DNA from: an uncultured delta proteobacterium
Lineage (GTDB): Bacteria > Desulfobacterota > Binatia > Binatales > Binataceae
Assembly: GCA_963842085.1 (NCBI GenBank)
Contig: CAWJET010000002.1
Coordinates: 1,184,001 to 1,248,000, forward strand
Length of the DNA stretch: 64,000 bases
Direction: 5' to 3'
The position numbers and the translations under genes are program-made. Under the pieces are notes generated by a model, which was given only the letters and a program-made list of their open reading frames with translations, did not search any database and had not been told where the DNA came from. Positions 1-64,000 of the stretch are shown piece by piece. The stretch's first letter is position 1, and every line of letters begins with the position of its first letter.

Positions 1-80
1 CGCCACGTCTATAGATGCGAGTCGGGCGGTATGGACTTGCGTCGCGACATGGACTGAAATGACAGGGTGAAGCGGGATTC

Positions 81-806
81 GTGAAGCTGATGAAGAATCA
101 AACCGCGATAAATCGAAGCCTCGCTCTCGGACTCAGCGCCGGAGCAATTGCTGTGGCAATCGCAATTTCGGGATGCGCCGTCGCACCGGCGCCCATCGCG
201 CACACGCCAAACGTCGTGGCGACTCCGCAACAAGGCCAGTTGGCGGTGAGCGTTGCGGCCGCACCTACCGTCGGGGAAGTAACCCCTGTTTACGTGTCGA
301 TTGCCAATGGCACCGACGCGCCGCGCTCGGTCGTGCCAAGCCAGGTGTTCGCGGTGAACGACGCCGGCGAACGTGTCGCGCCTCTCCCGCCGGGTGAGGC
401 GGCTCGGCAGGCCGGCAGCGCCAAGGAGCTAGAGGGAGCGGTGCAAAGCGCCGCCGTCAGCGGTGTCGGGGGCGCCACCGTGGGGGCAGCCGCGGGAGCA
501 GTGGCGGGAGCTGCCGGCTCAGCTGGCGGCTGGGGCTTCGGATCTCCGGGCGCTGGCGCGCTGATCGGTAGCGCGTTCGGCGGTGGATGGGGCATATTCC
601 GCGGCGCCGAAAAAGGCCAAACGAAAGCCGACCAGCAGGCGAATCAGCAAATCGAAGCAGTCTCGCTCAAGCCCGAGGAAGTGCGCAAGGACTTCACGGT
701 GAGCGGATACGTCTTCTTCCCCAAGGGACAATACAACCAGGTCGAGATGCTGCTGGTTGATCGCGAAACCGGCGATACCGAGGTCGTCCGCGAACCCTGG
801 CACTGA
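81..806 (+). CDS. Hypothetical lipoprotein with glycine-zipper segment
   Basis: Hydrophobic N-terminus ending in lipobox-like AISG|C; GxxxGAxxGA glycine-zipper run; C-terminal SGYVFFP. Confidence 0.7.
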   Translation: MKLMKNQTAINRSLALGLSAGAIAVAIAISGCAVAPAPIAHTPNVVATPQQGQLAVSVAAAPTVGEVTPVYVSIANGTDAPRSVVPSQVFAVNDAGERVAPLPPGEAARQAGSAKELEGAVQSAAVSGVGGATVGAAAGAVAGAAGSAGGWGFGSPGAGALIGSAFGGGWGIFRGAEKGQTKADQQANQQIEAVSLKPEEVRKDFTVSGYVFFPKGQYNQVEMLLVDRETGDTEVVREPWH

Positions 807-817
807 CAACTCGCGTC

Positions 818-1867
818 TTACAGCAGCGATGAGATGATCACGATTGCGCCCTGCCCTTTCCCTTTCTCGGCCGGATCGCAAATTACCGCCTTGCTGCCAA
901 TGAACTTCATATCGGTCGGATCCATCAGACCGTCAGCAAACGGACGAGCGATCCCCTTCTCCACTCGATAAACATTACCGTCGCGTGCGTTGTCGTTCTC
1001 GGAAGCGAATTTGCCCGTATCCGCGATCATCAACTCGTCACCATATGAGCCGAAGCTCGACGGCGACCACGCGAAGCCCGACGGCCGAGTAAATCCAACC
1101 AGGTAAACTTCATCCTTCATCTTGCCGTCCGCACCGACCATGCTGATGCGTCCGACCTTCGCCGCAAAACCCCCCTTCGCGCGCATCCCGACCAGCATCA
1201 TGCCGGCCGCCTTCGAATCGGACGCCGGCGGAAAAGTAATCGTGGTCAGCTCGAACTGGACCGGTTTGTTGTAGGTACCGAACACGCTCGCCTTGCCCGA
1301 CGAGTCGATCGAGTAGATCGTGGCGTTGCCGCTGGTCGCCGCGTAGAGCTTGCCCGCGAACGGCGTCCCGGCGGCGCCAAATTCCATGTCACGGCATTCG
1401 GTCGGCGCGGCACCCGCGTCGGGCAGTTTGGCGAACGTGCTGACGGCGCCAGACTTGTCTATTCGCTCGACCTCGCACGGCCCCTTGAGATCGCCGACCG
1501 CTGCGAGCACGAAAACATTGCCCTCGTAGGACCCGAATCCCGCCGGACCGATCGCGACTCCGGCCGGGTGCTTGATCTTCGCCTTGTCCGCGAGCGCCGT
1601 AACCTTGCCGCCGAACGTGACCGAGAAAACTCCGCCCGCCTGGTCGGACACCACGATGGCGCCGTGATTGTCCTGTAGAAAGTACGGTGCGACCAAACCG
1701 GGCGCCTTGAGCGCCTTGATCTCGAACGGCACTTCCACGTCGAGCCCCGCCCCCGACGCGCGCGCGATCGAGTTGGTCAGGCTCGGCAACGCCGCAATCG
1801 CCAGGGCGGCGACGCTCAATGCTGTGGCGAAGACCGAAAAGCTACTTTTTCTTTTCGAGAAGTTCAT
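818..1867 (-). CDS. Secreted beta-propeller (NHL/SGL-like) protein
   Basis: Start reassigned to ATG 1867 (MNFSKRKSSF + signal peptide); repeated PAGVAI/PSGFAW/PTDMKF blade motifs and FGSYG/E repeats. Confidence 0.65.
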   Translation of the reverse strand: MNFSKRKSSFSVFATALSVAALAIAALPSLTNSIARASGAGLDVEVPFEIKALKAPGLVAPYFLQDNHGAIVVSDQAGGVFSVTFGGKVTALADKAKIKHPAGVAIGPAGFGSYEGNVFVLAAVGDLKGPCEVERIDKSGAVSTFAKLPDAGAAPTECRDMEFGAAGTPFAGKLYAATSGNATIYSIDSSGKASVFGTYNKPVQFELTTITFPPASDSKAAGMMLVGMRAKGGFAAKVGRISMVGADGKMKDEVYLVGFTRPSGFAWSPSSFGSYGDELMIADTGKFASENDNARDGNVYRVEKGIARPFADGLMDPTDMKFIGSKAVICDPAEKGKGQGAIVIISSLL

Positions 1868-2102
1868 CCAGTGCCTCGTTGACAACGTATTTTTCGTTCG
1901 GATCCCGGTCGTCCAGCTCGGACTTGCGGCGCGATACCCATTCCGCCAGTCCAATCGTCGCGGCCTCCTCGGGATTCGAGACCCCCATCGCCGCCGCCAC
2001 CCGCATGAGCTGCCCAAACAACTCGTCGGGCACATCGATCTGGATTTTCCTGCTCAAGCTGCCTCGGTCGATACACTTTCCGGCGATCGTTCGCTCTTCC
2101 AT
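1842..2102 (-). CDS. Small hypothetical, ribbon-helix-helix-like DNA-binding protein
   Basis: RKIQIDVPDELFGQLMRVAAAMG resembles the RHH strand-helix pattern; stop overlaps the start of the downstream gene; true start may be TTG 2057. Confidence 0.45.
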   Translation of the reverse strand: MEERTIAGKCIDRGSLSRKIQIDVPDELFGQLMRVAAAMGVSNPEEAATIGLAEWVSRRKSELDDRDPNEKYVVNEALDELLEKKK

Positions 2103-2130
2103 ATAGTCTTAGGTCGCGGCGGTCGTCAAA

Positions 2131-4122
2131 ATGAATTCCGACGTGTCATCGCCGATTAAATACGCCGGCACTGTTGTTGAGTACCTCGATCAGGGCCGGC
2201 TCAAGGCGGCTTTCGTGACCCGCGAACAGGAACGCCATCTCGCGGTGATCGATTCCGCCGGACGCGAGCGGCTGGTGCCGCGCGACCTGGTCCTGATGCG
2301 TCATCCCGATCGACGCGCCGATCGCGAAAATGTCGCCGACGCACTCGCCGGCCTGGAACGGGAGCGCGCCGAACTGGCCGCCGAACTCGATCTCCAGTTG
2401 CTGTGGGAGGTCGCGCAGGAGCAGGGCCGCAGTTTTTCCGCCGCGGAACTCTCCGAGTTGTTCTTCGGCCGGCGCTCCGACGCCGCCGCCTCCGTGATGC
2501 TCGAGGCGCTGCTGAACGATCGCACCTACTTTGTCCGCCGCCACATGGATTTCGTGCCGCGCACGCCCGACCAGGTCGAACGGCTGCGGCTCCAGAACGA
2601 TCGGATTCGGGCGCGCAGCGACGACTATCGTAAAATCCAGAAGAACCTGCGCGACGCCCTCAACGGCGCCGAGATGCCGTCCGCCGAAGAAGCGGCCGCG
2701 CTCATCGAAGAGCTGTCGCGCTATCTCAAGAACCCGTTCACGCGTAGCCGCGACATGACACAGATGCTCGCGCACGCGGCGCCCGACGTCGATCCCGCCG
2801 AAGCGGCTTTCGAGATTCTGGAGCGCCTCGGCGCGCGTCCGCGCGTTCCACGTTTCGCATTCATCGCCGGGCTCAAGGACGAATTCAGCGACGCCGCGAT
2901 GAAGGAGGCAGCCGAGGCGGTGCCCGGCCCGCGCGCAATCTCCGACGGCGGATACACCGTCACCGTCGATGACGACGACACCGTCGAGATCGACGACGCT
3001 CTCAGTTGCGAACCGCTCGCCGACGGCGGAATGCGGGTGCGCGTGCACATCGCCCTGGTTGCCGACTTCATCGTCAAGGGCGGCGCGATGGATCAGGAGG
3101 CGGCCGCGCGCGCGACCACCGTTTACCTTCCCGAAACAACCATCAGGATGCTGCCCGATCCGATTTCATGCCGCGCCGCCAGTTTGATCGCCGGCGAAGA
3201 TCGCCCCGTGATGACCACCGACGTGCGGTTGTCGGCCGACGGCGAGTTGGTCGAAGGTTCGATTTATCCCGCGCGAATTCCAATCATGCGCCGACTCGAC
3301 TACGACCAGGTCGATCGCATCCTCGAGTCGGGAACCCGCGCCGACGAGACCGCCGCGACCGTCTCTCGCCTGCACGCCGCCGCGCTCCAGCTTCGCCAGC
3401 GGCGCCGAATCGCCGGCGCGGTGCTGGTGCAGCGGCGCGAGGCGAAGGTGCGCGTGCGCGGCGACGAGGTTGAAATCACAGTGCTCGACAGCGCGTCGCC
3501 GGGTCGCACGCTGGTGGCGGAGTTCATGGTGCTGAGCAATTTCGTCGCTGCTCGCTACGCCGCCGCGAACCGGATTCCGATCATTTACCGCGTGCAGCCG
3601 CAAATTGGCGGCGGCGACCCGGCGTCGATGCGCCCGCGCCTGTCGCTGCACCCGGAATATCACGCCGGAATCGGACTCGACTTCTATGCGCAGTTGAGCT
3701 CGCCGATTCGCCGCTACGCCGATTTGGTCCTGCAGCGACAACTGCTGGGGGCGCTTAAGAATCGCGACCATGAGGCGCCGACTTACAGCGTCGATGAATT
3801 GCTTACCGTGCTCGCCGGAGCCGAGAATGCAGAAGCGTCCGGGCGTGAACTCGAACGGCGCGCCAAGCGTTACTGGATTCTCCGTTATCTCGAGCGTCAC
3901 GCGCTTGACGGGCCAATCCTCGCCTACGTCACCCGCGAAGGCCAAAGCGCGGAGCTCGCCGACTCCGTCGTGCGCGGAACCTTGCACGGCGCGCCCACCT
4001 TACCCAATCAGATGCCGATAATGGTGCAGGTGAGCCGCGTCGATCCGCTGCGCGGATGGCTCGCGTTCGACTTCGTCGGTCCCGCCGACGAAGCCTCTAC
4101 AGGCTCAATCAGAACGATCTGA
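2131..4122 (+). CDS. Ribonuclease II / RNB-domain exoribonuclease
   Basis: TVDDDDTVEIDDALS catalytic motif, VHIA, ATTVYLP, LVAEFMVL, SSPIRRYADLVLQRQL. Confidence 0.9.
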   Translation: MNSDVSSPIKYAGTVVEYLDQGRLKAAFVTREQERHLAVIDSAGRERLVPRDLVLMRHPDRRADRENVADALAGLERERAELAAELDLQLLWEVAQEQGRSFSAAELSELFFGRRSDAAASVMLEALLNDRTYFVRRHMDFVPRTPDQVERLRLQNDRIRARSDDYRKIQKNLRDALNGAEMPSAEEAAALIEELSRYLKNPFTRSRDMTQMLAHAAPDVDPAEAAFEILERLGARPRVPRFAFIAGLKDEFSDAAMKEAAEAVPGPRAISDGGYTVTVDDDDTVEIDDALSCEPLADGGMRVRVHIALVADFIVKGGAMDQEAAARATTVYLPETTIRMLPDPISCRAASLIAGEDRPVMTTDVRLSADGELVEGSIYPARIPIMRRLDYDQVDRILESGTRADETAATVSRLHAAALQLRQRRRIAGAVLVQRREAKVRVRGDEVEITVLDSASPGRTLVAEFMVLSNFVAARYAAANRIPIIYRVQPQIGGGDPASMRPRLSLHPEYHAGIGLDFYAQLSSPIRRYADLVLQRQLLGALKNRDHEAPTYSVDELLTVLAGAENAEASGRELERRAKRYWILRYLERHALDGPILAYVTREGQSAELADSVVRGTLHGAPTLPNQMPIMVQVSRVDPLRGWLAFDFVGPADEASTGSIRTI

Positions 4123-4167
4123 TCAGCCTGGCCCTTCACTCTAAGCACCTCGCAGCGACTAGTCCCG

Positions 4168-4254
4168 TGTCATTCGGAGCGCAGCGAAGAATCCCCGATC
4201 AGTGCTGGCTGTGGGGCACAGAAGCCGGGATCCTTCGCTGCCCTCAGAATGACA
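4168..4254. repeat. REP-like palindromic element (TGTCATTC...GAATGACA)
   Basis: Imperfect inverted repeat TGTCATTCGGAGCGCAGCGAAGAATCCC ... GGGATCCTTCGCTGCCCTCAGAATGACA downstream of the RNase gene. Confidence 0.75.
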
Positions 4255-4294
4255 GAATGCGAACCCTCAGCCGCGCTGCGAAGACGCAAGCGAA

Positions 4295-4513
4295 TCAGCT
4301 CTCGAGCGGCGCCGCGAGAATGCCGCGCGCATCGGCAACTGGTCCCGCGCCGCCTCCATCACTCATTGCGATGTACCAGGGCGCGACTTCGCGCAAGTGG
4401 ACGCTTGCTGCGCTCGCCGCATGACCCACTTTGGCCCGGGCGTGAGCGCCGAGCGTCGATTGAACTGCCAGCGACGCACCCATGATCAATCCCGCTATTA
4501 TAGTCAAGCGCAT
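4295..4513 (-). CDS. Small putative secreted protein
   Basis: GAGG RBS upstream of ATG 4513; signal-peptide-like MRLTIIAGLIMGASLAVQSTLGAHARA. Confidence 0.4.
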   Translation of the reverse strand: MRLTIIAGLIMGASLAVQSTLGAHARAKVGHAASAASVHLREVAPWYIAMSDGGGAGPVADARGILAAPLES

Positions 4514-4649
4514 ATATTTTTCCTCGACGCTCATGCGTCCGTGGCGACCCAAATTAGCCACGCCGGGCGCCCTCGCGGACGCCCCTCTGCGTGACTCCCC
4601 TCTTCACCCCGCGACTCCCCCCATTTTCCCCGCTACGTGCCGGCTGGTC

Positions 4650-4844
4650 CTACGCCTCTGCGAACGCGTCCTGCTCCAGACGCCACCGGTCGATCGATTC
4701 GATATTGAAGCGCCAGTCGCTGCCAACCTTGAACGCCGGCAGCCGTCCGCGCTTGAGCTGTCTGTATATCGTCGACGGATGGACCTTGAGGTAGTCCGAA
4801 AGTTCCTTAACCGTCAGTACGTGGCTGCTGTCATTTTTCAGCAT
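4650..4844 (-). CDS. Excisionase-like helix-turn-helix (HTH_17) DNA-binding protein
   Basis: VLTVKELSDYLKVHPSTIYRQLKRGRLPAFKVGSDWRF is the classic HTH_17 signature; GGGGAG RBS. Confidence 0.9.
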   Translation of the reverse strand: MLKNDSSHVLTVKELSDYLKVHPSTIYRQLKRGRLPAFKVGSDWRFNIESIDRWRLEQDAFAEA

Positions 4845-4916
4845 CTGCTAGCTCCCCTTTTCAGATCCCCTTTATTGATTCGTGTGATCACCCAAACGAC
4901 CCTTGAGGAGGCTTAA

Positions 4917-4933
4917 CGCAATCTGCGTGCCGA
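4917..4933 (-). promoter_or_regulatory. Sigma-54 (-24/-12) promoter for the HTH_17 gene
   Basis: Minus strand reads TCGGCACGCAGATTGCG, matching TGGCACG-N4-TTGC with correct GG-N10-GC spacing, about 73 nt upstream of the start. Confidence 0.7.
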
Positions 4934-5149
4934 GGGAGCGCGAGCCGAAATGTCACACGAATAAAGCGGTCTGCGGCTACGATTGAATGCCGCAGGCGGT
5001 AGGATTTTGCCACTACGCCAGAAAAATGCCGGTCTCGCCGTCAAGGGGACCCATCAATGCTCGCCGTCGCACTCCTGGGACACTCGTTGTCCGGTTTTGA
5101 CCGCGTCGCGTCTCTGCTAACTACGGGTTAACGCCTCGCCTCTTATGAT

Positions 5150-6019
5150 CTAGACCTTGCCGATTAGCTCGCGCGCGGCCTCGCGAACACCCTGGAGCAG
5201 CGCCGCTTCGTCTGCGCCGCGTTGCAGCAGGATCAGCCGGCTCACGCCGAGGTCGGCGTAGCGCTTCGCGGTATCGCGATCGACCTTCGCTCTGGGCAGC
5301 ATCGACGAAATCCTCGGGCCCGGCGTGATACTTATCTCGACGTCCTCGAAACGACGGCCCGCCTCCTTGCATGCTGCGCGCAGGCCCTCGACACATTTCG
5401 CAGTCCCGTCCAAATCCTGCGCAAACCCGTACCATCCCTTCGCGAGTCTCGCCGCGCGGCTGAACGCCTCCTTTGTGTGCCCACCGAAGACAATCTCCGG
5501 ATGCGGCTTCTGCACTGGCCGCGGCATCGCGTTGACGCCCTTGAACGAGATCCACTTGCCGGCGAACTCCGGCTGCGGCATCGACCAGAGTGCGATCATC
5601 GCCGCGAGCCATTCCTCAGATCGCGCACCCTTGTGATCGAACGGCGCGCCGATCGCGTCGAACTCCGGCTTCAGGTATCCAACGCCGATTCCGAAAATCA
5701 GCCGTCCGTTCGACAGCACGTCGGTCGAGGCAAGCTCCTTGGCGAGCACCACGGGATTGCGCTGCGGCAATATTATGATGCCGGTGCCGAGCCGAATTTT
5801 CGTCGTATGCGCTGCGATGAACGCAAGCGCGATTGCGGGATCGAGCATCGGGTAGTCCGCCGGCACTGGCGAGGGCGGCGCCTGCGGGTCGGGCAGGATC
5901 ACGTGCTCGCCCGTCCACACGCTTTCAAACCCCGCGTCTTCGGCCGCACGCGCTACTGCGGCGGCGCACTTGGGAAACGCACACGGTCCACTGTTGATTC
6001 CGAATAATCCGAATTTCAT
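5150..6019 (-). CDS. LLM-class F420-dependent oxidoreductase
   Basis: Start at MKFGL (6019); AEDAGFESVWTGEHV, IRLGTGIIILPQRNPVVLAKE, LSNGRLIFGIGVGY. Confidence 0.9.
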   Translation of the reverse strand: MKFGLFGINSGPCAFPKCAAAVARAAEDAGFESVWTGEHVILPDPQAPPSPVPADYPMLDPAIALAFIAAHTTKIRLGTGIIILPQRNPVVLAKELASTDVLSNGRLIFGIGVGYLKPEFDAIGAPFDHKGARSEEWLAAMIALWSMPQPEFAGKWISFKGVNAMPRPVQKPHPEIVFGGHTKEAFSRAARLAKGWYGFAQDLDGTAKCVEGLRAACKEAGRRFEDVEISITPGPRISSMLPRAKVDRDTAKRYADLGVSRLILLQRGADEAALLQGVREAARELIGKV

Positions 6020-6067
6020 AGACGACTGATTATCACGGCATGGTGGATTGCGGCCAGTTCCGATGCG

Positions 6068-6097
6068 TTGACGCGGCGCGCCGCGCATCATCATAAT
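6068..6097 (+). promoter_or_regulatory. Putative sigma-70 promoter
   Basis: TTGACG-N18-CATAAT upstream of AGGAGG RBS and ATG 6133. Confidence 0.5.
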
Positions 6098-6132
6098 CGC
6101 ATCGACCAGGAGGCGGTTGAGGCGGACGCGCG

Positions 6133-6684
6133 ATGAGATGTCCCCAGTGCGGTAACGACACCCAGCAAGGCGCCGCCTTTTGCTCGCGATGCGGCACGCG
6201 CATGTACGCGCCCAAGCCCGCCTCGGTGCGCGAGTATGCGCTCGCCGTGTTCCGCCCGTCGCTATGGTACTACGCCAACGGCTTCCTCGTCGGCGGAGTT
6301 TTGATCGCGTTCGGCGGGCGCTTGCTCTACGGCAAGTTCCAACAGGTCCAGGTACCGATCCAGGTCGGCTTCGCTGTAGTCGGCCTCGGCGTGCTCACGG
6401 TCATCGTCACGATGATTCGTGCCCGAACCGTCAACTGGAGCCTGACTTCGGATCGCCTGATCGAAAAGCGCGGGATAGTCGCGTCGCGCCGGCGCGAGAT
6501 GGAGCTGGCCGATATCCGCTCGGTCGAAGTCAGCAAGCGCGTCTTTCAACGGATGATCGGACTCGGCGACGTCACCATCGCGTCCGCCGCCAGCGCCGAC
6601 TATGCCATCCGTATCAACGACATCTACGACCCCGACAATGCCGCCGAGACGATTCGCAAGGCGCGCCTCAAACGGATGGCGTGA
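6133..6684 (+). CDS. Zinc-ribbon + transmembrane + bacterial PH-domain protein
   Basis: CPQCG...FCSRCG zinc ribbon, two TM helices, LTSDRLIEKRGIV...QRMIGLGDVTIASA (bPH_2). Confidence 0.8.
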   Translation: MRCPQCGNDTQQGAAFCSRCGTRMYAPKPASVREYALAVFRPSLWYYANGFLVGGVLIAFGGRLLYGKFQQVQVPIQVGFAVVGLGVLTVIVTMIRARTVNWSLTSDRLIEKRGIVASRRREMELADIRSVEVSKRVFQRMIGLGDVTIASAASADYAIRINDIYDPDNAAETIRKARLKRMA

Positions 6685-6689
6685 TCACG

Positions 6690-7316
6690 ATGAGCAAGCG
6701 GCCCGACCTGCGCTACGAACGACGCCTGTGGAAACTCGGCATCGACGCCGTCGCCGGCGTTGACGAAGCCGGCGTTGGCCCGATGGCCGGACCGGTGATC
6801 GCCGCCGCCGTCGTCTTCGCCCCCGAAACTTTCATTAGCGGCGTGCACGATTCCAAACAATTGACCCACGAGCAGCGCGAGGAACTCTTCACCCCGATTA
6901 GTGAGCGCGCCATCGCCGTCGGCGTCGGCGTCGCCGAGGTCAACGAGATCGATCGCCTCAATATATATTGGGCCACGATGTCTGCGAGCCGCCGGGCACT
7001 GTCCGCCTTGAATCACGCGCCCGGTCACGTGCTGGTGGACGGCCGCCTGATCCCCGGCCTCAAACTTCCGCAGACAAGAATTGTCGGCGGCGATCGCAAA
7101 AGTTTCTGCATCGCCGCCGCCTCGATCATCGCCAAGGTGACGCGCGACCGCATGATGGTCTCGCTCGACGCCCAATACCCCGGTTACGGCTTCGCCCAGC
7201 ACAAGGGCTACTGCACCAACGAGCATATGCAAATGCTAATCAAGCACGGCCCCTCGCCAATCCATCGCCGCTCCTTCTGGCCGGTAGCAGCGTCCGCGCA
7301 ACGCCTGCTCTTTTAG
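6690..7316 (+). CDS. rnhB: Ribonuclease HII
   Basis: AGVDEAGVGPMAGPV, DSKQL, LVDG, IAAASIIAKVTRD, HKGY, HRRSF. Confidence 0.95.
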   Translation: MSKRPDLRYERRLWKLGIDAVAGVDEAGVGPMAGPVIAAAVVFAPETFISGVHDSKQLTHEQREELFTPISERAIAVGVGVAEVNEIDRLNIYWATMSASRRALSALNHAPGHVLVDGRLIPGLKLPQTRIVGGDRKSFCIAAASIIAKVTRDRMMVSLDAQYPGYGFAQHKGYCTNEHMQMLIKHGPSPIHRRSFWPVAASAQRLLF

Positions 7317-7428
7317 CAATGGCCGGCTCGATGTCAACTGGATTTATGTTGACCGCCGTTTACCCTGAACTCCAATCGGGTTACAGTTTGACTAGGCGCG
7401 CACCCTCCGGCGTGCATGGTAACTTCCG

Positions 7429-8442
7429 ATGGCGCTCGAACGCGACAAGCATACTGCCCAGCACGCCCTGCTGACGCTCCAGGAGAGCCAGCTTCTCGAC
7501 CTCTACCGCCGCATGACTCTCATCCGCCGCTTCGAGGAGAAGACCGCCGAGATGTACAGCCGCGGCAAAATCACCGGCTTCTGCCATCTCTACGCCGGCG
7601 AGGAGGCCGTCGCCGTCGGCGCGATTTACGCGCTCTACGACAAGGATTACGTCGTCTCGACCTATCGCGAGCATGGCCACTGCCTGGCCAAGGGCGCCGA
7701 CCCGCGCGTCGTGATGGCCGAGTTGTTCGGCAAGTCCACCGGAATTTCGCACGGCCGCGGCGGCTCGATGCATCTGTTCGACCAGGACCTGCGCTTCATG
7801 GGCGGCTACGCGATCGTCGGCGGCGGATTGCCGATCGCATGCGGCCTCGCGCTCGCCGTCAGCTACAACGAAGGCCCCGAAGTCGTCTGCTGCTTTTTCG
7901 GCGACGGCGCTCTCCCGCAGGGCGCGTTCCACGAGACCCTCAACATGGCGTCGCTGTGGAAGCTGCCGCTGGTTTTCATTTGTGAGAATAATTTTTACGG
8001 GATGGGCACCCTAGTCCAGAATGCGATCAGCCAGGAAGAACTCTACCGCTTCGCCGAGCCTTACAAGATGCCGGGCGTGCGCGTGGACGGGATGGACGTG
8101 CTCGACGTTTACGGCGCCACGATGGAAGCCGTCGCTCGCGCTCGGGCCGGTGACGGGCCGTCGTTGATCGAGGCCGTCACGTATCGCTTCCGCGGCCATT
8201 CGATGTCCGATCCGGCGGAGTACCGCTCCAAGCGCGAGGAAAGAATCTGGCAGGAGCGCGATCCGATCAAGAACTTGCGCCGCCGCCTGCTGACCGAAAA
8301 GCGCGCCACCGACGCCGAGCTCGATGAAGTCGAGCACGAGGTCGCCGCAACCATCGAGGATGCAGTCAAATTCGCCGATGAAAGCCCCGAACCCTCCATG
8401 GACGAGCTCGGCAAAGGCGTTTACGCGTCCGAGGATAAGTGA
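7429..8442 (+). CDS. pdhA: Pyruvate dehydrogenase E1 alpha subunit
   Basis: GFCHLY, YREHGH, GRGGSMH, ThDP motif GDGA...ENN, YRFRGHSMSDP. Confidence 0.92.
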   Translation: MALERDKHTAQHALLTLQESQLLDLYRRMTLIRRFEEKTAEMYSRGKITGFCHLYAGEEAVAVGAIYALYDKDYVVSTYREHGHCLAKGADPRVVMAELFGKSTGISHGRGGSMHLFDQDLRFMGGYAIVGGGLPIACGLALAVSYNEGPEVVCCFFGDGALPQGAFHETLNMASLWKLPLVFICENNFYGMGTLVQNAISQEELYRFAEPYKMPGVRVDGMDVLDVYGATMEAVARARAGDGPSLIEAVTYRFRGHSMSDPAEYRSKREERIWQERDPIKNLRRRLLTEKRATDAELDEVEHEVAATIEDAVKFADESPEPSMDELGKGVYASEDK

Positions 8443-9416
8443 TGGCGCAGATCAGTTACCGCGAAGCGTTGAACCAGGCCCTGCGCGAGGAACTCGATCG
8501 CGACGAGCGCGTCTTCATCATGGGCGAGGAGGTCGGCTACTTCGGCGGCGCATTCAAGGTTACCGACGGCCTGCTCGCCGTTTACGGTGAGAAGCGCGTC
8601 CGCGACACTCCCATCTCGGAACTGACGATTGTCGGCGCAGGCATCGGCGCCGCGATGGGCGGTCTCAAACCGGTAGTCGAATTGATGACTATCAACTTCG
8701 GACTACTGGCTATGGATCAAATAGTCAATAGCGCCTCGAAAATACACTTCATGTTCGGCGGCAAGGCTACCGTGCCTGTAGTCATTCGCGCGCCGCAGGG
8801 TGGAGGACATCAGTTAGGCGCGCAGCACAGCCAGAGCCTCGAAGCGTATTTCCTGCACTCCCCCGGGCTCCGCGTGGTTATTCCCGCCACGCCCGCCGAC
8901 GCCAAAGGACTGCTGAAAACCGCGATTCGCCAGGTCGATCCCGTGATGTTCCTCGAACACGAGTCACTCTACGGTGTCAAGGGCGAAGTCCCCGAAGATC
9001 CCGAGTTCACGGTGCCGTTCGGCAAGGCGAATGTAATCCGCGAAGGTAAGGACGTGACTATAGTCACTTACTCGAAATGCGTATACGACGCGATCGCCGC
9101 CGCCGAAGCGCTCGAGAACTCGGGCATCGACGCCGAGATAGTCGATCTCAGGACGTTGAACCCGCTCGACATGGCGACCGTGGTCGCGTCGGTGAAAAAG
9201 ACCGGCCGCGCCATCGTCGTTTACGAAGGCTGGCGCACGGGCGGCGCCGGCGCTGAAATCGCCGCGCAGATTCACGAGGCCGCCTTCGACTCGCTCGATG
9301 CGCCTGTCGTCCGCGTCGCCGCGCTCGACACTCCTATGCCATATAACCGGCATCTCGAGCACGCTTCGCTGCCAAGCGCCGGCGATATAGTGAAGGCGGC
9401 GGAGCAGTTGACGTAG
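8442..9416 (+). CDS. pdhB: Pyruvate dehydrogenase E1 beta subunit
   Basis: GEEVG, DTPISE, AQHSQSLEA, DLRTLNPLD; overlaps the pdhA stop. Confidence 0.92.
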   Translation: MAQISYREALNQALREELDRDERVFIMGEEVGYFGGAFKVTDGLLAVYGEKRVRDTPISELTIVGAGIGAAMGGLKPVVELMTINFGLLAMDQIVNSASKIHFMFGGKATVPVVIRAPQGGGHQLGAQHSQSLEAYFLHSPGLRVVIPATPADAKGLLKTAIRQVDPVMFLEHESLYGVKGEVPEDPEFTVPFGKANVIREGKDVTIVTYSKCVYDAIAAAEALENSGIDAEIVDLRTLNPLDMATVVASVKKTGRAIVVYEGWRTGGAGAEIAAQIHEAAFDSLDAPVVRVAALDTPMPYNRHLEHASLPSAGDIVKAAEQLT

Positions 9417-9445
9417 GCTCACTCACTTTCTTTGGGTGGGAAATC

Positions 9446-10843
9446 ATGAGCAACGAAATCACGATGCCCAAGCTCTCGGACACGATGGAGGAAGGCAAGA
9501 TCCTCCGCTGGCTCAAGCATCCCGGCGACAAAATCGCGCGCGGCGAGGCGATCGCCGAGGTCGAGACCGACAAGGCCGACATGGTGCTCGAATCGTTCGA
9601 TGAGGGCGTGCTCGAACAGATCAAATTGAATGAAGGCGAGAGCGCGCCGGTGGGCACCGTGATCGCGCTAATGAAATCCGCAGGCGCGAAAGACGCCAAA
9701 TCCGGTGCCAAGCCTGGCTCCCAAGGCGATACGGCCGCCGTCACCGAAAGAGCCTCACAGTCAGCCAAGCCGATTGCGACAAAACCGAAGGCAGCCGAAA
9801 AGAAAGAGTCACCGAAAAGATCGATCGCCCCGGCCGCCGTCGTCACCGACGGCTCCGCCGGCGATCTGCACGTGCATCCTGCGATGTCCGCGAATCTCTC
9901 CGCCGCGCCGACCGCCATCGCCGCTCCTCCTCCCCAACCCGAGCCGCCGGCCTCCGCGGCTGACGCCGACGCGGGCGACGGCCACAAGCTGCGCGCCTCG
10001 CCGCTGGCGCGCCGCGCCGCCGAGGAGGCCGGCGTCGACATCGCCCACGTCCGCGGCACCGGTCCCGAAGGGCGCGTGACCAAGCGCGACATCGACAACT
10101 TCGTCCGCGAGCAGCAACTGTTCAAGTTCCGCCGCCTGGTGTCGCCGCGCGAGGGCGCACCCGGCTCGCGCGAAGAACTGTCCGCGATGCGCAAGACCAT
10201 CGCCAAGCGGATGGCCTTGTCCAAGCGCGAGATCCCGCACTTCTACGTCACCGTCGAAGTCGCGATGGAAGACGCGGTCCGCTTGAAGGACTCACTCGAA
10301 GCGACCGAGCTGTTCGAGGAGACCGTCACCTACAACGACATCATCGTGAAGGCCTGCGCGCTCGCACTCGGCCGCTACCCGCGCATCAACGCCAGCTACG
10401 TGGACGAAGGCATCGCAATCCATCCCAACATCAACATCGGAGTCGCCGTCGCAGTCGAGGACGGCTTGATCCTGCCGGTGATTCGCGAATGCGAGCGGTT
10501 GTCGCTGCTGGAGATTTCGCGCGCTGCCCATAGACTCGTCGCCAAGTCGAGCCGCGGCGGTTTCACCTCCGACGAACTGTCGGGCGCGACCTTCTCGATT
10601 TCCAACATGGGCATGCTCGGCATCGAGCATTTCGCCGCGGTGATCGTGCCGCCCCAGGCCGCGATTCTCGCCGTGAGCGCCATCAAGGATCGCCCGGTCG
10701 TTCGCAACGGCCAGCTCGCTGTCGGCAAAACCATGATGGTCACCGGGTCATTCGACCATCGCATCGTTGACGGTGTGGTAGCCGGCCGCTTCCTGGATGA
10801 ACTGAAGCGCTTTCTCGAAAACCCCGCCAGCCTGCTGCTGTGA
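9446..10843 (+). CDS. pdhC: Dihydrolipoamide acetyltransferase (E2)
   Basis: Lipoyl domain ETDKA, E3-binding ASPLARR...GTGPEGRV, catalytic FDHRIVDG. Confidence 0.92.
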   Translation: MSNEITMPKLSDTMEEGKILRWLKHPGDKIARGEAIAEVETDKADMVLESFDEGVLEQIKLNEGESAPVGTVIALMKSAGAKDAKSGAKPGSQGDTAAVTERASQSAKPIATKPKAAEKKESPKRSIAPAAVVTDGSAGDLHVHPAMSANLSAAPTAIAAPPPQPEPPASAADADAGDGHKLRASPLARRAAEEAGVDIAHVRGTGPEGRVTKRDIDNFVREQQLFKFRRLVSPREGAPGSREELSAMRKTIAKRMALSKREIPHFYVTVEVAMEDAVRLKDSLEATELFEETVTYNDIIVKACALALGRYPRINASYVDEGIAIHPNINIGVAVAVEDGLILPVIRECERLSLLEISRAAHRLVAKSSRGGFTSDELSGATFSISNMGMLGIEHFAAVIVPPQAAILAVSAIKDRPVVRNGQLAVGKTMMVTGSFDHRIVDGVVAGRFLDELKRFLENPASLLL

Positions 10844-11562
10844 ACGATAAAATCACCCTGTACGACTTCCACGGCTCGCCATGCGCGCGTCGAGTGCGAA
10901 TCGTGATGCTCGAAAAGAGCCTCGAGTGGGAAACCCGGCTCGTCGATCTCACCAGGATGGAGCAGAAGCGGCCGGAGTATCTCGCGCTCAACCCTAACGG
11001 CCTGGTGCCGACGCTGGTCCACGGCGCTCGCGTCATCTACGAGTCCAACGTCATCACCGAATATCTCGATGCCGTCTTTCCCGAGCCGCGCTTGTATCCC
11101 GCCGACCCCTGGCGATGCGCCCGCGCGAAGATGTGGCAGGCGTTCGAGCTCTCGATGGCCAAGGAGTACCGCCCGCTGATGTACCTGCGAGTGATTGGAC
11201 CGCTCGATCGCCAGCGCCCCAGGGACGAGGTGATGCGCGACGTGCGCCGCTCCACGGACGATCCCGCGCACATCGATTGGGTGAGCCGCGTGTGCGACGG
11301 TACCGCCGTCAGCGAGGATGAGGCGGCGCTGCTGGCGGGTCAGCTCTACCAGCGCATCGATCACATCGAGGGTGAGCTGACCGGCGACTTCCTCCTAGGC
11401 GAGCGCTTTTCGATCGCCGACATTTCCGTGTATCCGCGAGTCGCGATGTATCCGATGGTCGGCCTGGCGCTTGACTCCACGAAGTATCCGCGAACGACCC
11501 GCTGGATGTCCGCGATGGCGCAACGCCCGACGTTCAAGCGCAGCGAACGCGTCCGCTCCTGA
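10840..11562 (+). CDS. Glutathione S-transferase family protein
   Basis: SPCARRVRI, LNPNGLVPTL, ESNVITEYLD, FSIADI; GTGA overlap with pdhC. Confidence 0.88.
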   Translation: MNDKITLYDFHGSPCARRVRIVMLEKSLEWETRLVDLTRMEQKRPEYLALNPNGLVPTLVHGARVIYESNVITEYLDAVFPEPRLYPADPWRCARAKMWQAFELSMAKEYRPLMYLRVIGPLDRQRPRDEVMRDVRRSTDDPAHIDWVSRVCDGTAVSEDEAALLAGQLYQRIDHIEGELTGDFLLGERFSIADISVYPRVAMYPMVGLALDSTKYPRTTRWMSAMAQRPTFKRSERVRS

Positions 11563-11583
11563 TTGACGGTTTCGACACCCGGC

Positions 11584-11895
11584 TCAGTAGTCGGTGCTGA
11601 CTCGACTCAGGGCCTGATCAATCTGAGCTTGCGAGACGAGCTCGCCTTTCGAGACCTTCCGCATCAACTGCCGATCTTGCCTTGCCTGAACGTAGTAATT
11701 CTGCTGAGTGACCGGCTCCTGCGTCCAGAACTTCGCCTTGATTTCGTCCATCTGCGCCTGATGGTCGAGCTGGTTGATCAGTGCAGTTCTGTCAGCCTGA
11801 GGAATTGAACTGAGAGGCGCCGATTGAGCAATGGCGACGACTGGAATGGCCAGTCCACAGACGAAGGCAATGACCCCAAGAAATCTTGCGTTCAT
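11584..11895 (-). CDS. Hypothetical secreted protein
   Basis: GGAGG RBS; signal peptide MNARFLGVIAFVCGLAIPVVAIA. Confidence 0.6.
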   Translation of the reverse strand: MNARFLGVIAFVCGLAIPVVAIAQSAPLSSIPQADRTALINQLDHQAQMDEIKAKFWTQEPVTQQNYYVQARQDRQLMRKVSKGELVSQAQIDQALSRVSTDY

Positions 11896-12085
11896 TTCCG
11901 TAACCTCCGTAATAATCTCTTAACGCTCTCGTAATATTTTAGTGACGTTGTGGATTCAGCGGCTATTCAAAACGGTGATGCAACACTGAAGTTCGTGCAT
12001 TTCTCCGCACGCGACCGCGCGTCATGACCCTTACTCGATGCTTTGATTCGGAGAATAATGAGTAAAACATCGGAAGGACTTCATC

Positions 12086-13498
12086 TTGGATAACTCCCGC
12101 TATGACCTTGTCGTGATCGGTTCCGGACCCGGTGGTTACGTCGCTGCGATTCGCGCCAGCCAGCTTAAAATGCGCGTTGCTGTCGTTGAGCGGGACCGGC
12201 CCGGGGGAGTTTGCCTCAATTGGGGATGCATCCCGTCGAAAGCGCTGCTTAATTCCGCCGGTGCGATGGACACCATTCGCGGCGCGGCTAAGGAGCACGG
12301 CATCGAGGTTGGCGAGGTTCGGTTCGATTTCGCCAAGGTGATCGCGCGCTCGCGGGCTGCTGCAGAGAAGCTTTCCAAGGGCGTCCTCTTCCTGCTCAAG
12401 AAAAACAAGATCGATTACTTCGAGGCTGACGCCGTCATCACCGGGCCGCATTCCGTCTCGCTCAAGCAGGTTGAAGGCAAGGCAGCGCCGGCGGCCGCGT
12501 CGCTCGAAGGCGAGCGGATTTTGATTGCGACTGGGTCCGCCGAGAAACTGTTCCCGGGAATGAAAGTCGGCGACGGCGTCGTCACCAGCAAGGAGGCGCT
12601 GCTGCTCGACAAGATGCCCGCGAGCGTCGTCGTGATAGGCGCCGGCGCAATCGGCCTCGAGTTCGGCTACTTCTACAGCGCGTTCGGCGCCAAGGTAACG
12701 ATCGTCGAGCTCGAGAAGCAAATGGTCCCCGGCATCGACGCCGAAGTCGCCGAGGAGATCCGCCGCGCGTTCGTCAAACGCGGCATCACCGTGATGCTCG
12801 GGCGTGGCTACAAGTCGATGGCGCGCAAGGGCGACCTGTGGTCGGTCACGGTGACCGCGGACGGCGCCGAAAAATCGATCGACGGCGAGGTCGTGCTGGT
12901 GGCAGTCGGCCGCACCCCGCTCAGCCGCAACGTCGGACTCGAAAAACTCGGCATCGAGCTCGACCGCGGCGGCTTCGTCAAGGTAAACGACTCGTTCCAG
13001 ACCGGCGTCCCGAGCATCTACTCGATCGGCGACGTGATCCGCCCGCCCCTGCTCGCGCACAAGGCCAGCTCCGAGGGTATCGCGGCAGTTGAAATCATGG
13101 CGGGCGTGCGCGAGCCTGGCTTCGACCTGCTCGCGATCCCCGCTTGCATCTACTGCGAGCCCGAAGTTGCGACGGTGGGACTCAACGAGGCCGAGGCCAA
13201 GGCGCGCGGCATCGACGTGAAGGTCGGCAAGTTTCCGTTTCGCGCGCTGGGCAAGGCGGTTGCGATTGGCGAGACCGCGGGCTTCGTAAAAATCGTCGCG
13301 ACCAGGCAGTACGGCGAAGTGATCGGATGTCAGATTATCGGACACGCCGCCACCGATATCATTTCCGAAGTCGTGCTCGGCAAAACACTCGAGACCACCG
13401 TCACCGAAATCGGCAAGACCGCGCATCCGCATCCCACGATGTCCGAGGCGATCATGCAGGCGGCTTTGGCCGCCGACGGCGTAGCGATAGACTTCTGA
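12086..13498 (+). CDS. lpdA: Dihydrolipoamide dehydrogenase (E3)
   Basis: GSGPGG, GGVCLNWGCIPSK, GAGAIG, HPHPTMSE. Confidence 0.95.
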   Translation: MDNSRYDLVVIGSGPGGYVAAIRASQLKMRVAVVERDRPGGVCLNWGCIPSKALLNSAGAMDTIRGAAKEHGIEVGEVRFDFAKVIARSRAAAEKLSKGVLFLLKKNKIDYFEADAVITGPHSVSLKQVEGKAAPAAASLEGERILIATGSAEKLFPGMKVGDGVVTSKEALLLDKMPASVVVIGAGAIGLEFGYFYSAFGAKVTIVELEKQMVPGIDAEVAEEIRRAFVKRGITVMLGRGYKSMARKGDLWSVTVTADGAEKSIDGEVVLVAVGRTPLSRNVGLEKLGIELDRGGFVKVNDSFQTGVPSIYSIGDVIRPPLLAHKASSEGIAAVEIMAGVREPGFDLLAIPACIYCEPEVATVGLNEAEAKARGIDVKVGKFPFRALGKAVAIGETAGFVKIVATRQYGEVIGCQIIGHAATDIISEVVLGKTLETTVTEIGKTAHPHPTMSEAIMQAALAADGVAIDF

Positions 13499-13500
13499 TT

Positions 13501-14196
13501 ATGGATGCGCGCCGAGCACTCACCATCGCCGATTTGGGCGTGGTCGATTACGACGCCGCGCTCGCGATGCAGACCGCGATGCTCGCGGCGCGGCTCGATG
13601 GCAAAATCGGCGACACGCTGCTGATGATGGAGCATCCGCACGTCTTCACGCTCGGCCGCGGCGCCGACGAGCGCTTCATCGTCGGCAATCCCGCTGGTGT
13701 GCCGATTCGGCGCGTTTCGCGCGGCGGGCAGGTGACCTATCACGGTCCCGGACAGCTCGTCGGCTATCCGATTCTCAAGCTTGAAGGACGCGACCGCGAC
13801 GTGACGAAGTATCTTCGCGATCTAGAGGCCGCGATGATCGACGCGCTCGCAAAATTCTGCATCGACGCCGCGCGCCGCATCGCGATGACCGGTGTGTGGG
13901 TCGGCTCGTGCAAGATCGCGTCGATCGGTGTCGGCATCCGGCGCTGGACCACCTGGCACGGCTTCGCTCTGAACGTATCCACCGATCTCAGCTTCTTCGA
14001 TTCGATCGTGCCCTGCGGTATCGAGGGATGCCGCATGACTTCGGTCTGCGAACTGACGAATCGCGCGGTGTCAGTGCGCGAGTTCGCCGGCGTGATGCGC
14101 GAAAGTTTCGCGCGCGTGTTCCACTACGATGAAATAATTCTCACCGGCGCGGCGCAGATTATGCCGGCGCCGCAGTTGATGGTCAGCGATGGCTGA
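13501..14196 (+). CDS. lipB: Octanoyltransferase LipB
   Basis: EHPHVFTLGR, RGGQVTYHGPGQLVGY, KIASIG, HGFALN, IVPCG. Confidence 0.95.
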   Translation: MDARRALTIADLGVVDYDAALAMQTAMLAARLDGKIGDTLLMMEHPHVFTLGRGADERFIVGNPAGVPIRRVSRGGQVTYHGPGQLVGYPILKLEGRDRDVTKYLRDLEAAMIDALAKFCIDAARRIAMTGVWVGSCKIASIGVGIRRWTTWHGFALNVSTDLSFFDSIVPCGIEGCRMTSVCELTNRAVSVREFAGVMRESFARVFHYDEIILTGAAQIMPAPQLMVSDG

Positions 14197-15079
14197 ACGG
14201 AAGCATCCCGACTGGATCAAGGTTCGCGCGCCGGCGTCGCCCGAGTACTTTCGCACCAGGGCGATTCTCGGCGAGCTCAAGCTGCATTCCGTCTGCCAGG
14301 AGGCGTGCTGCCCGAACATCGGCGAATGCTTTTCGCATCGCACGGCCACCTTCATGCTGATGGGCGACGTGTGCACGCGCAACTGTCCGTACTGCGCGGT
14401 CGCGCACGGCAAAGTGCGCCCGCTGGATGCCGACGAGCCGCGGCGAATCGCGGAGGCGGTGGCGCGGCTTGGGCTGCAACACGTCGTCGTCACCTCGGTC
14501 GATCGCGACGACCTGCCCGACGGCGGCGCCGCGCATTTCGCGGCGACGGCGCATGCGATCAAAGCGAATCCGGCGCCGGCGCGCGTCGAGGTGCTGGTGC
14601 CCGACTTCCAGGGATCGTTTGCCAGCGTCGAGACGGTGGTGGAAGCGCCAATCGACATCTACAACCACAATATCGAAACGGTGCCGAGTCTTTATCGCTC
14701 GGTGCGGCCGGGCGGGAACTACGACCGCTCGCTCGACGTTATCCGCCATGCAAAAGATACCGCGCGCCGGCTGGGCAGGCCGATGTTCACCAAGGCGGGC
14801 GTGATGCTCGGGCTGGGCGAGACCAACGAGCAACTGCTCGACGTGCTACGCGACCTGCGCCGCGTCGAGTGCGAGATCCTGACGCTCGGGCAGTATCTGC
14901 GGCCGTCGGCGGAACACATTCCGGTGGCCAGGTACGTGCCGCCGGCGGAGTTCGCGGAGTTGAAGACTGCGGCGCTCGCGATGGGGTTCCATCACGTCGA
15001 GTCGGGGCCGCTGGTGCGCAGCTCGTACCACGCGTGGAAACACGTGCAGCAAGACGGCGCGGCCGCCGGGATATCCTAA
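14189..15079 (+). CDS. lipA: Lipoyl synthase
   Basis: CQEACCPNIGEC, radical SAM CTRNCPYC, VTSVDRDDL, RSSY. Confidence 0.95.
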   Translation: MAERKHPDWIKVRAPASPEYFRTRAILGELKLHSVCQEACCPNIGECFSHRTATFMLMGDVCTRNCPYCAVAHGKVRPLDADEPRRIAEAVARLGLQHVVVTSVDRDDLPDGGAAHFAATAHAIKANPAPARVEVLVPDFQGSFASVETVVEAPIDIYNHNIETVPSLYRSVRPGGNYDRSLDVIRHAKDTARRLGRPMFTKAGVMLGLGETNEQLLDVLRDLRRVECEILTLGQYLRPSAEHIPVARYVPPAEFAELKTAALAMGFHHVESGPLVRSSYHAWKHVQQDGAAAGIS

Positions 15080-15113
15080 CCTCTCTTTGTCCGAAGAGAG
15101 GTCAGCAATCTCC

Positions 15114-15155
15114 AAAAAAACAGCGCGCCGCGGGACTTCAGTCACGCGGCGCGCC
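15114..15155 (-). terminator. Intrinsic terminator between convergent lipA and mlaA
   Basis: GCGCGCCGCG..CGCGGCGCGC stem with an A7 run on + (U-tract on the minus strand). Confidence 0.6.
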
Positions 15156-15187
15156 GGTCGTCAAATTACGCTTGCTCTAACCTCGGC

Positions 15188-16003
15188 TTACCACTCTTCC
15201 TCGTGAAGCTTCTTGACGTCATGATCGCGCGTCTGCAGGTACGCGTCCTGAACGGCGCCGTAGAGATCGACCGCGTAGCGATCGGCTTCCTCGAATTGGT
15301 TCATATGCAGCGAGCGGTAGTTCACCGCTTCGACCGCGCGCTGCCCGGCGGCCACCGTCACCGATATCCACGTCGGAACCAGGTAGTCCAGCGGATTCAT
15401 CGCACCGTCTGCCACCAGCCCGACCGTGTCGCCAATGGTCGAGGGCCCAAAGAACGGCAGCATCAGGTACGGGCCGGTCGGGATGTTGTAGTAGCGAATG
15501 GTGAGGCCGAAATCGTTGGGATGCTCTTTGAGCCCAAACCATTCGTCGGCGGGATCGAAGAAGCCGACTATCCCGATGGTCGTGTTGATTCCGAAACGGG
15601 CGACTTCGCCGCCGGCTTCGGCCAGCTTGAGCTGAAACAGGTTGTTGGCGAACCGCGGGATCACGTTCACGTTGTCAAAGAATCTGCCTACGCTCTCGCG
15701 CACCGGTTGCGGCGCGATAACTGAGTAGCCGCTGGCGACCGGGCGCAGCACCCAGTCGTCGAGCTTGAGGTTGAAGGTGAACATCGGCTCATTGAAGCCC
15801 GACAATGGATCGGAATAGACGCCCTGATTCTCGCCCGGCGGTGTCTGCGTAGCCGGGGCCGATTGAGCGGCGGCGTTTTGCGACGGCGGAGTGCCGTTCT
15901 GACTCAGCGCCGGCGTCGCAAACGAAACGACCGCGAGCAGGGACCATGCGAGCATCGTCCAGCGCGCGCCTGTCCTTTCGATTTGTTTCGAACCAGATCT
16001 CAT
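15188..16003 (-). CDS. mlaA: MlaA/VacJ family lipid-asymmetry protein
   Basis: DPLSGFNEPMFTFN, RFGINTTIGIVGFFDPA, DFGLT, GPYLMLPFFGPST; GGAGAGG RBS before ATG 16003. Confidence 0.9.
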   Translation of the reverse strand: MRSGSKQIERTGARWTMLAWSLLAVVSFATPALSQNGTPPSQNAAAQSAPATQTPPGENQGVYSDPLSGFNEPMFTFNLKLDDWVLRPVASGYSVIAPQPVRESVGRFFDNVNVIPRFANNLFQLKLAEAGGEVARFGINTTIGIVGFFDPADEWFGLKEHPNDFGLTIRYYNIPTGPYLMLPFFGPSTIGDTVGLVADGAMNPLDYLVPTWISVTVAAGQRAVEAVNYRSLHMNQFEEADRYAVDLYGAVQDAYLQTRDHDVKKLHEEEW

Positions 16004-16073
16004 TTGCCTCTCCGTTGGGCCGTCAAATTTCCCCTGAAAGCGTACCTGTCCGGACCGAAGGAATCCATACCAG

Positions 16074-16751
16074 TTAGTGATTCGCGAGACTTGCCGCAAG
16101 AGCGGCCTGCTTGCTCTTCAAGTCGCTGATCAGGGTCTCGTAGCCCTTGTTGTTCATCACCCGATTAAACTGGTTGCGGTAATTCGCGATGATGCTGATC
16201 GCGTCCACGGTCACGTCGTAGATCTTCCAGGTGCCGCCCTCCTGCAGCAGGCGGTAGTTCACGTGGATTGCGTCCTTGCCCCCCGGCTGAATGATATCGG
16301 TATTGACCTGCGCATATTGGGAGCCCTCGTTCGACGACCTGAGGAAGGCGACCTGCTGCCCGCGATAGTCGTTGATCTTACTAAGGTAAGAATCCTCGAT
16401 GAAAGCGACGAACGCGTTGGTGAACTCCTGCTGCTGGGCAGGCGTGATCTGCTTCCAATGGTAGCCGAGCGCCGACTTCGCCATCTCGGTGAAATCGAAG
16501 GTCGCGGACACGATTTGACGCAGCTTGTCCTGGCGCTGGGCCAGCGGTGTTTGAGTGTCGCGCAGTACCACGAGCGCCTGGTCAACGGTGGTCTTCACCA
16601 CGGACATCGGATCGTCGGCCCAGGCCAGCGCCAGGAAGCGCGACGGTGCAAGGCTCGAAACGAGCGCGGCCGTCAATGTGAACGTCAGCATTGCAATCGC
16701 GCGCCGTCGCAGGATTCGCTGGGTAGAAGTTGGCGTCATCATAAATCTCAC
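16074..16751 (-). CDS. mlaC: MlaC/Ttg2D periplasmic lipid-binding protein
   Basis: FDFTEMAKSALG..W, WKIYDVTVDAISIIANYRNQF. Confidence 0.9.
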   Translation of the reverse strand: MRFMMTPTSTQRILRRRAIAMLTFTLTAALVSSLAPSRFLALAWADDPMSVVKTTVDQALVVLRDTQTPLAQRQDKLRQIVSATFDFTEMAKSALGYHWKQITPAQQQEFTNAFVAFIEDSYLSKINDYRGQQVAFLRSSNEGSQYAQVNTDIIQPGGKDAIHVNYRLLQEGGTWKIYDVTVDAISIIANYRNQFNRVMNNKGYETLISDLKSKQAALAASLANH

Positions 16752-16755
16752 CGGG

Positions 16756-17274
16756 TTATTTCTCGGATTTTCCAGGCTGGTGTTCCTTGTCTGAGTTTGG
16801 GGATTTTGAGTCTTTGTCGGAGCTGCTGCTGCTGCCGGAACTGTTGATTAACTGGCCAATGGCGTCCTCGAGCACAAATGCCGACTGGGTCTGCCGAATC
16901 GTGTCGCCGTTTTTGAGGTAGTGATCGCTCGGGCCGAGTTCGATGGAGACGTACTTGTCGCCGATTATTCCGCTGGTCTTGACCGCCGCAATCGCGTCGT
17001 CGTCGATCTCCACACCGTCGTTCACTCGCATTGCGACTCGCGCGCGATAGTCCTTGAGCCCGATTTGCACAACTTTGCCGATCGGCACGCCGTCCAGCTG
17101 AACCTGATCGCCGGTCTTCAATCCTGAAATATTATCGAAACTTGCGTAGAGGGTGTATCCCGGCGCGGGAATCAGCGAGATCTTGCCCAGCGAAAGCGAC
17201 AGAATAGCCAGGCCGACAATCCCGAGAATCGCGAATATGCCGACGATGAACTGCGTGGTTCGAGTTGCGTACAT
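16756..17274 (-). CDS. mlaD: MlaD MCE-domain protein
   Basis: ASFDNISGLKTGDQV, KTSGIIGDKYVSI, TQSAFVLEDAIG. Confidence 0.92.
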   Translation of the reverse strand: MYATRTTQFIVGIFAILGIVGLAILSLSLGKISLIPAPGYTLYASFDNISGLKTGDQVQLDGVPIGKVVQIGLKDYRARVAMRVNDGVEIDDDAIAAVKTSGIIGDKYVSIELGPSDHYLKNGDTIRQTQSAFVLEDAIGQLINSSGSSSSSDKDSKSPNSDKEHQPGKSEK

Positions 17275-17285
17275 AGAGCTTGGTT

Positions 17286-18116
17286 TCAGCCCGCAAGGGC
17301 TGTTTCATTCTCCTCGCCGGATGCTTTGCCGGCCAGAAACGCCTTGAAAACGTCGTCGTCGGCCGCCATCACCTCGGCCACCGTTCCGTTGAGATGAGTG
17401 CGCCCATTGTGCAGAAAAGCGACGCGGTCGGAAACCTGGAAGACCGCGGGCACGTCGTGACTGACCATCACGGCCGTCAGTTGGAAATTTTCCTGCGTGC
17501 GACGGATAAGTTCGTGAATCGCGCCGGTCCGCGTCGGATCGAGGCCGGTGGTCGGCTCGTCGAGCATAAGGATTTTCGGGCGGCGCACCAGCGCGCGCGC
17601 GAGCGCCGCACGCTTTTGCATCCCGCCGCTCATCTCGGAAGGAAACTTGTTTCCCATGCCTTCGAGTCCGACCGCCTTCAGCGTTTCATGCACGCGCTCG
17701 GCGATCGCCGCGCGATTAAGCCCGGTCTTCTCGACCAGCGGGAAGGCGACGTTGTCGAATATCGACATCGAGTCGAACAGCGCGCCGGCTTGAAAGAGCA
17801 TCCCGAATTTTTCGCGCACGCCGTCCAGCGCCCTGCCGCCAAGCTTGGTCACTTCGACGCCGTCAATCACGATTGTGCCCGAGTCGGGCCGCAGCAGCAG
17901 GTTCAGATGCTTGAGCAGGACGGTCTTGCCGGAGCCGCTGGGCCCCACGATCGTAGTGATCTGGCCGGCGGGGAAATCGAGCGTAACGCCGTCGAGGACC
18001 TGCTGGCGGCCGAAACGACGCCGAAGATCGCGCACCTCGATGGCGTTGCCGGCGCTCGCGATGGCGCCAATCGTCGGCGGATTAGCGTCGCGATGATTGT
18101 TTTCGGTTTCGCTCAT
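17286..18116 (-). CDS. mlaF: MlaF ABC transporter ATPase
   Basis: GPSGSGKT, FQAGALFDSM, MSGGMQKRAALARA, DEPTTGLDP. Confidence 0.92.
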   Translation of the reverse strand: MSETENNHRDANPPTIGAIASAGNAIEVRDLRRRFGRQQVLDGVTLDFPAGQITTIVGPSGSGKTVLLKHLNLLLRPDSGTIVIDGVEVTKLGGRALDGVREKFGMLFQAGALFDSMSIFDNVAFPLVEKTGLNRAAIAERVHETLKAVGLEGMGNKFPSEMSGGMQKRAALARALVRRPKILMLDEPTTGLDPTRTGAIHELIRRTQENFQLTAVMVSHDVPAVFQVSDRVAFLHNGRTHLNGTVAEVMAADDDVFKAFLAGKASGEENETALAG

Positions 18117-18140
18117 GGCGGTTCGATCGATAGCGCGTCA

Positions 18141-18917
18141 TCACAAAAGTATTGACGTAAGAAAATAGTCGAAAGCAAGAATCAAGACGCTGGACAAAAC
18201 CACGGCCTCGGTGGTGGCGCGGCTGACCCCGGTCGCCATCCGTTCGGCGTTATATCCCTTGTAGCAACAGACCCACATTACGACTACGCCGAAGACCAGC
18301 GCCTTGTAGAGGCCGGTCATGATGTCGTGGCCGCTCATGTTGGCGGCGATGCCGTTGAAGTAGGCGCCCGACGGCGCGCCCATCAGGCCGACGCCAATCA
18401 TGTAGCCGCCAAAGATTCCAATCACGTCGAAGATCGAGGTCAGCAGCGGGAAACTGATCACGCCCGCCAGCATCCGCGGCGAAACCAGGTATTGCACGGG
18501 GTTGATCGCCATCACGGTGAGCGCGTCGATCTGTTCGGTGGATTGCATCGAGCCGAGCTCCGCAGCCATCGCGGAACCGGCGCGCGCCGTGATCATGATG
18601 GCGGCCAGCACCGGTCCGAGCTCGCGCACCAGCACCAGGGCTACGACCGTGCCGAGTGCGCCGTCCGAGCCGAAGCGGCGCAGCGTGTTGTAGCCCTGCA
18701 GCCCAAGCACCATGCCGGTGAAAGCCCCGATCAGAATGATAAGAAAAAGCGAGTCGGCGCCGATGATCCGTGTCTGCCGAATCCATAGCCGCGGCTTGTA
18801 CGGCGGGACGAAAACAAAAAAGACCGAGCCCAGCAAAAAAAGCACAAACCCGCCGAGGCGGACAATGCCGTCGAGCACAAGCGCGCCCAGCCGCTCAATC
18901 ATTTCAACGATCGACAT
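18141..18917 (-). CDS. mlaE: MlaE ABC transporter permease
   Basis: RELGPVLAAIMITARAGSAMAAELGSM..TEQIDAL. Confidence 0.95.
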   Translation of the reverse strand: MSIVEMIERLGALVLDGIVRLGGFVLFLLGSVFFVFVPPYKPRLWIRQTRIIGADSLFLIILIGAFTGMVLGLQGYNTLRRFGSDGALGTVVALVLVRELGPVLAAIMITARAGSAMAAELGSMQSTEQIDALTVMAINPVQYLVSPRMLAGVISFPLLTSIFDVIGIFGGYMIGVGLMGAPSGAYFNGIAANMSGHDIMTGLYKALVFGVVVMWVCCYKGYNAERMATGVSRATTEAVVLSSVLILAFDYFLTSILL

Positions 18918-18936
18918 CAGTCCGTGTTTTCAATTT

Positions 18937-19581
18937 TTAGTGATGAGCAATCCCGAGCCGGGCCAACTGGTTTTGAGTATGCGTAGCGGAGCCGGCGCGC
19001 TCAAACTCGGTCAGATCGGCGATCACGTCGAGGTCCAGCGCTGGCCGCGCAAGTCGCAGCACTCTAGCTGGAACGCCAGAGCCGCGGCAATCGTCCAGAT
19101 GCCGCACCAGGCTCATGCGGCCGAATCGAGTGGGCACGGCGTCGGCGGGTGAGCGGCAAATCATGTTGGTGCCGGAAAAATCGCGCGAGGGGACCAGTAC
19201 CGCGCCGCGTCCGGAGGGCATCGCGGCAAACACGGCATCGATATCTTGGGCGGCCGTCAACGGGATGTCGGACAGCACGGTGCACACGGTTCGCGCGCCC
19301 TGGGCGATCAGCGCATCGGTGGCAAGCGCGACGGCAACGTTGAGGCCGCGCGGAAATTCCTCGTCGATGGCGAGTGCGCCGGCCGCGCGCGCTATCGCCA
19401 GCAGCCCCGAGTCGGACGTCACCACGGCGACTTGGTCGGCAGCGGCGGCGCCGAGCGAGGCGGCCAGCACGTCGCGGAACATCGCCTCGGCCAGCGCGCG
19501 GCGCTCGCCGGTGGGCAGGACGGGGGCGAGCCGGGTCTTGGCGAATTCGAGCTGCTTGGCTGCAATCAAAATAAAGCGCAC
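18937..19581 (-). CDS. cofC: 2-phospho-L-lactate/PEP guanylyltransferase (F420 biosynthesis)
   Basis: AKTRLAPVL, AMFRDVL, GLNVA, SDIPL, GTN, LDLDVIADL. Confidence 0.88.
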   Translation of the reverse strand: MRFILIAAKQLEFAKTRLAPVLPTGERRALAEAMFRDVLAASLGAAAADQVAVVTSDSGLLAIARAAGALAIDEEFPRGLNVAVALATDALIAQGARTVCTVLSDIPLTAAQDIDAVFAAMPSGRGAVLVPSRDFSGTNMICRSPADAVPTRFGRMSLVRHLDDCRGSGVPARVLRLARPALDLDVIADLTEFERAGSATHTQNQLARLGIAHH

Positions 19582-19820
19582 GGCGTATCTTTATAACCTA
19601 ACAAGCTCGCGCATCCAAAGGGAACTTCGCACGATGAGATTTGCGCCTGCAGCCAGGAAAAAATTACCGGCTTCGCGCGACATGCTTGCGGCATCCCGAC
19701 CGACGGGGAAATGCTTGACACTGTTTCCGTGCCCGCTCCAACATAAATCGTAGATTTTTCCGGCGCTGGTCCGACCATTGCCCAATCGGAAAGCGCACTC
19801 GTCTTGGAGGAACCTCACCG

Positions 19821-20696
19821 ATGAACAGGAAGCGAAGCCTATTGACCTGGACCGCAGCGATGATCGTGACCGGCGCGATGACCCTGGCGGCGACAGGGTG
19901 CCATCACAAGACCGCCGAGGATTTTCTGGCCGAAGGCGACACTGCCATGCAGGCGACGAAGCTGGCCGACGCGGAAACGGCTTATCAGGAGGCGGCCAAG
20001 CTCGCGCCCAACGATCCGCGCGTCCATATCGCACTTGGAAATCTCTACGTATTCGAGCACAAGCCGGGCGACGCGCAAGTCGAATTCATGAAGGTCCTCG
20101 AGATCGATCCGAAAAATGCTGCGACTCACGTCGCGCTGGGCAACCTCTATGGCGATCAGAACCAGCGCGGATTGGCCGAGAATCAGTACCGCGCCGCGGT
20201 AGCGCTCGAGCCGGACCGCTCCAACTACCATCTCGATCTGGCCGAGGTGCTCAGACAGGAAGGCAAAACCGCCGAGGCTGAAGACCAGATCCGCACCGCA
20301 ATCGGACTCAGCCCCAAGGATGCGAAGGCCCACCTGGCGCTGGCGAATCTGCTCGCGACCGAACCGGCGCGCGCGGCCGAGGCCAACGCCGAGTTCGACG
20401 AGGTGCGGGCGCTCGACGCCAAGCTGATGCCCCCGGCGGCCGCGGCGCCGGCGGGAGCCGCGACGGTGACGGCGTCGGCGCCTGAAGCCGTCGCGCCGAA
20501 GATCAAGCCGCTCAACAAGCTCTTCCTGTTGACAAAAAATTCGCCGGTGTATCAAAATCCCGACGACACCAGTCCCACCGTCGCGCAAGTGCGGCGCAGG
20601 AAGTACGTCCACGTAACCGGGATCACCGGCAACTACCTGCAGATCAAACTCCGGAATGGAACGGTTGGCTTCATACCGGTAGCCGCCGCGGAGTAG
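19821..20696 (+). CDS. TPR-repeat lipoprotein with C-terminal SH3-like domain
   Basis: Lipobox ATG|C; several TPR repeats (HIALGNLY, HVALGNLY); C-terminal GNYLQIKLRNGTVGFIP. Confidence 0.8.
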   Translation: MNRKRSLLTWTAAMIVTGAMTLAATGCHHKTAEDFLAEGDTAMQATKLADAETAYQEAAKLAPNDPRVHIALGNLYVFEHKPGDAQVEFMKVLEIDPKNAATHVALGNLYGDQNQRGLAENQYRAAVALEPDRSNYHLDLAEVLRQEGKTAEAEDQIRTAIGLSPKDAKAHLALANLLATEPARAAEANAEFDEVRALDAKLMPPAAAAPAGAATVTASAPEAVAPKIKPLNKLFLLTKNSPVYQNPDDTSPTVAQVRRRKYVHVTGITGNYLQIKLRNGTVGFIPVAAAE

Positions 20697-20727
20697 GGCT
20701 GAAATCATACTTTCGAGGTGAGCGGCA

Positions 20728-21435
20728 ATGGCGAACAAGGATCTCGTCACACGTGAAGTGAGCTATCCGGGCCGGGCGTGCGCGCTCAAGGCGTACGTCG
20801 CCGAGCCGCCGGGAACCGAGTCGTCGCCGGCGGCAATAGTGGTGCAGGAATGGTGGGGGTTGAACGAGCATATCCGCGACGTCGCGCGGCGGCTCGCGCG
20901 CGAGGGCTACTTAGCCATCGCGCCGGACCTGTACTCGCGCCAGGGCCACAAGGTCGCGACCGAGCCCAATACGGCCGCGCAACTTATGGGCGGACTGAAG
21001 AAGGCGGACGGCATCGCCGATCTCCAGACCACGGTGGAATGGCTGCGCGCGCAGAAACGGACGCATTCGTCACGCATCGGCGTCACGGGATTCTGCATGG
21101 GCGGCAGCTATGCGCTGCTGCTGCCGTGCGAGAGCAGGGAAATCGCGGCCGCGGCTCCGTTCTACGGCGAAATACCGCCGGACGAAAAGCTGGGGCAGCT
21201 CGCCTGCCCGATCTTTTACGCCTACGGCGAGAACGACGGATGGATCCAGCGGGCCGACGTCGAGCGGCTGGCGGCGGCGCTGAAAAAGTTCGGCAAGCCG
21301 GGTGAGGTCAAGACTTACAAGGGATGCTCGCACGGATTCTTCAACGACACCCGCGCCGACGTCTATCGCGCCGCCGAAGCGAATGACGCGTGGGAGCACA
21401 CGCTCAAGCTGTTCGCCGCAAATCTGAAAGGGTGA
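20728..21435 (+). CDS. Dienelactone hydrolase family protein
   Basis: QEWWGLNEHI, GFCMGG, PFYG, GENDGWI, HGFFND. Confidence 0.92.
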   Translation: MANKDLVTREVSYPGRACALKAYVAEPPGTESSPAAIVVQEWWGLNEHIRDVARRLAREGYLAIAPDLYSRQGHKVATEPNTAAQLMGGLKKADGIADLQTTVEWLRAQKRTHSSRIGVTGFCMGGSYALLLPCESREIAAAAPFYGEIPPDEKLGQLACPIFYAYGENDGWIQRADVERLAAALKKFGKPGEVKTYKGCSHGFFNDTRADVYRAAEANDAWEHTLKLFAANLKG

Positions 21436-21634
21436 TCGGCGGGATTTCGCGCGTAGCGCGCCGGCCGGTCGATTTTGCTGCGCAACTTTCCGCGCACCAA
21501 CCATTGTTGCCGCATTTTGTCCTATTGACGGCGACCCTACCTCGCGACGTTCCGCACTTAGCACCCTGCAGTATGTTTAGGCACAAATTGTCAACCCACT
21601 TACTTCGCTATTGCGCCGGCAAGACACTGCTTGA

Positions 21635-24600
21635 ATGTCGACCACACAAAAGCCGCCGCGAGTAATTTCCAACCTTCATCTGAGCGCCATCGTACTTGTA
21701 TCCTTCGTCGCCTTATTCATGGTAACGGCGTTGCCGGCGGCGACCGGCGACAACATCGCGGATGCCGTGCTCGGGCAAATCGACTTCGCGCACAATCCAA
21801 TCAACAACGCCGGCGCGGCGAGTCTCGATTCGCCAAGCCAGATGGCCGTCGATCTGAGCGGCGCCACTGAGCATCTGTACGTCGTCGACGGCGCCAGCAA
21901 TCGCATCCTCGGATGGAACGACGCCACCAGTTTCGTCAATGGCCAGAACGCGGACCTCGAAATCGGCCAGCCCGACTTTGAAACCACGCGATGCAACAGC
22001 GGCACTGCCGGCCCCGACGTCGCCGGTCTTGGTGCGGATAGTCTCTGCCTGCCGGGCGGTGTGGCCGTGGACGGCGCCGGCAATCTCTACGTCGCGGACA
22101 CCGGCAACAATCGAGTGCTTGAATACAATCAGCCGTTCGCGCAAGCAATCAGCGTCGGCTTCGCCGCCAATGTCGTGTTTGGACAGGGCGGCAGCTTCAC
22201 TCAAGCTGTGTGCGCGCAGACGGCGGCGGGTCTGTGTTCGCCGCAGGGAGTCGCCTCGGACTCGAGCAACAATCTTTACGTCGCCGACGCCGGCAACCAT
22301 CGCGTGCTCGAATTCAATCAGCCGCTGGGAACATTCAACGCCATCACCGGCGCCGGCGACACCAACGCGGATCTCGTCTTTGGACAAGGCGCGACCGGCA
22401 CCGACTTTGCCAGCCACAACTGCGTCACCAACACCGATAGCGCGTCAGCCGTCGGGATGTGCAACCCCTTGTCGGTCGCCGTCGACGGTTCGGGAAATGT
22501 CTTCGTCGGCGACGACGGCGATCATCGCGTGCTCGAATTCAATCAGCCCCTGGCGCCGCTCAACATCGCCACCGGCGCCGGCGATGTAACCGCCGACCTG
22601 GTCCTCGGCCAGGGCTCCAGCGGAACCGATTTTACCGACTTCACCTGTTATGACGGGGTCGGCGGCGATCCCGCGCCCAGCGCCGACGGCATTTGCAACC
22701 TGAACGGATTGGCACTCGATAGTGCCGGCGATCTGTTTGTGACTGATATCAGCAACAGTCGCGTGCTCGAGTATCTGAACCCGCTCGCGACCGGCGGCGG
22801 ATCGCCGGGCACGCCCGGCAGTTCCGGCGACGTGACCGCGGACGTCGTCTTCGGCCAGGGCGGCAATTTCACCACTGCCGTATGCGGGGGCGCCGCGAGC
22901 AGCGGGATTGCTCCCAGCGCATCCGTGCTATGCCTGCCCGACGGAGTTGCGGTGGACGGTTCGGGCGACGTGTTGGTCGCCGACGCGTCGAACAGCCGCG
23001 TCCTCAAGTACGTCAATCCCCAGTCGTCTCCGCCGGTAGCGAGCGTGGTGCTCGGACAGGCCGACTTGTTGCACAACGGAATCAATAATCCGACCGCCGC
23101 CGCACTCCAGGCGCCCGAGGGCCTCGCGATCGATTCCAGCGGCGGCTCCAACCGGCTCTACGTCGCCGACTCGAACAATAATCGCGTGCTCGGATGGGCC
23201 AACGCGGGCGCGTTCCTCAACGGCAGCCCGGCGGATATCGTTATCGGCCAGCCCGACGCGCGCTCGGTCGCATGCAACGACGGTGTCGCGGTCGGCGATT
23301 CCAGCGGAGTCGGCGCGGACAGCCTGTGCAATCCCGTGGACGTCGCGGTGGACAGTTCGGGGCATCTGTATGTAGCCGACGCCGGCAATAATCGCGTGCT
23401 CGAATACGACGATCCGTTCGGCGCGCCCTTGCCGGTTGGACTCAGCGCCAATCGCGTGTTCGGACAAGGCGACACATTCACGACCGTCGGATGCAACCTC
23501 GGCACCGCCACTATCAACGCTACTACAATGTGTCTGCCTGAAGGCCTCGCGCTGGACACGGCGGGAGATCTGTTCGTGTCCGATCAGAGCAACAATCGCG
23601 TGCTCGAGTTCAATCAGCCGCTCGCAACGCCCAATATGCTCACCGGCGTGGGCGATACGGTCGCCGATAATGTGTTCGGACAAAGCGGCATCTTCACCAC
23701 CGCGCTCTGCAACGGCGGCGCCGGTCCCAGTGCGGACACGCTATGCGCTCCGCGCGGGCTGGTCGCCGACCCCAGCGGCGACCTGTTCATCGCCGACACG
23801 GACAATTCGCGCGTCCTCGCATATCTGAACCCGCTCGGCAGCGGCGGCGGAACGCCTGGCACGCCCGGCAGTCCCGGCGACACAACCGCGGATCTCGTTT
23901 TCGGCCAGGGCAGCAGCGGGACCAGCTTCACGACTCAGGTATGCTCGAGTTCGGCGGCCTCGCCCGCGCCGAGCGCCACGGGAATTTGTGAGCCCGCCGG
24001 CATCAGCCTCGACAATCTCGGCAACCTGTTCGTCGCCGACGCATCCAACAATCGCGTGCTCGAGTACAACGCGCCCCTGGCAGCGCCCAACCTGGCCACT
24101 GGCGCCGGTGACGTCGTCGCGGACCTGGTTTTCGGACAAAGTGCCGCCGGTACCGATTTTGTCTCCAGCGCCTGCGCCGACGCCGCCCCCGGTGACCCCG
24201 CGCCCAGCGCAACCGCGATGTGCCAGCCGGCCGGCGTTGCGATGGATTCACTCGGCAACCTGTACGTCGCCGACGAAACGAACAATCGCGTGTTGCGTTT
24301 CGACCAGCCCATAGCACCCTTGACTGCAACTCCCACGGCTACTCCGACCACCGCCGCGACCGACACGCCCACCGACACTCCGACGGCGACCGATACGGCC
24401 ACGGCGACCGACACGCCGACCGACACAGCCACTGCAACTGCGACCGACACCGCAACCGACACACCGACCGCAACTGCAACCGACACTGCAACGGCAACGG
24501 CGACGGCCACTGATACCGCAACTGCAACTTCGACGCCGACGCCGACCGATACGGCCACGGCGACCGACACGCCGACCGCCACAGCGTCCGCAACCGACAC

Positions 24601-25375
24601 CGCGACTGCGACCGCAACCGCGTCTGACACGCCGACCGCAACCGCGACCGACACTGCAACTGCAACAGCGACGGCCACTGATACCGCAACTGCAACCTCG
24701 ACGCCGACGCCGACCGATACGGCCACGGCGACCGACACGCCGACCGCCACCGCGACCGCAACCGACACCGCGACTGCGACTCAGACCGCGACCAGTACTG
24801 CCACTCCGACCTCTACCGCGACCGACACCGCAACGGCGACTGACACCGCAACCGCAACGCCTACTAACACGCCCACGGCGACCGCAACGAGCACCGCGAC
24901 TGCAACCGCGACTCAGACTGCGACCAGTACCGCCACCTCGACCTCAACCGCGTCCGCAACCGCGACCGCAACCGTGACTGCGACGCCATCTGCCACGCCT
25001 TCTCAGGTCCGGACTCCCGTTCCGACTCCCACCGCGACCCCGATGCCTGCCACGCTTAAGGTCTCAGCGGGTCAGCTCAAGCTCGGCAAGGTCGTGTTTG
25101 GCAATGGCGCCGTCAGCAAGCCCCAGCAAGTTAAGCTCAAGAACAAGAGCAAGACCACGCCGGTCACGTTTTCCAGCATCGTCACCAGCGGCGATTTCGC
25201 GATGGTGAGCGGGTGCGGCGCCACGCTCGGACCCAAGTCCAAATGCAGCGTGACCATCCGGTTCTCGCCCACCGCCTTGGGCCCGCGCGAAGGCATGCTG
25301 ACGATCGAAAGCAACGCGAGTAACTCTCCGAGTTCGGTCAGCTTGACCGGCACCGGCACGCAGGCAAAAAAGTAG
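21635..25375 (+). CDS. Large secreted NHL-repeat protein (two 6-bladed propellers), Thr-rich stalk and C-terminal ASH/choice-of-anchor-D Ig-like domain
   Basis: Signal peptide; 12 PxGxAVD...LYVAD..NNRVLEY blades; T/A/D/P linker of over 200 aa; C-terminal [18 protein letters not shown]...LTGTG. Confidence 0.85.
24320..25040 (+). repeat. Thr/Ala/Asp/Pro low-complexity coding tandem repeats
   Basis: ATATDT/TPTDT units; near-identical blocks at 24481 and 24649 (168-bp period). Confidence 0.85.
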
Positions 25376-25402
25376 GGGGCGCGCAGCGGCAGCGATCGGC
25401 GC

Positions 25403-27283
25403 TCAATTCGTGAGCGCGACGGGTTCCAGATGCGGACCGGTGAGATAGACGACGCGGCCTTCGTCGGGCGCGCGCTCCCGGAGCCATCGCGCGACGATCG
25501 CCATCGCCTCCAGCTCTCCGCGCTCGGCCGGTTTCGACTTGTATCGCTCGTAGTTGCCCGCGACGAATTCCGCCACCTCGCGCGCGGCCTGGGCACTTTC
25601 CAGCATCCGCGTCATCGCCAGCCGTCCCGACAGCACGACGTGCGCGGCGCGCTCGCCAGCCTTGCCCGTCACGATCACGAGATTGTTTTCCGTTACCACC
25701 TGGCTGAGACGGGTCGCGCGATGCGCCAGCGTGGTCAGCGCCTCGAGATGCCGGCGAAAGCGCGCCGCTTCCTCAAAGCGCATCGCGGCTGCGGCCTGGT
25801 CGCGGGCCCTGGCCAGTTCACCGAGGATCGGTCCGCTCCGCCCGCGCAAAAAACCGACCGCGCGCCGCACCCGCTCCGCGTATTTGTCGCCGTCGATACT
25901 CATGTTGCACGGCGCGGCGCAATGCCCCATCTGGCCGTACACGCATGGCGAGAAATCCTCACGCGGCGCAAGTTTCCCGCTGCACGTGCGCAAGCCGAGG
26001 ATTCTCGACAGCGCGCGCACCGAATGCTCGATGCCGCCGCGCCCGATGAACGGCCCCAGGTGCATCACGCCGCGCCGCGCGCTCATCCTGGTGGAAATCG
26101 TCACGCGCGGAAACTCGTCCATCAAGTCGAGCTTGATGAAATACGCGGGCGCCGCCGACTTCAGCATTCTGTTGTACGGCGGTTTCAGCTCGCGGATGAG
26201 CCGCGCTTCGTCGAGCGCCGCCTCGAGCGGCGAGCGGGTGGTCCGGGTCTCGATTTTGTAAATGTGCGAGACCAGCTCCGCGGTTTTCGCCTTCACCGAC
26301 GCCGTGAAGTATGAGCTCACCCGCTCCCGGAGCCGGCGCGCCTTGCCGACGTAGAGCAAGTCGCCGCGCTCGTTGCGCATCAGGTAGACGCCGGGCGAAT
26401 GCGGCAGCGCGGCGATTTCTTCGGGCGGCACGTGACGCTCGATTCTCCTGCCCGCAAGTCCGCGATGATGGTCGTCGAGCAGGCGATCGAGCCGCGTGAT
26501 TCCCATCCGCTGCGCCATCTCGAGAAAAATTGAGAGAATCTCCGCCGCCATCCGCGCGTCGCCGAGTCCGCGATGCCGTCCTTCGAGCGAGAGTCCGAAA
26601 TGCCCGGCCAGCAGATCGAGCCGCCGGCGCTTGAGCGACGGCATGAATCGGCGCGCCATCCGCAGCGTGCACAGCACCGGGTTGCTCAGGCCGATTCCAA
26701 AGATGCGCCGGTATTCGAAGTCGAGAAATCCGAAATCGAAGGCCGCGTTGTGCGCCACCATCACGCGGTCGCCCATGAACTGGCGAAACGCCGGCAGCAC
26801 TTCCTCGATCGGCGGCGCCTCGCGAACCATCTCCGTCGTAATCGACGTGAGCCCGGTGATGAACCGCGGGACGACGCCACTATGCGGCCGAACGAGTTGC
26901 GAAAAGGTATCAGTAAGCCGCTTACCGACCATTCGGTAGGCGCCGATTTCGATGATCGTCCCCGGCCCGGCGCGTCCGCCCGTGGTTTCCAGATCGACCA
27001 CCGCAAACTCGGCCTGGTCGAGCCCGACGCGGATGCGATCGCTCTGCGCCAGGCGCCACTGCGCCGTGTCCGCATCGAAGATGAAATTCGGATCGCCGCC
27101 GAGCAGCTGGCGTACGAGCCGCGCGCCGAGTTCCGGGTCCGAGCCGACTCCGCTCAGCAGCAGCCCGACCAGCTCGCCGGCGTCTGCCCCGGCCGGCCGC
27201 GAGCAGAGGAACTGATACAGCTTCTGCTTGGCCGAGATGCCGAAATGACGCTGATTCGCGCCCGGTATGCTCGTTTCCTCCAC
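25403..27283 (-). CDS. DEDD 3'-5' exonuclease fused to GIY-YIG/UvrC-like endonuclease (Cho/Rv2191-like)
   Basis: VVDLETTG, AHNAAFD, HRGLGDA; PGVYLM..LLYVGKA..LRERVSSYF; C...C..HCAAPC; UVR-like FEEAARFR. Confidence 0.9.
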   Translation of the reverse strand: MEETSIPGANQRHFGISAKQKLYQFLCSRPAGADAGELVGLLLSGVGSDPELGARLVRQLLGGDPNFIFDADTAQWRLAQSDRIRVGLDQAEFAVVDLETTGGRAGPGTIIEIGAYRMVGKRLTDTFSQLVRPHSGVVPRFITGLTSITTEMVREAPPIEEVLPAFRQFMGDRVMVAHNAAFDFGFLDFEYRRIFGIGLSNPVLCTLRMARRFMPSLKRRRLDLLAGHFGLSLEGRHRGLGDARMAAEILSIFLEMAQRMGITRLDRLLDDHHRGLAGRRIERHVPPEEIAALPHSPGVYLMRNERGDLLYVGKARRLRERVSSYFTASVKAKTAELVSHIYKIETRTTRSPLEAALDEARLIRELKPPYNRMLKSAAPAYFIKLDLMDEFPRVTISTRMSARRGVMHLGPFIGRGGIEHSVRALSRILGLRTCSGKLAPREDFSPCVYGQMGHCAAPCNMSIDGDKYAERVRRAVGFLRGRSGPILGELARARDQAAAAMRFEEAARFRRHLEALTTLAHRATRLSQVVTENNLVIVTGKAGERAAHVVLSGRLAMTRMLESAQAAREVAEFVAGNYERYKSKPAERGELEAMAIVARWLRERAPDEGRVVYLTGPHLEPVALTN

Positions 27284-27648
27284 CAGCCTGCCCCTTCGCC
27301 CCCTCTTCGCTAGCAGTAGCGGCTGGAAATCGCAACGTGTGGTTGCCAGAAAAACGGCGATTCATACCATCCGTAGCGGTCGATAGGATGGTCTACTACC
27401 ATCGGTGGGTTCGTTCCGTCAAATTTTGTTTTTCGCTGGCGGATATTGCCCAATGCTGAGCGATGAGAGTAGCGATGCGGGCGGAGAGACCGGCGAGCAT
27501 CTTGAGTCTGGTGCATAACGGGTAGGCTAGCACCTGGTGAGCGGTGCGTTCAGGCTGAAAAGTTCAGTCCCATGACGGATCGCAAACCGCCGGTCGAACC
27601 CCAGCGATGCCGAGGCTCAACGCATCTCGCCCGCGTAAGCGGAGAATC

Positions 27649-27715
27649 CACTTAATCGAATCTAAAACCCGCGCCGGGTTTGCAGGGGTGACCCCTGCAC
27701 CCAGTATTAAGGAAG
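27649..27715. repeat. Dispersed double-hairpin element, copy 1
   Basis: CACTTAAT..AACCC..GGGTT..GCAGGGGTGACCCCTGCACCCAGTATTAAGGAAG; second copy at 33210-33278. Confidence 0.7.
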
Positions 27716-27766
27716 GCAGGGCTAACCTCCTTAGGATTGGCTCTGCACCTTGGTATCAGGCGACTC

Positions 27767-28060
27767 TCAGGGAATGTTCTTGACGATTTTGCGGTACTCG
27801 TCCTCGCTGAAGGCGCGATGCGTCTCCGTGCGCACATTTCCCAGCGCGCCGACCGTCAGCGCCAGTTGCGCCATCACGTCGTCGTTCGGCGCCTCGACGA
27901 TGAACATCGAATCGTACTGTCCCATCATCGAGTAGAAGTCCTTCACTTTGGCGCCGTGCTGGCTGAAGGTCTTCTTCGCCGCGTCGACACGATCGGGCGA
28001 ACCTCGAAGATGGTCGAGCCCCTGGTGAGTCAAATGAAAAAGAACAACGTAAGTCGGCAT
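27767..28060 (-). CDS. GYD-domain protein
   Basis: MPTYVVL..T.QG, MGQYD, GNVRTETHRAF; GGGAGG RBS. Confidence 0.88.
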   Translation of the reverse strand: MPTYVVLFHLTHQGLDHLRGSPDRVDAAKKTFSQHGAKVKDFYSMMGQYDSMFIVEAPNDDVMAQLALTVGALGNVRTETHRAFSEDEYRKIVKNIP

Positions 28061-28084
28061 CGCAAAGTCACCTCCCGCGAGTGT

Positions 28085-28211
28085 CTAGCAGGTTGCGGAA
28101 AAAGGGTTTTTGACTCCTGATGACATTGATCCAAGACGCATTCTCGTGATCGTAGTAATGCTTACTCTTCGCCGAAATCGTCTTTCATTGAGTTTTTCCG
28201 CAACCTGCTAG
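28085..28211. mobile_element. MITE (about 127 bp) with IS5/IS1182-like ends
   Basis: Perfect 19-bp terminal inverted repeat CTAGCAGGTTGCGGAAAAA / TTTTTCCGCAACCTGCTAG including CTAG target; AT-rich non-coding interior. Confidence 0.8.
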
Positions 28212-28324
28212 GTCCAATATCACACATCTCGAAGTCGCCGGCCAATCTCGTCGCGCGGCGCGGCTATGGCCCGCACCCGGTCGTCACGGTAGAATGCTTA
28301 TTCTGACAAGGAAGGTATTTGCCG

Positions 28325-28867
28325 ATGATGGAACGCATTGAATTGACCCGCGAATGCGAAGGCGTCCAGGTCCCGGCCGGGAACAAGATGATGCTCGAAA
28401 AGGGCCTCGAAGCCTTCATCACGCAATCGCTCGGCGGAACCTTCACCCTGCAAGTTCCGGCCTACGGGGGACTGTTCCGCGTCGCCGGCAAGGACGCCGA
28501 TGCGCTCGGCAAAAAGCCCGAAGATGCGGGCGCGGTGTCGGCGTCGGGCGGCGGCGATCTGGAAGCGATGGTGTGGGAGCAGCTCAAGACCTGCTTCGAT
28601 CCCGAGATTCCCGTCAACATCGTGGACTTGGGCCTTGTCTATGGAATGGAAGTGAAGGACGCCGGCGACGGCACCAAGAAAGTCGAAGTCAAGATGACGC
28701 TGACGGCGCAGGGCTGCGGGATGGGTGCGTCGATCGCGACCGACGCGCGCTACAAAATCATGAGCATCTCGGGCGTGTCGGAGGCGGATGTCGATTTGGT
28801 GTGGGACCCGCCGTGGACGCCGCAGATGATCTCGCCTGAGGGGCGCGAGCGCCTCGGTATCGACTAA
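28325..28867 (+). CDS. sufT: Putative Fe-S cluster assembly protein SufT (DUF59)
   Basis: ITQSLGGTFT N-terminal domain; CFDPEIPVNIVDLGLVY, MTLTAQGCGMG, VWDPPW. Confidence 0.88.
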   Translation: MMERIELTRECEGVQVPAGNKMMLEKGLEAFITQSLGGTFTLQVPAYGGLFRVAGKDADALGKKPEDAGAVSASGGGDLEAMVWEQLKTCFDPEIPVNIVDLGLVYGMEVKDAGDGTKKVEVKMTLTAQGCGMGASIATDARYKIMSISGVSEADVDLVWDPPWTPQMISPEGRERLGID

Positions 28868-28961
28868 TCAATTCGACGCGCAGCAGCCCGAATCTTGCAA
28901 CGACGCACGATACGTTGACACGCCTGACTGCGTCCGATAATTGTTGTCGTTCGGCATTGCC

Positions 28962-29276
28962 ATGTTTGCAATCGTAAAGACAGGCGGAAAACAGTATCGC
29001 GTCGGCGTCGGCGACCAGATAACGGTCGAGCGGCTCGCCGGCGAGGTTGGCGCGGCGATCTCACTTGACCAAGTGCTGGCGGTCGGCGGCGACGCGCCCA
29101 AGGTCGGCACGCCGGTAGTCGCGGGCGCGTCGGTGACGGCAAAGATCGTCCAGCAGCCGCGCGGCACGAAAGTGATAGTGTTCAAGAAGAAACGCCGCAA
29201 GAATTACCGCCGCAAGCGCGGCCATCGGCAGGAACTGACGGTTTTGAAGATCGAGGAAATTTCCGCCGGCGCCTGA
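28962..29276 (+). CDS. rplU: 50S ribosomal protein L21
   Basis: [12 protein letters not shown]...[17 protein letters not shown]. Confidence 0.97.
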
Positions 29277-29386
29277 CGGCGGCGCGCTAATTTTGATTTA
29301 ACTGCGGCCCGGAAGGGCTGCCCATTCGAGGAGAGCCTTCTAAGACAGATTCCAGAGGCAGAGTCTTCAGTCGCGCGCTAAAGAAT

Positions 29387-29435
29387 GCGCGCTGAATAAG
29401 ACCCTCACCTTAATCCTCTCCCTGAAAGGGAGAGG
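29387..29435. repeat. CCCTCACC...GGGAGAGG REP-like element, copy 1
   Basis: GCGCGCTGAATAAGACCCTCACCTTAATCCTCTCCCTGAAAGGGAGAGG; near-identical copy at 30985-31034. Confidence 0.75.
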
Positions 29436-29473
29436 GGAAGAATTGGAAGGCCGCTCATCCAGGGAGACGCAGC

Positions 29474-29758
29474 GTGGCGCACAAGAAAGGACAAGGTTCG
29501 ACGCGCAATGGCCGCGACAGTCCGGGCCAGCGCCGCGGTATCAAGATTTACGCGGGCCAGACCGTCAAGGCCGGCAATATCATCATCCGCCAGCTCGGCA
29601 CTCGCGTGCATCCGGGGCGCAACGTCGGCTTGGGCCGCGACTATACGATTTACGCGCTCATCGACGGTGTGGTTAAGTACGAGCCGAAGGGTGAGAAGCG
29701 GCAAGTGAGCGTCGAGCCGCTCCCCGCCGGCACCGATACCGCAGGGGCGTCCGCGTAG
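29474..29758 (+). CDS. rpmA: 50S ribosomal protein L27
   Basis: [16 protein letters not shown]...[10 protein letters not shown]. Confidence 0.97.
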
Positions 29759-29784
29759 ATCGTCATTCAGCGAGATCGATTTTG

Positions 29785-29819
29785 AAGCCCTGCGGCAATG
29801 CCGTGGGGCTTTTTGTTTT
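29785..29819 (+). terminator. Intrinsic terminator after rpmA
   Basis: AAGCCCTGCGGC-AAT-GCCGTGGGGCTT stem followed by TTTTTGTTTT. Confidence 0.8.
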
Positions 29820-29896
29820 CAGTGAATTGATGCTCGGTGTTCTTTCGGTATTTTGATTTCGTTTTTTTTCCGCAACTCGCGACGGGAGGAATTTCG

Positions 29897-30925
<1,029 letters not shown>

Positions 30926-30984
30926 GGTTCGCTACGCCCGTGCAGACTCAAAAGGGAGCAGAATCTTGAATCGCCGCCGAAATA

Positions 30985-31034
30985 GCGCGCTGTATAAGGA
31001 CCCTCACCTTCATCCTCTCCCTTGCAGGGAGAGG
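30985..31034. repeat. CCCTCACC...GGGAGAGG REP-like element, copy 2
   Basis: GCGCGCTGTATAAGGACCCTCACCTTCATCCTCTCCCTTGCAGGGAGAGG; abuts the obgE RBS. Confidence 0.75.
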
Positions 31035-31044
31035 AGACAGAACC

Positions 31045-32064
31045 ATGCGATTCATCGATGAAGCCAGGGTATTCGTGCACGCCGGCAAGGGCGGAGACGG
31101 CGCGATCGCGTTTTTGCGCGAGAAGTACCGGCCATTCGGCGGGCCGGCCGGCGGCAACGGCGGGCGCGGCGGCAGCGTAATCTTCCAGGTCGATGAAGGC
31201 CTGTCCACGCTGCTCGATTTCAAGTACCAGCCGCGTTTGATCGCGAAAGACGGCGAACCCGGCCGCGGCAAGGAACAATACGGGCACGGCGCCGACGACG
31301 TCGTGGTGCGCGTGCCGCCCGGCACGATCGTCTTCGACGAGGAAAGCGGAAAGACGCTGGCGGACCTGGTGATGCCGGGTGAGACGGCGGTGATCGCGCA
31401 GGGTGGCGAGGGCGGCCGCGGCAACATGCACTTCGCGTCGTCGACGCGGCGCTCGCCGCGAATCGCGACGCCGGGAACCGCAGGCGAGCAGCGTTGGATC
31501 CGGATCGAGCTGCGGCTGGTCGCGGAGGCCGGGCTGGTAGGACTTCCCAACGCTGGCAAATCGACGCTGCTGACCGCGCTCAGCGCGGCGCGGCCGAAGA
31601 TTGCGCCCTACCCGTTCACGACGCTGGCGCCCAATATCGGCCGCGTGTCCATCTCCGACGCGGAAAGTTTCACGCTGGCGGATATTCCAGGGCTGATCGA
31701 AGGAGCGCATCTCGGGCTTGGGCTCGGGATCCGTTTCCTGCGCCATCTCGCGCGCACGCGCCTTCTGGTTTACGTGCTCGACGTCGCGGAGGATCCCGCA
31801 GACGCGTTCGCGACCGTGCGCGGCGAGATAGCGGCGTTCGATCCCGCGCTGGCGGAGCGGCCGGCGGTCGTCGCGCTCAACAAGACCGATTTGGTCGCCG
31901 CGGCCGGTGTGCAAAAGACCGCGCGCAGGCTGCGCAAGCTCACCGGCCTCGATGTATTCCCGATCTCGGCAGACAAGGGCGAAAACCTGGCGCCGCTGGT
32001 CGCAGCGATCGCGCGAATGCTTCATTCGATGGATCAGCCGGCGCATGTCTCAACTGAACTATAA
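31045..32064 (+). CDS. obgE: GTPase ObgE/CgtA
   Basis: FIDEA, GGPAGGNGGRGG, GLPNAGKS, YPFTT, DIPG, NKTD. Confidence 0.96.
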   Translation: MRFIDEARVFVHAGKGGDGAIAFLREKYRPFGGPAGGNGGRGGSVIFQVDEGLSTLLDFKYQPRLIAKDGEPGRGKEQYGHGADDVVVRVPPGTIVFDEESGKTLADLVMPGETAVIAQGGEGGRGNMHFASSTRRSPRIATPGTAGEQRWIRIELRLVAEAGLVGLPNAGKSTLLTALSAARPKIAPYPFTTLAPNIGRVSISDAESFTLADIPGLIEGAHLGLGLGIRFLRHLARTRLLVYVLDVAEDPADAFATVRGEIAAFDPALAERPAVVALNKTDLVAAAGVQKTARRLRKLTGLDVFPISADKGENLAPLVAAIARMLHSMDQPAHVSTEL

Positions 32065-33190
32065 GGAATCGACGGTCGCGCGCGCGCGGCGAATCGTGAT
32101 CAAGGTCGGCAGCGCCGTGTTGTCCGACGTCGAAGGGCTGCGTGTGGACGTGATCGAGCAGTTAGCGGCGCAGATCGAGTCGGCAGTGGGCGCGGGCCAG
32201 GAAATCGTGATCGTCACGTCGGGCGCGGTGGCTGCGGGGCGCGCGCGCCTGTCGAAACTTCACGGCGCAACGATCGCGGCGCGCCAGGCCGCCGCCGCCA
32301 CCGGGCAAATCGAGCTGATGTCGGCGTGGGCGCGCGCATTCGGCAGCCGCGATCGGAGCGTCGCGCAGATCTTGCTGACCCATCAGGACCTGGCGGAACG
32401 CCGGCGCCGTCAGAATGCAAATCAAACGATTACTGAATTACTCGGCGCGGGCGTGATTCCGATCGTCAACGAGAACGACACGGTCGCGGTCGAGGAAATT
32501 CGGCTCGGCGACAACGACGTGCTGTCATCGCTGGTCGCGAGCCTCGTGCAAGCGCAGCTTCTGATCATTTTGAGCGACGTGGATGGCGTGCTGACCGGCG
32601 ACCCTCGCGAGCGCAGCGACGCGCGGCTGATACCGGTGATCGGCGATCCCGAAGCCGAGATGCGCGGGCTGGTCGCCGAAAACGCCGGTCCGCTCGGGGT
32701 CGGCGGGATGGCGACCAAGTTGAAGGCGGCGCGGCAGGCGGCGCGCGCCGGAATCGCCGTCATAATCGCGCGCGGGCGCGAGGCCGGAATCGTGACCGCG
32801 GCGCTGGACCCGGCGCGCGAGGCAGGCACGCTGATCGTGCCGGCTGGAGTGCGGCTCAAGAGCCGCAAGCATTGGATAGCATTCGCGCTGCGGCCGGCGG
32901 GCTCGCTCGCGGTCGATAAGGGCGCGGCCGACGCGCTCCGCAACCGCGGACGTTCTCTGCTACCGTCGGGCGTGCGCGAAGTTCGCGGAGATTTCGGCGG
33001 CGGCGATTGCGTGAGCCTGCTCGATCCCGATGGCGTCGAGTTCGGGCGCGGGTTGGTGAACTATCCGGCGTCGGACGTGCTGAAAGTGGCTGGCAAGCGT
33101 TCGACTGAGATTCCGGCTCTGCTCGGGTACAAGGTGGCCGACGAGATTATCCATCGCGACAACTTTGTGCTGATCAAGGAAATCGCCTAG
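32045..33190 (+). CDS. proB: Glutamate 5-kinase
   Basis: IKVGSAVL, TSGAVAAG, NENDTV, GDNDVLS, GGMATK, PUA domain ending IIHRDNF. Confidence 0.95.
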   Translation: MSQLNYKESTVARARRIVIKVGSAVLSDVEGLRVDVIEQLAAQIESAVGAGQEIVIVTSGAVAAGRARLSKLHGATIAARQAAAATGQIELMSAWARAFGSRDRSVAQILLTHQDLAERRRRQNANQTITELLGAGVIPIVNENDTVAVEEIRLGDNDVLSSLVASLVQAQLLIILSDVDGVLTGDPRERSDARLIPVIGDPEAEMRGLVAENAGPLGVGGMATKLKAARQAARAGIAVIIARGREAGIVTAALDPAREAGTLIVPAGVRLKSRKHWIAFALRPAGSLAVDKGAADALRNRGRSLLPSGVREVRGDFGGGDCVSLLDPDGVEFGRGLVNYPASDVLKVAGKRSTEIPALLGYKVADEIIHRDNFVLIKEIA

Positions 33191-33209
33191 CGCATGGGGA
33201 AGGGTAAAT

Positions 33210-33278
33210 CACTTAATTCAAGTGTGAACCCCGCCGTGGGTTTCAGCAGGGGTGACCCCTTCACCCAGTATTAGGAAG
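33210..33278. repeat. Dispersed double-hairpin element, copy 2
   Basis: CACTTAAT..AACCC..GGGTTT..GCAGGGGTGACCCCTTCACCCAGTATTAGGAAG between proB and proA. Confidence 0.7.
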
Positions 33279-33328
33279 ATCGGCGCTCAGTTTATTTGAG
33301 TGGGGTCCGGATATATTCTCGAAGTTGG

Positions 33329-34582
33329 ATGACGGTTGAAGCGGATACTATTGCTGCGCTGGGGCGGGCGCGGGCGGCGGCGCCCAAGATGGCGCTGGCG
33401 ACTACGGCGGAGAAAAACGATTTTCTGCGCCGGCTTGCGAGCGCGCTACGCGATTCGCGCGCGGAGATTATTCGGGCTAACGCGATCGACCTCGAGCGCG
33501 CGCGCAAGAGTGGACGGGGCGGAGCCTTCGTCGAGCGGCTGACGCTCAACGACCAGCGAATCGAAGCGATGGCCGCGGGCGTGCTGCAAGTCGAGGCGCT
33601 TGACGATCCGGTCGGCGCCGTAATCGAGAATTGGACGCGGCCCAACGGGCTGAAGATCGAAAAGAGGCGGGTGCCAATCGGCGTGATCGCGATGATTTAC
33701 GAATCGCGCCCCAACGTTACGGTCGATGCGGCGGCGCTGACGCTCAAAGCGGGCAACGCCGTAGTCCTGCGGGGCGGCAGCGAAGCGCTCAGCAGCAACG
33801 GACTTTTGGCGGGATTGATTTCGCGCGCATTGAAAGACGCCGGGCTCGAGCCGGACGCGGCGACATTTATCCGCGACCCGGATCGCGAAGTAATCCAGAT
33901 AATGAAGCGCAGCCGCGACCTGATCGACCTGATAATTCCGCGCGGAGGCAAGTCGTTGAAGGACGCGCTGGAAGGCTCGACGATTCCGCTGCTGCCGCAC
34001 TTCGACGGCAAATGCCATACCTATGTCGATCGGGCGGCGGATCTGAAGATGGCCGAGGAAATTTGCTTGAACGCAAAATGCTCGCGGCCTTCGGTCTGCA
34101 ATTCGATGGAGAAATTGTTGGTGCATCGCGAGGTCGCGCAGAAATTTCTGCCGTCGCTCGCTGCGCGGATGACGGCGGCCGGCGTCGAGATTCGCGGCGA
34201 CGATGCGACCCGAAAAATCGTGCCGGGGGCGCGCGTAGCGACTGACGAAGACTGGGACACGGAATATCTGGACTTGATCCTGGCGGTGAAAATCGTGGAT
34301 TCGGTTGACGAGGCGATCGCGTTTATCGCGCGTCACGGGTCTCATCTGGCGGACGCGATCGTCACCGGCGACGCGGAAACTGCCGCGCGCTTTGAACGCG
34401 AGGTCGATTCGGCTACCGTTTACGTGAATGCCTCGACGCGTTTCACCGACGGTTTCGAATTCGGATTCGGGGCGGAGACCGGAATCTCGACCAACCGGCT
34501 GCACGCGCGCGGGCCGATGGGGCTCAATGAGTTGACTACATATAAGTACGTCCTGCACGGCACCGGGCAAATCCGCGCCTGA
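33329..34582 (+). CDS. proA: Gamma-glutamyl phosphate reductase
   Basis: YESRPNVT, LRGGSEA, IPRGG, CNSME, NASTRFTDG, LHARGPMGL. Confidence 0.95.
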   Translation: MTVEADTIAALGRARAAAPKMALATTAEKNDFLRRLASALRDSRAEIIRANAIDLERARKSGRGGAFVERLTLNDQRIEAMAAGVLQVEALDDPVGAVIENWTRPNGLKIEKRRVPIGVIAMIYESRPNVTVDAAALTLKAGNAVVLRGGSEALSSNGLLAGLISRALKDAGLEPDAATFIRDPDREVIQIMKRSRDLIDLIIPRGGKSLKDALEGSTIPLLPHFDGKCHTYVDRAADLKMAEEICLNAKCSRPSVCNSMEKLLVHREVAQKFLPSLAARMTAAGVEIRGDDATRKIVPGARVATDEDWDTEYLDLILAVKIVDSVDEAIAFIARHGSHLADAIVTGDAETAARFEREVDSATVYVNASTRFTDGFEFGFGAETGISTNRLHARGPMGLNELTTYKYVLHGTGQIRA

Positions 34583-34605
34583 ACGGCGGCGCGAAATCAA
34601 ATCAA

Positions 34606-35244
34606 ATGCGGGTAGGATTGTTCGGCGGCAGTTTCAATCCGATTCACCTCGGGCATCTGCGGGCGGCCGAGGAAGTTCGCGAGGCGCTGCAGCTCGACCT
34701 GGTGTATTTCATTCCGGCCGCGTCGCCGCCGCATAAGGCGGAGGGCGAACTGGCGCCCGCGGAGCATCGGCTGGCGATGGTTCGGCTGGCGACCAAGGGC
34801 AATCGCCATTTCATGTCTTCGGACGTTGAGATTCGGCGCGCCGGACGTTCGTACACGATCGATACGGTGCGCTATTTCCTGGCTACCCTGCGCCAGCCAG
34901 CGACGCTGTACCTGCTGATGGGCGCGGACCAGTTTGCCGAGCTGGAGTCGTGGAAGGAGCCCGAGGAACTGGTGCGCCTGTGCAACTTCGCCGTTCATAC
35001 AAGGTTAACCGAAGGGAAAGAGGGGCCGCCGCGAATATCAGTTGCCGCGCTCAAACGGTTTGGCTACACTCAGGCAGACGACCACTACGTGCATTCGAGC
35101 GGACAAACGCTATCTTTCGTCGAAACCACGTTCCTACCCATTTCAGCGACTGAAATTCGCGGCAAACTGCAACACGGCGAATCGATCCGGTACCTGGTGC
35201 CGATCGACGTCGTCGATTACATCCAGCGCCACGCGCTGTATTGA
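34606..35244 (+). CDS. nadD: Nicotinate-nucleotide adenylyltransferase
   Basis: GGSFNPIHLGH, PPHK, SYTIDT, GADQ, ISATEIR. Confidence 0.95.
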   Translation: MRVGLFGGSFNPIHLGHLRAAEEVREALQLDLVYFIPAASPPHKAEGELAPAEHRLAMVRLATKGNRHFMSSDVEIRRAGRSYTIDTVRYFLATLRQPATLYLLMGADQFAELESWKEPEELVRLCNFAVHTRLTEGKEGPPRISVAALKRFGYTQADDHYVHSSGQTLSFVETTFLPISATEIRGKLQHGESIRYLVPIDVVDYIQRHALY

Positions 35245-35335
35245 GGCTCGCTCTGCTTAAATCTTCGCGTTCATTCCCATCCCGATCGAAACATCCACAG
35301 ACGGCGAACCCGCCGGCCAATCGCGGTCAGATTTC

Positions 35336-35725
35336 TTGACGGCGCTGAAGAAGGCAATCGTCGCGGCCGAAGCGGCGCTGGAAAAAAAGGCCTACGACCT
35401 GGTGGTGCTCCAAGCCGAGCATCTGAAACCGGTGGCGGATTATTTCCTGGTGGCAACCGGGCGCTCCGACGTGCAGGTGCAGGCGATCGCGCGCGGGATA
35501 GAGGAAGCGATGGGCAAGGCGGGACAGCGCGCGCTGGCGGTCGAGGGGCTGCATCATGCTCACTGGGTGGTGCTCGACTACGACGACGTCGTGATCCACC
35601 TGTTCTACGAACCGGCGCGCGAGTTCTACCGGCTCGAGCGCAATTGGATCGACGCGCACGAAGTGATGCTGCCGGAGCCGATTCGCAAACAGGCCGAGGG
35701 CCTGCGTATCCGCGCCAGCGGGTGA
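35336..35725 (+). CDS. rsfS: Ribosome silencing factor
   Basis: KKAYD, ADYFLVATG, WVVLDYDDVVIHLF..REFYRLERNW. Confidence 0.93.
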   Translation: MTALKKAIVAAEAALEKKAYDLVVLQAEHLKPVADYFLVATGRSDVQVQAIARGIEEAMGKAGQRALAVEGLHHAHWVVLDYDDVVIHLFYEPAREFYRLERNWIDAHEVMLPEPIRKQAEGLRIRASG

Positions 35726-35746
35726 GCGCGGGCGCGTGCGGCTTGG

Positions 35747-35986
35747 TCAGATGTCGCGAACTATGTGCGAGATCCAGACCAGGACGACAGCACCGACCGT
35801 GGCGATCAGGATCGCACCGATCGCGCCGTTGGGGCCGGGAACGCCGAGTGACCCGAAGATCCATCCGCCGACGAGGCCTCCGATCAAACCGAGGATGAGG
35901 TCGCCGATCAGTCCGAAACCTGCGCCGCGCACCAGCTTCCCGGCCAGCCAGCCTGCGATGATTCCGACTATGATCCAATACAACAT
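35747..35986 (-). CDS. GlsB/YeaQ/YmgE (transglycosylase-associated) membrane protein
   Basis: WIIVGIIAGWLAG...GFGLIGDLILGLIGGLVGGWIF...ATVGAVVL. Confidence 0.9.
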   Translation of the reverse strand: MLYWIIVGIIAGWLAGKLVRGAGFGLIGDLILGLIGGLVGGWIFGSLGVPGPNGAIGAILIATVGAVVLVWISHIVRDI

Positions 35987-36040
35987 CGTGGGGCCCTCAC
36001 TACGTTGTCGCGATAGCGCTCGAACGACGGAGCGCGACCG

Positions 36041-36160
36041 CTACTTTTTCTGTTCCATCGGAATGCCGCAGCACTTGAGCTGTCCGGAGCCGCCCTTGGT
36101 GACGATAACCTGCGATTTGCAGTTGCTGCAGATGTAAACTTTGCCGAGCTGATTTGCCAT
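36041..36160 (-). CDS. Desulforedoxin-like small metal-binding protein (39 aa, absent from the ORF track)
   Basis: Hand translation MANQLGKVYICSNCKSQVIVTKGGSGQLKCCGIPMEQKK; CxxC-x15-CC; AGGA upstream; paralog at 40918-41061. Confidence 0.85.
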   Translation of the reverse strand: MANQLGKVYICSNCKSQVIVTKGGSGQLKCCGIPMEQKK

Positions 36161-36214
36161 TCGTGGATCCTGATCCTTTCGGACGATTTGCCGCTTAAAA
36201 TTTGCGCCGAAAAT

Positions 36215-37003
36215 TCACGCGCCCCTGAACAGCGGTTTGCGCTTCTCGAGAAAAGCGCGCACGCCTTCGGCGCGGTCGGAAGTCGTTTGTAGCAGGGCGT
36301 ACAGATCCTCCTCAAGCCTGATGCCCTGCTCCAAGGTCATGTCGTAGCCCTTGAGCACGGCGTCCTTGACCAGCCGCGCGGCCAGCGGAGCGCGGCTCAG
36401 GATGGCTTGAGCGACGCGGCCGCCGGTGGCGGCGAGCTCGGCTGGGCTGTCGGCGAGATACGTGACCAGGCCCATGCGCATCGCGTCGCCCGCTTCCAGA
36501 GCCGTCCCGGTCAGCATCAGGCGGAGCGCGTTGCCGGCACCGACGAGGCGCGGGAGGCGCTGGGTTGCGCCGAAATGGGGCATTGCGCCGCGCTTCATTT
36601 GCGTGATGGCAAATCGAGCGGACGAAAGCGCGACCCGAATGTCGGCAGCCATCGCGAGTTCGAGACCTCCATCGAAGGCGTCACCGTTGAGGATGGCGAC
36701 CGTGGGCTTGGAAAGCACGGCGAGCGATTCGACCAGGCGCGGATCGACGGCGGCGTCGAAGCCGAGGCAGAACGCGGAGCCGGCGCCGGTGAGCGCGAGC
36801 ATCCGGGCGGCGTCGTCGTCCTCGACGTGCTCGAACAGCTCGAGCAGGCGGACGGCCATCGCGGGCGTGAGGATGGCGCGCAGGCTGGGAAATCGAAGCG
36901 TCGCGCTGACGCATCCGCCGGCAAAGGCAACGTCGATCGCGCCGGCGGGCGCTTGGCGCGCGGCGCGCCGCGGCCGGGATTTTTTGACGGGGCGCGGCGT
37001 CAG
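36215..37003 (-). CDS. Enoyl-CoA hydratase/isomerase family protein (start uncertain)
   Basis: LTGAGSAFCLG, GGLELAMAADIRVA, GATQRLPRLVG, EGVRAFLEKRKP. Confidence 0.8.
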   Translation of the reverse strand: MTPRPVKKSRPRRAARQAPAGAIDVAFAGGCVSATLRFPSLRAILTPAMAVRLLELFEHVEDDDAARMLALTGAGSAFCLGFDAAVDPRLVESLAVLSKPTVAILNGDAFDGGLELAMAADIRVALSSARFAITQMKRGAMPHFGATQRLPRLVGAGNALRLMLTGTALEAGDAMRMGLVTYLADSPAELAATGGRVAQAILSRAPLAARLVKDAVLKGYDMTLEQGIRLEEDLYALLQTTSDRAEGVRAFLEKRKPLFRGA

Positions 37004-38568
37004 ACGCCTCCGGCGGGAGCGCGCAGATCCTTGCGCAGGATTTTGCCCAGCGGGTTTTTGGGCAGCACGTCGATGAACTCGATGCGCTCGGGACGCTTGA
37101 AGCTGGCCAGGCGCGAGCGGCAGAACTCGGCGAGCTCGGGCTCGGTCACCGAGCTTCCTTCGCGCACAACCACGAAAGCCTTGACGGTCTGCCCCCATTC
37201 GACGGAGGGCACGCCGATGACGGCGCATTCGTCGACGGCGGGATGGCTCATGAGGACGGTTTCGATTTCGGCGGGAGCGATGTTCTCGCCGCCGCGGATA
37301 ATCATGTCGTCCTTGCGGCCGGCGAAGAAGACGTAGCCGTCGTCGTCGAGCCATCCGAGGTCACCGGTCGCGCGCCATCCGTCGGGCAAGCGCGCGTCGT
37401 CGTCGCGGCCGGCGTAGCCTTTCATGATGCGCGGGGTGCGGATGATGATTTCGCCGACCTGGCCGTGCGGGAGGAACTTGCCGTCCTCGTCGCGGACGCG
37501 AATCTCGACGTCGGGCAGCGGTTTGCCGATCGAGTTGAGGCGCTTGAGCTTGAGTTCGACCTGATCGGGCGTGCCTTCGATTCTGTGATCGTCGGGGCCG
37601 AGCACGGTCAGCGACGAGGTTGTTTCGGTCTGGCCGTAGGCGTTCACGAAGCCGACTTTCTTCGGGAACACTTCGATCGCGCGGCGAATCACCTGCACCG
37701 GCATCGCGGCGCCGCCGTAGGCGAGGTTGGTCAGGCTGGAGAGATCGGTTTTGGCGAATGAGGGTTCGTCCATGATCTGCTTCATCATCGTGGGGACGAC
37801 GAGCGCATTCGTGACGCGCTCGCGCTGGACGAGGTCGAGCCACCCCTTCGCTTCGAACTGCGGCATCACGACGATCTTGCGGCCGGTCCAGATGTTGCTC
37901 ATGTACGCCATGGTTCCGGCGATGTGGTAAAACGGCACGCACACCAGCGCGACGCCGCGGTCGGTGCCGTCGGCCATCTCGATAGTGGCGGTCACGTAGG
38001 CGGTGAAGTCGCGAAAGCGCAACTGCACGCCCTTGGGCAGCGAGGTGGTGCCGCTGGTGTACATGAGGATCGAAACGTCCTCATCTTCGACCTCAGCTTC
38101 GGATTCATCGGGGTCGGCCCTGGCTACGAGATCGGCGAGACGCGGCAATCCGCGCGCGCCTTTGCCGAGCGCGACGATTTTGTTCGCGCTTAGCCGCGAC
38201 TGAATTCTGTTGATCAATTCGACATAACGATCGCCGACGAGCAATGCTTTCGCCTGCGCGGTGTTGACCATGTATTCGAGCTCGGCATCCTTGGCGCGAT
38301 AGTTGAGCGGCAGGAAGGTGAGTCCGGCCTTGGCGGCGGCGTAGTAACACTCGATGTAGAGATCGGAGTTGGTGTCGAGCACGGCGATGACGTCGCCATG
38401 CACCAAGCCAAACTGTTTGAAGACCGCGCACAGGCGCGAGATCTGGTCGTTCAGATCCGCATAGGTCAGGCGTCGCGGGCCGAAGACCAGGATTTCCTGG
38501 TCGGGCACGATCGACGATGGGATCGTGACGAAGTTAACCGTGTTCACAGCGGACGAATCCTCCACCAT
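37000..38568 (-). CDS. AMP-dependent acyl-CoA synthetase (ANL superfamily)
   Basis: YTSGTTSLPKG, AYGQTE, TGDLG, GRKDDMIIRGGENI, LPKNPLGKILR. Confidence 0.92.
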   Translation of the reverse strand: MVEDSSAVNTVNFVTIPSSIVPDQEILVFGPRRLTYADLNDQISRLCAVFKQFGLVHGDVIAVLDTNSDLYIECYYAAAKAGLTFLPLNYRAKDAELEYMVNTAQAKALLVGDRYVELINRIQSRLSANKIVALGKGARGLPRLADLVARADPDESEAEVEDEDVSILMYTSGTTSLPKGVQLRFRDFTAYVTATIEMADGTDRGVALVCVPFYHIAGTMAYMSNIWTGRKIVVMPQFEAKGWLDLVQRERVTNALVVPTMMKQIMDEPSFAKTDLSSLTNLAYGGAAMPVQVIRRAIEVFPKKVGFVNAYGQTETTSSLTVLGPDDHRIEGTPDQVELKLKRLNSIGKPLPDVEIRVRDEDGKFLPHGQVGEIIIRTPRIMKGYAGRDDDARLPDGWRATGDLGWLDDDGYVFFAGRKDDMIIRGGENIAPAEIETVLMSHPAVDECAVIGVPSVEWGQTVKAFVVVREGSSVTEPELAEFCRSRLASFKRPERIEFIDVLPKNPLGKILRKDLRAPAGGV

Positions 38569-38574
38569 AGCAAA

Positions 38575-39306
38575 TCAGATTTTGGCGAGCCGCTTCCAGA
38601 GCCGGCGTTCGAGTTCGAGTCCCTGTCGTAGCGGCATATCGAGGCCTCCCCAGACCGCCAGCTTTAGCATCGCGGCCTGCTCGCCGGTGACACGGCCAAA
38701 GGCGCGGGCGAGCGCGAGCGCGCGACCGTCCAAGTCCGCCAAGGGCACAACTTCGGCGACCAAACCTATAAGTAACGCGTCTTGGGCGTCAATCCAACGG
38801 CCGGTGAGGCAAAGGTCCAGCGCCCGGCCGAGGCCGAGGCGGCGCGCGGCGGTTTGCGTGCCGGCGACGCCGGGAATCATGCCGGCGCCGGTCTCGGGCA
38901 GGGACAGGCGCGTGTCGGCGGCGGCGATCGCGAGGTCGCAAAGAAGGGCCATCTCGAGACCGCCGCCGACGGTGTAGCCGTGGATGGCCGCGATGGTCGG
39001 GATGGGCAGCGCGCGGAGCATCCCCCACACGTCGCGGCGAAAGCGGACCCATCGCGCGACAATCGGCGACGGCGCCATCCCGAATTCGGCGAGGTCGCCG
39101 CCGGTTGAGAAAGCCTGGCCGGCGCCCCGCAGGACCATCGCGCGAACCTCGCGATCGTCGTGGATCGCAGCGAGGATCTGAAACAGATCGTCGCGCATCG
39201 CCATGTTGTAGGCGTTGAATTGCGCGGGGCGATTGAGCGTAACCCACGCGACCGGACCGCGCTTGGCGTAGAGAACCGCGCTCGAACCGTTCGTTTTCGA
39301 CGGCAT
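38575..39306 (-). CDS. Enoyl-CoA hydratase/isomerase family protein
   Basis: TLNRP..NA, AFSTGGDL, GGGLEMALLCD, LPETGAGMIPG. Confidence 0.9.
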   Translation of the reverse strand: MPSKTNGSSAVLYAKRGPVAWVTLNRPAQFNAYNMAMRDDLFQILAAIHDDREVRAMVLRGAGQAFSTGGDLAEFGMAPSPIVARWVRFRRDVWGMLRALPIPTIAAIHGYTVGGGLEMALLCDLAIAAADTRLSLPETGAGMIPGVAGTQTAARRLGLGRALDLCLTGRWIDAQDALLIGLVAEVVPLADLDGRALALARAFGRVTGEQAAMLKLAVWGGLDMPLRQGLELERRLWKRLAKI

Positions 39307-40865
39307 CAGGTGGAGCGCAGGTCGGCGCTGTCGCTGCTGGCGATGGCGGGACGGCCGCGCTCGTAAACCACGCGGCCGCCGACGATTGTGAGATCGACGG
39401 TGAGGTTCATCAATTCGGCGGGCGTGAGCGCGAACGGGTCGCGCGGCATCACGATAAGATCGGCCAGACGGTCGGGCTCGACGGCGCCGGCGTTGAGGCG
39501 GGCAAGGCGCGCGGCGTCGGAGGTGAAGAGCGCGAAGGCGTCCTGCACGGGGAGCGCTTCGGCGGGCGCGAGTTCAACGCCGTCGATAGTAGCGCGGGAT
39601 ACGGCGGCCACAATCGCGGCGAGCGGCCTGGCAGGTGTGACGGGAGCGTCGGTAGCGCCGACCAGGTGAACATTGGCGTCCTTGAGACTGCGCGCGCGGT
39701 AGAGATGAGCGATGAGGCCGGGCTCGGCGGCGTACTTGGGCCCGCGAAAATAGATGAAGCCGGGGTTGGTGACGACCCACACACCGAGCGCCACGAGCCG
39801 GTCGATGTAGTTGGGCGTGATGAGACCGCCGTGCTCGATGCGAAACCGCGGCATCTCGTGCGCGCCGGCGAATCGCGACTTGGCGGATTCGATCGCGGCG
39901 ACGGCCTCTTCCAATTCTTCGAGTTCGGTCACGTGAAAGGCGCAATCGAGTCCCAGGTCGAGCGCGCGGAGGACAGGGCGAGAGAGTCCGGCCGCGTCGT
40001 ACTGGTAGCCGGGCATGAACTTGGCGGCGGCCAGACTGATTCCGGCGGCGCGGGCAAGCTGCTCGCATCGATCGGCGTTGTCGAGATGCTGACCGCCGAT
40101 CATCACGCCGACGCGCTGGCAAATCGCGCCCGAACCCGCGAGCCTGGCCAGCTGTTCGACCTCGACCGGTCCGTTGCGCGCGGTGGCGTCGGTGAACGTC
40201 GTGACTCCGGCGGCGGCCAGTTCGCGGCTCATGATGCGCGCGCGTGATTCCGCTTCCGCGGCGGTCACCAGCGGGAGATGATCCGACAGCCACGTTTCCA
40301 TCCCGACGACGAGGCCGGTGAGCTTGCCGGCGGCGTCGCGAATCATGTTGGCGCCGGGGGGAGGAGTGAAGTCGGGAGCCTCGAGGCCCAGCAGCGCGAT
40401 CGCGCGCGAATTGAGCCAGGTCGCGTGCAGCGTCTGATGGCGCAGGCGGATCGGATTCTTGGGCAGCGAGTGATCGAGCTCGGCGCGCGTGGGCCCGCGC
40501 TTTTCGAGCATGAGCGCTTCATCGCATCCGAAGGCGCGCAGCCAGTTACCGGGCGGCGTCTTGCCGGCGGCAAGCCGCAGGTCGCCGAGCAGATCGCCGA
40601 CAGTGCGGCATCGCTGGACGGAGATCCCGGTGGCAGCCGCAGCAGCCTCGCGGAAATGGAGGTGCGAATCGATGAAGCCGGGCGCGAGGGTGCGTCCCGC
40701 GAGCTTGATCAGATGAGTTCGCGGACCGACCAGCGGTTTCAGCTGCGCGAAGGGTCCGTGCGCGGCGATCAACCCGCGCGAGATGGCAACCGAGTCGCTG
40801 CCGGGATGGCCGAGAACGAGACCCTCGTGCAGAACCAGGTCGGCTTTCCCGGGCGCAGCTTCCAT
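39306..40865 (-). CDS. Amidohydrolase family 3 (YtcJ-like) metallohydrolase
   Basis: PGFIDSHLH, HATWLNSRA, RIEHG, TDAPV, GAVEPDRLADL. Confidence 0.88.
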   Translation of the reverse strand: MEAAPGKADLVLHEGLVLGHPGSDSVAISRGLIAAHGPFAQLKPLVGPRTHLIKLAGRTLAPGFIDSHLHFREAAAAATGISVQRCRTVGDLLGDLRLAAGKTPPGNWLRAFGCDEALMLEKRGPTRAELDHSLPKNPIRLRHQTLHATWLNSRAIALLGLEAPDFTPPPGANMIRDAAGKLTGLVVGMETWLSDHLPLVTAAEAESRARIMSRELAAAGVTTFTDATARNGPVEVEQLARLAGSGAICQRVGVMIGGQHLDNADRCEQLARAAGISLAAAKFMPGYQYDAAGLSRPVLRALDLGLDCAFHVTELEELEEAVAAIESAKSRFAGAHEMPRFRIEHGGLITPNYIDRLVALGVWVVTNPGFIYFRGPKYAAEPGLIAHLYRARSLKDANVHLVGATDAPVTPARPLAAIVAAVSRATIDGVELAPAEALPVQDAFALFTSDAARLARLNAGAVEPDRLADLIVMPRDPFALTPAELMNLTVDLTIVGGRVVYERGRPAIASSDSADLRST

Positions 40866-40917
40866 TTTGGAACGTGTGCCTTCGCCGCGCGACCGAGGGC
40901 CGCGGCGTTCGGGGATC

Positions 40918-41061
40918 CTAGTCGGAACTTGGAAGCGGTTTGGCTTCCTTGATCTTCATCGCCTGGTCGCAACATTCGAGGCCGCCGTCCCCCGCCTTGT
41001 TGCAGAGCACCTCGGTGCCGCACTTTTCGCACATGTAACGCTTACCGAGCACGTTAGCCAT
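40918..41061 (-). CDS. Desulforedoxin-like small metal-binding protein (47 aa)
   Basis: MANVLGKRYMCEKCGTEVLCNKAGDGGLECCDQAMKIKEAKPLPSSD; CxxC-x15-CC; strong TAAGGAG RBS before ATG 41061. Confidence 0.88.
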   Translation of the reverse strand: MANVLGKRYMCEKCGTEVLCNKAGDGGLECCDQAMKIKEAKPLPSSD

Positions 41062-41128
41062 CGATACACTCCTTAAATCCGGGCGCTTTGGGCCGGCATG
41101 GCAAAACTTAAAGTATCGCTTCAACTCA

Positions 41129-42112
41129 TCAATTCTGCGCGAACGGCAAATCAACCACGGTCGCGGCGCCGTCCTCGCCGACTTTCAGCTCCATCCCGGG
41201 CGTCCATGCGCTGTGATGCAAAATCGCAAGCCCGATCGCGCCCCGGCGCGGCGAGCGCACCGCGCTCGTCACACGGCCGACTTCCTTGCCGGCCAGAGTA
41301 AGCACCGCGCCGACGTACGGCGCGTCCGCAGTACTGAACTTAAGTCCGAACATCCGTCTTTTCAAACCGCCGCGCGCGGTCGCCCGCTCGATCGTCTCCT
41401 GCCCCAGGTAGCATCCCTTGTTGAACGAGATCGCGCCATTGAGGCGCGCCTCGAGCGCGATCGTCTTGTCAGCGGTATCGACGCCGACGAGGGCGACGCC
41501 GTTTTCGACGCGAATGGTTTCGAGCACTGAAGGATCGACGCGGCTTGAACCCGGGGTCTTCGCCAGAATTGAGGCGATCGTTGCGTCGATCGAATCGCGC
41601 GAAGCGATCACTGATGCGGCCGGTCCGCCGTAACGAGGCAGGTTGCCGACGAGCGAGCCCCCGGCCTCGACGCAGCTCCACGGGGCAAGCGAACTGACGC
41701 CTGTCGCGTCCAGCGCGGCGGGTCCCTCGACATCGAGCACGGCGAGGTCAGCGGCATCTTCGAATTCGACATCGTCGGCGACCAGCAATCGCTCGAGATG
41801 CGCGCGCGTGCGCGTCCATGCGTTGGCGTCGATGTCGAGGATGAGCGCGCCGGCGGTCACCCAGATGAAGGCGTCGGCAATCACGTGCGCGTGCTCGGTC
41901 AGAAACAGCGCGGGCAGGATGGCGCCGGGGCGCGCGCCCTTTACGTCGGCGGTACACATCCCGTGGAAGAACGAGGCGCGATCGTCGCCGATCACGCGCA
42001 CAACGATTCGAGCCTCGAGGACGACGACGCCCGCGGCGTGCATGACCGCATCGTAGCCGGAGGAATCGAGCGCGAGCGCGGCCGGACGCTCGGATGTTTC
42101 GAGATGCGCCAC
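41129..42112 (-). CDS. ygfZ: Folate-binding protein YgfZ / GcvT-like
   Basis: KGCYLGQE signature; GDDRASFFHG, VGRVTS. Confidence 0.88.
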   Translation of the reverse strand: MAHLETSERPAALALDSSGYDAVMHAAGVVVLEARIVVRVIGDDRASFFHGMCTADVKGARPGAILPALFLTEHAHVIADAFIWVTAGALILDIDANAWTRTRAHLERLLVADDVEFEDAADLAVLDVEGPAALDATGVSSLAPWSCVEAGGSLVGNLPRYGGPAASVIASRDSIDATIASILAKTPGSSRVDPSVLETIRVENGVALVGVDTADKTIALEARLNGAISFNKGCYLGQETIERATARGGLKRRMFGLKFSTADAPYVGAVLTLAGKEVGRVTSAVRSPRRGAIGLAILHHSAWTPGMELKVGEDGAATVVDLPFAQN

Positions 42113-42282
42113 AACGGGATCAGGATACTAGAAAGTGGCGGCGTTGCGTACTCTGTTCCTCACTTCGGCTGCAGCAAGTTGAGTGATCGGTCTACAAACA
42201 AAATGCAGGCCCTGTAGACTTATAGTTAGGCGGCGGCATAGACCGCCAGGTGAAGCGCTGATAGTGTCTGCACCGCGAACAG

Positions 42283-43284
42283 ATGCTTGCCAGGTTGACA
42301 AGACTTGGGATCGCTTGCGACGCGCCGCCCGCGCAATTGCGGTCAGCCCGCGAGCATTTCGAGCAGCATAACTATCTGCGGTTGCCGGGCTTCGTCGAAT
42401 CTCGCCTGCTCCGGTTGATTCAGCGTCACCTGCGCAGCGCCGGGTTCGAGGAAAGAACCCATAGCGTCGGACGCGAGCTCACGCTTTCGGACAGACCGCT
42501 GGCCAATGTCTTTCACGTCCTGATGAACGATCCAAAGCTGTTCCGTCTGATTCGGCAGGTCACCGGATGCGGGCGCATCGGATGCTTCACGGGCCGGCTC
42601 TACCAGATGGTCGCGCGCCAGGGACAGGACTTCCACTGGCACAATGATCTGCTGGACGATCGGAAGGTCGCGATCTCGGTCAACTTGAGTGACGCGCCGT
42701 ATCGTGGCGGTACTCTGCAGATTCGCGACACCTCCAGCCGCGCGCGCGAGGTAGTTCCGAACCTTGGTTTCGGCGACGCGATCATTTTCCGCGTTGCCGG
42801 GCATCTCGTGCACCGCGTCACTCCGGTCACGGGAAAGTTTCCGAAGACCGCTCTTACCGGATGGTTCCGCGCCCGACCCAGGCACACGTCAGTGCATCAG
42901 GATTTGATCGCCCGGTCCGAAGCTGCGATCGCCAGCCAAGCCATCCGCCGGCAGCGGAGTCTCGCGATGCCCTCGCGGGACGACGTCGCGAAGATCCCAC
43001 CTGATGTCGTATCGCAAAGCTCGGGGCGCGAGACCTTCGTGGCCAGCATCGGCAGGTCGATGTGCTATGGCTTGAATGAGACCGGCGTTCGGATTTGGCA
43101 GCTTATGGCCCAGGGCCACGCTATGCGCTCGATCTCGGCCGCCCTCGCGCGCGAATACGAAGCCCCACGCCGGGAAGTCGAACGCGACGTTTTGGCACTG
43201 GCCTATCAGCTCGCGCAGCGGGACCTGGTCAAGGTAGTTCGCGCCACCAACTCGCGACGCGTCCGCGAAGCCGTCATGGCGTAG
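42283..43284 (+). CDS. 2OG-Fe(II) oxygenase fused to C-terminal PqqD/RiPP recognition element
   Basis: WHND (HxD), GGTLQ, GDAIIF, HRVTPV, TGWF; C-terminal YGLNETGVRIWQLM...LAREYEAPRREVERDVLALAYQLAQRDLV. Confidence 0.82.
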   Translation: MLARLTRLGIACDAPPAQLRSAREHFEQHNYLRLPGFVESRLLRLIQRHLRSAGFEERTHSVGRELTLSDRPLANVFHVLMNDPKLFRLIRQVTGCGRIGCFTGRLYQMVARQGQDFHWHNDLLDDRKVAISVNLSDAPYRGGTLQIRDTSSRAREVVPNLGFGDAIIFRVAGHLVHRVTPVTGKFPKTALTGWFRARPRHTSVHQDLIARSEAAIASQAIRRQRSLAMPSRDDVAKIPPDVVSQSSGRETFVASIGRSMCYGLNETGVRIWQLMAQGHAMRSISAALAREYEAPRREVERDVLALAYQLAQRDLVKVVRATNSRRVREAVMA

Positions 43285-43326
43285 GTCGCCACGGATCGTA
43301 GCTTCCGAAACTCCAGATTTGGCCCT

Positions 43327-44244
43327 CTAAGTCTCGCCATCGACGCGGCCGTGCGTGAGATATCCCGAGCCCATCGTCCCGAATTTGCGCTCGCGCGCGC
43401 GGCGCAACTCCGCCGGTTTCAGCTTGACCAACCGCTTGAGATGCCGCGCCAGCACCGCGCCGATCAGATGCGCCGCTTCGGCCGGCGCGGTGTGCGCTCC
43501 GCCTGCAGGCTCGGGCACGATCTCGTCGATCAGTCCCAGCTCGAGCAAGTCGGGCGCAGACAGTTTCAGCGCCGATGCCGCCGCGGCAACGTTCTCCTCG
43601 CCGCCCGCGCGCCACAAAATCGCCGCGCATCCTTCCGGCGTGATCACCGAGTAGCACGCGTTCTCCTGCATCAGCACCACGTTCGCAACTCCCAGCGCGA
43701 GCGCGCCGCCCGAGCCGCCCTCGCCGATCACGCACGTGACGATCGGCACCGTCAGCCGCGCCATCAGCTCCAGGTTGCGCGCGATCGCCTCGATCTGCCC
43801 GCGCTCCTCCGCGCCGACGCCCGACTCTGCCCCCTGCGTGTCGATCAGCGTGATTATCGGCAACCTGAACCGCTCCGCCAGTTCGTAAAGCCGCGTCGCC
43901 TTGCGATAGCCCTCGGGCAGCGGCTTGCCGAAGTTGCGCTTGATTCTCTCGGTGGTCGAGCGGCCGCGCTGATGCCCGACCACGGCCACCGCGCGGGGTC
44001 CGAAATAGGCGAGCCCCGCCACGATCGCGCCGTCGTCGGCGAAGCACCGGTCGCCATGGATCTCAATAAAGTCGCGCATCAGCAGGTCGATGTAGTCGAG
44101 CGTCTGCGGCCGATTGGGATGCCGTGCAAGGCGCACGCGTTCGATCGCGCTGCGCGGCTCCGGCCCCGGCGCCTCGACGGTCGCGATTTCGTTGCCGCGA
44201 TTTTTCGCGCCGCGCGCCTTATGTCCGTTCGAATTGTCTTTCAA
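43327..44244 (-). CDS. accA: Acetyl-CoA carboxylase carboxyltransferase alpha subunit
   Basis: VRLARHPNRP, HGDR..DD, PEGYRKA, GEGGSGGAL, YSVITPEGCAAILW, EPAGGAH. Confidence 0.9.
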   Translation of the reverse strand: MKDNSNGHKARGAKNRGNEIATVEAPGPEPRSAIERVRLARHPNRPQTLDYIDLLMRDFIEIHGDRCFADDGAIVAGLAYFGPRAVAVVGHQRGRSTTERIKRNFGKPLPEGYRKATRLYELAERFRLPIITLIDTQGAESGVGAEERGQIEAIARNLELMARLTVPIVTCVIGEGGSGGALALGVANVVLMQENACYSVITPEGCAAILWRAGGEENVAAAASALKLSAPDLLELGLIDEIVPEPAGGAHTAPAEAAHLIGAVLARHLKRLVKLKPAELRRARERKFGTMGSGYLTHGRVDGET

Positions 44245-45221
44245 TCTGATCCGCGCCCACTGGTTGCAAAAAATTTCTCGAACAACGCAAAAGCATCCTG
44301 AGCGCCGCGCTCCGGGTCAAGCCACACGATCTCGGGCTCGCGGCGAAACCACGTCAGCTGACGCTTGGCCAGCCGCCGCGATTCCTGCTTGGCTTGCGCA
44401 ATCGCCTCGTCCAGCGCGACCTCGCCGCGCAGATACGCCGCCATCTGCTTGTATCCGATCGTACTAAGCGGCGGCTTCTCCGGCGAGTATCCAGCCTCCA
44501 CCAGCGCGCGCACCTCCGCGACCAGCCCGGCCGCGACCATCTGGTCGAAGCGCCGGTCGATCGCTTCGTAGAGCTTTTTCCGCTCGACCTCGACGCCCAC
44601 CGTCAGAGTGTGATAGCCGGCGTCAGCGAACCGATGCCGCCGCTGATGCGCCGAGATTGTTTCGCCGGTCAACTCGAAGACTTCCAACGCCCGCGCGATT
44701 CGGTACAGATCGTTGACGCCGATTCGGTTCGCCGCCTCGGGATCGATCTCGCGCAATCGCTGATGCAGCTGCGGGACGCCCTGCTCCGCCGCGATTTTCG
44801 CCAGTCGAGCGCGAATTTCCGCCGATGCGGCCGGGCCGCGAAAGATCCCGCCGCGGATCACGCGCAGATAAAGTCCGCTACCGCCGACCACCAGCGGATT
44901 TCGCCTCCGTGCCGCGATTCCTTCGATCGCCGCACGCGCAAGCTCGGCGAACTCCGCCACGTCGAGCGGCCGGTCAGGATCGCGCACGTCTATAAGATGA
45001 TGCGGCACGCGCCGGCGGTCCTCGGCGGACGGTTTCGCCGTGCCGAGATCCATCCCGCGATAAAACTGCCGCGAGTCGGCGTTGATTATCTCGCAGTTCA
45101 AGCGCTCCGCCACCGCCATGGCGAGCGCGGACTTGCCCGCCCCCGTCGGCCCGACTATGAAACCGACCGCGATCATAGCCGGTCGTACCGCCTCGCTTGT
45201 CTGCGCCGGCGAAAAACTCAT
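44241..45221 (-). CDS. miaA: tRNA dimethylallyltransferase
   Basis: GPTGAGKS, DSRQFYRGMDLGTAKP, GGSGLY, AKRQLTWF. Confidence 0.96.
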   Translation of the reverse strand: MSFSPAQTSEAVRPAMIAVGFIVGPTGAGKSALAMAVAERLNCEIINADSRQFYRGMDLGTAKPSAEDRRRVPHHLIDVRDPDRPLDVAEFAELARAAIEGIAARRRNPLVVGGSGLYLRVIRGGIFRGPAASAEIRARLAKIAAEQGVPQLHQRLREIDPEAANRIGVNDLYRIARALEVFELTGETISAHQRRHRFADAGYHTLTVGVEVERKKLYEAIDRRFDQMVAAGLVAEVRALVEAGYSPEKPPLSTIGYKQMAAYLRGEVALDEAIAQAKQESRRLAKRQLTWFRREPEIVWLDPERGAQDAFALFEKFFATSGRGSD

Positions 45222-47056
45222 CGACGAAACATTCGTTCGATTTGCCCGCGTCCGAACTGAATATGCACCGGGCGTCCGTGCGGGCAGTTGGTCTTGAACT
45301 CGGTGCGATCAAGTTCCGCGAGCAGCGAATGGATTTCCGCCGAATCGAGCACGCGCCCGACGCGAACCGAGCCGTGACACGCGAGCTGCTTCAGCCAGTT
45401 CTCGAATGCGGCCTCCCCGCCGCCGCGAAAGCCGGTCTCGCCCATGCTCTCGATCATATCGCCGAGCAGCTTCGCGCCACCCTCCGGCCCGAACACCGCC
45501 GGCGCGCCCTTGAGCAGCAGGGTAGTCGGCCCGAACGGCTCGACGTCGAAGCCCATCGCGCGTATTTCAGTGAGAGCGGCATGTACCATGGTGGAGCGTG
45601 CGGGGTTCAGCTCGACGGGCACCGGCGCGAGCATCGCCTGAGTGCGAATCCCGCCGTCGCGGAGTTCGCGGCGCAGCTTTTCGAACGTAACGCGCTCGTG
45701 CGCCGCGTGCTGATCGATCAGGAGCAAGCCCTCCTCGGTCTCGAGCGCGATATAGCCGGCGAAGATTTGCCCGATCACGCGGAGCTGCGAGTACATCGGG
45801 ATTGGCGCCGGCGGATGCGCGGCCGTCGCGGCGCCGCCGGGGCGCGCGTCGCGATCGTAGGCGAGGGTCAGCGAGCGTTGAAACGCGGCGGGACCGGGCG
45901 CATCGGGCACGAGCCGCAGTGGAGCGTCGCCGCGCGCAGTCGGAGCCGATTGGCCGGCGCGAGCATCCTCGGCACTCGGCGACATCGTGATTAGTCCCAT
46001 CGCGGTGTCATCGGCGGACTGAGTCGGGGACTCGGCAAGACTTGCAGCGGGCGTGTTTTCGGTCTGGTCCGCCAGCCGATCGCGAATCGCATGATAGACC
46101 GCGTCAAAAACCGCGCCGCCGTTGCGAAACCGCACTTCGGTCTTCATCGGATGCACGTTCACATCAACATCTTCGGGGCGCATATCGACGAACAGCAACG
46201 CCGCCGGATGGCGTCCGCGCGGGATCAGCGTCTGGTAGGCCTGCTCGATCGCGCGAATCAGCATCCGGTCGCGCACCGAGCGGCCGTTGACGAACGTGAA
46301 GATCATCCTGCCGGTGGCGAACGACTCCTGGCTGGATGCGGCCAGACCTTGTGCGCGAATGCCGGGACGATCGAGGTCAAACGCGAGCATTTTAGTCGCG
46401 ATTTTGGGACCGAACACCTGGCGGAATCGTTCGAGCACGGAGTTGGCGCGCGGCAAATCGAAGACGGTGCGGCCGTCGGCAGTCAGGCGGAAAGCGATGT
46501 GATGATTTGCGAGCGCGACGCGCTGGAACGCCTCGGCGATTGCACCCTGCTCGGTCGCCAGCGTTTTCAGGAACTTGAGCCGCGCCGGAGTGTTGAAGAA
46601 CAGTTGCCGGACCTCGATTCGCGTGCCCGCTGCCATCGCGCACGTGCGGGTATCCTCGATATTGGCGGCCTCGGCTGCGACCTCGACGCCGTGTTCGTCG
46701 GCGGCGCGGCGCGTTTGCATCCGAAGATGCGACACGCTCGCAATCGAAGCGAGCGCCTCGCCGCGAAACCCGAGCGTACGAATCGCGCTCAGGTCGGCGG
46801 CGCTTCGAATCTTCGAGGTTGCATGACGCCGGAGCGAAAGGATCGCGTCGGCGCGCGTCATGCCGCAGCCGTCGTCGGCGACCGCGATCAGCGCCGACCC
46901 GCCGCCCAGAATTTCCACGCTGACCGAGCGCGCACCCGCGTCGAGCGAGTTCTCGACCAGCTCCTTGACGGCAGAGGCGGGTCGCTCGACGACTTCGCCC
47001 GCCGCGATCTGGCTGGCGACTTGCTCGGGCAGGATGTGGACTATGTGTTCGGACAT
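45218..47056 (-). CDS. mutL: DNA mismatch repair protein MutL
   Basis: QIAAGEVVERPAS, GFRGEAL, DVNVHP, endonuclease DQHAAHER, CPHGRP. Confidence 0.97.
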   Translation of the reverse strand: MSEHIVHILPEQVASQIAAGEVVERPASAVKELVENSLDAGARSVSVEILGGGSALIAVADDGCGMTRADAILSLRRHATSKIRSAADLSAIRTLGFRGEALASIASVSHLRMQTRRAADEHGVEVAAEAANIEDTRTCAMAAGTRIEVRQLFFNTPARLKFLKTLATEQGAIAEAFQRVALANHHIAFRLTADGRTVFDLPRANSVLERFRQVFGPKIATKMLAFDLDRPGIRAQGLAASSQESFATGRMIFTFVNGRSVRDRMLIRAIEQAYQTLIPRGRHPAALLFVDMRPEDVDVNVHPMKTEVRFRNGGAVFDAVYHAIRDRLADQTENTPAASLAESPTQSADDTAMGLITMSPSAEDARAGQSAPTARGDAPLRLVPDAPGPAAFQRSLTLAYDRDARPGGAATAAHPPAPIPMYSQLRVIGQIFAGYIALETEEGLLLIDQHAAHERVTFEKLRRELRDGGIRTQAMLAPVPVELNPARSTMVHAALTEIRAMGFDVEPFGPTTLLLKGAPAVFGPEGGAKLLGDMIESMGETGFRGGGEAAFENWLKQLACHGSVRVGRVLDSAEIHSLLAELDRTEFKTNCPHGRPVHIQFGRGQIERMFRR

Positions 47057-47216
47057 AATCAACTAGACAGTGTAGCTTTTGGACTGGTTAGCTGGATACA
47101 CAAGCAACTCGCCGCGGGCCGTGTCAAAAACCGGGGGCTTGCTGTTGCACGGGTTGAAGATTGCGGCGGGTTTTGAAAAGCTCTCGGCGCGGCGCGCTGG
47201 CCGCAACCATCAAGCG

Positions 47217-48452
47217 ATGAGAAAAATGACGGTAATGCTGCTCGGCGCGGCAATCATTGTGGCCGCGGCCGCGGCGGGTGCGTGCGCGGCGCCGATCAAA
47301 ATTGGAGTCGGCGTGATCGGACCGATCTCGGCGCAAACCGAGGCCGATATCGACGAAGTCGTCGGCAAGCTGCCGAACGTGAAGGCAGTGCCGATTCAGC
47401 CCCCCGGCGGGGTCGATGCGTGCGTCAGGCGATTTGTCGCGGGCGATCCGGACGATCGGCTTGATGCGGTGATGGTCGTGAGCCTACCGCCCGAATCGTT
47501 TCAATCGCAGCGCGACTCGAACGAGGCCAAGTTTACCGGCGCCTACGAGATCTGGACGCTGAATCTCTCGACGCTGACCGAGGACCGGCATCGCTTCACC
47601 TTCACCGACAGCGAGCCGGTGATAGGCGGTGCGTCGGCGTTCCTCGCGCTGCCGGCGCAGGTGTTCGCCGAGCGCGCGACCGGCAAGAAACTAATCTCGA
47701 GCGACCAATGGCAGGCGTTCGAGGCGGTGCAGACGCGGGTCGAGGCCAAGCTGGTCGCGGCGACCAAGCTCTACCTGGCGACCGCGCCGATCCGCGATAC
47801 CGCGCCGCTCGTTCCGCTCGACACGGCGAAAGCCCTGCTCGATCGCGGCGACGGCGAGGACGCGATGGCGGTGTTCAAGTCGGCGGGGCTCAACAATCCC
47901 GAAGTTCAGCGGATGATCGCGAACGCGCAGGGCCAGTTGCGGCGCAGTGCGGCGAATGCGCTGCTGGGACGCACGCTCGGAGCGATGGCGGGCGGGAACG
48001 CGGGCGAGGCGCGCATAATCCTGGCCGACTACGAGAAGGCGCCGTCGGCCGAGAGCTCGCGCGCGAATTCGATTCGGCGGGTGCTGGCGTACGTGCCCGA
48101 CCGTCACACCGAATCGACCTATGACGGCGTGATCAAGAACGACGTGCCAATGCTCGATCACGCGGCGTTCGTTGCGATGATCAAGCAGCTCTTCAGCGAG
48201 CAGACCGGCACTATCCCCAACGAAGTGATCGTTGCCGCCAAGGACCTGACGGTCGAGGACAAGGACGCGCCGCAGGGGCTCAAGATACAGCTCGACAGCT
48301 ATGCGGGCGCGCTCGGGCGCAGCGCGTGGCTGATGAGCCTCAAGTGCGGATGCGACGCGGGCGCGGTGCTGACGGGAGAAGCGGCGGGCGAGGCGCTGCT
48401 GAAGGCGAAGTATTCACCCTCTTTCAAGCGGCCGCAGGTCGGGCTACCCTAG
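47217..48452 (+). CDS. Hypothetical secreted protein
   Basis: Long ORF with host-like codon usage; signal peptide MRKMTVMLLGAAIIVAAAAAGA. Confidence 0.65.
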   Translation: MRKMTVMLLGAAIIVAAAAAGACAAPIKIGVGVIGPISAQTEADIDEVVGKLPNVKAVPIQPPGGVDACVRRFVAGDPDDRLDAVMVVSLPPESFQSQRDSNEAKFTGAYEIWTLNLSTLTEDRHRFTFTDSEPVIGGASAFLALPAQVFAERATGKKLISSDQWQAFEAVQTRVEAKLVAATKLYLATAPIRDTAPLVPLDTAKALLDRGDGEDAMAVFKSAGLNNPEVQRMIANAQGQLRRSAANALLGRTLGAMAGGNAGEARIILADYEKAPSAESSRANSIRRVLAYVPDRHTESTYDGVIKNDVPMLDHAAFVAMIKQLFSEQTGTIPNEVIVAAKDLTVEDKDAPQGLKIQLDSYAGALGRSAWLMSLKCGCDAGAVLTGEAAGEALLKAKYSPSFKRPQVGLP

Positions 48453-48482
48453 CATGATCATCCAGGTTCAAACGGAAGACTC

Positions 48483-48671
48483 ATGAGACATTGCGCCTAT
48501 TGCAAGAAGCAGCCGTCAGTCGGCAACAACGTCAGTCACGCCAACAACAAAACCAAGCGGCGCTGGAATCCCAACCTGCAGGAAGTGCGCGCGGAGATAA
48601 ACGGCAACGTGCGGCGAATCCTGGTCTGCACGCGATGCATTCGCGCGGGCAAGGTCAGGAAGAGCGCCTGA
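48483..48671 (+). CDS. rpmB: 50S ribosomal protein L28 (Zn-binding form)
   Basis: [31 protein letters not shown]. Confidence 0.96.
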
Positions 48672-48689
48672 CAGGACGCCCCCGATTTC

Positions 48690-49040
48690 TCACAACAACG
48701 CTTCGAGCTTTTCCGGCGGACGCGCGATGATCGCACGCTTGCCGCGAATAACGATCGGGCGCTGCATCAGCTCGGGATGCACGAGCAGGAGCGCGACCAC
48801 CGCCTTCTTGTCGGCGTAGTCGGCGGGATTCAAGCCGAGTTCCTTGAAGCGCTTGTCTTTGCGGACCAGGTCGGCGACGGGGGCGTCGAGCAGGGCGACG
48901 ATTTTCTCCAGTCGCTCGCGAGTCGGATGGTCTTTGAGATATTCGATGATGTCGAACTCGACATCGCGCGCGCGAAGCATTTCGAGCGCGCCGCGCGAGT
49001 TCCCTCATCCGGGATTGTGATACAGCGTTATGCGTTCCAT
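48690..49040 (-). CDS. arsC: ArsC/Spx-family arsenate reductase, selenocysteine-containing
   Basis: GAGG RBS, ATG 49040: MERITLYHNPG-UGA-GNSRGALEML continues in frame into the 48690-48980 ORF (EYLK, HPELMQRPIV, ARPPE); UGA sits at the catalytic Cys of HNPxCxxSR. Confidence 0.88.
48954..49002 (-). promoter_or_regulatory. Putative bacterial SECIS hairpin
   Basis: Immediately 3' of the UGA: GAACTCG...CGCG..CGAA-AUGC-UUCG-CGCG...CGAGUUC stem-loop; apical loop about 24 nt after the UGA. Confidence 0.6.
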
Positions 49041-49166
49041 CGTTTCCTCGATAAAGCATTAGCTCCGATGCCGGACTGTATCGACTCTGCCACGTGCGGG
49101 CTTTGATGGGAATGCCTTGAGCGGCTACAATGCAGCCGGCGCGAAGCCTATTGCCATGGAGTCGTC

Positions 49167-49769
49167 GTGAAGAACATTTCCAATCGCAAGTGGGGCCGCA
49201 ATTTCAGTTTAGCGGCGGCAGCTCTATCAGTGGCAGTCGCCGCGGGCCTGGCGGCCGGGGCGCGAATTGCCGGCGCGGCAAACGTCAGTGGCACTATGAC
49301 GTACCGCAACGGCAAGCCGGCGGAGCGCCGCCAGCTCCATTACGAGAACCGCGTCACCAGCGATATCTACGTCGCGCCGACCAAGCCCGACGGCTCGTTC
49401 ACGGCGGACCTGCCGCCGGGGCTGTACGATCTTCGCGCCGAACGCGGTGTCATTCTCGCCAGCAAGATTCGCGTTGACAACGAAGACGTGAACATCGGGC
49501 ATATCGTCGAGCCGGCACCGCTGGATGTGCGCCGCCCGTTCGAGCATGAAGGAGTGGCGGAGGCGCTCGTCGAGAGCCCGGCGCCCGCAACCGCGAACGT
49601 CGTGTCAGGACGTCCACTCGAGGCAATGAAATACGGGCACGAGGCGGTTGCTCCGTTCGGCGCTCCGGTCGGGACGCCGGCACCGGAGAATACCCCGCTT
49701 GGCGAGGCTACGCCGGTGGCGGCAGCATCGCCGTCGGCGATGGAATCGCCACTTTCCGGCGGATACTGA
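49167..49769 (+). CDS. Secreted protein with carboxypeptidase-regulatory-like (prealbumin-fold) domain
   Basis: Signal peptide; VSGTMTYRNGKPA...DGSFTADLPPGLYDLRA. Confidence 0.7.
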   Translation: MKNISNRKWGRNFSLAAAALSVAVAAGLAAGARIAGAANVSGTMTYRNGKPAERRQLHYENRVTSDIYVAPTKPDGSFTADLPPGLYDLRAERGVILASKIRVDNEDVNIGHIVEPAPLDVRRPFEHEGVAEALVESPAPATANVVSGRPLEAMKYGHEAVAPFGAPVGTPAPENTPLGEATPVAAASPSAMESPLSGGY

Positions 49770-50155
49770 GAGGTCCGGAGCTTTGGCTCGGACTCGTTTG
49801 TGAGGAACGGGACCCGAATCTGTGCCCATCCCGATTACGCTTGCGGCCCTTATGTTGATTTCCCCAGTCCTTCGCATCGCCGCTGCTTTTGGATTTCTTG
49901 GTAGGCAGAACCAGCCAGAGCCGCGGGAATGCGGACATGCCTTCCGGCAGTTAGCGCCGAATTGAGATCCGAGCGCGAACGGCCGCGCGCTACGTCGGTG
50001 GCAATGTTGAACCTGCTCGAGGTGTCCGGCATCGCGATGCAGCTGACAAACTCGCTCAATCGATTAAGGCGTGGAGTGTCGTGGCGCAAGCCTCGAATGC
50101 AGCAGGCAAAAGTGAATCAAAGACCCGACGCCACTAACTTGCCACCGGGATACCT

Positions 50156-51604
50156 GGTGATGTCCCGAGCGTCGTTGAATTTGACGGCAGCAGCGGCAGT
50201 TCGCATTCCTACGCAGCCTCCTCAGTTGCGTCAAGCTTCGAAAGGTCTGCTCGCAATGCGCGCTTAAGCAGCGAGAGATGACGATAGCCCCGGATCCGTC
50301 TGAAGTGCTCCTCGGCCTGCAGCAGACCGACCGCGGCCCAGCGGCTGATCATGTCGCCCGAACGCCAGCGGGTCACATTACGGCTGGTGCGACGCGCTGA
50401 ACCGATCAGATTCTCGATCGCGTTGGTAGTGACCAGGAAGCCTCGCAGCGGCGCCGGCAGCTCCAGTTTCAAGACCGTGAGCGTTTCCTCCATTCCTTCG
50501 CGCAGACTGGCCGCGGCGCCGTTCTCGCCATTGCGTTCCAGCCACTGCAGCAGCGGCTTCAGTCGGCGCCGCGCCAGCTCGGCCGAATCGCTGGCCCAGG
50601 CGGCTGAGAGTGCACGGGCGACGTGGGCCTTGCGGCTTTGCGGCAAGTGATCGAGCACGTTGCGCTTCTTATGAACCTGACATCTTTGCACCACCACCAG
50701 ATCGCCGAAGACATCAGTCAGTGCCTTGCGGATGCCGCGCCCGCCATCGATCACACACAGGGTGCGGCCCTCTACCTTGAGTCCGCGCTCGAGGAGGTTC
50801 TGCAGCAGCGCGGTTGAGAGCGCGGCGTTCTCGGTCGACCCTAGCCACAGGCCCAGCACTACTTTGCGCCCGTCCGCCAAGATCCTCAGCGCCACCACCA
50901 CCGTGCGTCGGGCGACCTCCACCCCGTCGAGCATCAGCACCAGCAGATCGAGCTGGTCGAGCCGGCGGGTAAGCTGCTCGCGCAGCTGGTCGGTCATCCG
51001 TGCGATCAGGTGGCGGCTCGCCGCACTCTTGCTCGTCCCCCGCGCCGCTACGCCCACCGGCGGCGGCTCCAGGCTCTTCTCATAACCGCGGGTCGAGACT
51101 CCGAGCAGGATCTGATTGAGTACTCGCGCGGGCACCGGATCGATACGCTGGAAGTGCTCGACCGTGGGCAGCTGCTCCTCGCCGCCCACGAGGTTGCGTA
51201 CCCGCGGGCGGTTGACCACAATCCGCCGCCCACCGAATGGCAGTTCGGCCGGCGCCGAGCCCCAGCGATAATGTGAACGCTCCTTCGAATGCTTGCCCTT
51301 CGGACCGGCGAGCTGCTCGGCGTCACGTTCGAACAGTTCGCCCAGTGCGCTCAGTCCCACTTGCTGGACCCACTCCAACAGCGCCTGTTTGCTGCGCGCC
51401 ATCCCCTCGATCATCGGCAGCAACAGCTGCTGCGCGCTTAACAGCAGGCCCCCACCGGCTTGCTTAGCCTCCCGGCTCTTTGCTCTGTTCCTCATCGGCG
51501 GCTCCTTTCCCCCTCGGGGACGGTGTTGTTGGCACGACCCATTCTCAGGCCGGCCTGGAGCCGCCGCTACCTATTCAAATTTCAACATTCGGGGGGACAT
51601 CGCC
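50156..51604 (-). mobile_element. IS256-family insertion sequence
   Basis: Imperfect terminal IRs GGTGATGTCCC..GTTGAATTTGA / TCAAATTTCAAC..GGGACATCGCC around the transposase; no target duplication seen. Confidence 0.85.
50209..51495 (-). CDS. IS256-family (Mutator) transposase
   Basis: GVSTR, MLDG, CVIDGGRG, QRCQVHKKRN, TTNAIENL, FRRIRGY. Confidence 0.93.
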   Translation of the reverse strand: MRNRAKSREAKQAGGGLLLSAQQLLLPMIEGMARSKQALLEWVQQVGLSALGELFERDAEQLAGPKGKHSKERSHYRWGSAPAELPFGGRRIVVNRPRVRNLVGGEEQLPTVEHFQRIDPVPARVLNQILLGVSTRGYEKSLEPPPVGVAARGTSKSAASRHLIARMTDQLREQLTRRLDQLDLLVLMLDGVEVARRTVVVALRILADGRKVVLGLWLGSTENAALSTALLQNLLERGLKVEGRTLCVIDGGRGIRKALTDVFGDLVVVQRCQVHKKRNVLDHLPQSRKAHVARALSAAWASDSAELARRRLKPLLQWLERNGENGAAASLREGMEETLTVLKLELPAPLRGFLVTTNAIENLIGSARRTSRNVTRWRSGDMISRWAAVGLLQAEEHFRRIRGYRHLSLLKRALRADLSKLDATEEAA

Positions 51605-52654
51605 GAAGCTCACATTAACATCGACTATCTCTGGCGCGGCAACCACCTGGCCCTGACGCGCCGCTTGGAGTCGTTGAATTTCGTGGAGCGAGTTGTCTCG
51701 CGACTGTTGAATTTTGGCTCGAAAACGAAAAGCGAGCGCTACGGCTTCCTTAAGGCATGTGAATGCGCGAACCGCCGCTTGGATGTCCGTGCTATGTTCG
51801 CCTTCGGCTCCACCCGTTTCGGCGGTTTCGGCAGGCGTTTGACTAGACTTAGCCTTGTTCGCCGCCAGCGAGGCCTCGCGCAAGCGGTCATTTAGGTGCT
51901 TCACCAAAATTAATTCAGAGGAACTCAGTCCTCCAGACACCCGTAAGAATTCTCTAGTGAGAGCTAGTCGTGATTCCTCTACGGTACCATCGTCAAGCTT
52001 ACTCTCGGTCGTAGCCCGCATGTTGCTGTTGGTGCGCGCTTTCTCTTTCTCTTTCAGAAACTCCATAATTTCCGGGAGTTTATCAAACCGTTGACCCGTC
52101 TCGCCGCTTATGAACTTGAGGTGGTTAAAGAGCTCGCTTAAAGACAGATTGCCGAGCGATTCTGGAGTGACCAGAAGAGCCGATATGACCTTGTCGATAC
52201 GATCGAGCAGCCACGCGTCTTTGATCCAGCGTTCGGCGAAGTATTCCTGGACCGTGCCTTCGGGCCTCAAATCAGCCAACGCCCCGTCCACAAATTCGGA
52301 AAATTGCTGCGGGTCCTCGCCTTCAATTAAAGCAAATTTCCCAAGCAACCCATGCTTGAAAGATTTCGTAGCCGGGCTCACTCTATCAGCATCCGAGCGT
52401 GGTTCGGTGCTGCCGTCGGCGTTTTGAAAATTCGCTGCGGTCGGCTGCGAAGCCGCCACTTTCATCTTCTCGTCTGACGCTTCCTCCCGGGCGTCTAGCT
52501 TCGGTTCTTCGCGGAGAATATCATCCATGCTGAAACGTGCTGCGGCATTCTCGTTCACCAGATAATCATCTTGCTTCTGTTCGTCAGTCATTATTCTATC
52601 TCCTATATGGCGCGCCATCGCGCGCTCTCGTTTTAGTGTGTGAGGATTCCACAC
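51575..52654 (-). CDS. Hypothetical protein of the STGPRT/KHGL family; C-terminus truncated by IS256
   Basis: Paralog of 52850-53635 (KHGLLG..GEDP..FSEF..ADL.P.G); the last codons read into the IS256 IR after position 51605. Confidence 0.65.
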   Translation of the reverse strand: MWNPHTLKRERAMARHIGDRIMTDEQKQDDYLVNENAAARFSMDDILREEPKLDAREEASDEKMKVAASQPTAANFQNADGSTEPRSDADRVSPATKSFKHGLLGKFALIEGEDPQQFSEFVDGALADLRPEGTVQEYFAERWIKDAWLLDRIDKVISALLVTPESLGNLSLSELFNHLKFISGETGQRFDKLPEIMEFLKEKEKARTNSNMRATTESKLDDGTVEESRLALTREFLRVSGGLSSSELILVKHLNDRLREASLAANKAKSSQTPAETAETGGAEGEHSTDIQAAVRAFTCLKEAVALAFRFRAKIQQSRDNSLHEIQRLQAARQGQVVAAPEIVDVNVSFGDVPPNVEI

Positions 52655-52849
52655 GCCCGCTCAGGAAGCTCCTGACCCGGTCGGCGCTTGAGTTAAAACT
52701 TGCTACGCGATCGACCTTGATGATCTTCGATAGAGCGACCCGCGGTCAGTGATCATTGGCTTCGTTTGGTAATTTTGCCTCAAATTTCGATCCTCCGCTT
52801 TCTCCTTGAAAGTCGCGTTAACCTCGACAACTTCCGGCAGGGCAACCAG

Positions 52850-53635
52850 TTAGCCTTGGCGCTCGGCTTGGAGCCGTTGAAGCCGGTGGAGCGCGTCGCC
52901 GAGCGACCGTTCAATTTTGGTTCGATAACGTAATTCGAGAGCCGCGGCCGCTCGATTGAGCACAAACGCACGCGCTATCGTGTTGATGGACGCTTCGGTG
53001 GAAGCGGCGCTACGTTCGTCTTCGGCAGATGTTTGAATAGACTGAGCTTTGTTCGCCGCCGACGCCGCTATGAAACGGGCAATCATGTGTTTGACTAGGA
53101 TTGATTGGACGGAGTTCCATTCGTCTCCTAGCCTTGCGAGCTTCTCGGCGCTCGCCAAATGAGACTCCCACACGGAGCCTGCGTCGAGTTCATTCTGCGC
53201 CAGAGTCTGCATATTGCGCTCAATGTCAACGAGAAATTTTAATGTCTCTGGAAGCTCGTCAAACCGTCGACCGCTATCATCACAAAAGAATCTGAAGACC
53301 TCTAACATCTCGAATACGGAAAGTTCATCAAGCGATTCCTGATTCACCAGTAAGGCCGATTCGCCATTATCGAGACGATCGATCCGCCACATGTCTTTGA
53401 TCAAGCGATCGACCAAGCTCTCTTCGACCATGCCCCGAGGCTTCAGGTCAGCGCGCATCGCCTGCGCAAATTCGGAAAACTCGTGCGGGTCCTCGCCTGG
53501 AACTGGATCGAATTCCCCAAGCAGCCCGTGCTTTGCAGAGTTCATAGCCGACCTCGCTTTTCCTGCGTCCGTACGAGGACCGGTGCTACGCTTTGCGTTC
53601 CTCCGGTTCGCCGCGATTTGTTTTCTTGTTGCCAT
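52850..53635 (-). CDS. Hypothetical protein, 'QIAANRRNA..STGPRT..GK..S..N..KHGL' family (premature TAA likely)
   Basis: Conserved N-terminal motif; homology to the paralog continues past the TAA (LVALPEVVEVN vs QVVAAPEIVDVN) to a TAG at 52703. Confidence 0.7.
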   Translation of the reverse strand: MATRKQIAANRRNAKRSTGPRTDAGKARSAMNSAKHGLLGEFDPVPGEDPHEFSEFAQAMRADLKPRGMVEESLVDRLIKDMWRIDRLDNGESALLVNQESLDELSVFEMLEVFRFFCDDSGRRFDELPETLKFLVDIERNMQTLAQNELDAGSVWESHLASAEKLARLGDEWNSVQSILVKHMIARFIAASAANKAQSIQTSAEDERSAASTEASINTIARAFVLNRAAAALELRYRTKIERSLGDALHRLQRLQAERQG

Positions 53636-53725
53636 TTGTTCATGTTTCCGGCCAACGATGTCACCGATGCCCCTTTTGATCCTCCAGCAGACCGGAAGCC
53701 TCGGTCAGAGCGAGCGCCACGACCG

Positions 53726-54115
53726 TCAATCTTCGGAGTCCTCCTCCTCGTCCGTAGTGTTGCTGCTCGCTGCTAGGTCTTCTTCGACGCGACGAAATTC
53801 TAGTTCGCCGCTTCGCGCGTCGTTGACCTCCCGGGCGATCCGCTTCGGTGTTATCCGCGGCCATCCGTTGATGCTGCTGGCCTTGAGGAGGCCCAAGGCT
53901 TCACCGTTATCAATGAGGAGCAAATTAAAGTCGAGGAGCATTTCGTTCAAATCAGAAATGAAACGCTGATCGAGTCGCCGGCGTCCCGTTATGCGCTTCA
54001 GAGTCTTTTCCGAAACCCGATTGCGAACCAGATCCTTTCCCAATTCACGCTCCTTTCGCCTGACCATTAAAGCGACGAGCAGCGCCGCCTCCCTTACTGT
54101 TGGCAATTCTCGCAT
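53726..54115 (-). CDS. Hypothetical protein with acidic tail
   Basis: 129-aa ORF, AAGGAA RBS, AT-rich upstream region, DEEEDSED tail. Confidence 0.6.
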   Translation of the reverse strand: MRELPTVREAALLVALMVRRKERELGKDLVRNRVSEKTLKRITGRRRLDQRFISDLNEMLLDFNLLLIDNGEALGLLKASSINGWPRITPKRIAREVNDARSGELEFRRVEEDLAASSNTTDEEEDSED

Positions 54116-54509
54116 TTCAGAGTTTCCTTTTCAAGGGTTGTTGATCATATTTCTTGATTGAAAATAAATGATCACTAGCTGTTTCTGATTATTTATACCA
54201 CCGAATCAACCTGATGCAAGAGTCGTCGCCGACAGCTCGCGACGAGACTCGACTTCAAGCGATGGTCCGATGATGTAGTCGCTCAATCGGAGGAATGATT
54301 GGCCGCTGGCGGCAGTAAGCTTGAGGAATTGCCCGCAATTCACTGCAAAGTTATTAGTCTTTTCTGCTGAAATTCCCGGGTAGGGCCGCGCAATGTAAAT
54401 TCGATTTGCCCATTTCCTGTTCCCGGAATTCGTTGCTGGGCGCACACCCTCTTAGGCAATGGTTGCGATCGATTCGCGATATCCAACGGTCCAGGTTTAC
54501 TTCTCCAGC

Positions 54510-54884
54510 TCAAATCGCAATCTTGAGCGCTATCTCCTCAAAGACCACCTGCGGCACTTTGACCTTGCATTTGCCATGAGGCTTTTTAAAGATTCGCACT
54601 AGGCCATGTCGCTCCAAAATCCGAATATCCTCTTGCACATTCTTGAAGTTCCGTTCGACCATTTTCGCAAGCTCATAGAGCGATGCCGGATGCCGGGTTC
54701 GAATCGGTCGCATAAGCGAGAGCCGCTCACGCGTCAGGAAGTTTCGGGCCGCTTCGATGCTTGTGAAGCCGACTTCATCACGCGATTTCTTTGATATTCA
54801 ACCCGTTCGGACACCGTCATAGGTTTTGGCGAAATCGTCTGCTACTTCGTTTAGTGACTTGATCGAAAAGGTAACTGTCTTCAT
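54510..54884 (-). pseudogene. HVO_A0114-like winged-HTH regulator/antitoxin with in-frame nonsense codon
   Basis: MKTVTFSIKS...RTG*ISKKSRDEVGFTSIEAARNFLTRERL...PASLYELAKMVERNFKNVQEDIRILERHGLV; TGA at 54798-54800; upstream remnant EEPYSFVTARQLAADFL resembles the C-terminus of a DUF6516/TumE partner. Confidence 0.65.
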
Positions 54885-55085
54885 TTTGTTTCTCCTGCCA
54901 ATGCGGTCGCTTGAGCAAGGAAATCTGCGGCGAGCTGTCTCGCCGTTACAAAGGAATAAGGCTCCTCGGATTAGGCGCGCACCGGCACACTGAGCTCGCG
55001 CAACGCGAGGTGCCGAAAAGGCGATGTCTGCGCGAATATCGACGTACCGCGCCGATGCACTCTTGCAGATTAGACCGGAGCCAAC

Positions 55086-55513
55086 TCAACCAGCCGGAGC
55101 CAACTCAACCAGCTGAATGGTACGGCTGGTCCTTTTCTGGTAGTCCGCGTATGCGGGGTACATGGCAACCAGCCTGGGCCACATCTCTTGTCTTTCTTCA
55201 GGTGCGAGGGTGCTCGCGCGATAGGCGCCGCGCACCCACCGTCGCTCTACTGTCACCTCGGGATTCGCCACCAGGTTCAAATGCCAATCAGGGGCCTTGT
55301 CGCTGCCGCCGAATGACGCCACCACATAGAGCTTGCCGTCGCGCTCCAGGTACAGCAGCGGCTTGGAGATCTCGCGCCCGCTCTTGCGCCCGCGCACCGT
55401 GAGCACCAAGGTATTCCAGTTCAGAGGCGACCATCCGTCGACTAATCGATAGAACGCCCATGCATGCTGCTGAACCATCGCGAGAACGCCAGCGTCATCG
55501 GATCTGTCTTCAT
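55086..55513 (-). CDS. Deazaflavin (F420)-dependent nitroreductase (Ddn) family; probable frameshift near the 5' end
   Basis: LTVRGRKSG, VASFGGSDKAPDWHLNLVANP, YADYQKRTSRTI; the likely N-terminus MKTDPMTLAFSRWFSSMH is in another frame. Confidence 0.75.
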
Positions 55514-55550
55514 GCTCGCACTCCCGATTGCAGGCCGCGGAGGACTCTGC

Positions 55551-55855
55551 TTGGAGGTCGGAGAGCATTGGTCAAATTGTGGGTGGTCGTGATCGACCGG
55601 CAGCCGTACGTCCGCTCTGCGATCGCGCATTACGGACGTATTCAGAAGAACACTACAGCCCTTACGTGAAGTTGAAGGCGGCGGACTAGGAATTCGACAA
55701 GGTGAAGGTGGAAGAGATGCCGGACATGAAGGAAAAGGTCGCCGCCGCGATGGCAGACAAGTACTGGATGGACGTCCTCATCCGGCACGAGTCGCATCCC
55801 GATGGTCGCGCGCCTGGTTCCAGAGTCGCCTTCATCCGAGACGTCATCACACTGA
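55551..55855 (+). pseudogene. Degraded split-barrel (DUF2255/PPOX-like) gene
   Basis: Fragments EHW / LWVVVIDRQPYVR / GRIQKN / YVKLK..*..AAAMADKYW / HPMVARL spread across frames, with a TAG. Confidence 0.45.
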
Positions 55856-55947
55856 TTGCTATTCCAGATTTCGCCGTTCTGGCCGCCAGGATCCTTGGGC
55901 GGCACGGTGTGCAGCGGATGGCAGCGCACCGTCAGCGATTCGCAAAG

Positions 55948-57123
55948 TCAATCGTGATCGTGCTCGCGTCTTACCTGACGCTCGGCTGAATCGAGGTCGG
56001 CCTTCGGCAGACCAAACCGATTCATCATCCGGTAAACTGTGTAGCGCGATACGCCCAGTAACTCGGAAGCGCGCCGGCAATTCCCCTCGGTCGCCTGCAG
56101 CGCGCGAATCAGTGCGAGCTTCGAGGCCTCGCGGATTACGGCGTCGAGCGAGTAAGGCCAATCCTTCCCCACGCCATTGACGCCGCCCTCGACGAGGTCG
56201 AGTGCGCCATTTGGCAGCATCAAATCGACGGGCAAGCCAGTCGGCTCGCAGGCGGCATTTTCATGGTGAAGGGGCAGATCGTCGAGATCGATACGGTCGC
56301 TTTCGTTCATCAGAACCGCGTTCTCGATTACATGCCCGAGCTCGCGGACGTTACCAAGCCACTCATTGGCGCACACTGCGTCCATGGCGGCGCGCGAGAC
56401 GAATTTCACGTCTTTGCCGAACAGGCGGTTGAAATGCTCGATAAAATGAGCGACGAAGGCGGGAATTGCCTCGCGCCGTTCGCGAAGGGGAGGAACCAGG
56501 ATTGCCGGGGAGTTGAGCCGATAGTAGAGATCGTCGCGGAATTGCCCTGCCTTCACCATCGCGCGCAGGTCGCGATTGGTCGCCGCGACCAGCCGAATAT
56601 CAACCGAGTAGCAACGCGACGAACCGACCGGCTGGATCTCGTGTGTCTCGACAGCGTGCAGCAGCTTGGGCTGCAATTGGAGCGGAAGCTCGCCGATTTC
56701 GTCCAAAAACAGTGTTCCGCCATTGGCCGAGCGGAAATAGCCGAGCGAATCCTCGCGCGCATCAGTGAAGGCACCCCGCACATGGCCGAAGAGCTGCGAT
56801 TCGGCCAGCGAGTCCACCAGGTTGGAGCAATTGAAGGTCACGAAGGGGCCGCCCGCGGCCGAGCCCAGCGTGTGCAACGCTCGAGCGACCAGCTCTTTGC
56901 CGGTCCCGGACTCGCCGTGAATCAGGACGGTCGTCTTATACGAACTCAAGCGTGTGATGGTTTTCAGTACCTTGCGCAGTTGCGCAGACCGCACGACCAT
57001 TCCGCCAAACCGTTCCGACCCCTGCGCAAGATGCTCCAGGCTCAACCATTCGCACGCGGCCGCCGTCGGCTCGGCGCGAAGATTATTCATCGCAGCCGCG
57101 ACCAGCAATCCGTTCGCCGACAT
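55948..57123 (-). CDS. Sigma-54-dependent activator (AAA+ plus Fis HTH, no obvious sensory domain)
   Basis: GESGTGKE, ESQLFGHVRGAFTDA, LFLDEIGE, FRDDLYYRL, GNVREL, C-terminal HTH. Confidence 0.9.
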   Translation of the reverse strand: MSANGLLVAAAMNNLRAEPTAAACEWLSLEHLAQGSERFGGMVVRSAQLRKVLKTITRLSSYKTTVLIHGESGTGKELVARALHTLGSAAGGPFVTFNCSNLVDSLAESQLFGHVRGAFTDAREDSLGYFRSANGGTLFLDEIGELPLQLQPKLLHAVETHEIQPVGSSRCYSVDIRLVAATNRDLRAMVKAGQFRDDLYYRLNSPAILVPPLRERREAIPAFVAHFIEHFNRLFGKDVKFVSRAAMDAVCANEWLGNVRELGHVIENAVLMNESDRIDLDDLPLHHENAACEPTGLPVDLMLPNGALDLVEGGVNGVGKDWPYSLDAVIREASKLALIRALQATEGNCRRASELLGVSRYTVYRMMNRFGLPKADLDSAERQVRREHDHD

Positions 57124-57389
57124 CGTAGTCTCCCTGGCGTCCCAAATCGTATCTCTTCCTTCAGGTGCAGAAGGCGTGCCATGAACTGCCTCCACAACAA
57201 TGCTCCAAAAAGCGACTGTATTTGCTGGATCTAGCGAAGCTGGCGAACCGATCGAGGGACAAGAAGGCGAACGTTGATCTGATACATTTCCGCAGCTGCC
57301 TCAGAAATGAAGCACCGCTGACGAAGGCCCTTCAGAAGCTCCTCTATCCAAATAGATGCGCACGAGCTAGCAGCGACAGAGGCGAGAGT

Positions 57390-57460
57390 CCTTGATGCCG
57401 GCGAACAGCGCGGTGACGGTCTTGCGCTCACCGTCGCGAGTCTCTGGCCGGGTGATCTCG
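57390..57460 (-). pseudogene. Fragment of a class III adenylate/guanylate cyclase
   Basis: Minus strand ETRDGERKTVTALFAGIK resembles the GERKxVTxLFADI cyclase start; no continuation. Confidence 0.45.
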
Positions 57461-57594
57461 CTGATCATGCTCTACAAGGTCGACCGGTCGCTCCGTCCCC
57501 CAGACGACTTCGCGAAGCCTTGGCGGATATGTTCCAGCAGCCGCAACGCCGAGCGCTCCATGGTCCGTTCGTCCCTGCTTTCGCAGGTGACCAA

Positions 57595-59160
57595 TCAGCG
57601 TAGCCCGTATTCCTTGATCTTGCGCTGAAGCGAGATGCGCGAGATGCCGAGCACGGTTGCGGTGCGCGACACGTTGCCACCGTTGTGGGCGAGCACTTCG
57701 GCGATGTGGCGGGCCTCGAAGCCCGCTCGCGCTTGCCGCAAAAGGGTGCCATCCGGGGCCGGCGTCGCAGAGATTTTGAGGGGCTTCGCTTTCGAATCTG
57801 CCGCCACTCCTCGTAACTCGTCGGACAAATGTTCGGGGCTTATGCTCTCACCGCGGGGCGCGAGAACCACCGCGCGTTCGATCTCATTCTGGAGCTCGCG
57901 GATATTGCCCGGCCAATCGTACTTCTCCAACAGGTCCAGGGCGGCAGGATCAAATTCACGGATCTCCTTCTGCTGGCGCTCGCTTGCGATCGCCAGGAAT
58001 CGAGCCGCGAGCAATGGGATGTCGCGCCGCCGCGCGCGCAGCGGTGGAAGCTGGATCGGGAAAGCAGCGAGGCGGTAGTAAAGATCGGCGCGAAACGAGC
58101 CCGCCGCGACCGCCGCCTTGAGATCGCGATTGGTCGCAGAGAATACCCTCACGTTGACCTTCTCGGACCGGGTATCGCCGACCGAGATGATCTCTCCGTC
58201 CTGAAGCACGCGCAGCAGCGTCGGCTGCATCGCGAGCGGCATTTCGCCTATCTCGTCGAGAAAAATGATCCCGCCGGAAGCGGCGCGGAAGAACCCAGGC
58301 TGATCGCGGTCTGCGCCGGTAAAGGCGCCGCGGCGATGACCAAACAGCTCGCTCTCAAGCAAGTGCTCAGAAAGCGCGGCGCAGTTGACCGCCAGGAAAG
58401 GCTTGTCGGCCCGCGCGCTCATCCGATGGATCGCGCGCGCGACGTGCTCCTTGCCAGAGCCAGTCTCACCCACGAGCAGTACCGAGATCGGTGAGACCGC
58501 GGCGCTGTTCATGAGATGGTAAACTTCGGCCATCTCGGGGCTGACGCCGATGATTTCGTCGAGCAGCTCGTGGCGGGCGAGGTCGCGCCGAAGCGCACCC
58601 ACCTCGGTCCGCAGCATTTCCTCGGAGGCCTTTAGCTTGCCGACCCGATCCGCGTTGTGAATCGCCAAGGCGACGCTGTCCGCCAGCGCCTCCAACAGGG
58701 CCAGATCGTTGTCCGAGAACGCTTCCCTCCCCAGCGGGTTCACCGCCTCGATCACGCCCAGGCGAATCTCGTTAGCGACCAGCGGAGCCGCGAGCACCGA
58801 ACGGGTGGTGAGGCCGGTCTTCTTGTCGACGCCGGAATAGAAGTGGCTGTCGGTGGAAACGTTGTCGATTCTCACCGAGCGGCCGGTCTGGAAGACCTCG
58901 CCTGCTATCCCCTTGCCGACCGGCACGCGCACACGAGCGAGGCGTTTTGCAACCTTGGGGTCGCGATCGGAGAAGTACGGGAAATATAGTTCCTGGCTCT
59001 CGGCGTCGAGCAGCATTACCGAGACGCCATCTGCGTCCAGCACTTCGCGGCACTTGCTCGTCACCAGCTCGATCAGTGGGACGAGCTCAAGACGGCTCGC
59101 AAAGGCATTGCCCAGTTCGTAAATCAGCCGGTAGGGCAGACTGCCCTTGGGACTCTCCAT
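57595..59160 (-). CDS. GAF-domain sigma-54-dependent Fis-family activator
   Basis: GAF ([20 protein letters not shown]), [31 protein letters not shown]. Confidence 0.93.
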
Positions 59161-59631
59161 ACTTCAGAGCCGCGCGGCGACGCCGGCCTTCTGGAGCATA
59201 ATACACGAGAGCGCCTTAGGTCATCTAGTTGGGAGCCACGAGGCACGGAGCGCCGGCCTTAGGGAAGCCCTCAGCTGGTCCCTCCAATTTCGGCCCCTTG
59301 GGGCTCAGAGACGATTACGCTGTGTTCGCACCCACTCTAGGGATCCGAGCGCGAACGGTCGCACGTTCCATCGCACGCTGTGCTGACCTGCTCAAGGTGG
59401 GCGGTCGTGCCGTTTTGCTCACCACGTAAAGCGAAATGGGTTCGTTCGGCAAAAAATGGAAAACTACTCTTCGCCAACTATTAGCGTTTGCAAGCTGGCT
59501 TCGACTCAGGTCCGAATGTCGCGTTTGCAAACCGTTTGGCCTTGGTGGGAGTCTGAATCAGGATTCAAAGTGGAAATTCCGATCTAGTCGAGACCGATCA
59601 GAGGAACCGACGGCAAGCAAGGGAGAGCGAC

Positions 59632-60531
59632 ATGGCTCGTATCCACGCAAACGGGATTGATATCGAGTACGAAGAATTTGGCCCGAAAACCGGCACGCCG
59701 GTGCTTCTGATCATGGGACTGGGTGCGCAGCTGACGCGCTGGCCGCTGGAATTTATCGAAATTCTTACGTCGCGAGGATATCGGGTAATTCGCTACGACA
59801 ATCGCGACGTGGGGCTGTCGCAAAAGTTCGACAGCGCGGGACCGGCCGATGTCGTCAAGATGATGGCCGAGATGGCGCAGGGAAAAAAGCCAAGCGTCGC
59901 GTACACGCTGGAGGATATGGCGAACGATGCGGCGGGACTGCTCGACGCGCTTCGGATCGACAAGGCGCATATCGTGGGCGCGTCGTTGGGCGGGGCGATC
60001 GGGCAGCTCGTCGCCGCGAACCATCCAGGGAAAACGCTTTCATTCACCTCAATCATGTCCTCAAGCGGGAACAGCGTGCTTCCTCCGCCAAGGCCCGAAG
60101 CGATGGCCGTGCTCCTGAACCGTCCGCCGGCAGGTGATGTCGAGGCAACCATCGAGGCCGGGGTGAAGGCGTACAAGACGATCGGCAGCCCCGGCTATCC
60201 CACGGACGAAAGTGAAATACGCCGGCGCGTGGCCGAAGACTTCAAGCGATCGAATTATCCCGCGGGCTTTTCCCGGCAGGCGGCCGCCGCGCTGGCAAAC
60301 GGCGATCGGCGCGCGGCGCTCAAACGGATCGAAGCGCCCACGGTCGTCATTCACGGCGCGGACGATCCGCTCGTGCCGATTGAGGGCGGCCGCGATACGG
60401 CGGCGAATATCGCGGGCGCAGAGCTGATCGAAATTCCAGGCATGGGGCATGACCTCCCGGCCGCGCTCTATTCCAGAGTCGTTGACGCAATCGAATCAGT
60501 GGCGAAGCGCGCGCGCGTCGGTACGTCGTAG
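59632..60531 (+). CDS. Alpha/beta hydrolase
   Basis: IMGLGAQL, YDNRDVGLS, GASLGG nucleophile, HGADDPL, GMGHDLP. Confidence 0.92.
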   Translation: MARIHANGIDIEYEEFGPKTGTPVLLIMGLGAQLTRWPLEFIEILTSRGYRVIRYDNRDVGLSQKFDSAGPADVVKMMAEMAQGKKPSVAYTLEDMANDAAGLLDALRIDKAHIVGASLGGAIGQLVAANHPGKTLSFTSIMSSSGNSVLPPPRPEAMAVLLNRPPAGDVEATIEAGVKAYKTIGSPGYPTDESEIRRRVAEDFKRSNYPAGFSRQAAAALANGDRRAALKRIEAPTVVIHGADDPLVPIEGGRDTAANIAGAELIEIPGMGHDLPAALYSRVVDAIESVAKRARVGTS

Positions 60532-60643
60532 GGGGAGGCGAAGTGGCTGCGGCAACCCAGCTGGCATTGGGCTTCCACTTTCTACGCCAATCCGCAAAAC
60601 CATCGGCAAACGGTCCGCGGCTATCTTCAGCCTGCCTACGCGG

Positions 60644-61043
60644 CTACTTCGTCCAGTTTTCGATCCGCAAGTCTGGGATGTGCGTGAAGTCGCGCTCATT
60701 ATTCGTCACTAGCGTCGCCTGTTGCACGAGCGCAATGTGCAGCGATCCAGAGATCATGATCCGCGATCATTTCACCGCGCCTTGCGAGATCGGCTTTGAT
60801 AGCACCGAACCGCTCGGCAATCGCCGGAGTGAAAGGCAGGAGTTTCACCCTTGCAAAGAATCGGCGGTAGCGGCGCAGATTCTTCTCGACCTGCGCGGAG
60901 CGGAAAATGCCGAAGTAGAGCTCGCCAAGCGTGATCAGCGAAATATAACGGCTTGAGGCACGAGTCGCCTAAAGCCGCGTGACGACCGCCGGCATCGCCC
61001 TCATGTAGTAGATGATCGTGTCCGTATCCAGGAGCCAATTCAC
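60644..61043 (-). pseudogene. VapC PIN-domain toxin pseudogene
   Basis: MNWLLDTDTIIY...TAG (60969-60971)...ITLGELYFG...DHDLWIAA / +1 frameshift / LVTNNERDF...IENW. Confidence 0.85.
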
Positions 61044-61297
61044 GGCGCGTCGAGCTCAGGTGCGTCACTTTTGTTGCGTCGGTTTGCGTGAATCGCACGG
61101 ATCATGTCGTCGGCCTCGATGGGTGAAAGCGTCTCGCGAATATCGATCCACGGGTCGTTCTGGCACGGCGCCTTTCTCGCACTCGCTCTGGTCACGGTGA
61201 TACTGACTTCCTCATCAGGTACAAGATGGAAGCGGCGGCGGAGCCCAGGACTTAATTCCTTTGCTCTGACATTCCGTACCGTAACGCGGTTGCGCAC
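61040..61297 (-). CDS. Putative VapB-type antitoxin
   Basis: 85 aa, AGGAG RBS, GTGA overlap with the vapC start. Confidence 0.65.
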   Translation of the reverse strand: MRNRVTVRNVRAKELSPGLRRRFHLVPDEEVSITVTRASARKAPCQNDPWIDIRETLSPIEADDMIRAIHANRRNKSDAPELDAP

Positions 61298-61395
61298 AAA
61301 TTGGCTCCTTCTAAAACGATGCTGGTGACTAGCATGCAGGGAACCGCGACCGCGCCCAAGTTAAATCGGTACGCCGAACGGTTCAGGCGCGGGAC

Positions 61396-61773
61396 TCGAG
61401 GCCAGGGTGAAGGCGTACAAGACGATCGGGAGCCCCGGCTATCCTACGGACGAAAGGGAAATACGCCGGCGGGTGACCGAGGATTTCAAGCGATCGAATT
61501 ATCCGGCGGGCTTTTCCCGGCAGGCGGCCGCCGCGCTGGCAAATGGCGATCGGCGCGCGGCGCTCAAACGGATCAAGGCGCCCACGGTCGTCATTCGGCG
61601 CGGACGATCCGCTCGTGCCGATTGAGGGCGGCCGCGATACGGCGGCGAATATCGCGGGAGCGGAGCTCATAGAAATTCCAGGCATGGGGCATGACCTCCC
61701 GGCCGCGCTCTATTCCAGGGTCGTTGACGCAATCGAATCAGTGGCGAAGCGCGCGCGCGTCGGTACGTCGTAG
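61396..61773 (+). pseudogene. Duplicated 3' half of the alpha/beta hydrolase (5'-truncated, 2-bp deletion)
   Basis: Matches 60152-60531; GTCATTCGGC versus GTCATTCACGGC frameshift near 61596. Confidence 0.85.
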
Positions 61774-61878
61774 GCGATGTCGAAGTGGCTGCGCCAACCA
61801 AGCTGGCGTCGGGCTTCCAGTTTCTACAACAATTCCCGGGCATGGGGCATGACCTGCCAGCAGCGCTCTATTCGGCAC

Positions 61879-61930
61879 TGTCCTAAAACGCGACCGATTG
61901 TCCTAAGTGCCGACTGCGAGTGTCCTAATT
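61879..61930 (+). repeat. Three spaced TGTCCTAA direct repeats; probable transposon end
   Basis: TGTCCTAA at 61879, 61899 and 61921 (20/22-bp spacing); the first two are followed by NNN-SCGAC. Confidence 0.6.
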
Positions 61931-62235
61931 GACGGTGGATAGACGTTCGCGCGGCAATCTGGTAGTGGCGGAAATTTGCTGACCGGGGTTTGGCCCCCCC
62001 TTCCCCCGGTCGGTGTTCGGGCTGGCGACTGAATTGGGACACCCCTCCCGCTTTCGCTGGCCCGTTCTTTTCAGGCGAGCGCGGCGGCGTGGCGGGACTT
62101 CATTCTTTGACTTTGTGGACTTTGTGGACTGTGCGTAAAAACACACGGCCCCCCAGTTCGCGCTCATCGCGCGTCCATTCTCCGCTCGCTGGCAATTCTT
62201 CGATCAGCGATGCGATCACTGGATTTATCTCGCCC

Positions 62236-62543
62236 GATCAAGCTGCTCCGCTGGTCGGCTGGACCCTGCCTGACGAGTTCGCGACCCTGCGCCGTCTGCT
62301 CGAGGCCCGCCTGGGTGGCGACCACCTCAGCCCGGGCCTACCTGAGCCTGCTGGCGGGAGGGGCAGCGTCATGAGCGATACACCGCAGGTGCTGCTGGCT
62401 CATCACCTCAAGGCGCTGAGGCTTCCGACCTTCCTGCGTGAGTACGACAAGCTGGCGCGCCAGTGCGCCGCCGAAGGCGTCGACCACTCCCGCTACCTGC
62501 TGCGTCTGGCCGAGCTGGAGATGATCGACCGGGAACGGCGGAC
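62236..62543 (+). pseudogene. IS21-family remnant (istA tail fragments plus istB N-terminus) disrupted by IS3
   Basis: DQAAPLVGWTLPDEFATLRRLLEARLG; MSDTPQVLLAHHLKALRLPTFLREYDKLARQCAAEG..LAELEMIDRERR ends at the IS3 IRL. Confidence 0.8.
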
Positions 62544-62600
62544 TGGAGTTGACCCGGTTTCGTGGAGTGTGTTGGGGAAGAGAGTGAGGGAGGAAAGACG

Positions 62601-62915
62601 ATGGCCAAGACACATCCACCATACCCGGCTGAGTATCGGCGGCGGATAGTCGAACTGGCGCGCGCAGGCCGGCCGCTGACGGAATTGGCGCGAGAGTTTG
62701 AGCCGACGTTAGAGTCGATTCGGCAGTGGGTGAGACAGGCAGAGCTGGATGAAGGAGTGAGAAACGATGGCCTGACCACAAGTGAGCGCGAGGAATTGAG
62801 CCGACTGCGGCGCGAGAACCGGATTTTGCGCGAAGAGCGTGAGATCCTATCAAAAGCCGCGGCCTGGTTCGCCACGGAGACCGGCTCAGTGCCGTCACGG
62901 CGTTCCAATTCGTGA
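62601..62915 (+). CDS. IS3 transposase OrfA
   Basis: YPAEYRRRIVEL, SIRQWV, ELSRLRRENRILREEREILSKAAAWFA; GGAGG RBS; candidate -1 slip AAAAG near 62852. Confidence 0.9.
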   Translation: MAKTHPPYPAEYRRRIVELARAGRPLTELAREFEPTLESIRQWVRQAELDEGVRNDGLTTSEREELSRLRRENRILREEREILSKAAAWFATETGSVPSRRSNS

Positions 62916-63892
62916 GCGCGAATCAGGCCATGTACGCAATCGCCACGATGTGCCGGGTGCTGGAGGTCTCCACCAGCGGCTACTGGGCGTGGCTAAGACG
63001 ACCGCGGTCGGCGTGGGCTCGGGCCGACGCGCAATTGACGGCGCGCATTCGCGCGATTCATGAACGGTCGCGCACCAGCTATGGCGCTCCGCGCATTCAT
63101 GCCGAGCTGTTAGCCGACGGCATCGCGGTCGGACGTAAGCGGGTGGCGCGGCTGATGCGCGCGGCGGGACTTCACGGAGTCAGCCGGCGCAAGTGGATCA
63201 CCACCACGGTTCGCGATCGCGCCGCGCGACCGGCGCCGGATCTGGTCGAGCGTAACTTCACCGCGGCGGCGCCCAATCAGCTGTGGGTCGCCGATATCAC
63301 CTATGTTCCAACCTGGGCCGGCTTTCTGTACCTGGCGGTTGTCCTCGACGCGTTTAGCCGCCGCGTGATTGGGTGGGCGATGGAGAATCATCTGCGCACC
63401 GAGCTGGTGTTGGCAGCGCTCAATATGGCGCTCGGGCAGCGCCGGCCGACCACGGTAATCCATCATTCCGACCAGGGCACCCAATACACCTCGATCGCGT
63501 TCGGCATGCGTTGCCGTGAGGCAGGAGTGCGTGCCTCGATGGGTTCGGTAGGCGACTGTTTCGACAACGCGATGTGCGAAAGCTTTTTCGCCACCCTGGA
63601 ATGCGAGCTGCTCGACCGCCACCGTTTCAAAACCCAGGTCGAGGCGAGGATGGCGATCTTCGACTTCATCGAGGGCTGGTACAATCCGCACCGCCGCCAC
63701 TCCGCCCTCGGCTATCGTTCGCCGCTCGAGTACGAACAAATCTATCGGGCCGAACCGAATCAAAGCATGCGGAGCTCGACCGCTCTGCGCACCGCTTGGC
63801 CGCCGAACAACGCGGCGGCCGGCGCGCTGCACGGCGCCGCGCTCTCGGATCAAGATTCCATAACGCTTTCCGGCCCCAGCCCCAATCGGTGA
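62912..63892 (+). CDS. IS3 transposase OrfB (DDE integrase core)
   Basis: YGAPRI, WVADITY, HHSDQGTQY, DNAMCESFF, YNPHRRHSALG. Confidence 0.92.
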   Translation: MSANQAMYAIATMCRVLEVSTSGYWAWLRRPRSAWARADAQLTARIRAIHERSRTSYGAPRIHAELLADGIAVGRKRVARLMRAAGLHGVSRRKWITTTVRDRAARPAPDLVERNFTAAAPNQLWVADITYVPTWAGFLYLAVVLDAFSRRVIGWAMENHLRTELVLAALNMALGQRRPTTVIHHSDQGTQYTSIAFGMRCREAGVRASMGSVGDCFDNAMCESFFATLECELLDRHRFKTQVEARMAIFDFIEGWYNPHRRHSALGYRSPLEYEQIYRAEPNQSMRSSTALRTAWPPNNAAAGALHGAALSDQDSITLSGPSPNR

Positions 63893-63910
63893 GGGCTGGG
63901 GCCGAAAAGC
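63865..63910. terminator. GC-rich hairpin near the IS3 right end
   Basis: Perfect 12-bp stem CGGCCCCAGCCC / GGGCTGGGGCCG flanked by GCTTT/AAAGC. Confidence 0.5.
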
Positions 63911-64000
63911 TGGTACCAGATGAACATCAAAACGGAACTCTCGACGAGACAAAACCAATGAACTAAAACCAAGCCCTAAACCGTCCACCGAAACGGGGCA

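Follow-up and report, generated by a model that had tools for sequence, protein, structure and literature searches.

Paired desulforedoxin-like mini-proteins with a conserved C-terminal tail are encoded alongside one clade of ANL acyl-CoA synthetases and may act as their non-redox partner

What is the role of two very small desulforedoxin-like proteins, here called Dx1 and Dx2, in an operon whose other products are a metal-dependent hydrolase, two crotonase-fold proteins (ECH1 and ECH2) and an ANL-superfamily acyl-CoA synthetase (hereafter ANL ligase)? The operon lies in a window of 64,000 nt (the whole stretch of DNA analysed here) from a Candidatus Binataceae genome of 4.93 Mb. The original prediction of a six-gene operon agrees with our analysis, as all six open reading frames were found on the minus strand (Table 1) and are tightly spaced (52 nt, a 1-nt overlap, 6 nt and 54 nt). 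The sequences resembling ribosome-binding sites that had been proposed for both mini-genes are present as well, with AAGGAG upstream of Dx1 and AGGA upstream of Dx2, each 7 nt from the ATG, while a scan for promoters and terminators returned nothing exceeding shuffled sequences.

Table 1. Genes of the operon and the adjacent upstream gene, with positions in the window.
Feature	Position	Strand	Description (Pfam)
YgfZ/CAF17-like folate-binding protein	41129..42112	-	PF01571 + PF08669
Dx1	40918..41061	-	47 aa, tail-bearing half; PF06397 22.4 bits
Amidohydro_3 metal-dependent hydrolase	39306..40865	-	519 aa; PF07969, E 8.9e-63
ECH1, first crotonase	38575..39306	-	PF00378, E 4.9e-48
ANL-superfamily acyl-CoA synthetase	37000..38568	-	522 aa; PF00501 + PF13193
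ECH2, second crotonase-fold protein	36215..37005, start uncertain	-	PF00378, E 9.3e-41
Dx2	36041..36160	-	39 aa, tail-less half, C-terminus ...EQKK; PF06397 31.6 bits

Dx1 and Dx2 are real, conserved genes. Both carry the predicted CxxC-x15-CC motif and the predicted shared N-terminus, MAN.LGK.Y.C, and they are the sole PF06397 matches in the whole genome, with the score of Dx2 above and that of Dx1 slightly below the Pfam gathering threshold of 23 bits. Among 79 distinct Dx1 ortholog sequences, differences at codon positions 1, 2 and 3 number 347, 356 and 1243, and the changed codons comprise 1034 synonymous and 416 non-synonymous cases; for Dx2 (60 sequences), the corresponding values are 239, 122 and 595, with 478 synonymous and 284 non-synonymous changes. 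This bias towards the third codon position, together with the restriction of PF06397 to a single pair in the genome, exceeds what would be expected by chance. The four cysteines are invariant among 20 aligned Dx2 orthologs, and the Dx1 tail, KEAKPLPSSD, is near-invariant in an alignment of 29 orthologs.

Structural modelling gives residues 1-36 of Dx1 a desulforedoxin fold, and this protein also has a fifth conserved cysteine at position 20. The AlphaFold2 model of Dx1 (pLDDT 79) matches 1dxg_A with a TM score of 0.90 by target and an rmsd of 0.9 Å over 36 columns; Foldseek assigns this match a probability of 1.00 and an E-value of merely 0.024, because the chain is very short. In addition, a search of the PDB with a Dx profile retrieved 1cfw at E 0.0013. 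1DXG and 1CFW are structures of the desulforedoxin of Desulfovibrio gigas, and PF06397 is the Pfam entry for the N-terminal domain of desulfoferrodoxin. The motif, the core of about 36 aa and the fold are thus what the Dx proteins share with desulforedoxin, and a two-chain unit is likely for Dx1/Dx2 as in the desulforedoxin homodimer.

The two proteins are members of a large, widespread family without annotation. Its defining features are a GKRY patch near the N-terminus and a free S-S-D at the C-terminus, and not the metal site. Dx1 of the window fits this family, combining LGKRY with a ...PSSD terminus, and Dx2 corresponds to the second, tail-less half encoded in the same operon. A tail of the form S-x-D or x-S-D terminates 132 of the best 150 representatives (96 SSD, 18 SAD and 11 ASD). 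Within these 132 proteins, the patch is almost fully retained (G6 in 132, K7 in 126, R8 in 131 and Y9 in 121), whereas all four ligand cysteines of the Dx1 half are present in only 51 and none in 42. The predicted conservation of the tail therefore holds, and is stricter than that of the metal ligands. Desulforedoxin itself has no counterpart of the GKRY patch, the -SSD tail or the fifth cysteine of the Dx1 half, and about a third of the representatives of the Dx family have lost the metal ligands.

Dx1 and Dx2 very probably pair with each other, as gene arrangements in other lineages suggest. They adjoin as tandem genes in 10 of the 18 distant loci examined, and in other lineages the tandem Dx2 and Dx1 genes directly follow the ligase gene. 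In Actinomycetota, sphingomonads and many metagenome contigs, the two halves are fused into a single Dx2-Dx1 protein of about 100 aa that adjoins an ANL ligase, and natural Dx2-linker-Dx1 fusions were found at loci L093, L094 and L095. Among the best 146 representatives, 94 are at least 80 aa long, and the majority of these 94 are Dx2-Dx1 fusions. Whereas desulforedoxin has two identical chains, the Dx unit would be a heterodimer of two distinct orthologous groups, or one fused chain. A fused member was modelled as a single compact six-strand domain (mean pLDDT 93.9, pTM 0.84), in which the tail is predicted to be ordered (pLDDT 93 for residues 91-100 and 82 for residues 101-104), more so than in the model of Dx1 alone (pLDDT 63). 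At E <= 0.001, a fold search with the fused-form model found no match in the PDB, nor did the fused-form sequence profile find a relevant one there, and no Pfam or NCBIfam model matched the cysteine-less fused relatives. C-terminal fusion of Dx1 to another domain was not seen; two apparent Dx1-amidohydrolase fusion proteins (P0121 and P0130) were rejected as likely frameshift artefacts, since each cluster consists of one sequence with a garbled C-terminus.

The most constant neighbour of the Dx mini-protein overall is the ligase. An ANL gene lies within the same cluster in 14 of 18 distant loci and directly adjoins Dx in 9 of 10 annotated plasmid loci, which come from Rhodococcus, Streptomyces, Mycobacterium, Sphingobium and Sphingomonas. 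Among the Rhodococcus operons are some on plasmids of R. qingshengii and R. opacus. In the metagenome scan, for which the query was a 7-row alignment, 73 loci have enough room downstream, and in 60 of them an ANL gene in the same orientation begins no more than 150 nt away. It should be noted that such adjacency counts derive from related genomes, so that the samples are not independent, and that each set of 80 loci, whether from genomes or from metagenomes, consists of close relatives of its own query. In a ligase tree with an outgroup of four ligases only, 23 Dx-adjacent ligases, including that of the window, are split from 4 non-adjacent paralogs with a support of 100/100, and they fall into a split-Dx group (n = 11, support 80/61) and a fused-Dx group (n = 12, support 100/99). 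The original prediction had the mini-proteins co-occurring with an ANL ligase, crotonases and an amidohydrolase; for ligase and crotonase this is borne out across distant lineages and gene orders, whereas the amidohydrolase is only a variable companion. The latter gene directly follows Dx1 in 79 of the 80 Binataceae-like loci, but is only sometimes nearby outside them (5 of 17 metagenome loci of at least 8 kb).

The genomic link to the ligase has exceptions. Within the window, neither mini-gene touches the ligase gene: Dx1 adjoins the amidohydrolase gene and Dx2 adjoins ECH2. Four related genomes (G401-G404) carry Dx1 and the amidohydrolase apart from an ANL-ECH2-Dx2 group, with a flank of only 3.8 kb at the fourth locus (L062). 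At locus L087, Dx2-Dx1 adjoins a CoA-transferase A/B pair, with no ligase match within 20 kb, and tailed fusions without a ligase nearby occur at L095 and on one Rhodococcus gordoniae plasmid. A complex prediction for the ligase with Dx2, Dx1 and two Fe scored 0.69, the same value as with an unrelated protein replacing the ligase, and is counted neither for nor against binding.

Taken together, the invariant tail and the travel with one kind of ligase indicate that the Dx pair is probably a ligase helper and not an electron carrier. In its full form, our preferred reading is that the pair assists one clade of ANL acyl-CoA synthetases as a dedicated accessory protein without redox function, within a CoA-dependent pathway resembling beta-oxidation, and we put the probability of this reading at roughly one half. 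Dx1 and Dx2 would each contribute one half of a small heterodimer with the desulforedoxin fold, and the fused chain of about 100 aa would be its counterpart in other lineages. The working surface would be formed by the invariant GKRY patch and the free C-terminal -S-S-D carboxylate on its Pro-rich stretch, and the Cys4 metal site would only stabilise the fold and be dispensable. We infer that this surface binds the ligase and that binding may affect ligase activity. The ligase would form an acyl-CoA from a carboxylic acid, ECH1 would hydrate an enoyl-CoA, ECH2 would carry out a non-hydratase crotonase reaction, and the amidohydrolase would work on a side step.

The ligase of the window is of the ordinary CoA-ligase type, scoring 473.5 bits against NCBIfam NF004837 (cut-off 476), and its closest relatives of solved structure are FadD13 and a feruloyl-CoA synthetase. 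ECH1 is probably a true enoyl-CoA hydratase, since both catalytic Glu positions are kept in the alignment (motifs ...GLEMA... and ...LPE(T/V)G...). ECH2 lacks the second catalytic Glu, which is replaced by Q in the window and by H or Q in orthologs. The only solved relatives of the amidohydrolase, 3igh and 3icj, are uncharacterised. In the wider Dx family, thiolase, family III CoA-transferases and acyl-CoA dehydrogenases are recurrent neighbours. The combination of ligase, CoA_trans A/B, NMO and crotonase genes may resemble a steroid C/D-ring-like set; this reading was rejected, and scores against the NCBIfam FadD3, EchA19 and CasG models were far under their cut-offs.

As a functional analogy for the Dx pair we favour the MbtH-like proteins (PF03621), which have conserved Trp residues and are small partners of the adenylation domains of NRPSs. 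Like these, the Dx mini-protein is encoded beside, and co-inherited with, an adenylating enzyme of the ANL superfamily. However, the presumed partner of Dx is no NRPS but a CoA ligase that stands alone, and there is no relation in sequence or fold; a search with PF03621 matched neither Dx1 and Dx2 nor ten family representatives, so that any likeness would be one of role only. A second precedent is provided by DUF35/Zn-ribbon OB-fold proteins such as BbsA and ChsH2-DUF35, which scaffold thiolases. They resemble the Dx proteins in being small, Zn-ribbon accessory proteins that serve CoA-ester enzymes encoded in catabolic clusters, and DUF35-type genes are annotated in the same plasmid clusters as Dx, but they differ in their OB-fold, in having a thiolase or aldolase as partner and in lacking a conserved C-terminal tail.

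A related but unlikely explanation is that the pair, much as DUF35 proteins do for thiolases, serves as an adaptor or scaffold for the crotonases, the amidohydrolase or a CoA-transferase, or that it connects the ligase with the enzyme that follows for channelling. Every tandem-type locus where the DNA is present, including the ligase-less L087, has both crotonases together with the pair, and the gene order of the Binataceae loci, with Dx1 beside the amidohydrolase and Dx2 beside ECH2, would fit such a role, as would the retention of Dx1 with the amidohydrolase in the genomes with a split cluster and the alpha/beta hydrolase gene found directly after Dx1 in 5 distant loci. The patchy occurrence of the amidohydrolase in metagenome loci speaks against this, as do the plasmids of Streptomyces NBC_00564 and Mycobacterium branderi, in which the ligase is adjacent while the annotation of the surrounding 9 kb lists neither a crotonase nor an amidohydrolase; overall, the commonest direct neighbour remains the ligase.

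An alternative in the original prediction was that of a redox partner. Specifically, the pair might be a rubredoxin-like Fe(Cys)4 electron carrier for one of the pathway's flavoenzymes, for instance an acyl-CoA dehydrogenase, an NMO-type reductase or a P450. Both window proteins combine the desulforedoxin fold with a complete CxxC...CC motif, Dx2 orthologs keep all four cysteines, and NMO, acyl-CoA dehydrogenases, ferredoxins and a P450 recur near distant members. An NMO-family flavoprotein gene lies at most 3 genes from the Dx module in 9 of 12 tandem-type loci; furthermore, fdxA precedes the ligase gene in Rhodococcus DK17, and one representative (P0233) is fused to a 2Fe-2S ferredoxin. These three observations may keep a redox link open. 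Nevertheless, loss of the Cys4 site in many family members, among them the 42 tail-bearing representatives that have no ligand cysteine in the Dx1 half, weakens the redox-partner reading, while the GKRY patch and the terminal Asp are universal. Besides Dx1 and Dx2, the domain content of the operon comprises Amidohydro_3, two ECH_1 and AMP-binding; the Pfam scan found no oxidoreductase, as predicted, and no redox gene is constant as a neighbour. The predicted lack of a superoxide reductase partner in the operon extends to the genome, which has neither a third PF06397 match nor a long frame with this domain, and with only two such matches therefore encodes no desulfoferrodoxin-type (2Fe) superoxide reductase; unlike desulforedoxin, the Dx pair is tied to an acyl-CoA ligase and never adjoins a superoxide reductase. 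Ferredoxin was also rejected as a regular partner, as a 4Fe-4S motif is absent from all 80 Binataceae-like loci and present in few of the other loci. A role as free electron carrier is accordingly unlikely, and the specific flavoenzyme version distinctly so.

Least probable by our estimate, and very unlikely indeed, is the proposal that Dx1 acts in the manner of LysW as a covalent carrier, to which the ligase would tether the adenylated substrate at -SSD, either by acylating a tail serine of Dx1 or the fused protein or by activating the C-terminal Asp, whereupon the crotonases would modify the tethered group and the amidohydrolase or another neighbouring hydrolase would release it. LysW has an EDWGE-like tail ending in Glu and is encoded with the ATP-grasp enzymes LysX/ArgX and with LysZ, LysY, LysJ and LysK. 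Dx1 is likewise a small Cys4 ribbon protein with an acidic C-terminus whose operon also encodes a ligase and a hydrolase, and the proposal, which gained no support here as a mechanism, draws on the invariant free Asp on a Pro-rich stretch, the constant adjacency to a gene for an adenylate-forming enzyme, the hydrolase gene right after Dx1 (amidohydrolase in Binataceae, alpha/beta hydrolase in the distant loci) and the lack of C-terminal fusions. However, the Dx1 tail reads ...PLPSSD and not EDWGE, the ligase is of the ANL and not the ATP-grasp type, and its motifs and nearest relatives are those of free CoA ligases; the Pfam scan found neither an ATP-grasp ligase nor LysZ, LysY, LysJ or LysK homologs in the operon. 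Moreover, the enzymes downstream in Dx clusters depend on CoA esters, as do the thiolase, CoA-transferases and acyl-CoA dehydrogenases of the wider family, L087 has its CoA-transferase pair in the usual place of the ligase, the amidohydrolase is variable, and the tail is packed in the fused-form model instead of forming a free arm. If such a carrier did exist, it would be a system on a desulforedoxin fold that uses neither phosphopantetheine nor an ATP-grasp enzyme.

ANL acyl-CoA synthetases rank with the best-studied enzymes in lipid and aromatic catabolism, and, to our knowledge, the free-standing ones have been assumed to need no partner. A gene for a dedicated mini-protein accompanies one whole clade of these ligases, whose members occur in Rhodococcus, Mycobacterium, Streptomyces, sphingomonads, Binatia and related bacteria of soil and sediment, and the portions of the literature accessible to our search hold no description of a tailed, paired Dx family. 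Should the mini-protein be an obligate partner, ligase assays and heterologous expression without it may have misled, a catabolic cluster that is very common in soil would still await identification of its substrate, and a second use, outside redox chemistry, would be established for the desulforedoxin fold. The question is directly testable in cultured Rhodococcus strains.

Two further genes near the operon were considered. The YgfZ-like gene, which scores 79.6 bits with TIGR03317 (cut-off 49), occupies the position immediately upstream of Dx1 in 77 of 80 related loci as well as in L091 and L092, but in none of the 16 other distant loci. As the two genes are neighbours in Binatia only, the arrangement may simply reflect synteny; YgfZ was rejected as a functional partner, and membership of the gene in the Dx system is doubtful. 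A 2OG-oxygenase/PqqD gene (42283-43284) was rejected as a candidate for a tail-modifying enzyme, with relatives in 0 of 98 related loci.

With regard to annotation, the mini-protein is either overlooked or labelled hypothetical. For ECH2, no in-frame ATG, GTG or TTG occurs between 37000 and 36859; its candidate start is a CTG at 37003-37005, which overlaps the stop codon of the ligase gene and is preceded by GGAGG.

The six open reading frames of the minus-strand operon at 36041-41061 lie where the original prediction had placed them, in the transcription order Dx1, amidohydrolase (Amidohydro_3), first crotonase (ECH1), ANL ligase (an acyl-CoA synthetase), second crotonase (ECH2) and Dx2, and Pfam agrees with their assignment, Dx1 falling just below threshold. 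Both terminal mini-proteins, the tail-bearing Dx1 and the tail-less Dx2, contain the desulforedoxin motif CxxC-x15-CC, and the predicted RBS-like sequences were found as Shine-Dalgarno-like stretches 7 nt ahead of each ATG. As judged from codon positions, the pattern among orthologs shows that both are under protein-level selection. Dx1 and Dx2 are the only PF06397 matches in the whole genome, which therefore lacks a desulfoferrodoxin-type (2Fe) superoxide reductase.

Genes of the Dx operon in the window.
Feature	Position	Strand	Size and domain evidence
Dx1	40918-41061	minus	47 aa; PF06397 22.4 bits, just below cut-off 23
Amidohydro_3 hydrolase	39306-40865	minus	519 aa; Pfam-confirmed
Crotonase ECH1	38575-39306	minus	Pfam-confirmed
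ANL ligase	37000-38568	minus	522 aa; Pfam-confirmed
Crotonase ECH2	36215 to about 37000	minus	Pfam-confirmed
Dx2	36041-36160	minus	39 aa; PF06397 31.6 bits, above cut-off 23

In alignments, ECH1 retains both catalytic glutamates, and the second of these positions is Q or H in ECH2 and its orthologs. No ATG, GTG or TTG past the ligase stop (36859-37005, minus strand) could serve as the start of ECH2, and the same holds for six close relatives. As the best candidate start, a CTG lies 3 nt past GGAGG and shares bases with the ligase stop (CTGA); its use would give ECH2 a basic N-terminal extension of ~20 residues. Otherwise ECH2 may have a non-canonical start or be translationally coupled.

A scan for Dx1 relatives, with one genome per species, returned at least 558 encoding stretches, the best 80 of which were all Binataceae-like. 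The complete gene order was present in 61 of these 80 loci; the contig ended less than 5.2 kb past Dx1 in 16, and distal genes were missing despite 8 kb of DNA in 3. Four genomes without the full set carry ligase-ECH2-Dx2 at a separate genomic site. Dx1 is immediately preceded by a YgfZ-like gene in 77/80 loci and immediately followed by the amidohydrolase in 79/80; since the loci are kin, this gene order could be inherited synteny. Divergent from the YgfZ-like gene, the window encodes a 333-aa protein (42283-43284, plus strand) in which a 2OG-Fe(II) oxygenase (PF13640) is fused to a PqqD-like peptide-binding domain (PF05402), the layout of a peptide-modifying enzyme; it was rejected as a member of the Dx system because none of the 98 related loci holds a relative.

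The same GTDB phylum was covered with 401 genomes, at least 21 of which have a match extending to the last Dx1 residue, and 18 such places were fetched. Loci L083-L086, L089, L090, L097 and L098, from other families, run ECH2, ECH1, ligase, Dx2, Dx1 and have the mini-genes side by side (partial or variant forms in L088, L099 and L100). A ligase of the same type lies within the cluster in 14/18 loci; L087 has a CoA-transferase A/B pair at its position, and neither ligase nor crotonase was found near L095 and L096. Other genes that recur nearby encode an NMO-family flavoprotein, an alpha/beta hydrolase, family III CoA-transferase pairs, acyl-CoA dehydrogenase, a MaoC-like protein and acetyl-CoA hydrolase/transferase, and an Amidohydro_3 homolog (28-33% identity) lies inside 10 kb in 6/18. 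The gene order is reshuffled, but the ligase, two crotonases and two mini-genes are kept together, which argues for a functional link and bears out the expected co-occurrence with ANL ligase and crotonases. L088 (G070:C2, 1737-4327) holds two Dx2 copies, in the order ligase, Dx2, inverted CoA-transferase A/B pair, second Dx2, Dx1 and NMO-family gene. The L096 genome, which belongs to the same genus, has a third Dx1-like copy (G204:C10, 9992-10141, minus strand), a degenerate one of 49 aa with an altered N-terminus and the end ...LPSSD. This copy adjoins ABC-transporter-like genes, with no ligase or crotonase close by, and may represent either a duplicate in decay or a paralog serving a different partner.

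L093, L094 and L095 encode a single chain in which a linker joins an N-terminal Dx2-like half to a Dx1-like one; the latter has lost its four ligand cysteines and retained LGKRY and ...KEAKPLPSSD. The L095 chain (G143:C8, 9958-10338, minus strand) has lost all eight ligand cysteines and kept the complete ...ELKEAKPLPSSD tail; 20 kb of DNA showed no ligase or crotonase match, and a sulfotransferase-domain gene (PF13469, PF00685) is transcribed towards that of the chain. A profile search over 1.84 billion representatives yielded 1275 proteins at E <= 0.001 (467 at E <= 1e-10). The anticipated tail conservation was evident in the 150 best, 132 of which end in S-x-D or x-S-D (96 SSD, 18 SAD, 11 ASD); about 60% of the 150 are at least 80 aa long, mostly fusions. 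The tail-bearing 132 retain G6 (132), K7 (126), R8 (131) and Y9 (121), and the tailed half has all four ligand cysteines in 51 and none in 42. No Pfam or NCBIfam model matches the Cys-less fusions, which are "hypothetical" where sources give them a name. One fused member was predicted to form a compact six-strand domain with an ordered tail (pLDDT 93.9, pTM 0.84). Dx1 modelled alone adopts a predicted desulforedoxin fold (1dxg_A, TM 0.90 by target, rmsd 0.9 Å), its tail having lower confidence than in the fused model; the PDB holds no relative other than desulforedoxin and desulfoferrodoxin.

The ligase is the constant neighbour, around the fused form as well. Among 80 metagenome loci, 73 had at least 200 nt of downstream DNA, and in 60 of these an ANL ligase gene follows on the same strand, its start no more than 150 nt and usually a few bases away. 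By tblastn, the fused form was found in 19 plasmid records (Rhodococcus 12, Streptomyces 3, Sphingobium 2, Mycobacterium 1, Sphingomonas 1). All 10 records inspected keep GKRY and ...PLP(S/A)SD, and 9 have a directly adjacent gene annotated as an adenylate-forming or fatty-acid-CoA ligase, on one side or the other; the exception is R. gordoniae, where the fused form has an alpha/beta hydrolase on one side and two FAD oxidoreductases on the other. In two of these records, the plasmids of Streptomyces NBC_00564 and Mycobacterium branderi, the adjoining ligase is present and annotation within 9 kb shows neither a crotonase nor an amidohydrolase. In the ligase tree, a 100/100 branch separates 23 Dx-adjacent ligases from 4 non-adjacent paralogs of the same loci, an outgroup so small that the tree is supportive, not conclusive; among the former, 11 rows form a split-Dx group supported at 80/61 and 12 form a fused-Dx group supported at 100/99. 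The window ligase resembles an ordinary CoA ligase.

As far as sequence can settle it, the two mini-genes, tandem in other families and fused in L093-L095, are halves of one unit, in keeping with the Dx1/Dx2 pairing originally proposed; this unit is defined by the GKRY patch and the terminal -SSD, not by the metal site, and is co-inherited with one ligase clade in CoA-ester catabolic clusters. MbtH-like proteins serve adenylation domains, and we infer, with a probability of about 0.5, that the Dx unit is likewise a small partner of an adenylating enzyme, a putative physical accessory subunit of the ligase. The main rival, an adaptor for another pathway enzyme, seems rather unlikely. A free electron carrier, the redox partner of the original prediction, is quite unlikely because the metal ligands are dispensable. 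Very improbable is the LysW-like covalent carrier also suggested for Dx1, which agrees poorly with the neighbours' dependence on CoA and with the CoA-transferase in the ligase's place at L087. We found no paper in which CoA enzymes are paired with desulforedoxin or with the tail motif.

Several variants were observed among the fused forms and their clusters. In P0233, a 2Fe-2S ferredoxin domain is fused ahead of the Dx2-Dx1 fusion, and in nine further representatives (P0162, P0195, P0206, P0210, P0211, P0216, P0231, P0258 and P0261) an unidentified ~60-aa domain N-terminal to the tailed Dx1 replaces the Dx2 half. The post-ligase crotonase of fused-type clusters (L094, 7405-8325, minus strand; L159, 9840-10907, plus strand; L105, 9908-10849, plus strand) is 306-355 aa long and matches ECH_1 in its C-terminal half only (model positions 5-176 of 251), preceded by 140-180 aa of unassigned sequence; permutation or truncation may explain this. 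A luciferase-like monooxygenase (PF00296) is encoded 5 kb from Dx2 (29837-30925, plus strand); relatives with 26-29% identity head fused-type operons in two other Binatia genomes (L093, 7819-8892; L094, 11156-12226), and such genes are also annotated near the Dx pair on Rhodococcus, Mycobacterium and Streptomyces plasmids, a weak recurrence near the Dx system.
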